This document shows positions 1-28,268 of a stretch of DNA of 28,268 nt, piece after piece. The stretch is taken from the UHGV virus genome UHGV-0093355; one strand, written 5' to 3'. Under the pieces are notes generated by a model. That model did no database searches. It was not told the origin of the DNA and saw nothing but the letters and a program-made list of their open reading frames with translations. This stretch comes from a virus. A program made the position numbers and the translations under genes. Within the stretch, counting starts at the first letter, position 1; each line of letters opens with the position of its first letter.

Positions 1-370
1 AGAAAAGAAAAGGTGGAGTCAGAACAGGATGAAAGTCGGAGGATAAAAAGTCAGTTCAAGTATGGAGGATTCAGTGGTTACCACCAGGAGCTTGCAATGG
101 GGACAGTGAATGTTAACGGTAGCCACCGGTAAATTTCAAAAAAGAGCATATACCTAATATTCAACTAAACAGTGGCATCTTCACTATCTTATTCTAAATA
201 TATTAAAGCCCTCATGGGGGTACCTGGGCAGGGCTTCATGTCTGTAATTCCTACTTATGTAGGAAATGTTGTACAGAACATTTATTATAATCCTATTCAA
301 ATATAATAATCAGCCATTATTATATTTAAACACTAGAGAGTGTCGTTGGTATTTAATGGGGAAAGGTGAG

Positions 371-688
371 ATGAAAAAGATAGCTGCTATATCATTAATT
401 AGTATTTTTATTATGTCTGGTTGTGCTGTGCATAATGATGAGACAAGTATCGGTAAATTTGGTCTTGCATATAAAAGTAATATTCAGCGTAAACTCGATA
501 ACCAATACTACACCGAAGCCGAAGCTTCTTTAGCCAGGGGCAGAATATCTGGTGCAGAAAATATAGTAAAAAATGATGCAGCTCATTTCTGTGTTACTCA
601 GGGCAAAAAAATGCAGATAGTTGACCTGAAGACAGAAGGTGCAGGATTACATGGCGTCGCTCGTCTGACATTCAAATGTGGAGAGTGA
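371..688 (+). CDS. Small putative lipoprotein (host flank), 105 aa
   Basis: ATG at 371 preceded by AAAGGTGAG; N-terminus MKKIAAISLISIFIMSGC has a signal peptide plus lipobox-like MSGC. The longer ORF from 266 has no convincing RBS. Family not recognised. Confidence 0.5.
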   Translation: MKKIAAISLISIFIMSGCAVHNDETSIGKFGLAYKSNIQRKLDNQYYTEAEASLARGRISGAENIVKNDAAHFCVTQGKKMQIVDLKTEGAGLHGVARLTFKCGE

Positions 689-857
689 GAATATTTTTGG
701 TAAGCGTCAAACATGCGCGTTCTGGTTGTGCTTAGCCGGAACCTGTGCGAGCACGATGCCGTTACGTGAAAGGCATCGTGCTATGAAGGGAGATTCTATC
801 GATGTGGTCAATGGAAGACGGTCACCTGGGATCAATCCGTCTCTATGGTTTATGCAC

Positions 858-884
858 AAAAAATAAGCCCGTGTAAGGGAGATT
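858..884. other. Phage attachment core (P2-type 27-nt core), prophage left boundary
   Basis: AAAAAATAAGCCCGTGTAAGGGAGATT lies directly outside the int gene and matches the P2 att core as I recall it. Sequence to the left is AT-rich non-phage DNA. Confidence 0.6.
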
Positions 885-963
885 TAGGGTGTCACCAGTA
901 GGGGCTTTCAACGGTACAATGCGGGTTTGAGCGGCATAAATTACCACTGAAAGCCCTTAAACG

Positions 964-1977
964 TTACTCTACTGTGGACACTGTGTGGACACTCTCGGCC
1001 TCAGTACCACCTCTTAGCGGATTAAGAGAAATGGCGTCCTGAAGGTACTCTGGCGCAAAATGAGCGTAAACCATAGTTTGCTCAATCCGCGTGTGACCTA
1101 GTATCCGTTGTAGCGTGATAATACTTCCTCCATTAATCATGAAATGAGTGGCAAAGCTGTGCCTTAGTGCATGTGTGGCTTGCCCCATTGGCAAATCCGG
1201 TTTTATTGCTTTCATTGTTCGTCTGAAGCGAGGGTAATCAGCATCAGGGAATAAAAAACCTCGTTTGTTATCCGCGATCATTTTGGCAACAGCCTCTGAG
1301 ATCGGGACGGTGCGTGGTTTGTTTGTTTTCGTTTTAACAAACGTGACGCGGTTATGGATGATATTTTCTGCTTTCAAACGAGCTGCTTCTCCCCAACGTG
1401 CTCCAGTACTCAGGCAAAGAATCGCAATCTTTTTGTTGTCGCCGTCAAGAGCAGCAAGCAGTAAGGCAATTTCTTCCTGCGTGAGATAGCCTGTGTCTGG
1501 TTTTTCCTCCTTAAGCCTTTTTGTCCCTCTGATAGGGTGCTCACCAAAGAATAACTCCGCTTCAATCAGGGCTGTAAACATGCCGCTAATACATGTTAAA
1601 TCACGATTGATACTCGAAGGTTTAATACCCTGACTTCTTCGGGTGGCGCAGTACTGGCTGATAAGCGATTTCGTAATTTGAAATGCGCATGGGTCATTCG
1701 TTATTTTTGTGAAGATTTCAATTTTTCCAAGATTAGATTTCCCATGCTCTTCGTGTTTACCCTTTAAATCCCACCAGATCTGTGTCAGCTCCGACAGACG
1801 TCGCTTGTCTGTTGGTTTTGATAGCCATTCTTTATTGTGGTGGTTGTACAACGTGTATTTCTCGAAAGCGACAGCTTCGCTTTTCTTATCAAACTTCCTA
1901 CGGATGCGTTTTCCATTACGTCCAGTAGGGCGGATGTCCACTTCATATCGACCATCATCGAGTTTTTTGATTGCCAT
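964..1977 (-). CDS. int: Tyrosine integrase, 337 aa (P2 Int-like)
   Basis: C-terminal catalytic region HALRHSFATHF...LGH...VYAH, typical of tyrosine recombinases; N-terminus MAIKKLDDGRYEVDIRPTGRNGKRIRRKF and length 337 aa match P2 Int; adjacent to att core. Confidence 0.95.
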   Translation of the reverse strand: MAIKKLDDGRYEVDIRPTGRNGKRIRRKFDKKSEAVAFEKYTLYNHHNKEWLSKPTDKRRLSELTQIWWDLKGKHEEHGKSNLGKIEIFTKITNDPCAFQITKSLISQYCATRRSQGIKPSSINRDLTCISGMFTALIEAELFFGEHPIRGTKRLKEEKPDTGYLTQEEIALLLAALDGDNKKIAILCLSTGARWGEAARLKAENIIHNRVTFVKTKTNKPRTVPISEAVAKMIADNKRGFLFPDADYPRFRRTMKAIKPDLPMGQATHALRHSFATHFMINGGSIITLQRILGHTRIEQTMVYAHFAPEYLQDAISLNPLRGGTEAESVHTVSTVE

Positions 1978-2092
1978 CAGAAAACCCTCCGAGTGGTGTG
2001 TTTTTTTGCGACTACTAATCGCTTTTTTCGTGGTGGCTGAAATTTAGCCACCAATAGTAGGCACTTGTGATGAATATATTCACGATGAATTG

Positions 2093-2392
2093 TTAACCAG
2101 TCTTTTGACCGGAGTGGGGCGACGTTGTTTCGTTTTGCCCAAAGTGTGCGAGAGCGGGCGCAATTTGCCCGGACTCAGGAGCGATCTGATTGGTCATGAA
2201 CCATAAAGTGTATTTGGTGAATTGTGGGGTCTGCAGGATGTTCATCATGACATCTGTTGGAGGTGTTGAACGACCACTTTCATAGTAACTCAGCGTGCCA
2301 TACGGAACCCCTGTTAAATCAGCAAGTTGTTGTCTGCTCAAATACTCTGATTTTCGCATTAAGACTATCTTCTCGCTTATCGTGTTTGACAT
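2093..2392 (-). CDS. C: Immunity repressor, 99 aa (P2 C-like)
   Basis: 99-aa protein with HTH segment LSRQQLADLTGVPYGTLSYYESG; divergent from cox; position between int and cox as in P2. Confidence 0.9.
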   Translation of the reverse strand: MSNTISEKIVLMRKSEYLSRQQLADLTGVPYGTLSYYESGRSTPPTDVMMNILQTPQFTKYTLWFMTNQIAPESGQIAPALAHFGQNETTSPHSGQKTG

Positions 2393-2506
2393 GGTGTTTA
2401 GATCTCAATAGTATTTAGTTTAGATGTAGATTGTTTAGTGCTTGGATGTGGGCACTAAAAGGCATTATAAGACATTAAACGCAATTCATGAGGGCTAGAG
2501 GACGAC
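2393..2506. promoter_or_regulatory. C/cox divergent promoter-operator switch region
   Basis: 114-bp intergenic region between divergent C and cox. TTTAGAT occurs at 2397-2403 and 2419-2425 (22 bp apart), with further TTTAG/TAGAT copies to 2440; consistent with direct-repeat operators of P2-type repressors. Promoter hexamers not mapped. Confidence 0.5.
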
Positions 2507-2782
2507 ATGAGCAAGCAAGTAACACTCATGACTGATGCGATTCCTTATCAGGAGTTCGCAAAACTAATAGGAAAATCGACAGGAGCGGTTCGTCGGATGA
2601 TCGATAAAGGAAAGCTGCCTGTAATTGATATGACCGATCCACAATCAGCTTCAGGTCGTGCAGGTGAATATTGGGTATACCTTCCGGCATGGAATAACGG
2701 ACTAAAACTGGCTTATGAAAGCCGCCCTAAAGAGATTCGTGACGGCTGGTTGATGTGGTTAGGTCTCGGTGAACCATGTTAA
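2507..2782 (+). CDS. cox: Cox excisionase / transcriptional repressor, 91 aa
   Basis: 91 aa, first gene of the early rightward operon; sequence recognised as P2 Cox-like. Confidence 0.85.
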   Translation: MSKQVTLMTDAIPYQEFAKLIGKSTGAVRRMIDKGKLPVIDMTDPQSASGRAGEYWVYLPAWNNGLKLAYESRPKEIRDGWLMWLGLGEPC

Positions 2783-2792
2783 GGAGAACCGT

Positions 2793-2963
2793 ATGAATGA
2801 GCCTCGTTGTATTGCTCAGTTACTGCGTAACGAAAGCCCCAGGGCGATTGACTTCACCATCACCCACGGTAAGGGGCGTAAGGGAATCATTATCCGCACC
2901 AAAAAACAGAGTCCGTTAAAAAAGGCTCTGACCTTTCTGAAAAGCCGGAGGGTATGGAAATGA
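2793..2963 (+). CDS. Small early protein, 56 aa (P2 orf78 position)
   Basis: ATG at 2793 with AAGGAG at 2781-2786; start chosen over the upstream ATG at 2769. Position only. Confidence 0.4.
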   Translation: MNEPRCIAQLLRNESPRAIDFTITHGKGRKGIIIRTKKQSPLKKALTFLKSRRVWK

Positions 2964-3460
2964 CAGTGATGACGCTCAATCTCGTTGAAAAACAGCCAGC
3001 AGCTATGCGCCGGATAATTGGTAAGCATCTTGCCGTTCCTCGCTGGCAGGATACATGTGATTATTATAATCAGATGATGGAGCGCGAACGGTTAACGGTT
3101 TGCTTCCATGCTCAGTTAAAACAGCGTCACGCAACGATGTGTTTTGAAGAAATGAACGACGTCGAACGTGAACGACTGGTATGTGCAATTGATGAATTGC
3201 GTGGTGCATTCTCAAAACGCCGTCAGGTTGGCGCAAGTGAGTATGCATATATTAGTTTTTTAACAGTCAGTCAGCGTCGTACTTTATTTATGCATGCCGG
3301 ATTGACTGAAAAAGAATTCAACCAGCCATACTGGCGAATTAATGAAGAGTCATGTTACTGGCGTGATGCTTTATTCCGTGCATTACGTGAATTATTCAGT
3401 CTGTTTGAGTATGCACCGACAATTCTGACGTCGGTAAAACCGGAGCAATATCTGCATTAA
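2954..3460 (+). CDS. Early replication-region protein, 168 aa (P2 gpB position)
   Basis: GGAGG at 2947-2951 before ATG 2954; size and position correspond to P2 B. Assignment is positional. Confidence 0.55.
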   Translation: MEMTVMTLNLVEKQPAAMRRIIGKHLAVPRWQDTCDYYNQMMERERLTVCFHAQLKQRHATMCFEEMNDVERERLVCAIDELRGAFSKRRQVGASEYAYISFLTVSQRRTLFMHAGLTEKEFNQPYWRINEESCYWRDALFRALRELFSLFEYAPTILTSVKPEQYLH

Positions 3461-3523
3461 GTAATTAACCAGAGTTTTTAACGTACTTAATTGTGCGGGG
3501 CTTCTTTTTGCCTGGAGAAAGTT

Positions 3524-3748
3524 ATGCATACAGTTTCTGAAAATCAGTGCGGTATATACGCATTACTGCTGCAACAGGCCAGAACCGAAGCACAGGCCGA
3601 CGCTGCGACGCGCTTTTCTTCTCATCTTGATGCCATGATTCGCCACATCACAAAGGCGGAGTTATCCCGCGTGGAGATAGTCGAGCTGCTCAGTCAGGAG
3701 TCGGAAAAATTTCACAATATCGGATTGTCTCGCGGGGAGGTGCTTTGA
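3524..3748 (+). CDS. Small early hypothetical protein, 74 aa
   Basis: GGAGAAA at 3514-3519 before ATG 3524; stop overlaps the next start (TGATG). Confidence 0.5.
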
Positions 3749-4047
3749 TGTCCTGTTCTCATTCAGTTGTATTACTGAATAACGCCTTAAAAATCGCCGT
3801 TATGAAAAATGGCGATTTGTCTCTTATTCAACTTTGTCTTGATAAAGAAAAACGCGACATCACTGAATCTGTTATCGCGATTTATCAGAATGAATTAAAC
3901 CTCCTGTCTGATGTGGTCAATTTACTTGTTAAACGCGCTGTATTCCACAAGCAAATTTCCTCAGTGGATGAACTGACAAAATTAACGACAGTACTTGCCA
4001 GTTATTGCGCTGATGTATCCAGGAAACTTAACGATAAAAGGAGCTGA
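3748..4047 (+). CDS. Small early hypothetical protein, 99 aa
   Basis: GGGGAGG at 3734-3740 before ATG 3748; translationally coupled to the upstream ORF. Confidence 0.5.
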   Translation: MSCSHSVVLLNNALKIAVMKNGDLSLIQLCLDKEKRDITESVIAIYQNELNLLSDVVNLLVKRAVFHKQISSVDELTKLTTVLASYCADVSRKLNDKRS

Positions 4048-4049
4048 TA

Positions 4050-4274
4050 ATGCCGGACAACATAGATTTTATTCAGGAACAACAGGCTGAATTACTGGAG
4101 CGCCAGATTAACGCGGCAAGGGTAAAACATTGCGGTGCTTCTGCGCTGGTTTGCGAAGAGTGTGACGCGCCAATACCTGCTGCCCGTCGTGCGGCTTACC
4201 CGTCAGCCACGCGTTGTGTTTCCTGTCAGTCAGTCTTTGAAGCAAAAAACAAACATTACCGGAGAACGGCATGA
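4050..4274 (+). CDS. TraR/DksA-family C4 zinc-finger protein, 74 aa
   Basis: Four Cys arranged C-x7-C-x2-C ... C-x2-C (CGASALVCEECD...CVSC); AAGGAG-like RBS before ATG 4050; occupies P2 orf82 position. Confidence 0.7.
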   Translation: MPDNIDFIQEQQAELLERQINAARVKHCGASALVCEECDAPIPAARRAAYPSATRCVSCQSVFEAKNKHYRRTA

Positions 4275-4552
4275 GTATTCGTATTGAAATTGGCGAGCGT
4301 TATGTCGTCACAAATGACCGTTTTCAGTTCATTTTGCAGGAGAGAAAGACCGCTGAAACCGGGAAGAATGCCGGTAAAGAGTGGCTGGATGTTGTCGGCT
4401 ATTACCCCAAATTAAACCAGCTCGTTTCCGGTCTGATCCATCACGATATTTTGAGCGGTAACGCTGTCTCTTTTGAGGCGCTGAGCTCTCAGGTTGAGCA
4501 GCTCGGTCAGCAGTGTCTGACTGCGTTTCTCTGTGCGGGGAAATCTAAATGA
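4271..4552 (+). CDS. Small early hypothetical protein, 93 aa
   Basis: GGAG at 4261-4264 before ATG 4271; ATGA overlaps with both neighbours. Confidence 0.5.
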   Translation: MSIRIEIGERYVVTNDRFQFILQERKTAETGKNAGKEWLDVVGYYPKLNQLVSGLIHHDILSGNAVSFEALSSQVEQLGQQCLTAFLCAGKSK

Positions 4553-5556
4553 TAGTTGATACCCGCTGCCGAGCTGAAAGCTCTATCAATATTATTTCTG
4601 TTTCTGGCGGAAAGGATAGCCTTGCTCAATGGCTTGTTGGTATTGAAAGCGGTGTGCATTTTTTGCCGGTTTTTGCAGACACCGGGCATGAGCATCCGCA
4701 GACAATGGAGTATCTCGATTATCTGGAGAACCGACTCGGGCCGGTTAAACGGGTTAAAGCTGACTTCTCCCGACAGATTGAAGGTAAGCGCAAGTTTATT
4801 GCTGAGAAATGGCCTGTTTCTCTGGTTGAAGAGTGCGGAATGTCTCCGGGGGAAGCGGCAGAGCGCATCAATTGTGCGCTGGAAATTCTCAAGCCTACTG
4901 GTATCCCATTTCTTGATTTGTGCATGTGGAAAGGGCGATTTCCTTCCACTAAAGCCAGATTTTGCACTTTTGACCTTAAACATGAGCCAGTACGTACTCA
5001 GGTCGTGTTACCTGCGCTTAATGAGTTTGATGAGGTAATTAGCTGGCAGGGGATTCGCGCTCAGGAGTCTCCTGCGCGCGCGGGTCTGCCTGCCTGGGAA
5101 GAGGATGCGGACAATACGCCCGGGCTCCATGTATACCGTCCTATTCTGAACTGGACGCATGAGGAGGTATTTGCATTTGCAAGACGTCATGGAATTAAAC
5201 CTAATCCGTTATACCAGCAGGGATGCAGTCGTGTCGGTTGTATGCCCTGCATCCACGCCAGAAAGTCTGAATTAGCTGAAATTTTTAGTCGCTGGCCGGA
5301 AGAGGTTAAGCGTGTTGCGGAATGGGAGCGACTTGTCGCCGCATGCTCCAGACGCGGAAATTCTACTTTCTTCCCGTCAACTCATGACCCGCGTCGTGCG
5401 GAACGCCGCATTGATATTATTACTGTCGATGCTTACGGAATTGAGTCTTATCGTGACTGGGCGATGACCACGCGTGGCGGGGCACAGTTTGATTTGCTGG
5501 CTTCGGTGAATGATAAGTCAGTTTGCAGTAGTGTCTATGCCGGTGTATGTGAATGA
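4549..5556 (+). CDS. PAPS-reductase-like (PP-loop) protein, 335 aa
   Basis: N-terminal SGGKDS motif (nt 4603-4620) typical of the PAPS reductase / PP-loop family; C-terminal Cys cluster CSRVGCMPC; ATGA start/stop overlaps at 4549 and 5553 couple it to the flanking genes. Confidence 0.8.
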   Translation: MIVDTRCRAESSINIISVSGGKDSLAQWLVGIESGVHFLPVFADTGHEHPQTMEYLDYLENRLGPVKRVKADFSRQIEGKRKFIAEKWPVSLVEECGMSPGEAAERINCALEILKPTGIPFLDLCMWKGRFPSTKARFCTFDLKHEPVRTQVVLPALNEFDEVISWQGIRAQESPARAGLPAWEEDADNTPGLHVYRPILNWTHEEVFAFARRHGIKPNPLYQQGCSRVGCMPCIHARKSELAEIFSRWPEEVKRVAEWERLVAACSRRGNSTFFPSTHDPRRAERRIDIITVDAYGIESYRDWAMTTRGGAQFDLLASVNDKSVCSSVYAGVCE

Positions 5557-7826
5557 GTCATTCTTTCCAGGAGCAATACACCTGCGTACCTCCGTCAGCA
5601 TTTGCTGCAGGCACCGGTAAGGCGTTTACCGGTGCTTATGCATGGAACGCGCCACGCGAGGCCGTCGGGCGCGAAAGACCCCTTACACGTGACGAGATGC
5701 GTCAGGTGCAAGGTGTTTTATCCACGATTAACCGCCTGCCTTACTTTTTGCGCTCGCTGTTTACTTCACGCTATGACTACATCCGGCGCAATAAAAGCCC
5801 GGTGCACGGGTTTTATTTCCTCACATCTACTTTTCAGCGTCGTTTATGGCCGCGCATTGAGCGCGTGAATCAGCGCCATGAAATGAACACCGACGCGTCG
5901 TTGCTGTTTCTGGCAGAGCGTGACCATTATGCGCGTCTGCCGGGGATGAATGACAAGGAACTGAAAAAGTTTGCCGCCCGTATCTCATCGCAGCTTTTCA
6001 TGATGTATGAGGAACTCTGCGATGCCTGGGTGGATGCCCATGGCGAAAAAGAATCGCTGTTTACGGATGAGGCGCAGGCTCACCTGTATGGTCATGTTGC
6101 TGGCGCTGCACGTGCTTTCAATATTTCCCCGCTTTACTGGAAAAAATACCGTAAAGGACAGATGACCACGAGGCAGGCATATTCTGCCATTGCCCGTCTG
6201 TTTAACGATGAGTGGTGGACTCATCAGCTTAAAGGCCAGCGTATGCGCTGGCATGAGGCGTTACTGATTGCTGTCGGGGAGGTCAATAAAGACCGTTCTC
6301 CTTATGCCAGTAAACATGCCATTCGTGATGTGCGTGCACGCCGCCAGGCAAATCTGGAATTTCTTAAATCGTGTGACCTTGAAAACAGGGAAACCGGCGA
6401 GCGCATCGACCTTATCAGTAAGGTGATGGGCAGTATTTCTAATCCTGAAATTCGCCGGATGGAGCTGATGAACACCATTGCCGGTATTGAGCGTTACGCC
6501 GCCGCAGAGGGTGATGTGGGGATGTTTATCACGCTGACCGCGCCGTCAAAGTATCACCCGACACGTCAGGTCGGAAAAGGCGAAAGTAAAACCGTTCAGC
6601 TTAATCACGGCTGGAACGATGAGGCATTTAATCCAAAGGATGCGCAGCGTTATCTCTGCCGTATCTGGAGCCTGATGCGCACGGCATTCAAGGATAATGA
6701 TTTACAGGTCTACGGTTTGCGAGTCGTCGAGCCACACCACGACGGAACGCCGCACTGGCATATGATGCTTTTTTGTAATCCACGCCAGCGTAACCAGATT
6801 ATTGAAATCATGCGTCGCTACGCGCTCAAAGAGGATGGCGACGAAAGAGGAGCTGCGCGAAACCGTTTTCAGGCAAAACACCTTAACCGGGGCGGTGCTG
6901 CAGGGTATATCGCGAAATACATCTCAAAAAACATCGATGGCTATGCACTGGATGGTCAGCTCGATAACGATACCGGCAGGCCGCTGAAAGACACTGCCGC
7001 GGCTGTTACCGCATGGGCGTCAACGTGGCGCATTCCGCAATTTAAAACGGTTGGCCTGCCGACAATGGGGGCTTACCGTGAACTACGCAAATTGCCTCGC
7101 GGCGTCAGCATTGCTGATGAGTTTGACGAGCGCGTCGAGGCTGCACGCGCCGCCGCAGACAGTGGTGATTTTGCGTTGTATATCAGCGCGCAGGGCGGGG
7201 CAAATGTCCCGCGCGATTGTCAGACTGTCAGGGTCGCCCGTAGCCCGTCGGATGACGTTAACGAGTACGAGGAAGAAGTCGAGAGAGTGGTCGGCATTTA
7301 CGCGCCGCATCTCGGCGCGCGTCATATTCATATCACCAGAACGACGGACTGGCGCATTGTTCCGAAAGTGCCGGTCGTTGAGCCTTTGACTTTAAAAAGC
7401 GGCATCGCCGCGCCTCGGAGTCCTGTCAATAACTGTGGAAAGCTCACCGGTGGTGATACTTCGTTACCGGCTCCCACACCTTCTGAACACGCCGCAGCAG
7501 TGCTTAATCTGGTTGATGACGGTGTTATCGAATGGAATGACACGGAGGTCGTGAGGGCGCTCAGGGGCGCATTAAAACACGACCTGAGAACACCAAACCG
7601 TCAGCAAAGAAACGGAAGCCCGTTAAAACCACATGAAATTGCACCATCGGCCAGATTGACCCGGTCTGAACGATTGCAAATCACCCGTATCCGTGTTGAC
7701 CTTGCTCAGAACGGTATCAGGCCGCAGCGATGGGAGCTTGAGGCGTTGGCGCGCGGGGCAACAGTAATTTATGAAGGTGAGCGGTTTAGTTATGCTGTAA
7801 AAGACGATTGGGTGATGTTTTCTTAA
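5553..7826 (+). CDS. A: Rolling-circle replication initiation endonuclease, 757 aa (P2 gpA-like)
   Basis: Conserved HxH metal motif (PHWHMM) and active-site tyrosine region AGYIAKYISKN; N-terminal region recognised as P2 A-like; position at end of early operon. Confidence 0.9.
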   Translation: MSHSFQEQYTCVPPSAFAAGTGKAFTGAYAWNAPREAVGRERPLTRDEMRQVQGVLSTINRLPYFLRSLFTSRYDYIRRNKSPVHGFYFLTSTFQRRLWPRIERVNQRHEMNTDASLLFLAERDHYARLPGMNDKELKKFAARISSQLFMMYEELCDAWVDAHGEKESLFTDEAQAHLYGHVAGAARAFNISPLYWKKYRKGQMTTRQAYSAIARLFNDEWWTHQLKGQRMRWHEALLIAVGEVNKDRSPYASKHAIRDVRARRQANLEFLKSCDLENRETGERIDLISKVMGSISNPEIRRMELMNTIAGIERYAAAEGDVGMFITLTAPSKYHPTRQVGKGESKTVQLNHGWNDEAFNPKDAQRYLCRIWSLMRTAFKDNDLQVYGLRVVEPHHDGTPHWHMMLFCNPRQRNQIIEIMRRYALKEDGDERGAARNRFQAKHLNRGGAAGYIAKYISKNIDGYALDGQLDNDTGRPLKDTAAAVTAWASTWRIPQFKTVGLPTMGAYRELRKLPRGVSIADEFDERVEAARAAADSGDFALYISAQGGANVPRDCQTVRVARSPSDDVNEYEEEVERVVGIYAPHLGARHIHITRTTDWRIVPKVPVVEPLTLKSGIAAPRSPVNNCGKLTGGDTSLPAPTPSEHAAAVLNLVDDGVIEWNDTEVVRALRGALKHDLRTPNRQQRNGSPLKPHEIAPSARLTRSERLQITRIRVDLAQNGIRPQRWELEALARGATVIYEGERFSYAVKDDWVMFS

Positions 7827-7909
7827 ACTGATGGCATCATGATACATTAACAAATCTGAAGCAATACTTTAGTAGTCGTGCATTAATAACTTATAAGGAA
7901 TTATTATCG

Positions 7910-9232
7910 ATGAGTGCGTTAAGGGATGAAGTATCTATGAAGGTTGCGTTCTCTAATGGCATGATAAACAAATTATGCAAAAGTTTTTTTTATAGTCATG
8001 GTAAGGAGCAGCCTTGTATTCAAGTCGGTAAAGCATTAGAAGATTTTGTTTTTTGGCTTGCATATAATGATGAGGAGATTGCAAAATGTGCTAGTAGGTT
8101 ATTAAAAGCATATGGCCCCCAATTAGGTATAAGTGACCTTCACAATGCGAAAAGATTATTGTTAGGTTTTTGTTCTGAAGCCTTCAATCGCATTGATGCT
8201 GATTTTCTGTCGCTTAATCCTGATAAGATTTGTGTTGATGATATTATAACGCAAGTTCATAGAAAAAATCTTAGTGAGATGTTTAAGTATTATATACTTT
8301 CACGAATAAAATTATGTCCATATATTTATAATCTTGGGTGTGCTGGCTTTGATGGGAAGCTTGAGCTTAGAGAAAATTTATTTTTATATGGCCCGGGGTT
8401 AGGGGTGGAATTACTTTCTGATATTAAAGACAAAACTGACATCAAGGTTCCTGTTGATTTTTATGATGATGAATATATGCGGCATAAACCAATTGGGAAG
8501 TATTTTCGACAGTCAAAATCCTGCTTGGTGGTGGCATATGCTTCATCAGAGGATAAAGCGGTGAAAATGTTTGATAGTTTGTTTGGAGCTTTATGTCTTG
8601 CAGTTGATAATCCTTTTGCGATTAATCGAGTTGCTGTTAATAATCTAGTTGAGTCTTTTGGTGTCGGGAAATATCATGAAAGTGAGTTTCGGGTGAATAT
8701 TCCGTCTGTATATAATTTAAATATAACGGATTCAGCCTTGGCGATACTTACAAAAATACTTTCATCACCTGATAAAAGGATGTTGTCTGCTCTTTCCTTT
8801 ATAGCGCACGGGTGGAGGGATGACAAACGTGAAAGGTTTTTGAATCAATTTATAGCATTGGATGCTATGTATGGAACCAATAATGGTAATAAAAATTCAA
8901 TTATTGGCGGTGTTTGCAGAGATGCGGCGAAAATTATTGATATTGATTCAAAAATAGGAATAATCTATGAGCTTAGGTGTAAGTTTGTTCATGGAGATAT
9001 TTCATCGTTATCTGATAATGATGGCTATCGAAAGTTTATTGATAGCTATGGCGTAGACCCTATTGTTTCTCTTTTTGAAATTCTTAAAGAATGCGTCCTT
9101 AATTATAATGGTACTTACAAAACGCCAAAAGATGTTGGAAAGGCAGATAGGTCTATTTGCGTTCCTGCTGAGTTGCTTCCAGCGGTTGAGAGGATGATAG
9201 CGGAATACAGTGGAGTTAAAAAAACAAACTAA
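7910..9232 (+). CDS. Cargo protein of unknown function, 440 aa (tin/old position)
   Basis: Single long ORF with AAGGA RBS before ATG 7910; strongly AT-rich compared with flanking A and Q; no Walker A motif, so not Old-like. Confidence 0.7.
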   Translation: MSALRDEVSMKVAFSNGMINKLCKSFFYSHGKEQPCIQVGKALEDFVFWLAYNDEEIAKCASRLLKAYGPQLGISDLHNAKRLLLGFCSEAFNRIDADFLSLNPDKICVDDIITQVHRKNLSEMFKYYILSRIKLCPYIYNLGCAGFDGKLELRENLFLYGPGLGVELLSDIKDKTDIKVPVDFYDDEYMRHKPIGKYFRQSKSCLVVAYASSEDKAVKMFDSLFGALCLAVDNPFAINRVAVNNLVESFGVGKYHESEFRVNIPSVYNLNITDSALAILTKILSSPDKRMLSALSFIAHGWRDDKRERFLNQFIALDAMYGTNNGNKNSIIGGVCRDAAKIIDIDSKIGIIYELRCKFVHGDISSLSDNDGYRKFIDSYGVDPIVSLFEILKECVLNYNGTYKTPKDVGKADRSICVPAELLPAVERMIAEYSGVKKTN

Positions 9233-9374
9233 AGATGTTCTTTTTAGCCTCGCCTGCATTAGGTGCATAAATTTGCATTCATTTTCAAATATATCTTTTG
9301 ACAGTGAGCACCAGAACAGGCGCTTGCCGGGGGGGATGATGCACCTGCATTAAAACCGACCCATGAAGCGGGCG

Positions 9375-9393
9375 GGCGAGGCGGGGAAAGCAC
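9375..9393. other. cos cohesive-end site (P2-type 19-nt)
   Basis: GGCGAGGCGGGGAAAGCAC in the GC-rich non-coding interval just upstream of the leftward portal gene, matching the P2 cohesive end as I recall it. Confidence 0.6.
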
Positions 9394-9562
9394 TGCGCGC
9401 TGGCGGTGGTGCTGATTTTATTTTTTCAGCGTCTCAGCGCGTCGTGATGGCATTTAGTCGGCCTGCTGGGGCGTTGGTGTGTCTGCGGGGTGTTTTGTGC
9501 GGTGGTGAGTGTGTGAGGGCGTGATGACGGGATGTAAAAAAGCCGCCCGCAGGCGGCGATGT

Positions 9563-10597
9563 TCAGCCGTTGTCTGTGTCCAGTGAGTAGTTTTTAAAGC
9601 GGATGACCTCCTGACCGAGCCAGCCGTTTATTTCCCGAATCCTGTCCTGTAACGGGATAAGCTCATTGCGGACAAAGACCTTTGCCACTTTCTCAATATC
9701 ACCCAGCGACCCGACGTTCTCCGGCTTGCCACCCATCAACTGAAAGGGGATGCGGTGCGCGTCCAGCAGGTCAGCGGCGCTGGCTTTTTTGATATTAAAA
9801 AAATCGTCCTTCGTTGCCACTTCACTGAGCGGGATAATTTTAATGCCGTCGGCTTTCCCCTGTGGGGCATAGAGAAACAGATTTTTAAAGTTATTGCGGC
9901 CTTTCGACTTCACCATGTTTTCGCGAAGCATTTCGATATCGTTGCGATCCTGCACGGCATCGGTGACGTACATGATGTATCCAGCATGTGCGCCATTTTC
10001 GTAATACTTGCGGCGGAACAGCGTGGCCGACTCATTCAGCCAGGCAGAGTTAAGGGCGCTGAGATATTCCGGCAGGCCGTACAGCTCCTGATTAATATCC
10101 GGCTCCAGCAGGTGAAACACGGAGCCGGGCGTGAAGGCTGTCGGCTCGTTGAAGGACGGCACCCACCAGTAAACATCCTCCTCCACGCCACGGCGGGTAT
10201 ATTTTGCCGGTGAGGTTTCCAGTCTGATGACCTTACCGGTGGTGCTGTAACGCTTTTCCAGAAACGCATTACCGAACACCAGAAAATCCAGCACAAAGCG
10301 GCTGAAATCCTGCTGGGAAAGCCACGGGTGCGGAATAAACGTTGAAGCCAGAATATTACGTTTGACGTAAATCGGTGAGCTGTGATGTACGGCAGCACGC
10401 AGGCTTTTTGCCAGACCGGTAAAGCTGACCGGTGGCTCATACCATCTGCCGTTACTGATGCACTCGACGTAATCCAGAATGTCACGGCGGTCGAGTACCG
10501 GCACCGGCTCACCAAAGGTGAATGCCTCCATTTTCGGGGCGCTGGCGGTCATTGTTTTCACCGCTGACTGCGGTGTTTTCCCTTTTTTCTTGCTCAT
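9563..10597 (-). CDS. Q: Portal protein, 344 aa (P2 gpQ-like)
   Basis: 344 aa, sequence recognised as P2 Q-like; leftward orientation next to cos and terminase. Confidence 0.95.
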   Translation of the reverse strand: MSKKKGKTPQSAVKTMTASAPKMEAFTFGEPVPVLDRRDILDYVECISNGRWYEPPVSFTGLAKSLRAAVHHSSPIYVKRNILASTFIPHPWLSQQDFSRFVLDFLVFGNAFLEKRYSTTGKVIRLETSPAKYTRRGVEEDVYWWVPSFNEPTAFTPGSVFHLLEPDINQELYGLPEYLSALNSAWLNESATLFRRKYYENGAHAGYIMYVTDAVQDRNDIEMLRENMVKSKGRNNFKNLFLYAPQGKADGIKIIPLSEVATKDDFFNIKKASAADLLDAHRIPFQLMGGKPENVGSLGDIEKVAKVFVRNELIPLQDRIREINGWLGQEVIRFKNYSLDTDNG

Positions 10598-12369
10598 CAG
10601 TAAAACTCCAGAATGGTGGATGTCAGCGGGGTGCTGATACCGGCGGTGAGTGGCTCATTTAACAGGGCGTGCATGGTCGCCCAGGCGAGGTCGGCGTGGC
10701 TGGCTTCCTCGCTGCGACTGGCCTCATAGGTGGCGCTGCGTCCGCTGCTGGTCATGGTCTTGCGGATAGCCATAAACGAGCTGGTGATGTCGGTGGCGCT
10801 GACGTCATATTCCAGACAGCCACGGCGGATGACGTCTTTTGCCTTGAGCACCATTGCGGTTTTCATTTCCGGCGTGTAGCGGATGTCGCGCGCGGCGGGA
10901 TAGAACGAGCGCACGAGCTGGAACACGCCGACACCGAGGCCGGTGGCATCAATACCGATGTATTCGACGTTATATTTTTCGGTGAGTTTGCGGATGGATT
11001 CAGCCTGAGTGGCAAAGTCCATGCCTTTCCACTGGTGACGCTCAAGTATTCTGAATTTGCCACCGGCCACCACCGGCGGTGCCAGCACCACGCATCCGGC
11101 ACTGTCGCCACGGTGTGACGGGTCGTAACCAATCCATACCGGGCGGGAGCCGAACGGATTGGCGGCAAACGGTGCATAGTCTTCCCATTCTTCCAGCGTG
11201 TCGACCATGCAGCGTTGCAGCTCCTCGAACGGGAACACCGATGCCTTGTCGTCAACAAATTCACACATGAACAGGTTTTTAAAATCGTCGGCGCTGTTTT
11301 CGCGTTTGAGCTGCTCAATGTCGAACAGTGTGCAGCCACCTTTCAGGGCGTCCTCAATGGTGACAATCTGCCGCCACTGGCCGTCCGCACAGAGAAGCCC
11401 ACCGGCAAGGGCGTTATGACTGACGTCGATTTCCACACGTTCGGCGGCGCTGGCGCGTCCCCGGTTGAACAGTTCACCCGACCAGAACGGGTAGGCGTCG
11501 TGCGCCAGTGTGGACGGGGTGGAGAAATAGGTCGAGCGCAGGTGACTCTGTGAGGCCATACCTGATGCCACCTTACGCAGTACCTGAAAATTCGGGATCC
11601 AGAAAATCTCATCGACGTACAGGTCGCCGTTATGGCTCTGTGCGGTGTTGGAATTGGTGCCGAGAAAAATCAGTTTTGCGCCGTTATTGCCCAGGACAAT
11701 CGGGTCACCGGTCAGGTCAACGTCAACCAGACGGGCAAAGGCGATGATGTATTCACGGAACACATACGCCTGCGTTTTACTGGCCGACAGAAAAATCTGG
11801 TTATGGCCGGTTTTCAGGGCGCGCAGCAGCGCCTCGCGGGAAAAATAAAACGTCGCGCCAATCTGGCGGGATTTCAGGATATCGCGGATGCGGTGCTCAA
11901 GCCCGGCGCGATACCAGTGCAACTGATAGTCGAAAGACTGCTCAAAGAAAATCTGCTCCAGCTTTTCGATAGCCTCGTCACTGAAAAAATTCTTTTTCGG
12001 TTTGCGCCGCCCGCCTTTGTTGCGGTTAGCGACGTTCGGATTAAGGTCTGCCTCGTTGCCGGTCTGACTGTAACGGTTGACCCGTGCCAGTCGTTCAATC
12101 TGGCGTCCCAGCAGGTCAATTTCCTTGAAATCACCGCCGGTTTTCTGCGGTTTGATGATGAGCTGGGTCAGCCGCGCTTCCAGGCTCATTTCGACACGGC
12201 TGATGGGGGCAACACTGTCCCAGCCGTCGCGCTGTTTCCAGCTCTGCACCGTCGGGCGTTTCATCTGCAACATGGCGGCAATCTGCGGCACGGAAAACCC
12301 CTGCCAGTACAGCAGCGCCGCCTGACGACGCGGGTCGTGTAAAAGAGTGGTGTCTGTGGTGATGGTCAT
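10597..12369 (-). CDS. P: Terminase large (ATPase) subunit, 590 aa (P2 gpP-like)
   Basis: Start set at internal ATG (12369) giving N-terminus MTITTDTTLLHDPRRQAALLYWQGF, preceded by GAGGT RBS; recognised as P2 P-like. Confidence 0.95.
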   Translation of the reverse strand: MTITTDTTLLHDPRRQAALLYWQGFSVPQIAAMLQMKRPTVQSWKQRDGWDSVAPISRVEMSLEARLTQLIIKPQKTGGDFKEIDLLGRQIERLARVNRYSQTGNEADLNPNVANRNKGGRRKPKKNFFSDEAIEKLEQIFFEQSFDYQLHWYRAGLEHRIRDILKSRQIGATFYFSREALLRALKTGHNQIFLSASKTQAYVFREYIIAFARLVDVDLTGDPIVLGNNGAKLIFLGTNSNTAQSHNGDLYVDEIFWIPNFQVLRKVASGMASQSHLRSTYFSTPSTLAHDAYPFWSGELFNRGRASAAERVEIDVSHNALAGGLLCADGQWRQIVTIEDALKGGCTLFDIEQLKRENSADDFKNLFMCEFVDDKASVFPFEELQRCMVDTLEEWEDYAPFAANPFGSRPVWIGYDPSHRGDSAGCVVLAPPVVAGGKFRILERHQWKGMDFATQAESIRKLTEKYNVEYIGIDATGLGVGVFQLVRSFYPAARDIRYTPEMKTAMVLKAKDVIRRGCLEYDVSATDITSSFMAIRKTMTSSGRSATYEASRSEEASHADLAWATMHALLNEPLTAGISTPLTSTILEFY

Positions 12370-12542
12370 GAATACCTCGCCGTGATGAATACACGGCAAG
12401 GCTACTGAGTCGCGCCCCGCGATTCGCTAAGGTGCTGTTGTGTCAGTGATAAGCCATCCGGGACTGATGGCGGAGGATGCGCATCGTCGGGAAACTGATG
12501 CCGACATGTGACTCCTCTAATCACTATTCAGGACTCCTGACA

Positions 12543-13397
12543 ATGGCAAAAAAAGTCTCAAAATTCTTTCGTATCGGCGTTGAGGGTGACACCTGTGACG
12601 GGCGTGTCATCAGTGCGCAGGATATTCAGGAAATGGCCGAAACCTTTGACCCGCGAGTCTATGGTTGCCGCATTAACCTGGAACATCTGCGCGGCATCCT
12701 GCCTGACGGTATTTTTAAGCGTTATGGCGATGTGGCCGAACTGAAGGCCGAAAAGATTGACGATGATTCGGCGCTGAAAGGCAAATGGGCGCTGTTTGCG
12801 AAAATCACCCCGACCGATGACCTTATCGCGATGAACAAGGCCGCGCAGAAGGTCTATACCTCAATGGAAATTCAGCCGAACTTTGCCAATACAGGCAAAT
12901 GTTATCTGGTGGGGCTGGCCGTCACCGATGACCCGGCAAGCCTCGGCACGGAATACCTGGAATTCTGCCGCACGGCAAAACACAACCCCCTGAACCGCTT
13001 CAAATTAAGCCCTGAAAACCTGATTTCAGTGGCAACGCCTGTTGAGCTGGAATTTGAAGACCTGCCTGAAACCGTGTTCACCGCCCTGACCGAAAAGGTG
13101 AAATCCATTTTTGGCCGCAAACAGGCCAGCGATGACGCCCGTCTGAATGACGTGCATGAAGCGGTGACCGCTGTTGCTGAACATGTGCAGGAAAAACTGA
13201 GCGCCACTGAGCAGCGCCTCGCTGAGATGGAAACCGCCTTTTCCGCACTTAAGCAGGCGGTGACTGACAGGGCGGATGAAACCAGCCAGGCATTCACCCG
13301 CCTGAAAAACAGTCTCGACCACACCGAAAGTCTGACCCAGCAGCGCCGCAGCAAGGCCACCGGTGGTGGCGGTGACGCCCTGATGACGAACTGCTGA
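12543..13397 (+). CDS. O: Capsid scaffolding protein, 284 aa (P2 gpO-like)
   Basis: Start at MAKKVSKFF (12543) gives 284 aa as in P2 O; divergent from P. Confidence 0.9.
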   Translation: MAKKVSKFFRIGVEGDTCDGRVISAQDIQEMAETFDPRVYGCRINLEHLRGILPDGIFKRYGDVAELKAEKIDDDSALKGKWALFAKITPTDDLIAMNKAAQKVYTSMEIQPNFANTGKCYLVGLAVTDDPASLGTEYLEFCRTAKHNPLNRFKLSPENLISVATPVELEFEDLPETVFTALTEKVKSIFGRKQASDDARLNDVHEAVTAVAEHVQEKLSATEQRLAEMETAFSALKQAVTDRADETSQAFTRLKNSLDHTESLTQQRRSKATGGGGDALMTNC

Positions 13398-13455
13398 CCG
13401 GCGTCAGTCAGTCCGGGAAAACCTTCACGATTAACCCTTAATTTCAGGAAAAACT

Positions 13456-14529
13456 ATGCGCCAGGAAACCCGCTTTAAATTTAATGCTTACCTGTCCCGT
13501 GTTGCCGAACTGAACGGCATTGATGCCGGTGATGTGTCGAAAAAATTCACTGTTGAACCGTCGGTCACCCAGACCCTGATGAACACCATGCAGGAGTCCT
13601 CTGACTTTCTGACCCGCATCAACATTGTGCCGGTCAGCGAAATGAAAGGGGAAAAAATTGGTATTGGTGTCACCGGCTCCATCGCCAGCACCACCGACAC
13701 CGCCGGTGGCACCGAGCGTCAGCCGAAGGATTTTTCGAAGCTGGCGTCAAACAAGTACGAATGCGACCAGATTAACTTCGATTTTTATATCCGCTACAAA
13801 ACGCTTGACCTGTGGGCGCGTTATCAGGATTTCCAGCTCCGTATCCGTAACGCCATTATCAAACGCCAGCCCCTTGATTTCATCATGGCCGGTTTTAACG
13901 GCGTGAAGCGTGCCGAAACCTCTGACCGCAGCAGTAACCCGATGCTGCAGGATGTGGCGGTCGGCTGGCTGCAGAAATACCGCAATGAAGCCCCGGCGCG
14001 CGTGATGAGCAAGGTCACTGACGAGGAAGGCAGCACCACCTCTGAGGTCATCCGCGTGGGTAAGGGCGGTGATTATGCCAGCCTCGATGCACTGGTGATG
14101 GATGCGACCAACAACCTGATTGAGCCGTGGTATCAGGAAGACCCTGACCTTGTGGTGATTGTGGGGCGTCAGCTACTGGCGGACAAGTATTTCCCCATCG
14201 TCAACAGGGAGCAGGATAACAGCGAAATGCTGGCTGCTGACGTCATCATCAGCCAGAAACGCATCGGTAACCTGCCAGCGGTACGCGTCCCGTACTTCCC
14301 GGCGGATGCGATGCTCATCACGAAGCTGGAAAACCTGTCCATCTACTACATGGATGACAGCCATCGCCGCGTGATTGAGGAAAACCCGAAACTCGACCGC
14401 GTGGAGAACTACGAGTCAATGAACATTGATTACGTGGTGGAGGACTACGCCGCCGGTTGTCTGGTGGAAAAAATTAAGGTCGGTGATTTCTCCACACCGG
14501 CTAAAGCGACCGCAGAGCCGGGAGCGTAA
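13456..14529 (+). CDS. N: Major capsid protein, 357 aa (P2 gpN-like)
   Basis: 357 aa; recognised as P2 N-like; follows scaffold gene. Confidence 0.95.
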   Translation: MRQETRFKFNAYLSRVAELNGIDAGDVSKKFTVEPSVTQTLMNTMQESSDFLTRINIVPVSEMKGEKIGIGVTGSIASTTDTAGGTERQPKDFSKLASNKYECDQINFDFYIRYKTLDLWARYQDFQLRIRNAIIKRQPLDFIMAGFNGVKRAETSDRSSNPMLQDVAVGWLQKYRNEAPARVMSKVTDEEGSTTSEVIRVGKGGDYASLDALVMDATNNLIEPWYQEDPDLVVIVGRQLLADKYFPIVNREQDNSEMLAADVIISQKRIGNLPAVRVPYFPADAMLITKLENLSIYYMDDSHRRVIEENPKLDRVENYESMNIDYVVEDYAAGCLVEKIKVGDFSTPAKATAEPGA

Positions 14530-14532
14530 CCG

Positions 14533-15276
14533 ATGACGAGTCCCGCACAGCGCCACATGATGCGGGTCTCGGCAGCGATGACCGCGCAGCGGGAAGCCGC
14601 CCCGCTGCGACATGCAACTGTCTATGAGCAGATGCTGGTTAAGCTCGCCGCAGACCAGCGCACACTGAAAGCGATTTATTCAAAAGAGCTGAAGGCCGCG
14701 AAAAAACGCGAACTGCTGCCGTTCTGGTTGCCGTGGGTGAACGGCGTGCTGGAGCAGGGCAAAGGTGCACAGGATGACATTCTGATGACGGTCATGCTGT
14801 GGCGTCTGGATACCGGCGATATTGCCGGTGCGCTGGAGATTGCCCGTTATGCCCTGAAGTACGGTCTGACTATGCCGGGTAAACACCGCCGCACCCCGCC
14901 GTACATGTTCACCGAGGAAGTGGCGCTTGCGGCCATGCGCGCTCACGCTGCCGGTGAGTCTGTGGAACCCCGCCTGCTGACGGACACCCTCGAGCTGACC
15001 GCCGCTGCTGACATGCCTGATGAAGTGCGCGCAAAGCTGCACAAAATCACCGGTCTGTTTCTGCGTGACGCTGGTGATGCCGCCGGTGCGCTGGCTCACC
15101 TGCAACGTGCGACACAGCTCGACTGTCAGGCAGGCGTCAAAAAAGAGATTGAACGACTGGAGCGGGAGCTGAAACCGAAGCCGGAGCCGCAGCCCAAAGC
15201 GGCCACCCGCGCCCCGCGTAAGACCCGGAGCGTGACACCGGCAAAACGTGGACGCCCGAAAAAGAAAGCCAGTTAA
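14533..15276 (+). CDS. M: Terminase small / endonuclease subunit, 247 aa (P2 gpM-like)
   Basis: 247 aa; Lys/Arg-rich C-terminal tail; position after N. Confidence 0.9.
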   Translation: MTSPAQRHMMRVSAAMTAQREAAPLRHATVYEQMLVKLAADQRTLKAIYSKELKAAKKRELLPFWLPWVNGVLEQGKGAQDDILMTVMLWRLDTGDIAGALEIARYALKYGLTMPGKHRRTPPYMFTEEVALAAMRAHAAGESVEPRLLTDTLELTAAADMPDEVRAKLHKITGLFLRDAGDAAGALAHLQRATQLDCQAGVKKEIERLERELKPKPEPQPKAATRAPRKTRSVTPAKRGRPKKKAS

Positions 15277-15375
15277 CAACCGAATGCGCCCCGCGCCAGG
15301 GCGGCACGCCGGTCAGTGAGGGTGAATCACCTGACACTGCACCGGCGTCCACCGCCCGACTTTTCAGAGGTAGTC

Positions 15376-15885
15376 ATGATGACGCTGATTATTCCGCGAA
15401 AGGAGGCTCCCGTGTCCGGTGAGGGTACGGTGGTCATCCCGCAACCGGCAGGCGACGAGCCGGTGATTAAAAACACGTTCTTTTTTCCCGATATCGACCC
15501 GAAGCGCGTCCGGGAACGTATGCGCCTTGAGCAGACCGTCGCCCCCGCCCGTCTGCGTGAGGCCATCAAGTCAGGCATGGCGGAGACGAATGCGGAGCTG
15601 TACGAGTACCGCGAACAGAAAATTGCCGCCGGTTTTACGCGTCTGGCGGACGTTCCGGCGGACGACATCGACGGTGAAAGCATCAAAGTTTTTTACTACG
15701 AGCGCGCCGTGTGTGCGATGGCGACCGCGTCGCTTTATGAGCGTTATCGCGGCGTGGATGCCAGTGCGAAAGGCGACAAGAAGGCCGACAGCATTGACAG
15801 CACCATTGATGAACTGTGGCGGGATATGCGCTGGGCGGTGGCGCGTATCCAGGACAAGCCGCGCTGCATCGTGAGTCAAATCTGA
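15376..15885 (+). CDS. L: Head completion protein, 169 aa (P2 gpL-like)
   Basis: Start at MMTLIIPRKEAP (15376) with GAGG RBS; 169 aa. Confidence 0.9.
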   Translation: MMTLIIPRKEAPVSGEGTVVIPQPAGDEPVIKNTFFFPDIDPKRVRERMRLEQTVAPARLREAIKSGMAETNAELYEYREQKIAAGFTRLADVPADDIDGESIKVFYYERAVCAMATASLYERYRGVDASAKGDKKADSIDSTIDELWRDMRWAVARIQDKPRCIVSQI

Positions 15886-16088
15886 TGAAGACCTTTGCGC
15901 TACAGGGCGACACGCTCGACGCCATTTGTGTCCGGTATTACGGGCGCACTGAGGGCGTGGTTGAGACCGTGCTCGCCGCAAATCCGGGACTGGCTGAACT
16001 GGGTGCGGTGCTGCCACACGGCACCGCCGTCGAACTGCCCGACGTTCAGACCGCGCCCGTGGCTGAAACTGTCAATCTGTGGGAGTAA
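15885..16088 (+). CDS. X: Tail protein X, 67 aa
   Basis: ATGA overlap with L stop; 67 aa starting MKTFALQGDTLDAI. Confidence 0.85.
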   Translation: MKTFALQGDTLDAICVRYYGRTEGVVETVLAANPGLAELGAVLPHGTAVELPDVQTAPVAETVNLWE

Positions 16089-16091
16089 CGC

Positions 16092-16373
16092 ATGACAGCA
16101 GAAGAAAAAAGCGTCCTGTCGCTTTTCATGATTGGGGTGCTGATTGTTGTCGGCAAGGTGCTTGCCGGTGGTGAACCCATCACCCCGCGTCTGTTTATCG
16201 GGCGCATGTTGCTCGGTGGTTTTGTCTCGATGGTTGCCGGTGTTGTTCTGGTGCAGTTTCCTGACCTGTCACTGCCTGCGGTGTGCGGCATCGGCTCCAT
16301 GCTGGGTATCGCCGGTTATCAGGTGATTGAGATTGCCATTCAGCGCCGCTTTAAGGGCAGGGGGAAACCGTAA
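16092..16373 (+). CDS. Y: Holin, 93 aa (P2 gpY-like)
   Basis: 93 aa with hydrophobic segments (SLFMIGVLIVVGKVLAGG, VSMVAGVVLV) and charged C-terminus; GGGAG RBS. Confidence 0.9.
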   Translation: MTAEEKSVLSLFMIGVLIVVGKVLAGGEPITPRLFIGRMLLGGFVSMVAGVVLVQFPDLSLPAVCGIGSMLGIAGYQVIEIAIQRRFKGRGKP

Positions 16374-16870
16374 TGCCGGTAATTAACACGCATCAGAATA
16401 TCGCTGCCTTTCTCGACATGCTGGCCGTGTCCGAAGGGACGGCGAATCATCCGCTGACGAAAAACCGGGGCTATGACGTGATAGTCACCGGACTGGACGG
16501 AAAGCCGGAAATCTTCACCGACTACAGTGACCACCCGTTCGCGCATGGCCGACCGGCGAAGGTGTTTAACCGTCGCGGTGAAAAGTCCACGGCCTCCGGT
16601 CGCTATCAGCAGCTTTACCTGTTCTGGCCGCACTACCGCAAACAGCTTGCCCTGCCGGATTTCAGTCCGTTGTCACAGGACAGACTCGCCATTCAGTTGA
16701 TCCGCGAACGCGGTGCGCTGGATGACATCCGGGCGGGACGTATTGAGCGCGCCATTTCACGCTGTCGCAATATCTGGGCGTCCCTGCCGGGAGCCGGTTA
16801 CGGTCAGCGTGAGCATTCACTGGAAAAACTGGTCACCGTCTGGCGTACCGCCGGCGGCGTACCGGCTTAA
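16373..16870 (+). CDS. K: Endolysin, 165 aa (P2 gpK-like)
   Basis: 165 aa immediately after holin (TAATG overlap); recognised as P2 K-like. Confidence 0.9.
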   Translation: MPVINTHQNIAAFLDMLAVSEGTANHPLTKNRGYDVIVTGLDGKPEIFTDYSDHPFAHGRPAKVFNRRGEKSTASGRYQQLYLFWPHYRKQLALPDFSPLSQDRLAIQLIRERGALDDIRAGRIERAISRCRNIWASLPGAGYGQREHSLEKLVTVWRTAGGVPA

Positions 16871-16884
16871 ACGGAGTAAACACC

Positions 16885-17310
16885 ATGAAGAAATTATCCC
16901 TTTCACTGATGCTGAACGTGTCGCTGGCGCTGATGCTGGCACTGTCCCTGATTTACCCGCAGAGCGTGGCCGTCAGTTTTGTCGCCACCTGGGCGATTCT
17001 GGCGACGGTTATCTGTGTGGTTGCCGGTGGTGTCGGCGTGTATGCCACGGAGTATGTGCTGGAACGCTACGGGCGGGAGCTGCCGCCGGAATCGCTGGCC
17101 GTGAAGATTGTCACGTCGCTGTTTTTGCAGCCGGTGCCGTGGCGCAGGCGGTCAGTGGCTCTGGTAGTGATGGTGGCGACATTTATCTCGCTGGTCGCCG
17201 CCGGATGGATTTTTACCGCGCTGATTTATGTCGTGGCGTCACTGTTTTTCCGGCTGATACGTACGGCCTGCCGTCAGCGTTTTGAGGGGCGGGAACCATG
17301 TCAAAGCTGA
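16885..17310 (+). CDS. lysA: Lysis accessory membrane protein LysA, 141 aa
   Basis: 141-aa hydrophobic protein after endolysin, as in P2. Confidence 0.8.
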   Translation: MKKLSLSLMLNVSLALMLALSLIYPQSVAVSFVATWAILATVICVVAGGVGVYATEYVLERYGRELPPESLAVKIVTSLFLQPVPWRRRSVALVVMVATFISLVAAGWIFTALIYVVASLFFRLIRTACRQRFEGREPCQS

Positions 17311-17723
17311 TGATTGTACTGGTTGTGTTGTTATCGCTGGCGGTGGCGGGGCTGTTTCTGGCGAAGCATGAAAACGCCAGCCTGCGCGCCTCGCTGGACA
17401 GGGTGAACAACGTCGCCAGTGAACAGCAGACGACCATCACCATGCTGAAAAATCAGCTTCATGTTGCCCTCACCAGAGCAGACAAAAACGAGCTGGCGCA
17501 GATGGTACTGCGTCAGGAACTGGAGAACGCCGCGAAGCGTGAAGCACAGCGCGAGAAAACCATCACGAGGTTACTCAATGAAAACGAAGATTTTCGCCGC
17601 TGGTACGGCGCTGACCTGCCTGATGTTGTGCGCCGGTTGCACCAGCGTCCGGCCTGCACCGACGCCAGTGATTGTCGCCAACGCCTGCCCGAAAGTGAGC
17701 CTTTGCCCGATGCCGGGCAGTGA
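17298..17723 (+). CDS. lysB: LysB, Rz-like inner-membrane spanin, 141 aa
   Basis: N-terminal transmembrane segment followed by a charged helical region; 141 aa. Confidence 0.8.
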   Translation: MSKLMIVLVVLLSLAVAGLFLAKHENASLRASLDRVNNVASEQQTTITMLKNQLHVALTRADKNELAQMVLRQELENAAKREAQREKTITRLLNENEDFRRWYGADLPDVVRRLHQRPACTDASDCRQRLPESEPLPDAGQ

Positions 17724-17868
17724 CCCGCAGACGAACGGCGATTTAAGTGCTGATATCCGGCAGCTTGAGAACGCGCTGGCACGCTGTGCCAGCCAGGTAA
17801 AAATGATTAAACACTGTCAGGACGAAAACGATGCTCAAACCCGACAGCCTGCGCAGGGCGCTGACTGA
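17578..17868 (+). CDS. lysC: LysC, Rz1-like outer-membrane lipoprotein spanin, 96 aa
   Basis: Begins inside lysB in another frame; MKTKIFAAGTALTCLMLCAGC has a signal peptide and lipobox; 96 aa. Confidence 0.75.
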   Translation: MKTKIFAAGTALTCLMLCAGCTSVRPAPTPVIVANACPKVSLCPMPGSDPQTNGDLSADIRQLENALARCASQVKMIKHCQDENDAQTRQPAQGAD

Positions 17869-18298
17869 CGCCGTCACGGTGCTGAAAACCAGTCCCGAGA
17901 TGCTGCGGATATTCGTGGATAACGGGAGTATTGCCTCCACACTGGCGACGTCTATGTCATTCGAAAAGCGTTACACGCTCAATGTGATTGTGACCGACTT
18001 TACCGGTGATTTTGACCTGCTCATTGTGCCGGTGCTGGCGTGGCTGCGGGAAAATCAGCCAGACATCATGACCACCGACGAAGGCCAGAAAAAGGGCTTC
18101 ACGTTTTATGCAGACATCAACAATGACAGCAGCTTTGATATCAGCATCAGCCTGATGCTGACCGAGCGCACGCTGGTCAGTGAGGTGGAAGGCGCGCTAC
18201 ATGTGAAGAATATCCCGGAACCTCCGCCGCCGGAGCCGGTTACCCGCCCGATGGAGCTGTATATCAATGGCGAACTGGTGAGCAAGTGGGATGAATGA
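17831..18298 (+). CDS. R: Tail completion protein R, 155 aa
   Basis: 155 aa; position and sequence as P2 R. Confidence 0.9.
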   Translation: MLKPDSLRRALTDAVTVLKTSPEMLRIFVDNGSIASTLATSMSFEKRYTLNVIVTDFTGDFDLLIVPVLAWLRENQPDIMTTDEGQKKGFTFYADINNDSSFDISISLMLTERTLVSEVEGALHVKNIPEPPPPEPVTRPMELYINGELVSKWDE

Positions 18299-18743
18299 GT
18301 TTAAGCGTTTTGAAGACCGGCTGACCGGACTTATTGAGTCGCTGTCACCGTCAGGGCGTCGGCGGCTGAGTGCAGAGCTGGCGAAGCGTCTGCGGCAGAG
18401 TCAGCAGCGTCGGGTGATGGCACAGAAAGCCCCGGACGGCACACCCTACGCGCCACGCCAGCAGCAGAGCGCCAGAAAAAAGACCGGTCGTGTTAAGCGA
18501 AAAATGTTTGCGAAACTTATCACCAGTCGTTTTTTGCATATCCGCGCCAGCCCGGAACAGGCATCAATGGAGTTTTACGGCGGGAAGTCGCCGAAAATTG
18601 CCAGTGTGCATCAGTTCGGTCTGTCGGAAGAAACCCGGAAAGACGGTAAGAAAATTGATTATCCGGCGCGTCCTCTGCTCGGCTTTACCGGTGAGGATGT
18701 GCAGATGATTGAAGAGATTATCCTGGCTCACCTTGAGCGTTAG
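18291..18743 (+). CDS. S: Tail completion protein S, 150 aa
   Basis: 150 aa; overlaps R stop; position and sequence as P2 S. Confidence 0.9.
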   Translation: MNEFKRFEDRLTGLIESLSPSGRRRLSAELAKRLRQSQQRRVMAQKAPDGTPYAPRQQQSARKKTGRVKRKMFAKLITSRFLHIRASPEQASMEFYGGKSPKIASVHQFGLSEETRKDGKKIDYPARPLLGFTGEDVQMIEEIILAHLER

Positions 18744-18773
18744 TTTTATCCAGGCAGAGGCTGATGCGCAATT

Positions 18774-18808
18774 AAACATTGAGCGGCCGTGCTGGTCGCT
18801 CAATGTTT
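18774..18808. terminator. Hairpin between convergent genes (possible bidirectional terminator)
   Basis: 12-bp inverted repeat AAACATTGAGCG / CGCTCAATGTTT with 11-nt loop, between S stop (18743) and the leftward cargo gene stop (18815). No clean U-tract on either side. Confidence 0.35.
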
Positions 18809-18814
18809 AGAGGT

Positions 18815-19600
18815 TTATGAGTGGTTTTTATTTGATGCTTTGTATTCTAAAACCTTCTTATTGGCGTAAAAGAATTTTGTATATGACAGGAATATAACCA
18901 GACCTGAAGTGAAATAGACGAGGGATAGTATTAATAATGCTTTTTTGTGACTGTTATTATCTTTAATCTCCTGGCTTAACCATTCGGAGTCCTCCTCGTT
19001 TAGCTGTAAGAGCTTATTGCAGGCGATCTCAGGAAGTGTGTCTTTTATAAATACGTTTTGCAGTCTCTTGCAATCGGCAAGGCTATAAGTTTTATTGAAT
19101 TCAACTGTTTTATTGTTGAAGGATAAAAGAACTTTGTCACTATAAACATAGTACATCATATTTTTATATGGTATGCCTATGGCATCTCTTACTATAGCGG
19201 ATTGTTTGTTGTGTATATAACATGCGAAGAGAATATAAATAATACTGGACAGAATTACAATTATTGTTTTAATTATGTGTGGTGGTTTTGTTATGTCACC
19301 CCAGAAGCGAGTAAGAAAAAAATACGATGTTTTTAGTTTTCCATCAATCAGCCCCTGCTGTATCATTCTCACATCTTCGATGCCTGATACATTGATTCCG
19401 TTAAGTATTTTAAATAGTTGAATGTCGCGCCACTCGCGGTCCAGTCTTTTTAATTTTTTGTCTGAATATCCAAATTTGAAATAATGTGCAATAAGCCTCA
19501 TAAGGTTACTTTTACCAAAGCTAAAAAATGCTAATACTGCAAAGACCAAAAGATACAAAACGATTAGCTCCCACACATTAGTCACATTATAGCTGACCAT
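18815..19600 (-). CDS. Multi-pass membrane protein of unknown function, 261 aa (P2 orf30 position)
   Basis: AAGGAG RBS 6 nt before the ATG; AT-rich; three strongly hydrophobic segments (N-terminal, central, C-terminal); opposite strand to the late operons. Confidence 0.7.
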   Translation of the reverse strand: MVSYNVTNVWELIVLYLLVFAVLAFFSFGKSNLMRLIAHYFKFGYSDKKLKRLDREWRDIQLFKILNGINVSGIEDVRMIQQGLIDGKLKTSYFFLTRFWGDITKPPHIIKTIIVILSSIIYILFACYIHNKQSAIVRDAIGIPYKNMMYYVYSDKVLLSFNNKTVEFNKTYSLADCKRLQNVFIKDTLPEIACNKLLQLNEEDSEWLSQEIKDNNSHKKALLILSLVYFTSGLVIFLSYTKFFYANKKVLEYKASNKNHS

Positions 19601-19683
19601 TACGCTCTCCTTGAATGTTGTCTGGTGGTTCTACAAATGAATCCAGATAGCATAACTTTTATATATTGTGCAATCTCACATGC

Positions 19684-20319
19684 ATGGACACTCTCGCAAA
19701 TATTCAGGAACTCGCGCGCGCACTGCGCAACATGATTCGTACCGGCATTATCGTTGAAACCGACCTTAACGCCGGTCGCTGCCGTGTGCAGACCGGTGGC
19801 ATGTGCACCGACTGGTTGCAGTGGCTGACTCATCGTGCTGGGCGTTCGCGCGCATGGTGGGCACCTTCCGTGGGGGAACAGGTGCTGATTCTGGCTGTGG
19901 GCGGTGAACTCGACACGGCGTTCGTTCTGCCGGGGATTTATTCCGGCGATAACCCCGCGCCGTCTGCGTCGGCGGATGCCCTGCATATCCGTTTCCCTGA
20001 CGGGGCGGTGATTGAGTATGAACCCGAAACCAGTGCACTCACGGTAAGCGGAATTAAAACGGCCAGCGTGACGGCTTCTGATTCTGTTACTGCCACGGTG
20101 CCGGTGGTCATGGTGAAAGCATCAACCCGCGTCACCCTGGACACACCGGAGGTGGTCTGCACCAACAGGCTGATTACCGGCACGCTGGAAGTGCAGAAGG
20201 GCGGGACGATGCGCGGCAACATTGAACACACCGGCGGTGAACTCTCATCAAACGGTAAGGTACTGCATACCCATAAACACCCCGGCGACAGCGGCGGCAC
20301 AACCGGGAGTCCTTTATGA
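19684..20319 (+). CDS. V: Baseplate spike/assembly protein V, 211 aa
   Basis: Start at MDTLANIQELARAL (19684); 211 aa; recognised as P2 V-like. Confidence 0.9.
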   Translation: MDTLANIQELARALRNMIRTGIIVETDLNAGRCRVQTGGMCTDWLQWLTHRAGRSRAWWAPSVGEQVLILAVGGELDTAFVLPGIYSGDNPAPSASADALHIRFPDGAVIEYEPETSALTVSGIKTASVTASDSVTATVPVVMVKASTRVTLDTPEVVCTNRLITGTLEVQKGGTMRGNIEHTGGELSSNGKVLHTHKHPGDSGGTTGSPL

Positions 20320-20663
20320 CAGCGCGTTATCTCGGAATGAATCGCAGTGATGGCCTGACGGTCACTGACCTTGAGCATATCAGCCAGAGTATCGGCGATA
20401 TCCTGCGCACACCGGTCGGCTCACGGGTGATGCGTCGTGATTACGGCTCGTTGCTGGCGTCAATGATTGACCAGCCGCAGACCCCGGCGCTTGAGTTGCA
20501 GATTAAGGTCGCCTGTTACATGGCGGTGCTGAAATGGGAACCCCGCGTCACCCTGTCATCCGTCACCACTGAGCGCAGTTTTGACGGGCGAATGACGGTC
20601 ACGTTAACCGGCCAGCACAACGACACCGGCCAGCCACTTTCGTTAACCATCCCTGTGAGTTGA
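20316..20663 (+). CDS. W: Baseplate protein W, 115 aa
   Basis: 115 aa; ATGA overlap with V. Confidence 0.9.
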   Translation: MTARYLGMNRSDGLTVTDLEHISQSIGDILRTPVGSRVMRRDYGSLLASMIDQPQTPALELQIKVACYMAVLKWEPRVTLSSVTTERSFDGRMTVTLTGQHNDTGQPLSLTIPVS

Positions 20664-20667
20664 AACC

Positions 20668-21576
20668 ATGCCGATTATCGACCTGAACCAGCTACCCGCA
20701 CCGGATGTGGTCGAGGAGCTGGACTTTGAAACCATTCTTGCCGAACGCAAGGCGACACTGATTTCCCTTTACCCGGAAGACCAGCAGGAGGCGGTCGCCC
20801 GTACCCTGACACTGGAATCTGAGCCTCTCGTCAAACTGCTGGAGGAAAATGCTTATCGTGAGCTTATCTGGCGTCAGCGTGTGAATGAGGCCGCACGGGC
20901 GGTAATGCTGGCCTGTGCTGCCGGTAATGACCTTGATGTGATTGGTGCCAATTACAACACCACGCGCCTGATTATCACCCCGGCAGATGATTCGACCATC
21001 CCGCCGACACCGGCAGTGATGGAGTCTGACACCGATTATCGTCTGCGTATTCAGCAGGCGTTTGAGGGCTTAAGCGTCGCCGGGTCGGTGGGAGCCTATC
21101 AGTATCATGGACGCAGTGCTGACGGGCGTGTCGCGGATATCTCTGTCACCAGTCCGTCTCCGGCCTGTGTCACCATCTCTGTGCTGTCACGTGAAAATAA
21201 CGGTGTCGCTTCCGAAGACCTGCTGGCGGTGGTGCGTAACGCCCTTAATGGTGAGGACGTCAGGCCGGTGGCCGACCGCGTGACCGTGCAGTCTGCCGCC
21301 ATCGTTGAATACCAGATAAACGCCACGCTTTACCTTTACCCTGGTCCCGAAAGCGAACCCATCCGCGCGGCCGCCGTGAAAAAACTGGAAGCATACATCA
21401 CGGCACAGCACCGGCTGGGGCGCGACATCCGTCTGTCTGCCATTTATGCCGCTTTGCATGTGGAAGGCGTGCAGCGTGTCGAACTGGCTGCACCACTGGC
21501 CGACATCGTGCTCAACAATACGCAGGCGTCTTTCTGTACCGAATACCGCGTTGTGACCGGAGGCTCGGATGAGTGA
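20668..21576 (+). CDS. J: Baseplate protein J, 302 aa
   Basis: 302 aa; recognised as P2 J-like. Confidence 0.9.
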   Translation: MPIIDLNQLPAPDVVEELDFETILAERKATLISLYPEDQQEAVARTLTLESEPLVKLLEENAYRELIWRQRVNEAARAVMLACAAGNDLDVIGANYNTTRLIITPADDSTIPPTPAVMESDTDYRLRIQQAFEGLSVAGSVGAYQYHGRSADGRVADISVTSPSPACVTISVLSRENNGVASEDLLAVVRNALNGEDVRPVADRVTVQSAAIVEYQINATLYLYPGPESEPIRAAAVKKLEAYITAQHRLGRDIRLSAIYAALHVEGVQRVELAAPLADIVLNNTQASFCTEYRVVTGGSDE

Positions 21577-22099
21577 TTCGCGACTGCTGCCGACCGGCTC
21601 ATCACCGCTTGAAGTTGCTGCCGCAAAAGCCTGTGCGGAAATTGAAAAAACGCCGGTCAGGATTCGTGAGCTGTGGAACCCGGACACCTGCCCGGCAAAT
21701 TTGCTGCCGTGGCTGGCGTGGGCGTTTTCGGTCGACAGGTGGGATGAAAAGTGGCCGGAAGCGACAAAACGCGCCGTTATCCGCGATGCCTATTTCATCC
21801 ACTGTCATAAAGGCACTATCGGCGCAATCCGGCGTGTGGTGGAGCCGCTCGGCTATCTCATCAACGTGACGGAGTGGTGGGAAAACAGTGACCCGCCCGG
21901 CACCTTCCGGCTTGATATTGGCGTACTGGAAAGTGGCATCACAGAGGCAATGTATCAGGAAATGGAACGGCTGATTGCTGATGCCAAACCTGCAAGCCGT
22001 CACCTTATTGGTCTGAACATTACCCGGGACATTCCCGGCTATCTGTTCGCCGGTGGTGTGGCTTACGACGGCGATGTAATTACGGTTTACCCCGGATAA
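21569..22099 (+). CDS. I: Tail protein I, 176 aa
   Basis: 176 aa; overlaps J stop. Confidence 0.9.
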   Translation: MSDSRLLPTGSSPLEVAAAKACAEIEKTPVRIRELWNPDTCPANLLPWLAWAFSVDRWDEKWPEATKRAVIRDAYFIHCHKGTIGAIRRVVEPLGYLINVTEWWENSDPPGTFRLDIGVLESGITEAMYQEMERLIADAKPASRHLIGLNITRDIPGYLFAGGVAYDGDVITVYPG

Positions 22100-22109
22100 G
22101 TGAGGAATA

Positions 22110-24272
22110 ATGAGCACAAAATTCAAAACTGTTATCACCACTGCCGGTGCAGCAAAGCTGGCAGCGGCAACCGCGCCGGGAGGGCGGAAGGTCAACATTA
22201 CCACGATGGCCGTCGGGGATGGCGGTGGTAAATTGCCTGTCCCGGATGCCGGACAGACCGGGCTTATCCATGAAGTCTGGCGACATGCGCTGAACAAAAT
22301 CAGCCAGGACAAACGAAACAGTAATTATATTATCGCAGAGCTGGTTATTCCGCCGGAGGTGGGCGGTTTCTGGATGCGTGAGCTTGGCCTGTACGATGAT
22401 GCGGGAACGTTAATTGCTGTGGCGAACATGGCCGAAAGTTATAAACCCGCTCTTGCCGAAGGCTCAGGGCGTTCGCAGACCTGCCGCATGGTCATCATCG
22501 TCAGCAGTGTGGCCTCAGTGGAGCTGACCATTGACACCACAACGGTGATGGCGACGCAGGATTACGTTGATGACAAAATTGCAGAGCATGAACAGTCACG
22601 ACGTCACCCGGACGCCTCGCTGACCGCAAAAGGTTTTACTCAGTTAAGCAGTGCGACCAACAGCACGTCTGAAACACTGGCCGCAACGCCGAAAGCGGTA
22701 AAGGCCGCCTATGACCTTGCTAACGGGAAATATACTGCGCAGGATGCCACCACGGCGCGAAAAGGCCTTGTTCAGCTCAGTAGTGTGACCAACAGCACGT
22801 CTGAAACGCTCGCCGCAACGCCGAAAGCGGTAAAGGCCGCCTATGACCTTGCTAACGGGAAATACACTGCACAGGACGCCACCACCGCGCGAAAAGGTCT
22901 TGTCCAGCTCAGTAGCGCCACCAACAGCGATTCTGAAACGCTGGCCGCAACACCAAAAGCGGTGAAGTCTGCCAATGACAATGCTGAAAAACGTCTTCAG
23001 AAAGATCAGAACGGTGCGGATATTCCGGGAAAGGATACCTTCACGAAAAATATCGGTGCCTGTCGTGCTTATAGCGGCGCTTTGAGCACTGAAGCCGGAA
23101 ACTGGACAACCGCTCAGTTTATTGAATGGCTGGATTCCCGTGGTGCATTTAATCATCCGTACTGGATGTGCAAAGGCTCCTGGTCATATGCAAATAACAA
23201 AATCATTACGGATACCGGATGTGGGGATATCCACCTGGCTGGTTGTGTCGTCGAGGTCATGGGAACAAAATCTGCAATCACTATTCGAGTGACCACGCCG
23301 ACAACATCAAGCGGTGGCGGTACAACCAGCGCGCAATTCACTTACATTAATCATGGGGACGGCTACTCCCCCGGCTGGCGTCGTGACTGGAATCGTCAGG
23401 GCGACGCAATGACCGGAACGATTAATCAGGATGGCGGAAGCCAGAATGCCTATATGTCTACGGCCTTATGTTCAGGCACCAGAGGCGGCAAAAAATATCT
23501 CAGAAAGTTTCGTGGTGGAGAAGGAGACACTATCTGGCATGAAACAGTGCAGGGCGGGGTAATTCGCTGGGCGACAGGAAACTATGACGCTCAGGAAGAA
23601 TTATCACTCAGCTCCGCTTATGGTCTCCGTTCTAGAGGTGAAATTACATCACTCAGTGCTAATGGTCTGCGCATTGCTTATGGCAATTATGGATTCTTTA
23701 TCAGGAATGATGGCGGCAGCACATATTTAATGCTGACGGCCTCTGGCGATAAATTTGGGACATGGAACGGTTTAAGACCGCTGACTATCAATAACGCTAA
23801 TGGCGGAGTGTCAATGGGGCATGGCCTGAGTGTTACTGGTGATATTGCCTCAAGTACCAAAGTACGCGCCGGTAGCGGGAAAAAGTTCACGGTCAGCAGC
23901 AGTAATACATCCACGAAGGAAGCCGCATTCAATTTGTGGGGAAACTCAAGTCGTCCGGTGGTGGCTGAATTAGGTGATGATGCAGGCTGGCATTTTTACA
24001 GTCAGAGAAATACAGATAACAGCATCACTTTTGCTGTTAACGGTCAGGTATCACCATCTAACTATAGTAATTTTGATTCCCGTTATGTACGCGATATCCG
24101 GCTTGGGACTCGAGTTGTCCAGACCATGCAGAAAGGGGTGATGTATGAGAAAGCAGGGCACGTAATTACCGGGCTTGGTATTGTCGGTGAAGTCGATGGT
24201 GATGACCCCGCAGTATTCAGACCAATACAAAAATACATCAATGGCACATGGTATAACGTCGCACAGGTGTAA
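22110..24272 (+). CDS. H: Tail fibre protein, 720 aa (P2 gpH-like termini, divergent middle)
   Basis: N-terminal ~190 aa and C-terminal ~130 aa recognised as P2 H-like; contains internal tandem repeats. Confidence 0.9.
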   Translation: MSTKFKTVITTAGAAKLAAATAPGGRKVNITTMAVGDGGGKLPVPDAGQTGLIHEVWRHALNKISQDKRNSNYIIAELVIPPEVGGFWMRELGLYDDAGTLIAVANMAESYKPALAEGSGRSQTCRMVIIVSSVASVELTIDTTTVMATQDYVDDKIAEHEQSRRHPDASLTAKGFTQLSSATNSTSETLAATPKAVKAAYDLANGKYTAQDATTARKGLVQLSSVTNSTSETLAATPKAVKAAYDLANGKYTAQDATTARKGLVQLSSATNSDSETLAATPKAVKSANDNAEKRLQKDQNGADIPGKDTFTKNIGACRAYSGALSTEAGNWTTAQFIEWLDSRGAFNHPYWMCKGSWSYANNKIITDTGCGDIHLAGCVVEVMGTKSAITIRVTTPTTSSGGGTTSAQFTYINHGDGYSPGWRRDWNRQGDAMTGTINQDGGSQNAYMSTALCSGTRGGKKYLRKFRGGEGDTIWHETVQGGVIRWATGNYDAQEELSLSSAYGLRSRGEITSLSANGLRIAYGNYGFFIRNDGGSTYLMLTASGDKFGTWNGLRPLTINNANGGVSMGHGLSVTGDIASSTKVRAGSGKKFTVSSSNTSTKEAAFNLWGNSSRPVVAELGDDAGWHFYSQRNTDNSITFAVNGQVSPSNYSNFDSRYVRDIRLGTRVVQTMQKGVMYEKAGHVITGLGIVGEVDGDDPAVFRPIQKYINGTWYNVAQV
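22641..22970 (+). repeat. In-frame 132-bp tandem repeat, ~2.5 copies, inside tail fibre gene
   Basis: Units at 22641-22772 and 22773-22904 are near-identical (44-aa unit QLSS[AV]TNSTSETLAATPKAVKAAYDLANGKYTAQDATTARKGLV); a third partial, diverged unit follows from 22905. Confidence 0.85.
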
Positions 24273-24275
24273 TTT

Positions 24276-24803
24276 ATGCAACATTTAAAAAATATTACTG
24301 CGGGTAATCCAAAAACTGTTGCCCAATATCAACTGACAAAAAATTTTGATGTTATCTGGTTATGGTCCGAAGAGGGAAAAAACTGGTATGAGGAAGTAAG
24401 TAATTTTCAGGAGGACACGATAAAGATTGTTTACGACGAGAATAATATAATTGTCGGCATCACCCGAGATGCTTCAACGCTTAACCCTGAAGGTTTTAGC
24501 GTTGTTGAGGTTCCTGATATTACTGCCAACCGACGTGCTGATGACTCAGGTAAATGGATGTTTAAGGATGGTGCCGTGATTAAGCGGATTTATACGGCAG
24601 ACGAACAGCAGCAACTGGCAGAATCACAAAAGGCAACTTTGCTTTCCGAAGCCGAATCCGTGATTTTGCCGCTGGAGCGCGCTGTCAGGCTGAATATGGC
24701 AACAGATGAGGAGCGTAGCCGACTGGATGCATGGGAGCGTTACAGCGTTCTGGTCAGTCGTGTGGATCCTGCAAATCCTGAATGGCCGGAAATGCCGCAA
24801 TAA
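24276..24803 (+). CDS. G: Tail fibre assembly chaperone, 175 aa (P2 gpG-like)
   Basis: 175 aa immediately after H. Confidence 0.9.
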
Positions 24804-25345
24804 GTTGTATGAGCTCTAGTGTGAGCTTACATATCTATGGCACAGAGTAAAGACTAATCTGACAGTCCGCTCTGTGCCAAAAGCGGTTCTTGCCTGAAGG
24901 CTCTGCCAGCTCGTTATTGCCCCATTCCGTGTTTTGGCTCGTTAGCTCAATCAAAAAATCCCACTCCTGCTGCCATACAAATTCTTATCTATTTGCCTAT
25001 GTTTGCCTTATCAGAAATCGACTAATAATGTATGGGTATACCGTCATGCTTAAATTTAGGTGTTTTTGTATGATTTTAACACAGAATTAGTGCGCGCCAA
25101 TTCCATTCGAAATGTATAAAAATCTATAAAATCAATTAACTATAGGTTCTTGATTTTAGTTAATAGGTTTGAAAAACGCGCCTGCGCGTTTTTCAAGATA
25201 GTGTATTTGGCAAAAAGATGATAACATATTTGCATACAAATAGTTAACCGTGCGCGTTTTTACTGGTCTAACGAAGTAAATGTGCATCCGCACGAATAAA
25301 ATATTAGGCCTATACAACACACAGCCATCACTATCGGGAATAAAT

Positions 25346-26785
25346 ATGACAGACAGGAAAACAGTAGCCGTAGTTGATGCTGGTCACCTCGTTTCACCAA
25401 TCGGTGAACTCAATGAGCAATTAGAGTGGTATCTCGTAAACGTTGGGCTCCCTGTTAATGATGTTGTTGCACCAATTGCTGAAAGAAAAAAGGTCATTGC
25501 ACAACTCGCTGATGCTCTGGAAATACTTCCTCACGCTGATCGTGGACAAGCCCACTACTTATCGCGCTTTACGATTGCAATCGCTGCTGGGCTTTTTGAT
25601 GGCGCGCTAAATTATCTTTGGGACGAAACCGTCAGGGCTCTTCGTCGCCAAGTCATTAGCTTTGATATTCAATATTTTTATTCGGTTGCCGAGAAAATCA
25701 GTTCCCGCTACAAGTCGCTTTCAAAGTCAGAAGAAATCGATCAAGTTAGCGAACACGATCTATTGGAGGGGTGCCGCCGAATAGGGTTGGTAACTGATGT
25801 TAACTATCAACGACTAGAGCATGTTAACTACATGCGCAATCATGCAAGTGCTGCACATCCAAACGACAACGAAATCGATGGCTACGAAATGCTTGGGTGG
25901 CTAACGGCATGTCTTAAACATGCCATCACCGCAGAGCCAGACCATTCTCTAATTTCCATCAAGCAACTTCTCCAGAACATTCGTACGGTAGCCATTCCAA
26001 GTGGTGACTTTTCCGTAATCTGTTCTGATTTGGCAAAACAACCGCAAGAGCGGATTGATGACTTCCTCTGGACGTTATTTGGTATCTACACGGATGATAA
26101 ATCTGCTCAGCATGCAAGAGATAATATTGAAGGCATTAGTCCAGCCGTCTGGGTTGCTGCAACCGAAGATAGAAAATACGAAATTGGTGCCCGGTTTGGA
26201 ATGCTCCGAAAAAATGGACAGGTCGCGAAGAAGGATGCCAGCCAGAAATTCCTGGAAGTGGTGGGTGGTCTCGCATACAAAGATGAAGACAGCCTTGCCG
26301 GCGAATTGATAGAGAAGCTTGAGAACCTCTATCGTGCGCACTTCGGATCAAACAATTTTTATAACGAATATCCTCATGCAAAAGCACTGAATGATAGTTT
26401 GCCCGCTACAGGAAAAATTCCCCGTGCGGCTCGGGCAATGTGGGTCAAGGTAATTTCAATTTGCTATGTCGGCAACGGGCATGGATACAGGCAAGGAGTG
26501 GACGAGCAAGCCCTCCCATATTATCAAGACTACGTAAGTAATTTCACCGAAGGGGAAACGGCCGAATTTATCAAACTTTTCTTTGAACCCGAGTTTGCCA
26601 GCCCGCTATCACGAAGCACCCCAGATAAACGAGCCCGTGATTTGGCAACGCTCCTGAAAGCCAAACACACAAACGTTCATTTACAGCGAGCGCTCGATTT
26701 AATCATTGCAGCCCCCGCGAAGACTTTATATGGTCTTTACAACACTACAGGCTTCAAGAATGTTGTTCCAAATCTTCCAGCTTAA
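25346..26785 (+). CDS. Cargo protein of unknown function, 479 aa (Z/fun position, gene 1)
   Basis: Long ORF in an AT-rich island; start set at ATG 25346 (MTDRK), though ATG 25280 is possible and neither has a strong RBS. Contains an R-N-x5-H motif (about nt 25835-25858). Confidence 0.65.
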   Translation: MTDRKTVAVVDAGHLVSPIGELNEQLEWYLVNVGLPVNDVVAPIAERKKVIAQLADALEILPHADRGQAHYLSRFTIAIAAGLFDGALNYLWDETVRALRRQVISFDIQYFYSVAEKISSRYKSLSKSEEIDQVSEHDLLEGCRRIGLVTDVNYQRLEHVNYMRNHASAAHPNDNEIDGYEMLGWLTACLKHAITAEPDHSLISIKQLLQNIRTVAIPSGDFSVICSDLAKQPQERIDDFLWTLFGIYTDDKSAQHARDNIEGISPAVWVAATEDRKYEIGARFGMLRKNGQVAKKDASQKFLEVVGGLAYKDEDSLAGELIEKLENLYRAHFGSNNFYNEYPHAKALNDSLPATGKIPRAARAMWVKVISICYVGNGHGYRQGVDEQALPYYQDYVSNFTEGETAEFIKLFFEPEFASPLSRSTPDKRARDLATLLKAKHTNVHLQRALDLIIAAPAKTLYGLYNTTGFKNVVPNLPA

Positions 26786-26869
26786 CAAATCGTTCCAGAG
26801 GACTCCGAAAAAGCTACGCTTTTTCTCCCTCCCCCCCCTGAACTCATGCGTTATGTTTAAGAGGCTGGT

Positions 26870-27772
26870 TTGAGCGGTATAAAAATAACTTTTGCTTATG
26901 ATAGCAATGGTGTTCGTGTGGATGCTGATTCTTATGGAGCTCTCCCTATAGCTCATCCTCTCGTATGTCCAGATAAAAACTGTGAAGCGTTTTTGAAGCA
27001 TGTGAATGGGTATAAGCGTGAAAGCTACGGCAAACAGCAGTTCATCCCTGCTTTTTACCGATTAGAAAAAGGCTTCGATCATAGTGAGTATTGCCGTTAC
27101 AAATCCTCTGGTAGAGATACAATTGTTGCTGGAGAGTCAGATCATGAAGTTAAAGATGCTCTTGCTAAAGGTGAATTATTGTTTCGTATTCATGTAATGG
27201 ATGCGGAAGAAAAGAAAAAGCTAAAAGATAAGGCAGGGGTCTTTCAACAGTTTCCACCGAATGATACGACTGAGCGGAAATATAGAAACCGAGGACGCAG
27301 ATCTACTTACGTTCGCACGATGAATAGCCTATTGGAAATCTATAATCATGGGCGTCTTAATCCACAAGATAGAGCAAAGATTAGGCTCATAATTGGCGGT
27401 AAGTTAGTAAAGTGGACAGATTTCTTTTACTCGACCAATCACCTAGGTAGTCTAAAATCACGCCTTCATCGTGAGGGAATTGTTCAAGCAGCCGTTGTAG
27501 TTAAAGTAAGTGTTGTAGGACTACCAAATAAAAAACTTAATGGCTTTTGCTTTATAGAGTGTAGCCCCAAGACTACTGGATTAGGTAAACATATATACAC
27601 AACGTTGAAACTAGCTAAGAGCTTCCCAAGTAGTCACTTCACTTTGAATCAAAACGTAATGGTTTTGGGAAAATTTAGCATTCCAGAACCAAGTGCCCGT
27701 GTTACTCCATCATATTTAGGTAATGAAATCAGGACACTAATAACTCACGCACAGCAAGTGGTGGTCATTTAA
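26870..27772 (+). CDS. Cargo protein of unknown function, 300 aa (Z/fun position, gene 2)
   Basis: ORF beginning with TTG at 26870, 5 nt after AAGAGG (26859-26864); co-directional, 84 bp after gene 1; AT-rich; basic (Lys/Arg-rich) central region. Confidence 0.6.
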   Translation: MSGIKITFAYDSNGVRVDADSYGALPIAHPLVCPDKNCEAFLKHVNGYKRESYGKQQFIPAFYRLEKGFDHSEYCRYKSSGRDTIVAGESDHEVKDALAKGELLFRIHVMDAEEKKKLKDKAGVFQQFPPNDTTERKYRNRGRRSTYVRTMNSLLEIYNHGRLNPQDRAKIRLIIGGKLVKWTDFFYSTNHLGSLKSRLHREGIVQAAVVVKVSVVGLPNKKLNGFCFIECSPKTTGLGKHIYTTLKLAKSFPSSHFTLNQNVMVLGKFSIPEPSARVTPSYLGNEIRTLITHAQQVVVI

Positions 27773-28070
27773 ACATAACAAATGCTTCCAGAGGGCTTCC
27801 AACGCGTGGCATTTTTGCAGTGCGTTGATTTCGGTGGTTTCAGTGTTATGCGGAAACTTGGTAGTAGCGTTGCCTGCCCTTAGGCGGGCGTTATCTCCAT
27901 AGAAATTTTAATCCGAAACTGACGAATTAGAGCAAAGGGGCTACCACGCTTTATATGTCTAGAAGCAAGTTACGGCAATGACCGCTCCTCGCTCAAAGCA
28001 GACTGTCAGATTTGATAGCGTTTGGGCTATGTAAATTGTCAGTTGGAAAATGAGTGAGTGCAAATCATGA

Positions 28071-28099
28071 CAGGCGGGCTGATTGCCCGCCTTTTCTTT
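28071..28099 (+). terminator. Rho-independent terminator downstream of cargo island 3
   Basis: Stem AGGCGGGC / GCCCGCCT with 5-nt loop, followed by TTTTCTTTATC. Confidence 0.55.
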
Positions 28100-28195
28100 A
28101 TCTGTTGTTTCATCCACTGACCAGTCAGGTCAAATAGCGTCTCATGTACTGCCCAACAGAAAATAGTTGCACCCATTAACCACGGAGTTAAACGG

Positions 28196-28268
28196 ATGAG
28201 TGACTATCATCACGGCGTGCAGGTGCTGGAGATTAACGACGGCACCCGCGTCATTTCCACTGTATCCA
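28196..28268 (+). CDS. FI: Tail sheath protein, 5-prime end only (P2 gpFI-like)
   Basis: MSDYHHGVQVLEINDGTRVISTVS recognised as the P2 FI N-terminus; runs off the window edge. Confidence 0.8.
   Translation, partial: MSDYHHGVQVLEINDGTRVISTVS

Follow-up and report, generated by a model that had tools for sequence, protein, structure and literature searches.

Gene arrangement and the 186-like cassette

The window, the whole stretch of DNA that was analyzed, is the 28,268-nt genome UHGV-0093355, a P2-like prophage. An ORF of 335 residues on the plus strand (4549..5556) lies between a DUF5405 gene that resembles orf83 of P2 and the gene for the replication initiator gpA (Table 1). The ATG of this ORF (4549–4551) overlaps the TGA (4550–4552) of the upstream ORF (4271–4552), and its own TGA (5554–5556) overlaps the ATG (5553–5555) of the gpA ORF. 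The ORF, its SGGKDS and CSRVGCMPC motifs and both ATGA overlaps are present as described in the original prediction, which had placed a PP-loop enzyme within the replication operon.

Table 1. Positions of the genes, overlaps and sequence motifs at the enzyme locus
Feature	Position	Strand	Remarks
DUF5405 / P2 orf83-like gene, upstream neighbor	4271..4552	+	
Cassette of 1081 bp relative to the P2/Wphi backbone	4505..5585	+	blastn blocks; P2 and Wphi maps
ORF of the 335-aa PAPS-reductase-superfamily PP-loop protein	4549..5556	+	Orthologue of phage 186 Orf84
ATGA start/stop overlap, enzyme gene and DUF5405 (orf83-like) gene	4549..4552	+	
PP-loop SGGKDS, aa 19–24	4603..4620	+	89–95% conserved in the family
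DTGHE motif, aa 44–48; equivalent of nucleotide-binding "LDTG"	4678..4692	+	
F-C139-T-x-x-L-K144-x-E-P147 motif	4963..4989	+	C139 and K144 invariant
G168-x-R170-x-x-E173-S174-x-x-R177 loop	5050..5079	+	Equivalent to CysH GLRREQSxxR
R228-V-G-C231-M-P-C234	5230..5250	+	CxxC aligns with Fe-S ligands of APS reductases
C-terminal tail C326-S-S-V-Y-A-G-V-C334-E335	5524..5553	+	Family consensus CxSxYGLCE at the extreme C terminus
ATGA stop/start overlap, enzyme gene and replication gene A	5553..5556	+	[AG]TGA junction conserved; 186 record
Replication initiator gpA (Phage_GPA), 757 aa	5553..7826	+	

The gene is not a new one: it already carries an annotation and, as orf84, goes back to phage 186. The orthologue, Orf84 of phage 186 (CP84, NP_052288), has 82% protein identity to the enzyme over residues 2–335 and lies, as here, between a DUF5405 gene and A with the same 4-nt overlaps. 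The DNA on either side is of the P2 type in this prophage, in contrast to the 186-type DNA that surrounds orf84. Relative to the P2 and Wphi backbone, the gene is carried on a cassette that comprises the 3' end of the orf83-like gene, the entire enzyme gene and codons 1–11 of A. The cassette replaces 58 bp of Wphi and appears in blastn as a clean insertion, and P2-type A proteins align with gpA from residue 12 onward only. It is 74.7% identical in nucleotide sequence to 186 orf84, whereas the flanking DNA is unrelated to 186; Yersinia phage P37 carries a 100% identical gene. The enzyme gene is missing from P2 and Wphi, both of which couple orf83 directly to A. As stated in the original prediction, P2 has no such gene: Orf83 of P2 overlaps A, with nothing between them. 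The gene is also absent from some 186-type phages. In other Peduoviridae, the slot 5' of A, overlapping the A start, is occupied by DNA methyltransferases, as in the Klebsiella phages ST13-OXA48phi12.1 and ST512-KPC3phi13.2 and the Salmonella phages SEN5 and SW3.

The phage 186 record lists Orf84 as "unknown function; not essential" and states that translation of orf84 to its end appears necessary, in cis, for translation of A, with the terminator tM1 sited just inside A. The [AG]TGA junction at the end of the enzyme gene is kept in most related loci. The proposed translational coupling to A is borne out by this junction and by the 186 record, which states such coupling for the orthologue.

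Family membership, conserved residues and predicted structure

The protein matches Pfam PF01507 (PAPS_reduct) over residues 15–236 with a score of 123.6 bits (E 1.1e-35; gathering threshold, 22.5 bits). It also matches the phage "PAPS reductase" families PHROG 15238 (E 1.2e-87) and PHROG 424 (E 9.3e-85), the latter over only positions 150–420 of the 460-position profile. The family is very widespread, with 3071 cluster representatives at E<1e-3 and 67 E. coli genomes included, and the subfamily comprises 351 clusters at 50% identity and E<1e-30. Comparison with 186 orf84 gives a dN/dS of 0.046, indicating strong purifying selection, and the AF2 model of the enzyme has a pLDDT of 95.7. The Pfam score, family size, dN/dS and pLDDT together identify the ORF as a real gene, far beyond chance. 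Hundreds of phages without an A gene keep the catalytic motifs. Our search of the literature found no biochemical or genetic characterization of the phage PP-loop subfamily.

Conservation was measured across 118 relatives that are 36–54% identical to the enzyme, and the conserved set consists of SGGKDS, D44, E48, C139, K144, R170, E173, S174, R177, C231, C234 and C334. Among the cysteines, C139 and C231 are found in 100% of these relatives, C234 and C334 in 97%, and C125 and C326 in approximately 80%. The Cys cluster CSRVGCMPC (residues 226–234) to which the original prediction drew attention is therefore conserved in part, at C231 and C234, but C226 is present in only 7% of relatives. The CxxC of the enzyme aligns with the Fe-S CxxC of the APS reductases from Mycobacterium tuberculosis and Pseudomonas aeruginosa. 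An hhalign comparison with a partial sequence of the M. tuberculosis enzyme confirmed the CxxC alignment, with the CC region outside it, and because the alignment stopped short of that region the equivalence of C139 is given by motif register only. The register of the C139 motif appears to match the C-C-x3-K-x2-P motif of APS reductases. In terms of the CC...CxxC arrangement of these enzymes, the CxxC is aligned, the first Cys of the pair is placed by the K-x-x-P register, position 140 is Thr or Ser, and no fourth ligand was found. Of the four cysteines that bind the Fe-S cluster in APS reductases, the enzyme thus appears to retain three, one of them by motif register, together with the adjacent lysine.

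The top structural matches of the enzyme are APS/PAPS reductases, in Foldseek as well, and the structural matches include the N-transferases GMP synthase, NAD synthetase, TilS, QueC and Cap9; a fold search of BFVD gave distant PAPS-like matches only. The fold comparison agrees with the original assignment for the core, which resembles APS/PAPS reductases, but the insert (residues 74–135) and the C-terminal domain (residues 237–335) match no solved structure. No DndC, SspD or BrxP structure matched the enzyme in the PDB search. There is also a weak profile match to PDB entry 21fy_C, named "PptA." The pI is 6.3 overall, and only the 62-residue helical insert is mildly basic. No DNA-binding domain is recognizable in the enzyme, which counts against a DNA substrate.

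Gene neighborhoods and the proposed activity

Related loci were collected with a reordered alignment of 14 sequences, single distant proteins having given few loci. Among 133 ORFs lying within two genes on either side in 35 non-redundant IMG/VR loci, the top neighbor families are N6_N4_Mtase (5), C5 DNA_methylase (4) and Mom (1). Distant homologues adjoin, and often overlap, DNA methyltransferase genes in phiE125, Rivra, S1, Parlo and L089; this adjacency may mean merely that the genes share an early accessory gene region. Some homologues of the phage family have ParB-domain neighbors, and DUF4406, which we take to be nucleoside deoxyribosyltransferase-like, lies directly downstream of homologues in two unrelated contexts. 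Throughout the window, no cysteine desulfurase, DndD/E, SspB/C, ParB or methyltransferase partner was found. Partner genes of the Dnd, Ssp and BREX systems were absent from the window and from every homologue context examined, and no DndA/D/E, SspA/B/C, BrxC/Z/L or DUF4007 partner or fusion was present in these contexts; nor was a glutaminase or amidotransferase partner observed. The unassigned cargo ORFs of the window have no Pfam or PADLOC matches and are unlikely to be obligate partners because they differ between prophages that share the enzyme gene.

The fold, the motifs, the structure of the cassette, the geometry of the coupling and the gene context are established here. We tentatively favor the explanation that the enzyme carries out a stand-alone, ATP-dependent and Fe-S-assisted sulfur transfer on nucleic acid and serves as epigenetic or anti-restriction cargo. 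On this view, the early (replication) operon of a P2-type prophage carries the gene as an accessory cassette that is not essential, and ribosomes would run on from orf83 into the enzyme gene and then into A. ATP would adenylate an oxygen on the nucleic-acid substrate with release of PPi, and the adenylated oxygen would be replaced by sulfur delivered via an Fe-S cluster, via a persulfide carried by the C-terminal cysteines, or via both. The flexible C-terminal tail with its two cysteines may act as the persulfide carrier, and the probable source of sulfur is host IscS. Such chemistry would be that of TtuA/TtcA and DndC. Replicating phage DNA would be the likeliest substrate, and the role would be equivalent to that of the DNA methyltransferases found in the same slot of sister phages. 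Fe-S binding, the use of ATP and sulfur chemistry, as well as the DNA substrate and the protective role, are what we infer for the enzyme from these features. The suggestion of DNA modification and anti-restriction in the original prediction gains from the gene context, with methyltransferases both in the slot and as the commonest neighbors of distant homologues, and loses from the listing of the 186 orthologue as not essential.

A more specific proposal, which we regard as doubtful, is that the enzyme is a single-polypeptide DNA modifier in which ATP adenylation, an Fe-S cluster and a C-terminal persulfide relay would place a sulfur mark on replicating phage DNA, either as a thiolated base or as a phosphorothioate made without NTPase and DNA-recognition subunits. 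If true, natural DNA modification would here follow a new route or be of a new kind, whereas Dnd, Ssp and BREX type 4 each need NTPase and DNA-recognition subunits. The gene is present in two classic model-phage lineages, that of 186, a phage amenable to genetics, and that of P2-like phages such as P37. Modification of DNA by its product, if it occurs, would add new counter-defense chemistry; a gene with no detectable effect would be an ordinary, already annotated accessory gene.

Alternative explanations and relation to known systems

The label "PAPS reductase" (cysH) is among the commonest given to phage genes and is routinely taken to denote an auxiliary gene of sulfur metabolism. The database name, the PF01507 match, the top structural matches, the APS-reductase-like CxxC and the C-terminal Cys would all suit a genuine APS/PAPS reductase that raises sulfate assimilation by the host during infection. 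We consider this very unlikely because every curated reductase model is far from being reached: the scores are 66.4 against a cut-off of 154 for NF002537 (PRK02090), 45.7 against 165.1 for TIGR00434 and 41.7 against 254.2 for TIGR02057, all for CysH, and 55.3 against 235.3 for the APS reductase model TIGR02055. The enzyme keeps a canonical, ATP-binding SGGKDS, whereas the loop is degenerate in APS reductases (P. aeruginosa 2GOY and M. tuberculosis 7LHR) and in CysH (1SUR and 6VPU), with SSSFGIQ in the CysH of E. coli and Vibrio and SFSGAED in APS reductase. It has no ECG[LI]H motif and ends ...VCSSVYAGVCE, in contrast to ...KRECGLHEG in E. coli CysH; it keeps a single Cys of the CC pair of APS reductase; and it carries ~150 extra residues, with a helical insert of ~60 residues and a C-terminal domain of ~100 residues. 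The gene also lies within a replication operon, and E. coli has its own cysH. The curated scores and motifs led us to reject a true CysH or APS reductase. The class given in the original prediction, a PP-loop ATP-pyrophosphatase or sulfur-transfer type enzyme, is supported, as distinct from genuine CysH, by profile scores, motifs and structure matches. For this subfamily the common label is misleading, since the residues that define CysH are absent and those of ATP-dependent Fe-S sulfur transferases are conserved. An even less probable proposal, which we can hardly credit, is that the ORF serves mainly as a leader whose translation brings ribosomes to A and blocks premature termination, with any enzyme activity incidental. 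The dependence of A on orf84 translation and the position of tM1 in the 186 record would fit a leader, as would the retained [AG]TGA junction, but P2 and Wphi achieve coupling via orf83 alone, the protein is under strong purifying selection, the catalytic motifs persist in hundreds of phages without A, and the gene is missing from some 186-type phages.

The remaining alternatives accept an active PP-loop enzyme and differ from the favored sulfur transfer to phage DNA in partner, substrate or chemistry. The enzyme might act only with or against host phosphorothioation (by Dnd, Ssp or BREX type 4). It could replace DndC or SspD and use the NTPase and DNA-recognition subunits of the host for a rapid phosphorothioation of phage DNA, or it could be a decoy that titrates these subunits. 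The best matches in the PADLOC defense library are SspD (E 3.5e-22), BrxP (E 1.8e-15) and DndC (E 8e-7), a phage gene with a PAPS domain has been linked to anti-Dnd activity, and known phosphorothioation depends on an NTPase that the phage does not supply. We nevertheless judge this unlikely. The PADLOC matches are partial and confined to the core (residues 126–263 to SspD and 132–257 to BrxP), and the DndC model TIGR03183, matched over residues 132–212 only, is far from reached (22.3 against a cut-off of 290.4). The enzyme family is very widespread, E. coli included; Dnd and Ssp are probably sporadic among hosts; and the anti-Dnd protein is built differently, Dam being fused to a short PAPS domain. 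Adenylation by ATP could also prepare a non-sulfur substitution, that is, amidation or amination of a nucleotide, a DNA base or a small-molecule signal as in TilS, QueC, GMP synthase or Cap9, with the cysteines structural or redox-regulatory. N-transferases are numerous in the PP-loop superfamily and among the structural matches, and DUF4406 recurs directly downstream of homologues, but this explanation is improbable: the invariant cysteines fall at the positions of the Fe-S ligands in APS reductases and, with the invariant C-terminal Cys tail, form a signature of sulfur-handling members, and a glutaminase or amidotransferase partner is not seen. We also rate as improbable a thiolation of RNA, likeliest tRNA, of the TtcA/TtuA/NcsA type. 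Its target would be RNA of the host or of the phage, and its effect could be, for example, resistance to anticodon nucleases or a tuning of lytic translation. These [4Fe-4S] tRNA thiolases, which act on RNA, are farther from the enzyme than are the sulfonucleotide reductases, and their cysteines are arranged differently, with zinc fingers in addition.

E. coli YbdN is similar to the enzyme in having a PAPS_reduct core with SGGKDS, and it has a ParB-like partner, YbdM; IbrA/IbrB are presumably of the same type. The identity to YbdN is 27% over 113 residues, and YbdN lacks C139 and the CxxC cysteines and has a DUF3440 C terminus. The YbdN/IbrA type was rejected because the enzyme has no DUF3440 match and no adjacent ParB gene in the window. 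A Vibrio phage PAPS-Dam fusion, together with a neighboring gene, has anti-Dnd activity (Piel et al. 2022; bioRxiv 10.1101/2021.05.05.442762), so that a phage PAPS-reductase domain tied to a DNA methyltransferase has an experimentally supported role in counter-defense. The activity was mapped to the two genes jointly and not to the PAPS domain alone. The fusion has 479 residues and, because Dam follows a short PAPS domain (residues 4–175), cannot have the C-terminal domain or CxSxYGLCE tail of the enzyme. Aca-regulated phage PAPS reductases have also been proposed as DNA-modifying anti-defense genes (PMC13551039). Every characterized DNA phosphorothioation system depends on a DNA-recognition partner and on a P-loop NTPase (PMC12914056), and this requirement, with no such partner linked to the phage family in the contexts examined, counts against sulfur modification of DNA. 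Like DndC, SspD and BrxP of these systems, the enzyme has a PAPS-reductase fold that brings together cysteines and a PP-loop of the ATP-pyrophosphatase type, but only its core aligns with them, and it is stand-alone and phage-borne.

The PP-loop gene and its coupling to A

The enzyme gene, an orthologue of phage 186 orf84, overlaps both of its neighbors. Its ATG at 4549 overlaps the TGA of a 93-residue DUF5405 protein equivalent to P2 orf83, and its own TGA (5554–5556) overlaps the ATG at 5553 of the 757-residue Phage_GPA replication protein, A. The protein has SGGKDS at residues 19–24 and CSRVGCMPC at residues 226–234; the description of ORF, motifs and overlaps in the original prediction was therefore accurate. 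The gene is real: the protein matches Pfam PAPS_reduct (E = 1.1e-35), a library of 1.8 billion proteins yields 3071 cluster representatives that match it at E < 1e-3 (351 of them at E < 1e-30), the AlphaFold2 model has a mean pLDDT of 95.7 and a pTM of 0.92, and dN/dS relative to the 186 orthologue is 0.046, with synonymous sites saturated. Upstream, a TraR/DksA zinc-finger gene separates two DUF5405 paralogues, a family that PHROG labels "replication initiation protein."

Phage 186 Orf84 is 82% identical to the protein. The curated 186 record gives orf84 as "unknown function; not essential," states that translation to its end "appears necessary" for translation of the A protein, and places a terminator for untranslated transcripts, tM1, just inside A. 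The proposed coupling was thus already on record for the orthologue. Such a dependence would also fit a pure "leader ORF" role, which is unlikely. Of the 80 closest IMG/VR loci, roughly half have an [AG]TGA junction with an A ORF of 670–890 residues, and 70 have the terminus ...YAGVCE.

Yersinia phage P37 has a gene 100% identical to it in DNA, and a gene in the "Peduovirus P2" record is 99.8% identical; both carry the annotation phosphoadenosine phosphosulfate reductase. The gene is present at 73% nucleotide identity or more in 67 of 5426 complete E. coli genomes, always on the chromosome and always with that annotation. It is, then, an already annotated member of a known, functionally orphan phage family; our literature search found no characterization of this PAPS-like subfamily.

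Coordinates of features in the window and, for DUF4406, in two loci of homologues
Feature	Position	Strand	Remark
ORF past integrase	266-688	+	
Integrase	964-1977	-	
C-type repressor	2093-2392	-	
DUF5405 gene	3745-4047	+	P2 orf81-like
TraR/DksA gene	4050-4274	+	
DUF5405 gene	4271-4552	+	P2 orf83-like
Hairpin	4504-4523	+	7-bp stem, then T-rich tract
PP-loop enzyme ORF	4549-5556	+	335 aa
First 11 codons of A	5553-5585	+	part of cassette; A protein alignment, Wphi nucleotide identity back at 5586
Hotspot ORF	7910-9232	+	440 aa
Portal gene Q	9563-10597	-	
Late-region ORF	18815-19600	-	261 aa
Late-region ORF	19600-19986	-	128 aa
ORF after tail-fiber genes	25280-26785	+	501 aa
ORF after tail-fiber genes	26870-27772	+	300 aa
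DUF4406 gene, L087	4491-5024		immediately downstream of homologue
DUF4406 gene, L093	5957-6280		immediately downstream of homologue

A discrete cassette 5' of A

In P2 and Wphi, orf83 runs straight into A. Identity between the window and Wphi is 93% through position 4504 and 96.6% beginning at 5586, and the intervening 1081 bp take the place of 58 bp of Wphi. This segment is 74.7% identical to 186 orf84, and its flanks lack meaningful similarity to 186. Because the alignment with P2-type A proteins, which are 96–98% identical, starts only at residue 12 of the window A, the cassette supplies its own first 11 A codons and its own end of orf83. The gene lies on a discrete, accessory cassette in which both overlaps are kept, and it is absent from some 186-type phages. 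A weak, terminator-like hairpin coincides with the left junction, within the 3' end of the orf83-like gene.

Among 13 Peduoviridae records, any large gene directly 5' of A that overlaps the A start is either the PP-loop enzyme (186 and P37) or a DNA methyltransferase. The latter occupies this slot in Klebsiella ST13-OXA48phi12.1 and ST512-KPC3phi13.2; in Salmonella SEN5 the slot holds a Dam-type adenine methylase and then a C5 methyltransferase, and in Salmonella SW3 a C5 methyltransferase.

The window and P37 are 97.9% identical over positions 2792–7777, whereas the integrase and repressor differ, with only short stretches 72–80% identical, which makes the window a mosaic whose integration and immunity module is not that of P37. 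An ORF of 35% G+C (window average, 50%) in the P2 tin/old hotspot, between A and Q, matches phrog_23812, a family of unknown function, along its whole length, has no hit in Pfam, NCBIfam or PADLOC, and is a candidate defense gene. In other prophages with the PAPS-like gene this hotspot holds ASCH and a C5 methyltransferase (P37) or a C5 methyltransferase and a BbrUII/HgiDII restriction enzyme (E. coli G8). The two ORFs after the tail-fiber genes, at what we take to be the P2 Z/fun hotspot, may be a two-gene defense cargo, and two adjacent minus-strand ORFs within the otherwise plus-strand late tail/baseplate region presumably occupy the P2 orf30 position; none of these four matches Pfam or PADLOC. 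The ORF just past the integrase, also without a match in either, has a lipoprotein-type signal (MKKIAAISLISIFIMSGC...) after an internal Met and may be either a moron at the prophage end or host DNA next to it.

Genomic context of distant homologues

Homologues at 42–55% identity lie in early operons of unrelated temperate phages and prophages and are associated with DNA-modification genes. The Burkholderia phiE125 homologue is overlapped on its upstream side by a C5 methyltransferase gene and followed by the gene for a ParB-HTH protein. That of Agrobacterium Rivra lies between methyltransferases, and in Stenotrophomonas S1 and in Serratia Parlo a methylase is found two genes from the homologue; one metagenomic phage with a homologue carries three methyltransferases, and ParB_N proteins neighbor some homologues. 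In a scan of 35 non-redundant IMG/VR loci, covering 133 ORFs within two genes of the homologue, N6_N4_Mtase (5) and C5 DNA_methylase (4) were the Pfam families found most often; Mom occurred once. A DUF4406 protein, directly downstream in Pseudomonas phage Riah and a Silvimonas prophage, two unrelated contexts, may work together with the enzyme in some lineages.

Plasmids seldom carry full-length family members (14 records). A distant PAPS-reductase-family gene of a different subfamily (e.g. NC_009139.1, 3905–4336), with ~29% identity over residues 132–269, occurs on 1488 plasmid records, 1114 of them conjugative, and in many Enterobacterales plasmids has a fixed position near the record start.

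Possible reaction and relation to known enzymes

The interpretation in the original prediction is supported in part. The enzyme would use ATP to adenylate an oxygen of its substrate, a nucleic acid and most likely the phage DNA. Sulfur, delivered by an Fe-S cluster, by a persulfide on the C-terminal cysteines or by both, would then replace this oxygen, and the role would be epigenetic or one of protection from restriction. We hold this combined reading tentatively, as somewhat less than probable. A Vibrio phage PAPS-Dam fusion with a neighboring gene confers resistance to Dnd (bioRxiv 10.1101/2021.05.05.442762), and phage PAPS reductases under Aca control were recently proposed as anti-defense genes (PMC13551039). 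The main argument against DNA sulfur modification is that all known DNA phosphorothioation systems also require a P-loop NTPase and a DNA-recognition subunit and that isolates with a lone PAPS-domain gene have no phosphorothioate (PMC12914056). The enzyme stands alone: neither the inspected contexts nor the 25 commonest of the 46 families in the neighbor scan included cysteine desulfurase, DndD/E, SspB/C or BrxC. The partner requirement and the lone-gene isolates leave four possibilities, namely a modification other than phosphorothioate, dependence on host partners, RNA as the target, or a non-sulfur reaction. Interest would be far greater should the enzyme turn out to modify DNA unaided. The cassette boundaries, the slot shared with DNA methyltransferases, the conserved residue set with its CxSxYGLCE tail and the rejection of the CysH label are new here.

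In an alignment of 118 relatives (36–54% identity), Cys139, Lys144, Asn219, Leu221, Tyr222, Val229 and Cys231 are invariant, and at least 90% retain Ser19, Gly21, Asp23 and Ser24 of the PP-loop, Asp44, Glu48, Gly168, Arg170, Glu173, Ser174, Arg177, Cys234, and Gly332 and Cys334 in the tail, which stops exactly at the C terminus. Cys125 and Cys326 are present in ~80%. CSRVGCMPC does not hold as the unit originally proposed, Cys226 being kept in only 7%. A 270-residue chain, "PptA" (PDB 21fy_C), for which we found no literature, weakly matches the NPLY-CxxC region by profile (E = 1.7e-6).

In the APS reductases of M. tuberculosis and P. aeruginosa, the Fe-S CxxC aligns with Cys231 and Cys234; by register, C-[TS]-x3-K-x2-P would correspond to their C-C-x3-K-x2-P. 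The protein scored far under the cut-offs of all curated reductase models and the DndC model. The loop is the canonical ATP-pyrophosphatase SGGKDS, in contrast to SSSFGIQ in CysH and SFSGAED in APS reductase, and the family lacks the ECGLH motif with which CysH ends (ECGLHEG). The CysH label is clearly rejected on these grounds, and a genuine sulfate-assimilation role, in line with the annotation and with papers that assign phage "PAPS reductase" to sulfur metabolism, is unlikely; other papers merely flag it as worth study. The best matches in the defense library were partial ones to SspD, BrxP and DndC, and E. coli YbdN, no more than a distant relative, lacks the conserved cysteines. Together with the conserved residues, these differences point to a separate branch that joins the APS-reductase Fe-S site to the ATP loop of adenylating PP-loop enzymes, a combination that literature summaries report, among known proteins, for DndC.

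Follow-up and report, generated by a model that had tools for sequence, protein, structure and literature searches.

A single-gene cargo of the P2 gpA-gpQ hotspot as a candidate abortive-infection gene with a HEPN-like C-terminal domain

The cargo gene between the replication gene A and the cos/Q region of a P2-like prophage is probably (at a rough probability of 0.6) a self-contained, single-protein anti-phage cassette of the gpA|cos|gpQ hotspot, which would act by abortive infection through a C-terminal HEPN-like RNase gated by the N-terminal region. The window, namely the whole stretch of DNA analysed (28,268 nucleotides), had been given a preliminary description from its letters alone, in which this gene was proposed as a stand-alone exclusion or abortive-infection determinant with a possible HEPN motif, and the proposal is supported in that it agrees with every computational test run. 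The idea is not new, because the protein already carries a HEPN label in both Rousset et al. (2022) and RefSeq. The exact protein is listed in Table S5B, row 45, of the former as "HEPN_Apea ... Likely a RNAse" with 84 occurrences, and its RefSeq name is 'HEPN domain-containing protein'. The systems cloned in that study (Table S2) do not include it, and pFR103, entered there as 'Putative HEPN', carries a different protein (Rousset et al., 2022). In the literature searched, neither an experiment on the 440-aa protein nor a paper citing its accession numbers was found. Judged from its sequence, it is a credible candidate for an abortive-infection gene.

The cargo gene and its borders

The features of the locus are as follows.

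5553..7826, plus strand: gpA-type replication endonuclease gene (P2), a 757-aa ORF (Pfam Phage_GPA, E=3e-124); left border of the hotspot
7827..7909, plus strand: AT-rich upstream spacer of the cargo, holding AAGGA at 7895-7899 and weak sigma-70-like sites
7910..9232, plus strand: cargo gene with an ATG start; 440 aa, 49.5 kDa, soluble; PHROG 23812
9233..9338, plus strand: 3' non-coding end of the cargo, running until P2-like phage homology resumes
9375-9393, plus strand: P2 cos 19-mer cohesive-end sequence GGCGAGGCGGGGAAAGCAC, an exact match
9563..10597, minus strand: portal gene Q, a 344-aa ORF; right border of the hotspot

The cargo ORF thus sits between the gpA gene and the portal gene Q of a P2-like prophage, Q being a phage portal protein by the annotation of the syntenic E. 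coli prophage L001. The preliminary description had taken this place for the tin/old position, and it matches the documented gpA|gpQ (tin/old) hotspot of P2-like phages, a number of whose cargoes have been shown to act in defence (Rousset et al., 2022). As had also been described, the 440-aa ORF is alone between A and cos/Q and is AT-rich within GC-balanced flanks (35% vs about 53%). GC is 0.34-0.36 over 7800-9199 against 0.51-0.58 on either side; by gene it is 0.353 for the cargo ORF, 0.532 for gpA and 0.528 for Q, and the third codon positions of the cargo ORF have a GC of 0.275. At the base composition of the cargo the probability of 440 stop-free codons is 5e-16, and the longest ORF in 500 shuffles had a mean of 80 aa and a maximum of 170, compared with 466 aa stop-to-stop observed. 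The AAGGA of the spacer is a Shine-Dalgarno sequence 10 nt 5' of the ATG, in agreement with the earlier statement that the ORF has its own RBS. The true start is uncertain because most homologues begin at the position of M10, and the ATG of this codon at 7937 may be an alternative start.

Phage matches to the segment 7600-9600 of the window are confined to query positions 1740-2001, that is, 9339-9600 of the window. P2-like phage homology resumes at about 9339, and therefore the cargo extends over about 7827-9338. The region originally marked ends at 9374, directly 5' of the cos 19-mer. No second credible ORF is present in 7827-9338, and no Rfam family was matched in the window, so no antitoxin RNA or other structured RNA was found in the cargo. 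The standard promoter scan returned no site 5' of the cargo ORF, and the relaxed scan returned weak sites only, the best of which (8/12, ATGATA-18-AATACT) lies at 7839-7868; the lack of a consensus-grade promoter in both scans bears on expression in the lysogen and counts against the preferred explanation. Neither a signal peptide nor a TM segment was predicted in the 440-aa protein. The Walker A motif ([AG]x4GK[ST]) was found nowhere along its length, which upholds the view that it is not an Old-type protein.

Domain architecture and the Rx4H motif

The predicted parts of the protein, with their positions in the window, are the following.

7937..8704, plus strand: N-terminal alpha/beta region, aa about 10-265 (AlphaFold model)
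8711..9109, plus strand: C-terminal all-helical HEPN-like domain, aa 268-400 (domain model)
8861..8863, plus strand: codon of D318, in the helix 'FIALDA[LM][YF]G' at the HEPN helix-2 position; invariant in both alignments described below
8975..8992, plus strand: R356-C-K-F-V-H361, the Rx4H motif and predicted catalytic centre, with invariant R and H (domain model)

The full AlphaFold model has a pLDDT of 80.6, with helices and strands mixed at aa 12-259, and the model of the C-terminal domain has a pLDDT of 94.7, a pTM of 0.87 and seven helices. The C-terminal helical domain is the part common to most of 225 cluster representatives (E<=1e-3). For the N-terminal alpha/beta region no relatives were detected outside its own superfamily in Pfam, PADLOC and the PDB. 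This region may be a sensor or regulatory module, and as a sensor without known relatives it could therefore reveal a new infection trigger.

HEPN domains are defined by an Rx4-6H motif, in which the residue after the Arg is typically a polar N, D or H, together with an acidic residue in helix 2 (Anantharaman et al., 2013). R356-x4-H361 is the single Rx4-6H of the 440-aa protein. The preliminary description had noticed it within the decapeptide ELRCKFVHGD and given its place as about nt 8975-8992; these are exactly the coordinates of R356-H361, the whole decapeptide spanning nt 8969-8998 (aa 354-363). The motif had been called weak there, with an atypical residue after its Arg, but no feature of the family is stronger. 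D318, R356 and H361 are the sole invariant columns in an alignment of 89 diverse relatives (A3) with a mean column identity of 21%, and they are invariant also in an alignment of 47 sequences (A2). Both motif blocks occur at fixed spacing in 149 of 175 proteins, a set made up of the close family and the 150 listed relatives retrieved up to that point. The Cys is one of three common family variants at the position after the motif Arg (S 54, N 45, C 33, followed by A 7, H 5, G 5), although set against the typical N, D or H it remains a point against the preferred explanation. In the numbering of the domain model, helices are found at 39-54 (holding D51), 60-71 (an insert) and 78-93, with R89 in the last turn of the last of these and H94 as the first residue of the loop. 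D318 is thus predicted to lie in the helix preceding the insert helix, and is aligned with the invariant E381 of ApeA. As modelled, the placement of D318 and the Rx4H motif matches the published HEPN definition (Anantharaman et al., 2013).

Remote-homology and fold searches, which had been proposed as a check at the outset, gave marginal sequence links to HEPN domains and ApeA in the former case and no HEPN fold in the latter. Pfam, NCBIfam and PADLOC models gave nothing significant on the 440-aa protein, and the PHROGs search returned an unannotated family only. The silence of Pfam says little here, because Ec4ApeA and Bm1ApeA-type proteins, though genuine, likewise have no Pfam match. Among weak Pfam matches of individual members of the protein's family, those that recurred belong to HEPN families only (RiboL-PSP in 3 members, best 6.4e-5; MAE_28990 in 2; Apea in 1); they were obtained with 6 of 47 domain segments and were rare with full-length queries. 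A hhalign comparison of the domain profile with an ApeA profile gave 73.2% (E=3e-5) over 86 columns, covering HEPN helices 1-2 only; the matches in the founding HEPN paper were at 75-98% by HHpred (Anantharaman et al., 2013). Against a single ApeA sequence, hhalign gave only 7-17%. An HMM search of PDB sequences placed Ec4ApeA (9hxm) at the top, with the motif blocks in register (E=0.049), and found it again at E=1.8; the HMM alignment puts Rx4H in register with the catalytic LRNxIVH of ApeA. The ApeA link was lost with full-length and subgroup profiles, and the sequence links to ApeA are of borderline significance at best. PDB sequence searches with profiles of the close family, of the 89 full-length sequences and of two subgroups (A4 and A6) gave no meaningful match, Pfam found no family in 20 distant full-length relatives, a homologue search seeded with a 47-aa ApeA fragment returned zero candidates, and another, which started from the domain alignment, returned unannotated fragments only. 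Foldseek against the PDB detected no HEPN or other significant fold, the best E being 1.2 for the full model and 1.5 for the domain model, and thus neither model resembled a solved HEPN structure; with the full model against BFVD, nothing was found at E<=0.001.

Relatives, proposed action and alternative explanations

A comparison of the cargo across P2-like prophages, also suggested in the preliminary description, showed a single-gene cassette that occurs in two P2 hotspots and in several defence or mobile islands. A relative with 63% identity occupies the A|Q slot of Enterobacter P2-like prophages with two different chromosomal flanks, relatives are also in the A|Q slot of Citrobacter P2-like prophages, and in a Serratia P2-like prophage a relative is in the other P2 slot, S|V. 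In a Vibrio island, a relative lies beside CBASS genes (SAVED, DncV-like NTase), a HEPN_RES_NTD1-RES protein and an HNH protein, and in Pseudoalteromonas and Idiomarina relatives are found in integrase- or IS-bounded islands with Schlafen/AlbA_2, DEAD helicase, McrB-N and NOV_C. The contigs bearing the distant superfamily members P0054 and P0041 are too short to show their surroundings. In E. coli the gene itself is one cargo among many alternatives, present in 46 of 5426 complete genomes. It is absent from all 50,697 sequenced phage records, a result that also counts against the preferred explanation. A deep search yielded at least 225 cluster representatives (50% identity), mostly of 400-480 aa, outside the Pfam, PADLOC and NCBIfam models. 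It is conceivable, if doubtful, that the 440-aa protein is the enterobacterial end of a much larger, so far overlooked superfamily of single-protein HEPN immune nucleases of compact build, whose lineage-specific N-terminal alpha/beta regions would be a new class of infection sensors with triggers unlike the deoxydinucleotides of ApeA or the SSB-bound ssDNA of DARNA.

As to the action of the cassette, the HEPN-like domains would dimerise to create a composite, metal-independent RNase site of R356 and H361, aided by D318. In the lysogen the N-terminal region presumably keeps the nuclease silent. It would be switched on by a cue of infection, which may be a component of the phage or a small-molecule by-product of the infection, as in ApeA. 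The activated enzyme may then cleave an essential RNA, most likely tRNA at the anticodon loops, otherwise mRNA or rRNA. Translation would stop and the superinfecting phage would fail, leading to protection of the lysogen population and the prophage.

It is rather unlikely that the C-terminal domain is helical but not HEPN, with D318, R356 and H361 making up some other catalytic or ligand-binding site; even then the protein could be a defence effector, of a different chemistry or target. The Foldseek searches with both models point in this direction, as do the lack of a Pfam HEPN model at threshold, the marginal ApeA links and the shortness of an Rx4H motif, but the invariant acidic residue and Rx4H stand at the positions prescribed for HEPN, the hhalign match of 73% falls on ApeA HEPN helices 1-2 and the alignment to the catalytic LRNxIVH is in register, and the weak Pfam matches repeatedly concern HEPN families and no other functional class. 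The label 'HEPN_Apea' (Rousset et al., 2022) implies that the protein is a bona fide ApeA in the form of a shortened orthologue, which is improbable. The PADLOC ApeA model is silent on it, its family reaches only 0.05 where the solved ApeA variants find each other at 1e-7 to 1e-13, and its length, N-terminus and unsplit HEPN all differ, as detailed below, the alignment to Bm1ApeA-type proteins being insignificant as well; in favour of orthology are, besides the label, the rank of Ec4ApeA as the best PDB sequence match, the same hhalign value of 73%, the shared logic of an N-terminal region followed by a C-terminal HEPN, and the acceptance of the 467-aa, functional Bm1ApeA.

Two further explanations concern the role of the gene in the prophage. 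HEPN domains are common as toxins of toxin-antitoxin pairs and the P2 hotspot also houses non-defence cargo, e.g. partition systems and cytolethal distending toxin (Rousset et al., 2022), and the gene might thus be a toxin/addiction module for stabilisation or a stress/fitness moron, not primarily anti-phage. This explanation has a low probability: the cargo was found to contain neither a partner ORF, MNT or other, nor an Rfam RNA, the fused 265-aa N-terminal region typifies sensor-effector defence proteins and not minimal TA toxins, relatives in other genera have defence genes as neighbours, and neither a signal peptide nor a TM segment suggests a secreted toxin. A function in the phage life cycle or in counter-defence, e.g. 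RNA processing or degradation of a host immune signal such as cyclic oligoadenylates, is highly improbable. It would be expected to be conserved across the phage lineage, whereas the gene has the sparse distribution given above and its family extends to non-phage islands; on the other hand, the gene is phage-borne and some HEPN nucleases do deplete cyclic oligoadenylate signals.

If the preferred reading of an N-terminally gated HEPN-like nuclease is true, the hotspot carries a compact, 440-aa, single-gene HEPN immune nuclease that is missed by current defence-finder models. A share of the P2 hotspots with "no known defence", estimated at 19% of P2 elements in a 2026 survey, would thereby become easier to explain. 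The practical gain would be modest, as the flag of a likely RNase is already public and single-protein HEPN Abi nucleases are well described (ApeA, DARNA, PrrC).

Comparison with known systems

Like P2 Old and Tin, the 440-aa protein is encoded between gpA and cos/gpQ, and its presumed role, as theirs, is to exclude competing phages. Old is, however, an ABC-ATPase with a TOPRIM nuclease, whereas the 440-aa protein has no Walker A motif and no Pfam or PADLOC match, and both Old and Tin were ruled out on the lack of Walker A and of a sequence relationship to either. By analogy, PrrC/RloC and HEPN-MNT (HepT) may share with it the Rx4-6H chemistry of HEPN RNases, with a precedent for tRNA anticodon nucleases. 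PrrC and RloC each carry a fused ABC ATPase, in contrast to the 440-aa protein, which has no ATPase, and HepT, a minimal toxin, is paired with an MNT antitoxin, whereas the cargo has no partner gene. A HEPN-MNT or other HEPN toxin-antitoxin pair was rejected, with no adjacent antitoxin ORF in 7827-9338 and no Rfam RNA in the window. DARNA (PD-T7-3) is a single-protein HEPN tRNase of 456 aa that acts by abortive infection (bioRxiv 10.64898/2026.02.22.705581) and is thus similar to the 440-aa protein in size and in being a single protein. Its HEPN is N-terminal (R117x4H122) and followed by a C-terminal ssDNA-sensing helical domain, whereas the HEPN-like domain is C-terminal here; identity with DARNA/PD-T7-3 was rejected because of this opposite domain order, and the PADLOC PD-T7-3 model did not match the 440-aa protein.

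ApeA, a single-protein HEPN tRNase acting by abortive infection (Gao et al., 2020; Juozapaitis et al., 2026, bioRxiv 10.64898/2026.01.26.701840; structures 9hxb-9hxn), is the closest characterised system. Each of the two consists of a single polypeptide, in which an N-terminal region precedes a HEPN or HEPN-like domain that carries R-[N/S/C]-x3-H; in each, the helix 'A-L-[D/E]-x-L', preceded by 'RF', contains an acidic residue, and both are found on mobile elements; by analogy, a sensor-gated HEPN RNase would lead to abortive infection in both. However, ApeA has about 600 aa in an N + Mid + split-HEPN arrangement, in which an insert of about 110 residues splits the HEPN and about 125 residues separate the acidic residue from the Arg (E381 to R508), whereas the HEPN-like domain of the 440-aa protein is compact and unsplit, with 38 residues in between. 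The N-terminal regions are unrelated (1.9% in full-length hhalign), and doughnut oligomers, a dinucleotide-binding pocket and tRNA anticodon cleavage are described for ApeA. The PADLOC ApeA model recognises two real ApeAs (5e-7, 3e-6) and matches neither the 440-aa protein nor the superfamily members P0013, P0037, P0054 and P0062, and the Pfam models HEPN_Apea and ApeA_NTD1 do not match the 440-aa protein. Membership in the ApeA family was rejected on the PADLOC model, the unrelated N-terminus and the length, and at the level of sequence the relatedness to ApeA appears to be superfamily-level only.

The 467-aa 'minimal ApeA', Bm1ApeA, the source of which is given as Brucella, protects against DNA phages (bioRxiv 10.64898/2026.03.20.713152). 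It was compared through stand-ins, namely Agrobacterium relatives 59-63% identical to it over its first 130 residues, an exact-match search of genomes for the Bm1ApeA gene having found none. These Bm1ApeA-type proteins align with the 440-aa protein in register and insignificantly (hhalign 0.8-5.4%), and represent a different lineage; the N-terminal signature 'FVLYPLTSFGM' of Bm1ApeA is missing from the 440-aa protein. Nevertheless, Bm1ApeA is of similar size, is likewise missed by Pfam and PADLOC, and has a compact C-terminal HEPN, 'AFETLL ... ARGSIVHTGE', with similar spacing, and its activity is proof that an ApeA-like protein of small size can be functional.

A single AT-rich gene between gpA and cos

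The window contains a P2-like prophage in the order integrase, C/Cox region, gpA, cargo, cos, Q-P terminase and morphogenesis genes, an order that the annotation of a syntenic E. coli prophage also shows. The cargo and its surroundings are as follows:

Stop at 7826: gpA gene, left neighbour of the cargo (Pfam Phage_GPA, E = 3e-124)
7910-9232, plus strand: cargo ORF, 440 aa, the sole long ORF between the gpA stop and the portal gene
9375-9393: P2 cos 19-mer
9563-10597, minus strand: portal gene (Q), right neighbour of the cargo

The preliminary description had placed one AT-rich ORF with its own ribosome binding site between gpA and cos/Q, and ORF and GC analysis bears this out: AAGGA is found 10 nt upstream of the ATG, and GC drops to 0.34-0.36 over the cargo against 0.51-0.58 outside (cargo ORF 0.353, with 0.275 at third codon positions; gpA 0.532; Q 0.528). 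The chance of a 440-codon open frame in DNA this AT-rich is about 5e-16, and the longest ORF in shuffled cargo sequences was at most 170 aa. Because P2-like phage homology picks up again at about 9339, the cargo is taken to span about 7827-9338. The start codon is uncertain (7910-7939), since most homologues from genera other than Citrobacter and Enterobacter, and from outside E. coli, begin at the M10 position (ATG at 7937); model residues 1-6 have a pLDDT below 50.

No Pfam, NCBIfam or PADLOC model is significant on the cargo protein, whose sole family match is PHROG 23812, a family without known function. The protein lacks hydrophobic segments and is soluble, and its AlphaFold model (pLDDT 80.6, pTM 0.71) has two parts:

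aa about 12-260: N-terminal region, mixed alpha/beta
aa about 274-397: C-terminal region, all-helical

The close family is small, comprising 26 clusters at 90% identity that are 45-72% identical to the cargo protein and come from Enterobacteriaceae, Serratia, Vibrio, Shewanella, Pseudoalteromonas and Idiomarina. HMMER over 1.84 billion cluster representatives retrieved 225 relatives at E<=1e-3, most of them proteins of 400-480 aa that have the C-terminal domain alone in common, and have it C-terminally too; with one subgroup the alignment extends over nearly the full length. No relatives of the N-terminal region are known outside this superfamily.

The C-terminal domain and the HEPN assignment

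The C-terminal domain bears an HEPN-type active-site signature. A two-block pattern, ...[AS]-[LIF]-D-[AS]-[LM]-[FY]-G followed after 30-35 residues by R-x4-H-G, occurs at fixed spacing in 149 of 175 retrieved proteins, made up of the close family and 150 listed relatives. D318, R356 and H361 are the sole invariant columns both in the domain alignment (47 sequences) and in the full-length one (89 sequences, 21% mean column identity). The sequence ELRCKFVHGD, which the preliminary description had singled out as a possible but weak HEPN-like Rx4H motif, indeed occupies aa 354-363, and the stretch from R356 to H361 is encoded at exactly nt 8975-8992. The residue after R had been regarded as atypical; among relatives it is Ser in 54, Asn in 45 and Cys, as here, in 33, so that the canonical R-N-x3-H form is frequent in the family, alongside others. 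In the domain-only model (pLDDT 94.7, pTM 0.87), D318 lies in a helix, a short helix follows, and the next helix bears R356 in its last turn, H361 being the first loop residue. This modelled placement matches the published HEPN description (Anantharaman et al., 2013).

The HEPN assignment is moderately supported, not proven. The invariance of R and H and their HEPN-like placement in the model speak for it, but Foldseek, the fold search that had been proposed as a check, gave no significant match, to a HEPN fold or any other, with either model against PDB, nor any against BFVD. When 47 domain segments were searched against Pfam, the repeat plausible matches fell on HEPN families, namely RiboL-PSP (three members, best 6.4e-5), MAE_28990 (two) and Apea (one). 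The best PDB sequence match of the domain profile is Ec4ApeA (9hxm; E = 0.049), with both blocks in register (RF..aL[D/E]aL and LY.LR[N/S]..VH), and it reappears with an independent subgroup profile (E = 1.8). By hhalign, the domain profile aligns to an ApeA profile, built in this analysis from five plasmid gene sequences, with 73.2% probability (E = 3e-5; 86 columns over helices 1-2). The ApeA match is lost with full-length profiles and two subgroup profiles, and Pfam yields almost no matches on full-length distant relatives. For calibration, a genuine Ec4ApeA-type protein (full-length match to 9hxm; E = 0, 1326 bits) and a Bm1ApeA-type 'minimal ApeA' were likewise without a Pfam match, and the canonical ApeA profile scored 1.2% against the Bm1 type; library failure is therefore normal in this sequence space.

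Distribution and variable regions

Of 5426 complete E. coli genomes, 46 carry the whole cargo gene, on the chromosome in every case, and at least 1000 contigs from Enterobacteriaceae, Salmonella and E. albertii among them, encode the exact protein. The gene was found by tblastn in none of 50,697 sequenced phage records. The gpA-gpQ slot is the documented tin/old hotspot, with 1,650 gene arrangements in 18,150 loci, and several of its cargoes have been validated as defences (Rousset et al., 2022; PMC9122126). Comparison of cargoes, also suggested earlier, revealed 62-64%-identical homologues in the same gpA-portal slot of Enterobacter and Citrobacter P2-like prophages, those of Enterobacter having two different chromosomal flanks. 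In Serratia quinivorans, a 54%-identical homologue occupies another P2 slot, the one flanked by tail gene S and baseplate gene V. The Vibrio homologue adjoins an HNH_5 protein, a HEPN_RES_NTD1-RES protein and a CBASS pair (SAVED and DncV-like NTase), with a T4SS gene nearby; that of Pseudoalteromonas shares its island, which is bounded by an integrase, with Schlafen/AlbA_2 and DEAD-helicase genes; and that of Idiomarina lies amid IS21 and Mu-type transposases, adjoining McrB-N, NOV_C and DUF6119 genes. These locations and neighbours favour a defence cassette that is autonomous.

The Vibrio homologue is always preceded by a conserved 222-aa gene and followed by a 374-aa HNH_5 gene, neither of which is matched by PADLOC. 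A 198-aa Phage_integrase-family gene comes next in two of the three Vibrio loci (L006 and L007) and in Pseudoalteromonas (L008). The arrangement is possibly a mobile cassette of small size or else a multi-gene form of the system.

L005, 8079-11521: Vibrio
L006, 7042-11371: Vibrio
L007, 349-4678: Vibrio
L008, 9001-10975: Pseudoalteromonas

Other regions of the window contain the following features:

266-688: 140-aa ORF (within 1-700), just outside the integrase gene
964-1977, minus strand: integrase gene
4549-5556: PAPS-reductase-domain protein, 335 aa (Pfam 1.1e-35)
18291-18743: tail gene S, flank of the S-V slot cargo
18815-19600, minus strand: S-V slot cargo ORF, 260 aa
19600-19986, minus strand: S-V slot cargo ORF, 127 aa
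19666-20319: baseplate gene V, flank of the S-V slot cargo
25280-26785: 501-aa ORF
26870-27772: 300-aa ORF

The two abutting S-V slot ORFs form a second AT-rich cargo (18815-19986, minus strand, GC about 0.39) in the slot held by the HEPN-like homologue in Serratia. They have no Pfam or PADLOC match and could be a second defence candidate; 460 of the 5426 complete E. coli genomes have them, annotated 'hypothetical protein' every time. The region 24850-27800, past the tail-fibre genes, appears to be a third cargo region, sited where P2 has Z/fun. Its two ORFs are of lower GC (0.40-0.46) and without Pfam or PADLOC match, and the 501-aa protein has no match among sequenced phages; the two ORFs have no match longer than 37 nt in complete E. 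coli genomes, which points to a source other than E. coli for the window. The slot directly 5' of gpA also varies. In the window it holds the PAPS-reductase-domain gene, whose stop overlaps the gpA start and whose product is similar in PADLOC to SspD (3.5e-22), BrxP and DndC; the gene is absent in the E. coli prophage L001, and the slot holds a DNA methylase in Citrobacter L023 and a 274-aa protein in Enterobacter L002. The window start is AT-rich (GC 0.36 over the first 600 bp), and its 140-aa ORF, which may belong to the host flank or to cargo adjacent to the attachment site, has no Pfam or PADLOC match.

Proposed mechanism and comparison with known systems

It is established that a single gene encodes a two-part protein, that the HEPN-like helical domain of this protein has an invariant D...Rx4H and that the gene moves among defence loci like a cassette. 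On the model of ApeA, DARNA and PrrC, the HEPN-like domains would dimerise into a composite metal-independent RNase site, which the N-terminal region would keep off until an infection cue is sensed; activation would then lead to cleavage of tRNA or another essential RNA, translation arrest and abortive infection. This proposed mechanism is given a probability of about 0.6. Its weak points include the negative Foldseek result and the 83-nt spacer upstream of the cargo ORF, in which no clear promoter was found. In a lysogen the P2 early operon is repressed, and cargo expression there would therefore need its own promoter.

The protein is already catalogued: with one residue changed (S for L134) it is row 45 of Table S5B, entered as 'HEPN_Apea' with 84 occurrences and 'Likely a RNAse', outside the set cloned in that study, where pFR103 'Putative HEPN' of E. 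coli S88 encodes a different protein (Rousset et al., 2022; PMC9122126). RefSeq names the gene 'HEPN domain-containing protein'. The finding is thus a correct re-discovery of a catalogued candidate, one that is clean, compact and testable and no surprise to a specialist. No paper citing accession numbers of the protein was found in the literature searched, and its family is overlooked by current defence-finder models.

An Old-type ATPase-TOPRIM would fit the locus of P2 old, but its features are missing from the cargo protein, including, as stated earlier, a Walker A motif. A toxin-antitoxin pair is opposed by the absence of both a partner ORF and an Rfam RNA from the cargo, and identity with DARNA/PD-T7-3 by the reversed domain order. 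Nor does the cargo protein belong to the ApeA family. The PADLOC ApeA model detects two real ApeAs (5e-7 and 3e-6), but neither the cargo protein nor four superfamily members tested. Solved ApeA variants detect one another at 1e-7 to 1e-13 from single sequences. ApeA is about 600 aa long with N, Mid and split-HEPN domains, against 440 aa here; the N-terminal regions are unrelated (hhalign 1.9%); and the acidic helix is separated from the Rx4H helix by an insert of about 110 residues in ApeA, in contrast to a 38-residue spacing in the cargo protein.

An Ec4ApeA-type gene is carried by IncF plasmids (L009, 1493-5141, on Klebsiella variicola plasmid pKP91), where it adjoins the anti-phage gene ppl, with ccdA nearby, and is found over at least 80% of its length in about 110 PLSDB plasmids. 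It is annotated only as 'hypothetical protein', so that public records still leave validated ApeA variants without annotation. The cargo protein, by analogy, joins the single-protein HEPN abortive-infection nucleases as a candidate new member.

Follow-up and report, generated by a model that had tools for sequence, protein, structure and literature searches.

Modular architecture of a P2-type phage tail fibre with a tandem 132-bp repeat and a probably heterologous middle

Known fibres and the H locus

Tail fibres with P2-like ends and a mosaic middle are already known, as this architecture has been published for phage L-413C. PMC7460101, summarising Garcia et al. (2008), presents the gpH of this Yersinia phage as a “four-region hybrid” fibre. 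It gives the protein a P2-like N-terminus of 207 aa and a P2-like C-terminus of 137 aa, and puts the mosaic middle down to recombination. In the P2-like phages P88 and pro147, receptor recognition is set by C-terminal hypervariable regions, and homology to T4 gp34 has been modelled for both. Fibres of the P2 type are trimers that adsorb to the host, in P2 at the LPS core, and P2 has been retargeted by exchanging the distal part of H together with its cognate chaperone. The repeat family PF03406 has also been recorded in lambdoid side tail fibres and in the collagen-like fibres of EHEC prophages, and in 2021 it was still listed with those families of repeats whose models had no close match among solved structures. 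Phage Mu carries one repeat copy in S (gp49; PDB 5yvq) and S' (PDB 8ju3), plus a joint motif closing the constant part Sc. In our literature searches, no publication dealt with differences in the copy number of this repeat among H genes of P2-like phages.

The locus described here lies in a whole ENA metagenome contig of 28,268 nt, the complete stretch of DNA that we analysed (hereafter, the window). The gene for the fibre and its neighbours were as follows:

21569..22099, + strand: gene I, baseplate protein, directly upstream of H (Pfam Tail_P2_I, E=8e-56)
22110..24272, + strand: gene H, P2-type tail fibre protein of 720 aa, stop codon included (ORF list, Pfam)
22110..22562, + strand: N-terminal baseplate-attachment (“tail-collar fibre”) domain of H, aa 1-151 (Pfam Phage_tail_fib PF12571, E=1.3e-58)
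24276..24803, + strand: gene G, tail fibre assembly chaperone of 175 aa (Pfam Caudo_TAP, E=1.3e-34)

The J-I-H-G order is that of P2, and the locus was collinear with P2, vB_YpM_46 and P37. H had Pfam matches to PF12571, PF03406 (three stretches) and PF21446. It matched 62 PHROG families, and an NCBIfam search with H gave no match. The PF12571 N-terminus, the V-W-J-I-H-G operon with a gpG-type chaperone and the P2-like tip are those of P2-type H proteins (Peduovirus). H is thus the usual tail fibre gene of a phage, or prophage, of the P2-like kind (Peduovirus). The rest of the window was 96.5% identical to P2, with 82% of the query covered, and its nearest phages had Y. pestis EV76 and E. coli as isolation hosts.

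Over H and G, the nucleotide identity was 97.2% to the published Yersinia phage vB_YpM_46 and 93.8% to Yersinia phage P37. The H of vB_YpM_46 (NC_055845 / MT374857; Peduovirus YPM46) has 764 aa, one 44-aa unit more than the window H, and its residues 335-764 are 100% identical to residues 291-720 of the latter. P37 (NC_070907) has, like the window, an H of 720 aa with two full units and one truncated unit, but its N-terminal domain has diverged (78% nt identity). In P2 (NC_001895), H residues 1-177 are 97% identical to the window's, the C-terminal 130 aa 80% and G 90%. P2 H carries the same repeat, as one full and one truncated unit; with 669 aa it has one full unit fewer, and its residues ~245-540 are unrelated to residues ~291-590 of the window H. 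L-413C (NC_004745) shares the architecture, with 86% identity over the N-terminal 207 aa, 88% over the last 81 aa (H 833-913, against the tip) and 94% in G. It differs in the length of H (913 aa), in having a single repeat motif, and in its middle.

The repeat array

The array consists of two full units and a truncated one:

22641..22772, + strand: repeat unit 1, “A-type” first-position unit, aa 178-221 (repeat searches; nearest to first units elsewhere)
22773..22904, + strand: repeat unit 2, “B-type”, aa 222-265 (43/44 aa identical to unit 1)
22905..22982, + strand: truncated terminal unit, “D-type”, aa 266-291 (third PF03406 stretch)

Tandem Repeats Finder detected no tandem array in the window but this one, which it placed at 22650-22979 with a score of 520, as 2.5 copies of a 132-nt period with 88% matches and without indels. 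A second repeat search placed it in another register, at 22628-22759, 22760-22891 and 22892-23023 (100, 89 and 61%, respectively). A sequence-only reading of this DNA had claimed a perfect in-frame 132-bp repeat in its title and, in its text, near-identical units with a diverged partial third. The units are indeed in frame, both full ones starting at codon position 1 of H, and near-identical, but not perfect, as 120 of their 132 nt agree (90.9%). The partial third unit is present as well, with 63 of its ~78 nt identical to unit 2. At the protein level, units 1 and 2 have one A/V difference, and 10 of their 11 differing codons are synonymous. Their longest identical tract, of 53 nt, is an available recombination substrate. 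The likeness of unit 3 to the others ends after ~78-84 nt, beyond which there are ~0-4 matches per block of 12. This truncated unit is the last conserved block ahead of the variable distal part, and is homologous to Mu S aa ~110-150. An antisense ORF over the array (22644-23156, 170 aa) had no Pfam match. We treated it as spurious, because the variation in the array falls on third codon positions of the H frame.

The units are typical members of the Pfam “phage tail fibre repeat”, PF03406 (Phage_fiber_2). Three stretches of the 42-position profile were found from aa 170 on, with 190.1 bits against a cutoff of 22 and a whole-protein E of 3.8e-57. A PDB sequence search with the repeat region brought up one homologous copy, that in the Mu S/S' entries, and no other; its remaining matches (PBP5 and others) had E>0.4 and were discarded as noise. 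An AF2 monomer model of aa 140-330, from a 20-sequence alignment, had a mean pLDDT of 41 and a pTM of 0.19, too low to be informative, as expected for an obligate trimer.

The number of repeats, whose comparison among relatives the sequence-only reading had proposed as a check, was variable. Protein alignment gave two motifs in P2, three in the window, three in P37 and four in vB_YpM_46. The 109 complete H ORFs from the fetched loci had 0-5 motifs, in constant 44-aa phase, and 120 protein cluster representatives had 2-8. The count distribution was not flat, three and four motifs being the commonest. In the cluster with the window's own distal type, three motifs were found in four loci and four motifs in 14, and the number varied inside other distal-type clusters too (3/4/5, 4/5 and 3/4). 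The gene is present in complete E. coli genomes as both 2163-bp and 2295-bp versions. By its sequence, the window H is essentially the vB_YpM_46 H less one repeat unit.

The 2.5 copies could also be an assembly artefact, produced from a phage with 3.5 copies, like vB_YpM_46, by merging two ~90%-identical units into a hybrid. The exact H protein of this metagenome contig is a singleton in the collection, and outside the array, from aa 291 on, it does not differ from that of vB_YpM_46. Unit 1 is identical to L017 unit 1, and unit 2 is like L017 unit 2, with four differences; two of these, at the last two variable sites of the 3' end, match L017 unit 3, a hybrid pattern of two sites only. Many database H proteins are “partial” and terminate within the array, a sign that assemblies do break there. 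In the VB-YPM-4 record, H is split by a frameshift at the array. Against a collapse, the A-B-D architecture and the 2163-bp gene are shared by P37, an isolated phage, and by complete chromosomes of E. coli (e.g., YZ22PE244 and O121 GTVSS-020), and the H reading frame is intact. Moreover, units 1 and 2 differ at 12 sites, so that reads of 150 nt can usually distinguish them. We consider an artefact quite unlikely. For a true deletion from 3.5 to 2.5 copies, a crossover near unit positions 114-125 would fit, judged by two sites. More generally, short-read assemblies often break, and may collapse, in the array, and fibre lengths from draft or metagenome assemblies therefore need checking.

Between units 1 and 2 the dS was 0.38 and the dN 0.02 (dN/dS about 0.05). 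First units from other phages shared 121-127 of 132 nt with unit 1, more than unit 2 of the same gene did (120/132 nt). The units are old paralogues, matching position by position across phages, and their duplication is not recent. Among 47 distinct arrays, 18-23 polymorphic sites were shared between unit positions, versus 0-2 fixed differences. Because the shared polymorphisms far exceed the fixed differences, they point to inter-unit recombination as their source, and they could partly mirror old unequal crossovers, rather than ongoing conversion. Nucleotide diversity was 0.06-0.085 in the array and 0.005-0.028 in the flanks. Between the window and vB_YpM_46, the array DNA differed by ~8-9%, and the flanks by only 0.5-1.5%.

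Copy-number change by slipped or unequal recombination had been suggested from the sequence alone. Copy-number variation and recombination between units are borne out by the comparisons above; frequent slippage within a strain is not, given the divergence of the units and their position-by-position correspondence. A slippage-driven contingency-type locus is likewise not indicated. Copy number does differ among close relatives, but the units have only 87-91% identity, with a longest identical run of 53 nt, and fall short of the near-identity expected of such a locus.

The middle and the tip

Downstream of the array, we distinguished the following parts of H:

22983..23036, + strand: joint motif KRLQKDQNGADIPGKD, resembling the stretch that closes the Mu S constant part, just ahead of the G-segment boundary, and also the beginning of Mu Sv'
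22980..23438, + strand: Mu/P1 S'-like module, aa 291-443 (238 bits to 8ju3 residues 178-332)
23439..23597, + strand: linker segment, aa 444-496 (among the named fibres tested, matched only by vB_YpM_46 and P37)
23598..23879, + strand: T4 gp34 / Mu S-like trimerisation (shaft) module, aa 497-590 (Pfam Gp34_trimer, aa 497-560, E=5.4e-26)
23880..24272, + strand: C-terminal tip resembling that of P2 H, aa 591-720 (residues 80% identical to P2 H 540-669)

In blastn against P2 H and G, two stretches aligned, 22110-22835 at 95.6% identity and 23880-24803 at 81.7%; all matches between them were repeat-shifted. Protein alignment with P2 H gave nothing credible over aa ~290-590. P2 H-like ends around a non-P2 centre had been proposed at about 22980-23900, which is accurate. 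The nucleotide homology stops at 22835 and restarts at 23880.

The module of aa 291-443 is homologous to Mu Sv'. It had 69% identity to the corresponding part of Mu gp52, 72.5% nucleotide identity to the Mu G segment in G(-) reading and 72.5% aa identity to S of the P1-like phage RCS47, and no match in P2 H. The joint motif was delimited from phmmer alignments to 8ju3 and 5yvq, the Mu G-segment boundary annotation and the Mu S' sequence. A weaker match to the SSU5 fibre (47% over aa ~312-576) spans the linker. The module of aa 497-590 also matched PDB 4uxe, 5nxf and 5yvq, and its aa 510-581 were 75% identical to the Mu S shaft (residues 270-341). The C-terminal trimerisation region of T4 gp34 (PF21446; 4uxe, 5nxf) was matched by aa 497-580 with an E of about 1e-25; T4 gp34 shares only this ~80-residue module with the window H, the remainder being unrelated. 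The tip had 49% identity to the Mu S C-terminus. Some 45 different distal types were found attached to this N-terminus and array. The homologies to the variable part of Mu S', to Mu S and to T4 gp34 support a middle composed of heterologous segments of Mu-like and T4-like origin, as would result from the domain shuffling that the sequence-only reading had suggested.

Three of the likenesses to Mu could be taken to mean that the locus is, or recently was, an invertible host-range switch of the Mu G or P1 C-segment type, served by a Din-family invertase, with the S'-like middle as its remnant: the homology of the middle module to the G(-) variable part of Mu S', the match of the joint motif to the Mu Sc / G-segment boundary, and the 87% identity between the window G and Mu U. 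However, there is a single H/G pair, with no second, inverted fibre end or chaperone pair downstream of G, and no long inverted repeats flank H and G. The gix-like AAACCNNGGTTT core was absent from the locus, the lone match in the window, at position 1068, being at chance level. The genes are arranged as in P2, where no invertase is present at this place. Mu itself differs from the window in its N-terminal docking domain, its single repeat copy and the Gin-mediated inversion of its distal ends. Without flanking inverted repeats and a gix-like core, we rejected an invertible tail-fibre segment (Mu G / P1 C / e14 P type), which we regard as extremely improbable.

Fibre architecture and unit number

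Very probably, H encodes a modular trimeric fibre, with a long-lived paralogous repeat shaft reshaped by recombination and a heterologous middle joined at the last unit. The N-terminal ~170 residues would dock the fibre onto the baseplate. The proximal shaft would be built from the 44-residue PF03406 repeats, two full units and one truncated, each of which presumably lengthens it. The Mu/P1 S'-like module, the T4 gp34 / Mu S-like trimerisation module and the P2 H-like tip would then follow in this order, and the co-inherited chaperone G would fold the tip and probably also cap it. The array is made of long-lived paralogous units whose protein sequence is kept by strong purifying selection. Whole 132-bp units are probably gained and lost, and synonymous variants exchanged among them, through unequal homologous recombination and gene conversion between units, the window allele being a vB_YpM_46-type fibre minus one unit. 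The truncated last unit and the “...NGADIP.K...” motif probably form the conserved joint where heterologous distal segments were repeatedly attached to one and the same N-terminus, giving the non-P2 middle.

The divergent middle, which the sequence-only reading suggested may change host range, looks like shaft and trimerisation modules. The receptor-binding, chaperone-dependent end is probably the P2/Mu-like C-terminal tip together with chaperone G, and not the middle, and host specificity would lie mainly in this tip and G. Tfa proteins reportedly stay on the fibre tip and bind the host surface (North and Davidson 2021).

Repeat number itself may be functionally neutral, the array being a tolerant spacer whose copy differences drift via occasional unequal crossovers, with adsorption and host range unaffected. 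Fibres that have the N-terminus and the distal type in common may still carry anything from one to five motifs, and isolated, plaque-forming phages have two (P2), three (P37) and four (vB_YpM_46). On the other side, the low dN/dS shows strong purifying selection on the unit sequence, which makes the units structural but bears on structure and not directly on number. The peak of the counts at three and four motifs is likewise not direct evidence that number matters. We hold neutrality to be a real possibility, though not the one we would bet on.

The array could instead be more than a spacer, namely an actively recombining, selectively maintained “length and exchange cassette”. Signs of this could be the synonymous diversity of the array, which exceeds that of the flanks 3-8 times, and the polymorphisms pervasively shared among unit positions. 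Continual gene conversion could then act together with selection for synonymous divergence, keeping the units dissimilar enough to escape rapid deletion. We find this unlikely. If true, the number of units (one to eight) would tune the reach of the fibre to the thickness of the O-antigen or capsule, and would be a second host-range determinant, independent of the tip.

For the annotation of P2-type fibres, the modular architecture set out here gives residue-level boundaries for the dock, the repeat shaft, the S'-like module, the gp34-like trimeriser, and the tip with G. In the engineering of P2/P4-based delivery particles and of retargeted tailocins, the truncated last repeat and its NGADIP joint offer themselves as places for fusions. 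Should unit number affect adsorption, it would hypothetically offer a simple length dial for tail-fibre engineering.

Gene H, its tandem array and its genomic setting

The window holds most of a Peduovirus (P2-like) genome, with 96.5% identity to P2 across 82% of its first 25 kb. The gene order around H is J-I-H-G, as in P2.

Features of the window and domains of H
7910–9232, + strand: 440-aa ORF between replication gene A and portal gene Q
18815–19600 and 19600–19986, − strand: two-gene cassette between tail genes (R/S side) and baseplate gene V
21569–22099: Tail_P2_I gene (Pfam), upstream of H
22110–24272, + strand: gene H, 720 aa
H aa 1–151: tail-collar fibre N-terminal domain (Pfam, E = 1.3e-58)
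H from aa 170: phage tail fibre repeat PF03406, three copies (Pfam, E = 3.8e-57)
H aa 497–560: T4 gp34 trimerisation domain (Pfam, E = 5.4e-26)
24276–24803: Caudo_TAP tail-fibre assembly gene (Pfam), downstream of H
24890–25090: 66-aa ORF accompanying the 501-aa ORF
25280–26785, + strand: 501-aa ORF between G and tail sheath gene FI

H matched 62 PHROG families, which fits a mosaic protein. Tandem Repeats Finder detected a single array in the whole window (22650–22979, period 132, 2.5 copies, 88% matches, no indels, score 520), and a second repeat search recovered the same array in a different register. The sequence-only reading had described a perfect in-frame 132-bp repeat. The repeat was confirmed and keeps the reading frame, but “perfect” is too strong: the full units, 22641–22772 and 22773–22904, agree at 120 of 132 nt (91%), each starts at codon position 1, and the encoded 44-aa modules differ by one residue (98% identity). 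Ten of the 11 differing codons were synonymous (dN 0.02, dS 0.38, NG86), and the longest identical run was 53 nt. The third unit could be recognised for no more than its initial ~78 nt (63/78 versus unit 2), diverging thereafter. An antisense 170-aa ORF across the array (22644–23156, − strand) was judged spurious, having no Pfam match, and the variation of the array tracks codon positions in the H frame.

Elsewhere in the window, the 440-aa ORF occupies the position at which P2 has the non-essential tin/old genes. It had no match in Pfam, PADLOC or NCBIfam, and its PHROG match, phrog_23812, has no assigned function. Identical or near-identical proteins are named “HEPN domain-containing protein” in NCBI sources, and its 90% cluster has 398 members from E. 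coli, Salmonella and E. albertii; its product is a candidate anti-phage cargo. The 501-aa ORF lies at the place of Z/fun in P2. Its only match among Pfam, PADLOC, NCBIfam and PHROGs was phrog_27609, a family with no assigned function, and its exact sequence was absent from a 15-billion-protein collection. E. coli O121 GTVSS-020 encodes a Shedu immune nuclease at this site (locus L126, 3985–4163), which marks it as a variable cargo and defence hotspot. From the opposite-strand cassette, the 261-aa product matched phrog_2407, again a family with no assigned function, and the 128-aa product had no match in Pfam, PADLOC, NCBIfam or PHROGs.

The mosaic middle and the closest relatives

Comparison with P2 bore out the proposed P2-like ends and non-P2 middle of H. 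BLASTN against P2 H and G gave 95.6% identity at 22110–22835 and 81.7% at 23880–24803, with only repeat-shifted matches in between, and the alignment with the P2 H protein gave nothing credible across aa ~290–590. In PDB sequence searches, aa 291–443 resembled the S’ fibre of phage Mu G(−) (8ju3 residues 178–332, 238 bits), aa 507–590 resembled Mu S (5yvq) and T4 gp34 (4uxe, 5nxf), and the extreme C-terminus resembled the tips of Mu S and S’. Local alignments with Mu confirmed this: the middle was 69% identical to the Mu Sv’ part by BLASTP and 72.5% to the Mu G segment in the G(−) sense by BLASTN, and Mu S 270–341 had 75% aa identity to H. When phage genomes were searched by TBLASTN, the first part of the middle turned up in S genes of P1-like phages (72.5% for RCS47), and the second in numerous long tail fibre genes of T4-like phages. 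The shortened final repeat, with the “...KDQNGADIPGKD” that comes after it, looks like the end of the Mu S constant part, just before the annotated G-segment boundary. These homologies to Mu S’, Mu S and T4 gp34 support the domain shuffling suggested earlier. We saw no sign of an invertible segment: neither inverted repeats flanking H/G nor a gix-like core were found at the locus, which has a single H/G pair.

The closest H and G DNA was that of Yersinia phage vB_YpM_46 (97.2% identity), followed by phage P37 (93.8%). Residues 335–764 of the vB_YpM_46 H are 100% identical to aa 291–720 of the window H, and over the first 177 residues the two proteins share 99.4% identity. The vB_YpM_46 protein (764 aa) has one extra unit and is exactly 44 aa longer. 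Judged by these alignments, the window allele is nearly identical to that of a published phage, and is in effect the vB_YpM_46 fibre less one repeat unit. The P37 H has 720 aa and the same layout of two full units and one truncated unit as the window, and P2 H already has a full unit plus a truncated one. According to Garcia et al. (2008; summarised in PMC7460101), the H of the plague-diagnostic phage L-413C is P2-like in its N-terminal 207 aa and C-terminal 137 aa, and its mosaic middle was ascribed to recombination. The window H has this overall architecture, sharing with L-413C the ends but not the middle.

Copy number and evolution of the array

The comparison of copy number among relatives proposed in the sequence-only reading showed it to be variable. 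The 109 complete H ORFs, from loci fetched out of viral and bacterial genome collections, had 0 to 5 core motifs, full and truncated units together (0 in 1 ORF, 1 in 7, 2 in 21, 3 in 30, 4 in 43 and 5 in 7), always starting at aa ~187 and spaced by 44 aa. The best-scoring 120 90%-cluster representatives had 2 to 8. Clustering of the part distal to the array gave about 45 distal types joined to one common N-terminus. Within the window’s distal type, three motifs were found in 4 loci and four in 14; other types had 3/4/5, 4/5 or 3/4. Complete E. coli genomes carried the 2163-bp gene (e.g., YZ22PE244, O121 GTVSS-020, PMV-1), the 2295-bp version being commoner.

Units corresponded by position between phages: first units were alike at 121–127 of 132 sites, closer than to other units of their own gene. 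Four unit types were recognized, A (first), B, C (“NSDSE”) and D (truncated), arranged as A-B-D in the window and P37, A-C-D in locus L007 and A-B-C-D in four-motif genes, which indicates that different units were lost or gained independently. Among 47 distinct arrays, different unit positions had the same two-base polymorphism at 18–23 of 132 sites, and fixed differences at only 0–2 sites, at the 5’ edge of unit 1. Shared polymorphism with few fixed differences is the classical signature of gene conversion or unequal crossing-over between paralogues, here among units. In line with this, nucleotide diversity of window-type alleles was 0.06–0.085 in the array, versus 0.01–0.03 in the N-terminal domain and 0.005–0.02 just distal, the excess lying almost wholly at third codon positions. 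The closest allele, of vB_YpM_46, differed by 8–9% in the units versus 0.5–1.5% in the flanks. Inter-unit recombination is thus supported, from sequence comparison, as the source of copy-number variation. Of the slipped or unequal recombination proposed earlier, unequal homologous recombination has good support over evolutionary time; frequent replication slippage, as in perfect repeats, is argued against by the divergence of the units. The array-specific excess of synonymous diversity, together with the shared polymorphism, is the one mildly new, quantitative element.

The window corresponds to an entire 28,268-nt contig of an ENA metagenome assembly, and its H protein occurs in that exact form only once among the 15 billion proteins of the collection. 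Its 2 + 1 array could be an artefact of assembly collapse. Most database H homologues (P0001–P0120) are “partial”, many stopping inside or just after the array, and in the record of Yersinia phage VB-YPM-4 a frameshift in the array interrupts H. Unit 2 of the window differs from unit 2 of locus L017 at four sites; at two of these, towards the 3’ end, it has the bases of L017 unit 3. Such a pattern would arise through a genuine 132-bp deletion as well as through an assembly collapse. The A-B-D layout, however, also occurs in complete chromosomes and an isolated phage, showing that the architecture exists in nature, and we consider a collapse improbable.

Short-read assemblies appear to break routinely at the H repeat, making copy numbers from draft genomes unreliable. 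In VB-YPM-4 (L004, ON146439, 1501–3704), H is annotated as two overlapping CDS with the frame break at the array start, which probably reflects faulty sequencing or assembly of the repeats and not a true pseudogene. Four loci with enterobacterial P2-type H (L107, L115, L120 and L121; 76–87% identity) come from assemblies titled Chryseobacterium sp. 18061, Vagococcus sp. WN89Y, a Collinsella MAG and a Bacillota MAG, most likely through contamination with enterobacterial contigs or their mis-binning.

Fibre architecture and host range

No structure of the tandem array was found in the PDB, an AF2 monomer model of the region was uninformative (pLDDT 41), and a 2021 list still placed PF03406 with the repeat families for which models were made with no close match among solved structures. 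By analogy with P2 and Mu fibres, the N-terminus of H would dock on the baseplate, the repeats would be part of the proximal shaft, which each unit should lengthen, and receptor specificity would lie jointly in the C-terminal tip and the gpG/U-type chaperone. The last point is supported by the P2-like phages P88 and pro147, in which C-terminal hypervariable regions control receptor recognition, and by P2/P4 particles retargeted to Salmonella OmpC, S. flexneri or O157 by swapping the distal part of P2 H with its cognate chaperone.

The tip of the window H is 80% identical to P2 and 88% to L-413C, and G is 90% identical to P2. The middle consists of an S’-like module, whose counterpart in Mu lies on the proximal side of the tip, followed by a gp34-like module for trimerisation. 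With such a P2-like tip and G, the suggested change of host range by the divergent middle is unproven, and the tip and G are together the likelier determinant. Effects of the variation on fibre length and host range are plausible. The repeat and mosaic organization is typical of tail fibre genes in P2-like phages and has been described before.

Follow-up and report, generated by a model that had tools for sequence, protein, structure and literature searches.

What is the AT-rich DNA that separates the tail-fibre assembly chaperone gene G from the sheath gene FI in this P2-like virus, and do the two genes that it carries form a single phage-exclusion system? The window analysed here is a 28,268-nucleotide stretch of the UHGV virus genome UHGV-0093355, in which the tail fibre gene H (positions 22110–24272) is followed by G (24276–24803, + strand; Pfam Caudo_TAP, E 1.3e-34), and FI begins with an ATG at 28196 and continues past the window's end (28196–28268 in the window, + strand). 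A repeat search, supplemented for the right arm by alignment, found an inverted repeat near both ends of the interval, with a left arm of 39 nt (24856–24894; core CTGACAGTCCGCTCTGTGCCAAAAGCGG; 79% complementary) and a right arm at 27974–28012. Such repeats are annotated as "left/right inverted repeat" in GenBank AJ512676 and AJ512682, and the left arm is common by alignment to P2-EC30, which has other cargo, and to lambdoid loci with the same module. Homology to P2-EC30 stops at 24886, picks up again at 27983 and extends to 28225, the end of the P2-EC30 record, so the foreign cargo spans about 24887–27982 (+ strand). Its GC content is 42.9%, versus 56.8% for the phage structural genes, and the host backbone is of E. 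coli type, with 98.6% identity to E. coli P2-like prophages. The preliminary description had placed AT-rich foreign cargo in the G–FI (Z/fun) hotspot of P2, and this placement is borne out by the position between G and FI and by the conserved inverted repeats on both sides. Megablast against 5,426 complete genomes of E. coli and against 50,697 phage records found the backbone flanks alone and no match to the cargo, and an Rfam search gave nothing beyond one sub-threshold sRNA match. A terminator scan did find the expected hairpin and T-run at 28072–28099 (+ strand), which had been taken for the cargo's own terminator; it lies inside a block with 95% identity to P2-EC30, whose cargo differs, and is therefore P2 backbone.

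Within the cargo, the two co-directional open reading frames reported earlier are present on the + strand, gene 1 (25346–26785; 479 aa from an ATG, or 501 aa in an alternative longer frame from 25280) and gene 2 (26870–27772; 300 aa from a TTG). The leader of about 540 bp that had been described ahead of them is also there, and its nature proves to be that of an integron attI platform. Positions 24971–25312 (+ strand) are homologous to positions 14284–14622 of the Shewanella phage M16-3 (77% identity over 341 bp, E 1e-64), and 25152–25312 match the M16-3 intI-attI intergenic region (38743–38580; 85% identity, E 1e-44). Six more viral contigs have this platform with different cassettes. The platform ends in a Shewanella-type attI core, AAATGTGCATCCGCACGAATAAAATATT (25278–25305, + strand), which agrees with the Shewanella attI given in PMC9892861 at 23 of 28 positions in the window and at 26 of 28 at the orthologous site of the lambdoid prophage L016; the TTAGGCC that follows opens the first cassette, and an exact attI copy begins both M16-3 arrays. 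The platform is the presumed site of the cassette promoter, and a promoter scan of its + strand found no sigma-70 consensus promoter.

If the leader is an attI platform, are the two genes bounded as integron cassettes are? A covariance model (R1) built on 26 independent attC sites from one Vibrio array matched the window at 27773–27898 and 26780–26858 (both + strand) and nowhere else, and each gene is thus followed by a 3' attC. The site downstream of gene 2 (attC2; R'' ACATAAC, R' GTTATCT) is a full-length, Vibrio-type (VCR-like) attC that scores 81.9 bits (E 2.3e-18) over the full model length (1–128). The site downstream of gene 1 (attC1; R'' GCTTAAC, R' GTTATGT) is short and takes in the stop codon of gene 1. 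Its score in the window is weak, at 21.3 bits (E 2e-4 locally and 0.01 over 190 kb); its orthologous sites score 28–29 bits (29.4 in L016), and R1 also matches both attC sites in L016 and in two further prophage loci, L017 and L018. A 27-nt repeat connects attC1 with attC2. The AAGAGG ribosome-binding site (26858–26863) and 8-C run (26831–26838) noted earlier in the 84-bp spacer between the genes are both present, and the run and the spacer are the body of attC1. The single-stranded folding energies of the two attC sites are no better than those of shuffled sequences (z −0.6 to −1.7), and folding was for that reason not counted as evidence.

The homology breakpoints fall at the R' core, G|TT. 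In loci that have gene 2 and lack gene 1, the alignment with the window begins exactly at 26850 and stops at 27894 or 27817, spanning the stretch between two successive G|TTAT motifs; the attC1 R' at 26850 is the precise start of the match, the cassette homology of one such locus (L001) stops at 27894, and the junction GCGTTATGTTTAAGAGGC is identical in a Vibrio array (L023). The second cassette (gene 2 plus attC2) occupies 26851–27890, and beyond attC2 lies an 84-bp stub of a third cassette (27899–27982, + strand) that is truncated by the right inverted repeat. The stub is 89–93% identical in L016, L017 and L018, and its presence in all of them indicates that these copies come from one capture event.

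The interval is thus, with good confidence, an integron fragment of Shewanella/Vibrio type that has no integrase and occupies the Z/fun slot as cargo, made up of an attI platform, two single-gene cassettes and the stub of a third. No intI was found in the window or at the other platform loci: tblastn with two IntI proteins on the window returned the P2 integrase (964–1977; 25% identity) alone, and the platform homology to M16-3 ends 145 bp before intI. The locus is therefore not a complete integron, in which intI adjoins attI; with two attC sites about 1 kb apart, no intI and an attI at its start, it has the composition of a CALIN-type array. The CALIN of the Peduoviridae phage vB_SspM_M16-3 (MZ568829; PMC9892861) resembles it in its Shewanella-type attI, its homologous platform of ~340 bp, its co-directional cassettes with attC, the absence of an adjacent intI and its P2-family host. 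The two differ in their cassettes, and here the backbone is of E. coli type and the attC sites are of Vibrio type; moreover, the arrays that Shewanella P2-family phages carry (M16-3 and an attI-led P2-like contig, L056) lie between the S and V genes, whereas this one is flanked by G and FI and enclosed by the Z/fun inverted repeats. The cassettes of sedentary chromosomal integrons in Vibrio and Shewanella likewise consist of one promoterless open reading frame and a VCR-like attC and are single-protein units, although those integrons have the intI that is missing here. The described variable locus of P2 (AJ512676, AJ512682; PMC9122126) has the same G–FI position, the same inverted repeats and AT-rich cargo, and differs in that the cargo here is an integron fragment; integrons and attC are not mentioned in the P2-hotspot papers and the survey of P2-like virus diversity that were searched.

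Do the two genes nonetheless work together? The preliminary description had regarded them as one autonomous module, and one could picture a cooperative exclusion system in which, for example, an effector is coupled to a sensor of nucleic acid and both are transcribed as one operon from the leader. In favour of this are the shared direction of the genes, the short distance of 84 bp between them and the strong ribosome-binding site of gene 2. Neither gene is disrupted in the window or in L016, and purifying selection acts on both (dN/dS ~0.18), which cooperation too would fit. We nevertheless consider such a system improbable. attC1 splits the genes into two cassettes, whereas the true two-gene systems of chromosomal integrons reside within a single cassette (10.1101/2024.07.02.601686). 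Among the loci compared, the pair was seen solely in the window and in a 92%-identical module of L016 (window positions 24854–28002), that is, in one module lineage and not across unrelated loci. Gene 1 stands without gene 2 in L007-15 and L027-32, and gene 2 without gene 1 in L001-6 and L022-26; counted by context, the other gene is missing from five distinct settings of gene 1 and six of gene 2. In the sister module of L017 and L018 no more than the final 19 codons of gene 1 are left, fused directly to the platform, yet gene 2 is intact and remains under purifying selection (dN/dS 0.23–0.31). Downstream of gene 1 homologues there is often a variable gene of 512–568 aa in the same direction, which could hint at a conserved gene with a variable partner, but these neighbours resemble neither gene 2 nor one another, and a BLASTP test of whether the upstream neighbours of gene 2 or the downstream neighbours of gene 1 might be diverged partners found no similarity. 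The sizes of the two families are also far apart, with more than 917 matches for gene 1 and 22 close matches for gene 2. The view of one autonomous module thus gives way to that of two independent cassettes: an attC lies between the genes, many unrelated contexts contain one of them and not the other, no partner is conserved for either, and the co-occurrence check that had been proposed yielded one other copy of the pair, in L016, and a locus (L017) that keeps gene 2 without gene 1.

Gene 1 encodes an all-alpha protein (phrog_27609; its AF2 model has helices throughout, pLDDT 80) whose dN/dS is 0.05–0.18. The R-N-x5-H motif that had been pointed out in it as fitting the loose Rx4-6H signature of HEPN RNases is real (25835–25858, + strand; R164-N165-H-A-S-A-A-H171) and is invariant in 63 of 63 homologues (55–90% identity), in which M163, S168, A170 and P172 are invariant as well. 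In its helical structure, its motif and its occurrence in mobile elements and defence islands the protein is like the HEPN abortive-infection proteins (Abi_C/AbiJ-like proteins and the integron-cassette systems Taranis and Esos); it differs from them in that Pfam HEPN/Abi models match none of the 63 family members at a threshold as loose as E ≤ 10, and the gene 1 protein itself gave no HEPN profile or fold match. The product would be a large helical protein that may arrest the infected cell through an active site of RNase type formed by the invariant RNx5H. Chromosomal integron arrays commonly contain toxin–antitoxin cassettes, and the invariant motif could point to a pair of that kind that acts by abortive infection, in which gene 2 would be the antitoxin or regulator of a HEPN RNase toxin encoded by gene 1. 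This arrangement is very improbable, since no HEPN model or fold matches, the genes are in separate cassettes, many genomes have a lone gene 1 homologue with no gene 2 homologue in the 6–8 kb flanks examined, and gene 2 also persists alone. Gene 1 homologues stand alone in islands with known defence genes; none was seen in an integron array elsewhere or beside an integron integrase, and their other contexts have no attC. At 1.44 kb gene 1 is large for a cassette, and its relatives otherwise lie outside integrons.

Homologues of gene 2, by contrast with those of gene 1, do reside in integron arrays: in L022 and L024 the homologue occupies the second cassette position next to an IntI-type integrase, in the Vibrio array L023 it is surrounded by some 30 attC repeats, and in Shewanella (L002) it has an attC on either side. 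The 300-aa product (phrog_7195) has an N-terminal CCHC zinc ribbon and, apart from it, an OB-fold beta-barrel, and it has no ATPase or other enzymatic domain. OB-fold binders with zinc modules (the MCM N-terminal domain, MCM10, RPA and the HIN domains of AIM2/p204) are 8–12% identical to it, a resemblance at the level of the fold alone. Its wider family comprises about 250 cluster representatives, and Pfam and PADLOC searches of 66 distant relatives gave no consistent family, the PADLOC matches being isolated to single members with a different model each. Such a non-enzymatic protein might bind phage nucleic acid or that of replication intermediates.

The earlier judgement that neither protein can be assigned to a described family stands. 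Neither has a match in Pfam, NCBIfam or PADLOC 2023 (PADLOC-DB 2.0, and hence in no defence family known to it), profile searches against PDB sequences gave noise alone for both, and their sole family matches are to PHROGs families of unknown function. Judged by their descriptions, the 16 V. cholerae cassette systems discussed below do not accommodate either gene.

Are the cassettes, then, anti-phage genes at all? They might be ordinary integron passengers in a hotspot that tolerates foreign DNA, with gene 2 perhaps encoding a single-stranded-DNA-binding protein that assists recombination or DNA metabolism. The function of most integron cassettes is unknown, 16 of 88 V. cholerae cassettes tested protect against phage (10.1101/2024.07.02.601686), and non-defence genes are also found among P2 hotspot cargo (PMC9122126); neither protein has a known defence domain, the OB fold is a generic nucleic-acid binder, and an OB-fold/zinc-ribbon protein could serve DNA metabolism. 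We regard this explanation as possible but on the unlikely side, and the genomic context is what speaks against it. Both genes recur in defence-rich islands of unrelated hosts, where the neighbours of their homologues include HerA with a kinase (mad6/PD-T4-6), PDC-S06 and a type XII retron RT-TIR, and Thoeris cassettes share an array with a gene 2 homologue. The module fills classic moron/defence slots in three different prophage backbones; in L016 it has the Q antiterminator on one side and the lysis genes on the other, and L016–L018 are not P2-like backbones, as tblastn of H, G and FI found no matches in them. Both genes have also been under purifying selection after their move into enterobacterial phages. 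Chromosomal-integron cassettes (10.1101/2024.07.02.601686) and P2 hotspots (PMC9122126) are each documented defence reservoirs, and this context makes a defence role plausible for the cassette products.

How might an integron fragment have come to lie in a P2 slot? The block consists, in order, of the ~340-bp attI-proximal platform ending in attI, cassette 1, cassette 2 and 84 bp of a third cassette, and would have been captured once from an integrase-less array; arrays of this type are those carried by the Shewanella P2-family phages (above). It may then have moved among prophages by recombination at the common inverted-repeat cores. The cassette promoters of chromosomal integrons start transcription in the platform region. 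By analogy, transcription here would begin in the platform and read gene 1 first and gene 2 second, and the two products would act independently, each most likely as a single-protein factor in competition among mobile elements and probably against phages.

The locus physically links chromosomal integron arrays with the variable slots of P2-like prophages, two reservoirs of small anti-phage genes hitherto treated in separate studies, and it shows a route by which marine integron cassettes enter enterobacterial phages. Sedentary chromosomal integrons are banks of small anti-phage systems (10.1101/2024.07.02.601686), homologues of some of their cassette systems also occur in prophages (10.1101/2024.07.02.601686), and BRiCs are found in mobile integrons (10.1101/2024.07.02.601719). 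The arrangement suggests that plasmid-borne integrons could re-capture phage cargo. In its fullest form, which we find doubtful, the idea would be that a single, connected gene pool takes in integron cassette arrays and the moron slots of prophages alike, in which attI-led, integrase-less arrays of Shewanella P2-family phages have been transplanted, within a module bounded by inverted repeats, into P2-like prophages of E. coli and into lambdoid ones, the attC sites of these arrays are still recombinogenic, an integrase resident in the cell, such as IntI1, could shuttle cassettes to mobile integrons and back, and genes 1 and 2 are two new single-protein anti-phage systems. Two uncharacterised families come into view with them, the all-alpha RNx5H proteins (more than 900 relatives) and the zinc-ribbon plus OB-fold proteins, both recurrent in defence islands. 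The platform also contains a conserved palindrome, GAAAAACGCGCCTGCGCGTTTTTC (25171–25196), which is kept in both M16-3 arrays, in L016 and in E. coli EC50; its half-site is similar to the left half of attI, and the palindrome might serve as a second site for integrase binding or as a hairpin of terminator type.

The AT-rich interval under study (42.9% GC versus 56.8% in the structural genes) lies downstream of the tail fibre gene H and of gene G (Caudo_TAP, E 1e-34), whose stop is at position 24803. Its sequence features are as the preliminary description had listed them: gene 1 begins with ATG at 25346 (479 aa), gene 2 begins with TTG at 26870 (300 aa) behind AAGAGG, a run of eight Cs is present in the 84-bp spacer between them, a hairpin and T-run are found at 28072–28099, and FI begins at 28196. 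Around 1,500 complete E. coli genomes contain P2-like prophages to which the backbone is 98.6% identical. Two GenBank "Z-region" records with other cargo, P2-EC30 and P2-EC53, align with the window as far as 24886 and once more at 27983–28225; the cargo is therefore about 24887–27982, and the hairpin at 28072–28099, which had been taken for the cargo's own terminator, belongs to the P2 backbone since it lies inside the second of these matches. A 39-nt inverted repeat in the window (24856–24894 and 27974–28012, with cores CTGACAGTC...GCGG) corresponds to the annotated left and right inverted repeats of both records. By megablast, 70 phage records and 1,019 of 5,426 E. coli genomes matched, in each case only at the flanks; the Z/fun slot is common and the present cargo is rare.

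Both stop codons are followed by one 27-nt repeat. Homologues of gene 2 reside in classical chromosomal integron arrays. One forms the second cassette adjoining an IntI-type integrase in each of two loci (L022 and L024), and in a Vibrio array (L023), where a 128-bp repeat recurs about 30 times in 20.9 kb, one is accompanied by ParE/Phd, acetyltransferase and Thoeris cassettes. A covariance model built from 26 attC sites of the Vibrio array, with the two sites flanking gene 2 excluded, hit the window at two places only: attC2 at 27773–27898, a full-length match (81.9 bits, E 2e-18), and attC1 at 26780–26858, whose score within the window is low (21.3 bits, E 0.01 over 190 kb and 2e-4 locally). 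The latter is a shortened site whose centre is 34 nt long, and its orthologous sites in L016 (the full module) and in L017 and L018 (sister modules without gene 1) score 28–29 bits. Its R' core, GTTATGT at 26850, coincides with the left homology border of the loci that carry gene 2 only, and the junction GCGTTATGTTTAAGAGGC has an identical copy in the Vibrio array. Because of the model match, the position of the R' core and this identical junction, the spacer with the C-run, correctly seen but misread at first, is attC1, and AAGAGG is part of cassette 2. Single-strand folding energies of the attC sites were uninformative and were left out of the evidence. At about 7438–7451 of L007, a gene-1-only locus, the first 14 nt of attC1 (TAACAAATCGTTCC) stand unchanged 3' of the homologue's stop; that homologue lies outside any integron and is only 82% identical despite the unchanged 14 nt, and the stretch may be what is left of an earlier cassette.

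The "~540-bp leader" 5' of gene 1 exists, but its nature is that of an integron attI platform, as judged from an attI match and from homology to the Shewanella phage vB_SspM_M16-3 (M16-3). Window positions 25278–25305, 40 nt 5' of the gene 1 ATG, agree at 23 of 28 nt with the published Shewanella-type attI (AAACGCGCATGCGCACTAATAAAATGTT; PMC9892861), and the orthologous site in L016 agrees at 26 of 28; no other position within 7 mismatches was found among the loci compared at that stage. M16-3, an example phage in PMC9892861, is classified in the Peduoviridae (P2 family) and has a complete integron and an integrase-less array between V and S. The window matches the DNA upstream of that array's attI (24971–25306, 77% over 341 bp, E 1e-64) and the M16-3 intI-attI intergenic region (25152–25312, 85%, E 1e-44). 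Among 50,697 phage records M16-3 alone matched the platform, and of the 5,426 complete E. coli genomes strain EC50 was the sole one to do so, with an exact attI in a conjugative-element-like region. In this EC50 locus (L034, NZ_CP056073, 7010–7151) the exact Shewanella-type attI and the platform palindrome share a region with genes for a type IV coupling protein and a MobF relaxase; 3' of attI come a hypothetical gene of 434 aa and a DUF2845 gene, and the Vibrio-based model found no attC there. Searching IMG/VR with the attI core yielded six more viral contigs with the platform and other cassettes, including the P2-like contig L056; intI is absent from the window and from these IMG/VR platform loci. 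The arrays of M16-3 and L056 lie between S and V, whereas that of the window occupies the Z/fun slot. In the window the S–V interval (the P2 orf30 position), where those two hold their attI-led arrays, contains an AT-rich 261-aa ORF (18815–19600, minus strand) with no Pfam hit.

The platform palindrome (25171–25196, AAACGCGCCTGCGCGTTT) repeats the left half of attI (25278–25293, AAACGCGCATGCGC in consensus) and could serve the integrase as a second binding site; it would also form a bidirectional terminator-like hairpin and so insulate the cargo from the H–G late transcript. In chromosomal integrons the cassette promoter sits in the platform, and by analogy the cargo would be expressed from there; a simple consensus scan of the platform found no promoter.

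Comparison of the region by blastn with loci fetched via protein homologues gave four groups of result. First, the whole block (24854–28002) is 92% identical in L016 (IMG/VR contig 3300045596_000321), a lambdoid prophage, where it is flanked by the Q antiterminator gene on one side and the lysozyme and Rz genes on the other. Second, in L017 and L018 the leader (80%) is fused straight to window 26732–28003 (93%), so that only the last 19 codons of gene 1 remain; L017 has an intact gene 2. The break falls between two 14-nt direct repeats, GGCCTATACAACAC and GGTCTTTACAACAC. This imperfect repeat flanks gene 1 in the window (25309–25324 and 26721–26735), and a single copy without gene 1 remains in L017 (7863–7919) and L018; the loss therefore came about by short-homology deletion and not by integrase-mediated attI/attC excision. 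L017 is an integrase-proximal island of another prophage, and there a retron type XII RT-TIR gene and a DUF4238 gene flank the module. Third, L007–L009 match gene 1 alone (the ORF ±10 bp) at 82% identity, and remoter homologues occur in Pseudomonas, Vibrio cholerae, V. harveyi and metagenomic loci; gene 2 was found near none of these. Fourth, matches to gene 2 alone start exactly at 26850 and end at 27894 in L001 and at 27817 in the Shewanella loci L002–L005.

Three phage backbones carry the module in moron slots. The 84-bp stub of a third cassette 3' of attC2 (27899–27982) is common to L016–L018, and this points to derivation of the module copies from a single capture event. Inner cores of the Z/fun inverted repeats accompany the cargo, in the lambdoid prophage between Q and the lysis genes (L016, about 3612–3650 and 6740–6770) and in the integrase-proximal island (L017, about 7459 and 9135), and P2-EC30 has the same cores with different cargo between them; the shared cores thus suggest repeat-to-repeat exchange of cargo, either site-specific or via short homology.

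The proposal that the genes form one two-gene module is not borne out, as an attC separates them and each occurs without the other; in chromosomal integrons true two-gene systems lie within one cassette (10.1101/2024.07.02.601686). Our co-occurrence survey, based on about a dozen independent contexts, found gene 1 without gene 2 in five distinct contexts and gene 2 without gene 1 in six. The neighbours in these contexts (512–568-aa genes downstream of gene 1, 136–481-aa genes upstream of gene 2) have no similarity to one another or to the window genes. Family sizes differ as well (>917 hits for gene 1 versus 22 close hits for gene 2). Both genes are under purifying selection (dN/dS 0.05–0.18 for gene 1; 0.06–0.18 for gene 2, and 0.23–0.31 where gene 1 is deleted). 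On these comparative grounds gene 1 and gene 2 are evidently not partners. The gene that often follows gene 1 homologues co-directionally differs with context (L010 7668–9317, L027 4595–6301, L031 9657–11195); two of these three are without a Pfam hit and one has DUF723 and a T5orf172/GIY-YIG-like domain.

The AF2 model of the gene 1 protein is all helix (pLDDT 80, pTM 0.45). M163, R164, N165, S168, A170, H171 and P172 are invariant in 63 sequences, so the HEPN-like motif noticed earlier (R164-N165-x5-H171) stands as a conserved element; HEPN and Abi Pfam models matched 0 of the 63 members even at E ≤ 10, and HEPN membership is therefore unproven. Our best guess is that the motif is the putative catalytic site. 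In the gene 2 model (pLDDT 81, pTM 0.73), a beta and zinc-ribbon region at the N terminus is followed by a helical linker and by an OB fold at the C terminus; C33, C38, H71 and C75 are invariant, also across 66 relatives at 16–46% identity. An exhaustive profile search gave 253 representative clusters, and most of the 150 listed are 290–330 aa long with the same layout; none is annotated. Because no conserved acidic or catalytic constellation is evident, we read the gene 2 protein as a putative nucleic-acid binder.

Both families are repeatedly found beside known defence genes. Homologues of gene 1 lie near HerA with a mad6/PD-T4-6 kinase, near PDC-S06, and near a type I restriction-modification system with an Abi_2 gene; those of gene 2 have a giant NERD-helicase and a retron type XII RT-TIR in their vicinity. 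Defence reservoirs have been documented both in integron cassettes and at P2 hotspots (10.1101/2024.07.02.601686; 10.1101/2024.07.02.601719; PMC9122126). Given these neighbours, the moron slots in three backbones and the documented reservoirs, we favour the reading that gene 1 and gene 2 encode two independent single-protein anti-phage or anti-mobile-element factors, and we put at roughly even the chance that at least one of them protects against phage. Thoeris ThsA-Macro and ThsB-TIR genes are next to each other in the Vibrio array with a gene 2 homologue (L023 15173–16589), and in L017 the retron RT-TIR gene (4320–5960, PADLOC E 5e-187) adjoins the gene-2-only module.

Integrase-less arrays in phage genomes have been described, one of them in a P2-family phage (PMC9892861), and the P2 hotspot and the role of integron cassettes as defence genes are likewise known. 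What is new is that the E. coli Z/fun slot combines a Shewanella-type attI with cassettes of Vibrio type, and that the module has apparently moved, within the slot's inverted-repeat cores, to lambdoid prophages; integrons and attC are unmentioned in the two P2-hotspot papers and the one P2-like virus diversity survey that we searched. The cargo carries two uncharacterised protein families.

Elsewhere in the window, an AT-rich (34–36% GC) 440-aa ORF (7910–9232, plus strand) without a Pfam hit lies directly 3' of replication gene A, at what we take to be the other P2 variable locus (the tin/old position), and is a second uncharacterised cargo of the same prophage. The early region also holds a PAPS-reductase-domain gene (4549–5556, plus strand, E 1e-35), just 5' of gene A.

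Follow-up and report, generated by a model that had tools for sequence, protein, structure and literature searches.

A C8 tract between two cargo genes of a P2-like prophage probably lies within an attC recombination site

Two cargo genes, here termed gene 1 and gene 2, follow one another in a 28,268-nt stretch of viral DNA (UHGV virus genome UHGV-0093355), the whole of which is called the window below. The spacer between them is probably the attC recombination site (59-base element) of a gene-1 cassette, with gene 2 and the attC downstream of it (attC2) forming a second, independent cassette; from sequence comparisons we assign this reading a probability of about 0.82. A run of eight C residues in the spacer, which a preliminary description had proposed as a slippage-prone regulator of gene 2, falls in the 3′ arm of this putative attC, which makes it a leftover of gene assembly, and nothing was found that shows an on/off switch. 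As first stated, the C8 finding would carry little weight, the tract being a structural remnant rather than a switch.

The C8 tract and the start of gene 2

The elements at the junction of the two genes are the following.

25346-26785, plus strand: gene 1, 479 aa, as called in public assemblies
26783-26785: stop codon TAA of gene 1
26826-26830, plus strand: TCCCT, directly 5′ of the C8 tract
26831-26838, plus strand: C8 homopolymer, read from the sequence, on the L′ side (3′ arm) of the putative spacer attC
26859-26864, plus strand: AAGAGG, ribosome binding site (RBS) of gene 2
26870-26872, plus strand: TTG start codon of gene 2, 5 nt past AAGAGG
26870-27772, plus strand: gene 2, 300 aa

The coordinates of the preliminary description all hold on reading the sequence: the C8 tract lies at 26831-26838, 20 nt (26839-26858) before AAGAGG, within a spacer of 84 nt, and gene 2 begins at TTG 26870. 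This TTG is the only usable start of the 300-aa gene 2. An in-frame TAA at 26858-26860 makes it the first possible start, a GTG 16 codons further on would be the next one, and 21 homologues all share the N-terminus (M)SGIKI. An ATG at 26853 was tried as an alternative start and rejected, being out of frame and followed by a stop after 6 codons.

The C8 tract is the only C run longer than five in the window. Under an i.i.d. model with the base composition of the window, 0.2 runs of at least eight C are expected per 28 kb, and about 3.6 runs of at least six, against one observed. The tract is thus unusual for the DNA of the window, and not statistically compelling by itself. Other long homopolymers in the window are a T8 (7984-7991) and a G7 (9329-9335). 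The tract recurs in 13 further public assemblies and, as a C7, in a 92%-identical copy (locus L037), so that it is inherited and not noise.

An attC-like site between genes 1 and 2

The spacer can be divided into the elements of an integron attC site, located directly 3′ of gene 1 and oriented in the same direction.

26780-26856, plus strand: putative spacer attC of the gene-1 cassette, 77 nt, from covariance model R1 and comparative evidence
26780-26786, plus strand: R″ box GCTTAAC, which holds the TAA of gene 1 and fits RYYYAAC exactly
26792-26801, plus strand: L″ box GTTCCAGAGG, read as GTTC[C]AG[A]GG with bulged C and A
26807-26814 and 26818-26825, plus strand: apical stem GAAAAAGC and GCTTTTTC, with loop TAC
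26826-26835, plus strand: C-rich internal loop TCCCT plus CCCCC, below the apical hairpin
26836-26843, plus strand: L′ box CCCTGAAC; the R1 alignment places CCC-TGAAC on the conserved ccCUUAac of Vibrio attCs
26850-26856, plus strand: R′ box GTTATGT, which departs from GTTRRRY at one position (T for R)
G26850/T26851, plus strand: predicted crossover point, the gene-2 cassette beginning at T26851

The terminal boxes RYYYAAC and GTTRRRY are thus present in inverted orientation, and R1 pairs UAAC with GUUA. In the L″/L′ dyad, GTTC[C]AG[A]GG pairs with CCCTGAAC, with bulges positioned as in 16 Vibrio attCs. Only the last three residues of the C8 tract (26836-26838) belong to the paired part, their partner being GAGG of the 5′ arm (L box), while C26831-26835 and TCCCT are unpaired in the internal loop. 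The minimum-energy fold of the bottom strand as DNA reproduces the L-box pairing with an extrahelical G, as well as the apical hairpin. The apical stem, rich in A/T, is weak, with a DNA folding energy of about -6 kcal/mol, and the recombinogenic fold has a low predicted probability of about 0.05. The DNA fold z-scores of the spacer, from -1.1 to -1.6, are not significant.

R1 is a home-made covariance model built from 16 attCs, all of them from Vibrio and L018 loci with cassette arrays of the Vibrio type. Its consensus fold comprises 23 base pairs, nine of which show compensatory changes, and has the canonical attC features of R″/R′ pairing, a short unpaired spacer, and an L stem with two bulged bases. 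The model was applied to both strands of the entire window with filters off; a shortened calibration makes its E-values rough ones. The three best matches were as follows.

27770-27898: attC after gene 2 (attC2), 85.3 bits, rough E-value 2e-20
26777-26858: spacer, 21.8 bits, rough E-value about 9e-4
11727-11782: next best match, 10.9 bits, rough E-value 0.67

The attC of the gene-2 cassette can be delimited as follows.

27773-27896, plus strand: attC2, 124 nt, of the Vibrio (VCR-like) type, ending GGCGGGC-G/TTATCT (the slash marks the cassette boundary)

Many repeats of the Vibrio cassette arrays L011 and L012 match it at 73-77% identity. The spacer resembles attC2 in both directions: its first 27 nt (5′ arm) match the 5′ arm of attC2 at 81% identity, and its last 27 nt (3′ arm, C run included) are 78% complementary to that same arm. 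Comparative evidence also places a cassette boundary in the spacer. Homology between the window and lone gene-2 cassettes begins at 26848 in Vibrio, where the conserved GC before G/TT is shared, and at 26850 in locus L018, in which gene 2 is 95% identical at the protein level and the DNA upstream of it is unrelated; both start points correspond to the G/TT of the core site. The repeat upstream of the Vibrio gene 2 ends in CTCACCCCTTAACAGGGC-G/TTATGTTTAAGAGGCAAATTTG.

The position of the C8 tract reads CAC(C/A)CC on the 3′ arm of Vibrio-type attCs, where the homologous C residues covary with GAG(G/T)G on the opposite arm (GAGGG with CCCC, GAGTG with CACC). None of the 16 Vibrio attCs has a C run longer than four, so that C8 is atypical for an attC. 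The tract would represent a lengthened version of this short conserved stretch, in a place where its length is weakly constrained and may drift by slippage. In a host bearing an integron, the folded bottom strand would be the putative substrate of the IntI integrase. No Rfam family matched the spacer. Upstream of gene 1, neither attC nor attI was found, and the gene-1 homologues sampled include none from a confirmed integron, so that gene 1 is assigned to a cassette by its 3′ site only.

The likeness to attC might be coincidental, the spacer being an ordinary intercistronic region of a two-gene operon and its C run a chance feature. The modest R1 score of the spacer in the window itself would fit this explanation, as would the persistence of genes 1 and 2 side by side across 8% nucleotide divergence and the expectation of 0.2 C8 runs per window, which is not negligible. 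Against it, the spacer is the second-best R1 match on either strand of 28 kb and abuts exactly a stop codon and a cassette boundary, and its counterpart in L037 reaches 31.5 bits (rough E-value 8e-6). Moreover, its direct and inverted similarity is to a bona fide attC situated 993 nt downstream, the homology breakpoint falls at G/TT, and each of the two genes is found alone elsewhere. Taken together, we consider coincidence highly improbable.

Length variation of the tract and expression of gene 2

Length variation was examined in 14 near-identical copies, i.e. the window and 13 assemblies retrieved by exact-protein look-ups. The tract reads C8 in 12 of the 14 copies, C7 in one (L007, a deletion, its contig recurring in three samples) and TC7 in one, the latter by substitution. 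In the 92%-identical L037 the tract is C7 and the C-rich stretch is 5 nt shorter (CTCCCCCCCTG), which indicates that its length drifts over evolutionary time, as expected of an unpaired loop. No further copies turned up in collections of viral genomes, species-representative genomes and JGI metagenomes when these were scanned for exact patterns with a tract of any length (N{3,16}).

The preliminary description had regarded the tract as prone to slippage, and as a possible cause of phase-variable expression of gene 2 through a promoter or regulatory RNA structure spanning it. Such a contingency tract could be defended on the grounds that C8 is long enough to slip, that it is the sole C run of more than five in 28 kb, and that it does vary in length, both in the C7 copy and in L037. 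Indel polymorphism at the tract is therefore real, but the copies compared do not show the spread of lengths expected of a contingency locus, C8 being retained in 12 of 14 independent assemblies. Likewise, the tract does lie in a structured element, but this element is the putative attC, whose 3′ arm accounts for the tract by homology, and the spacer has no sigma-70-like promoter (six such sites in the whole region, below the shuffle expectation of 8.1). No real open reading frame crosses the tract, which is intergenic and does not lie between the Shine-Dalgarno sequence (SD) and the start codon, and no intrinsic terminator (G+C-rich stem followed by a T run) was found in the spacer, the only terminator-like sites being at 28072-28092. 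In RNA folds of variants from C0 to C12 the SD is predicted to be 0.37-0.46 unpaired throughout; tract-length-dependent sequestration by an anti-SD is thereby ruled out in silico. A switch at the level of attC folding was also considered and rejected, the predicted probability of the recombinogenic DNA fold falling only gradually, from 0.12 at C4 to 0.02 at C12. Phase variation by the tract is unsupported, the interpretation of the preliminary description is mostly not supported, and a slippage switch for gene 2 appears scarcely tenable. A constant effect at the RNA level, in which the attC hairpin together with the C-rich stretch would act as a partial terminator or block the RBS of gene 2 and so fix a low ratio of gene 2 to gene 1, is compatible with an attC origin of the spacer and would be in line with an SD that is only about 43% unpaired in RNA folds, with pairing of the C-rich stretch near the RBS, and with the low gene-2 output to which the conserved TTG also points; attC sites have been discussed as weak terminators (PMC9892861). 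We nevertheless think it unlikely, given the empty terminator scan, the weak apical stem and the non-significant fold z-scores, and given that lone gene-2 cassettes keep the same SD and TTG behind entirely different upstream attCs.

The TTG start of gene 2

The enterobacterial, Vibrio, Shewanella and L018/L037 lineages all keep the arrangement GAGG-N5-7-TTG, as does Photorhabdus, where the protein is 47% identical; in all, the TTG persists in five lineages that lack gene 1. Outside the 3.1-kb unit described below, gene 1 is absent from all TTG-bearing lineages, and the neighbour of gene 2 in Photorhabdus is unrelated to it. The presence of the same TTG and SD where gene 1 is missing indicates that the start is not tuned to gene 1. 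The weak TTG is an old, probably selected property of the gene-2 cassette, as judged from its sequence conservation. Gene 2 is probably read from a bicistronic mRNA starting upstream of gene 1, by way of its own strong SD and an anciently conserved weak start codon.

This bears on the earlier suggestion that gene 2 is translated at a deliberately low level relative to gene 1, as a toxic effector or a stoichiometric partner. Conservation of TTG down to 47% identity fits selection for a weak start, but the level is not set relative to gene 1. Against a role as stoichiometric partner of gene 1, gene 2 carries the TTG as a lone cassette in Vibrio, Shewanella and Photorhabdus, where gene 1 is missing. 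Nor does gene 2 look like a toxic effector: its predicted fold, a zinc ribbon plus an OB fold of nucleic-acid-binding type, has no recognisable enzymatic effector domain, and the candidate effector, HEPN-like, would be gene 1.

Genes 1 and 2 as separate cargo

The product of gene 1 is predicted to be all-helical (pLDDT 80.6) and looks HEPN-like, with an invariant R164-x6-H171 motif. HEPN domains are four-helix folds that carry an R-x4-6-H motif. Its homologues, 917 above threshold, are widely spread, and in every other gene-1 locus sampled the gene is on its own, in islands, ICE-like contexts and many mobile elements. In the product of gene 2, C33, C38, H71 and C75 are invariant and likely form a zinc ribbon according to the predicted structure (pLDDT 81.4), in which the C-terminal OB fold resembles MCM N-terminal and RPA domains. 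Only 22 homologues of gene 2 were found among 5.8 billion cluster representatives. Searches of PADLOC, Pfam and NCBIfam gave no usable match for either protein, PDB sequence profiles gave nothing for either, and PHROGs placed both only in families of unknown function.

Vibrio chromosomal integrons carry homologues of gene 2, 89% identical at the protein level, as lone cassettes. The integrase beside the Vibrio gene 2 in L011 scores 502 bits on TIGR02249 (cut-off 265), which identifies a true integron, and the Vibrio arrays hold ParE/Phd and acetyltransferase cassettes together with many copies of a repeat of about 125 nt. In L011 (2242-4903) and L013, both from Vibrio, no more than about 800 nt separate the gene-2 homologue from the integron integrase, so that it is one of the first cassettes in its array. 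In integrons, such early cassettes are the most strongly expressed from the cassette promoter. The Shewanella homologue has an attC on both sides. Gene 2 occurs without gene 1 in Vibrio, Shewanella, L018 and Photorhabdus, and the two genes do not form an obligate pair, since among the loci sampled they co-occur only within the 3.1-kb unit. The two cargo genes would therefore not be a two-component system but independently mobile cassettes, one HEPN-like and the other with a zinc ribbon and an OB fold, and any anti-phage activity is to be judged separately for each.

Partial or diverged sites follow some gene-1 homologues. In L021 (4441-4454), a homologue of 82% nucleotide identity retains only the first part of attC (TAACAAATCGTTCC), and in L038 (3941-3979) another, also of 82% nucleotide identity, is followed by a diverged attC without the C run. 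These sites point to decay or replacement of attC outside the 3.1-kb unit. About 150 nt upstream of gene 1 in the window, a near-perfect palindrome, GAAAAACGCGCCTGCGCGTTTTTC, is found at 25165-25196. It could be a terminator or an operator; in Rfam it matched only psRNA14, at 24 bits and thus far below the gathering score of 60.

A defence role for genes 1 and 2 is plausible from their context. The cassettes of Vibrio integrons include many anti-phage genes, homologues of which occur in prophages of other genera (Darracq et al. 2024, bioRxiv 10.1101/2024.07.02.601686), and P2-like phages have two variable loci which hold anti-phage genes (Rousset et al. 2022, PMC9122126).

Prophage setting and the 3.1-kb unit

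The cargo is flanked by P2-like gene G (tail-fibre assembly) and gene FI (sheath), with 94-97% identity, and thus occupies the variable G/FI (Z/fun) locus of P2-like phages. Inverted repeats were reportedly annotated at this P2 locus by Nilsson and colleagues in 2004. In a search of 50,697 phage records, the 3.1 kb between G and FI had no match, only the G and FI flanks being found, and megablast against 5,426 complete E. coli genomes gave no match to the spacer region or the 3.1-kb cargo. Both cassettes are contained in a discrete unit.

24865-28004, plus strand: cargo unit with both cassettes, 3.13 kb, with hairpin-like ends in a 39-nt imperfect inverted repeat
24856-24894 and 27974-28012: the two copies of the 39-nt imperfect inverted repeat

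The ends of the unit read GTCCGCT...AGCGG on the left and GACCGCT...AGCAGAC on the right. At least five genomic contexts share the unit at 99.7% identity, namely P2-like prophages, a chromosomal islet beside purB, a lambdoid prophage and two other chromosomal sites, and L037 has it at 92.1% nucleotide identity; the loci that show it are L001, L005, L029, L033 and L037. The genome with the purB islet has a purB gene only 88.8% identical to that of E. coli. In P2 the unit sits at the centre of an 18-bp perfect palindrome, AATCTGACA to its left and TGTCAGATT to its right. The unit is preceded in L005 and L033 by another copy of the hairpin plus CTTCAGCTCAG, which suggests site-specific insertion. 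The hairpin plus junction (left junction of L033 and L005, 75 nt) is present in 898 of the 5,426 complete E. coli genomes, at one to four places in each, and is without annotation in the 12 records listed. One example, in NZ_CP042901.1 (1407513-1407579, L044), lies in an island of the Ag43/GTPase type and adjoins an integrase fragment.

The locus documents a concrete route by which cassettes of Vibrio chromosomal integrons would have reached a defence hotspot of enterobacterial P2-like prophages. It is tempting to go further and speculate that intact Vibrio-type cassettes, with attCs still working, are shuttled into and among enterobacterial prophage hotspots and islands inside the hairpin-ended module by some site-specific or single-strand recombinase, and that the C run could tune folding and recombination of the gene-1 attC. 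We view this extended scenario as rather doubtful; if true, P2-like phages would link the integron cassette pool to bacteria that lack an integron. For annotation, the spacer calls for some caution, as any short structured spacer in a phage cargo island might turn out to be an attC.

Comparison with contingency loci, integrons and CALINs

Contingency loci driven by homopolymers occur in Neisseria, Haemophilus and Bordetella. The C8 tract shares with them a G/C homopolymer upstream of a gene and some length polymorphism between isolates. It differs in lying outside any promoter spacer or reading frame, in its nearly fixed length among the isolates compared, and in having no predicted effect of length on accessibility of the RBS.

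The proposed cargo resembles anti-phage integron cassettes and the genes of P2 hotspots (Darracq et al. 2024; Rousset et al. 2022, PMC9122126) in consisting of small single genes of unknown function, present in the chromosomal integrons of Vibrio as cassettes and in prophages and islands of other genera. The HEPN-like fold suggested for gene 1 would be typical of abortive-infection proteins. Unlike known anti-phage cassettes, neither protein matches PADLOC, Pfam or NCBIfam models.

With VCR-like attCs of Vibrio, the spacer has in common the inverse-core and core boxes at its ends, an imperfect dyad with two bulges, a location directly 3′ of an open reading frame whose stop lies in R″, a G/TT cassette boundary, and a C run homologous to CAC(C/A)CC of the L′ box. 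The length of attCs ranges from roughly 57 to 141 nt, and the 77 nt of the spacer site fall within it, although its variable central part is much shorter than that of the Vibrio repeats of about 125 nt. Its C8, compared with a maximum of C4 in 16 Vibrio sites, and the one-position departure in R′ are further differences. Moreover, a complete integron has intI and attI next to its cassette array, whereas no intI or attI was found beside the cassettes here, and the only integrase of the window scores 70.7 bits on TIGR02249 (cut-off 265), far from the 502 bits of Vibrio L011.

Since the 28-kb window holds no integron integrase, the two sites form a CALIN-like cluster and not an integron, CALINs being groups of attCs that have no integron integrase. 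Like CALINs, they comprise two putative attCs 993 nt apart, oriented like their open reading frames and without IntI, here in a 3.1-kb module at the P2 G/FI (Z/fun) hotspot. Among 10,705 phage genomes, 17 have been reported to contain CALINs (Qi et al. 2023, PMC9892861), in a text in which the terms "P2-like", "Peduovir" and "Myovir" do not occur. The locus described here would add an attC cluster to this known kind as a new member of the class. It shares with the phage CALINs its location inside a temperate phage genome, and differs from them in lying at the G/FI variable locus of an enterobacterial P2-like prophage, nested in a hairpin-ended module that is also present outside phages.
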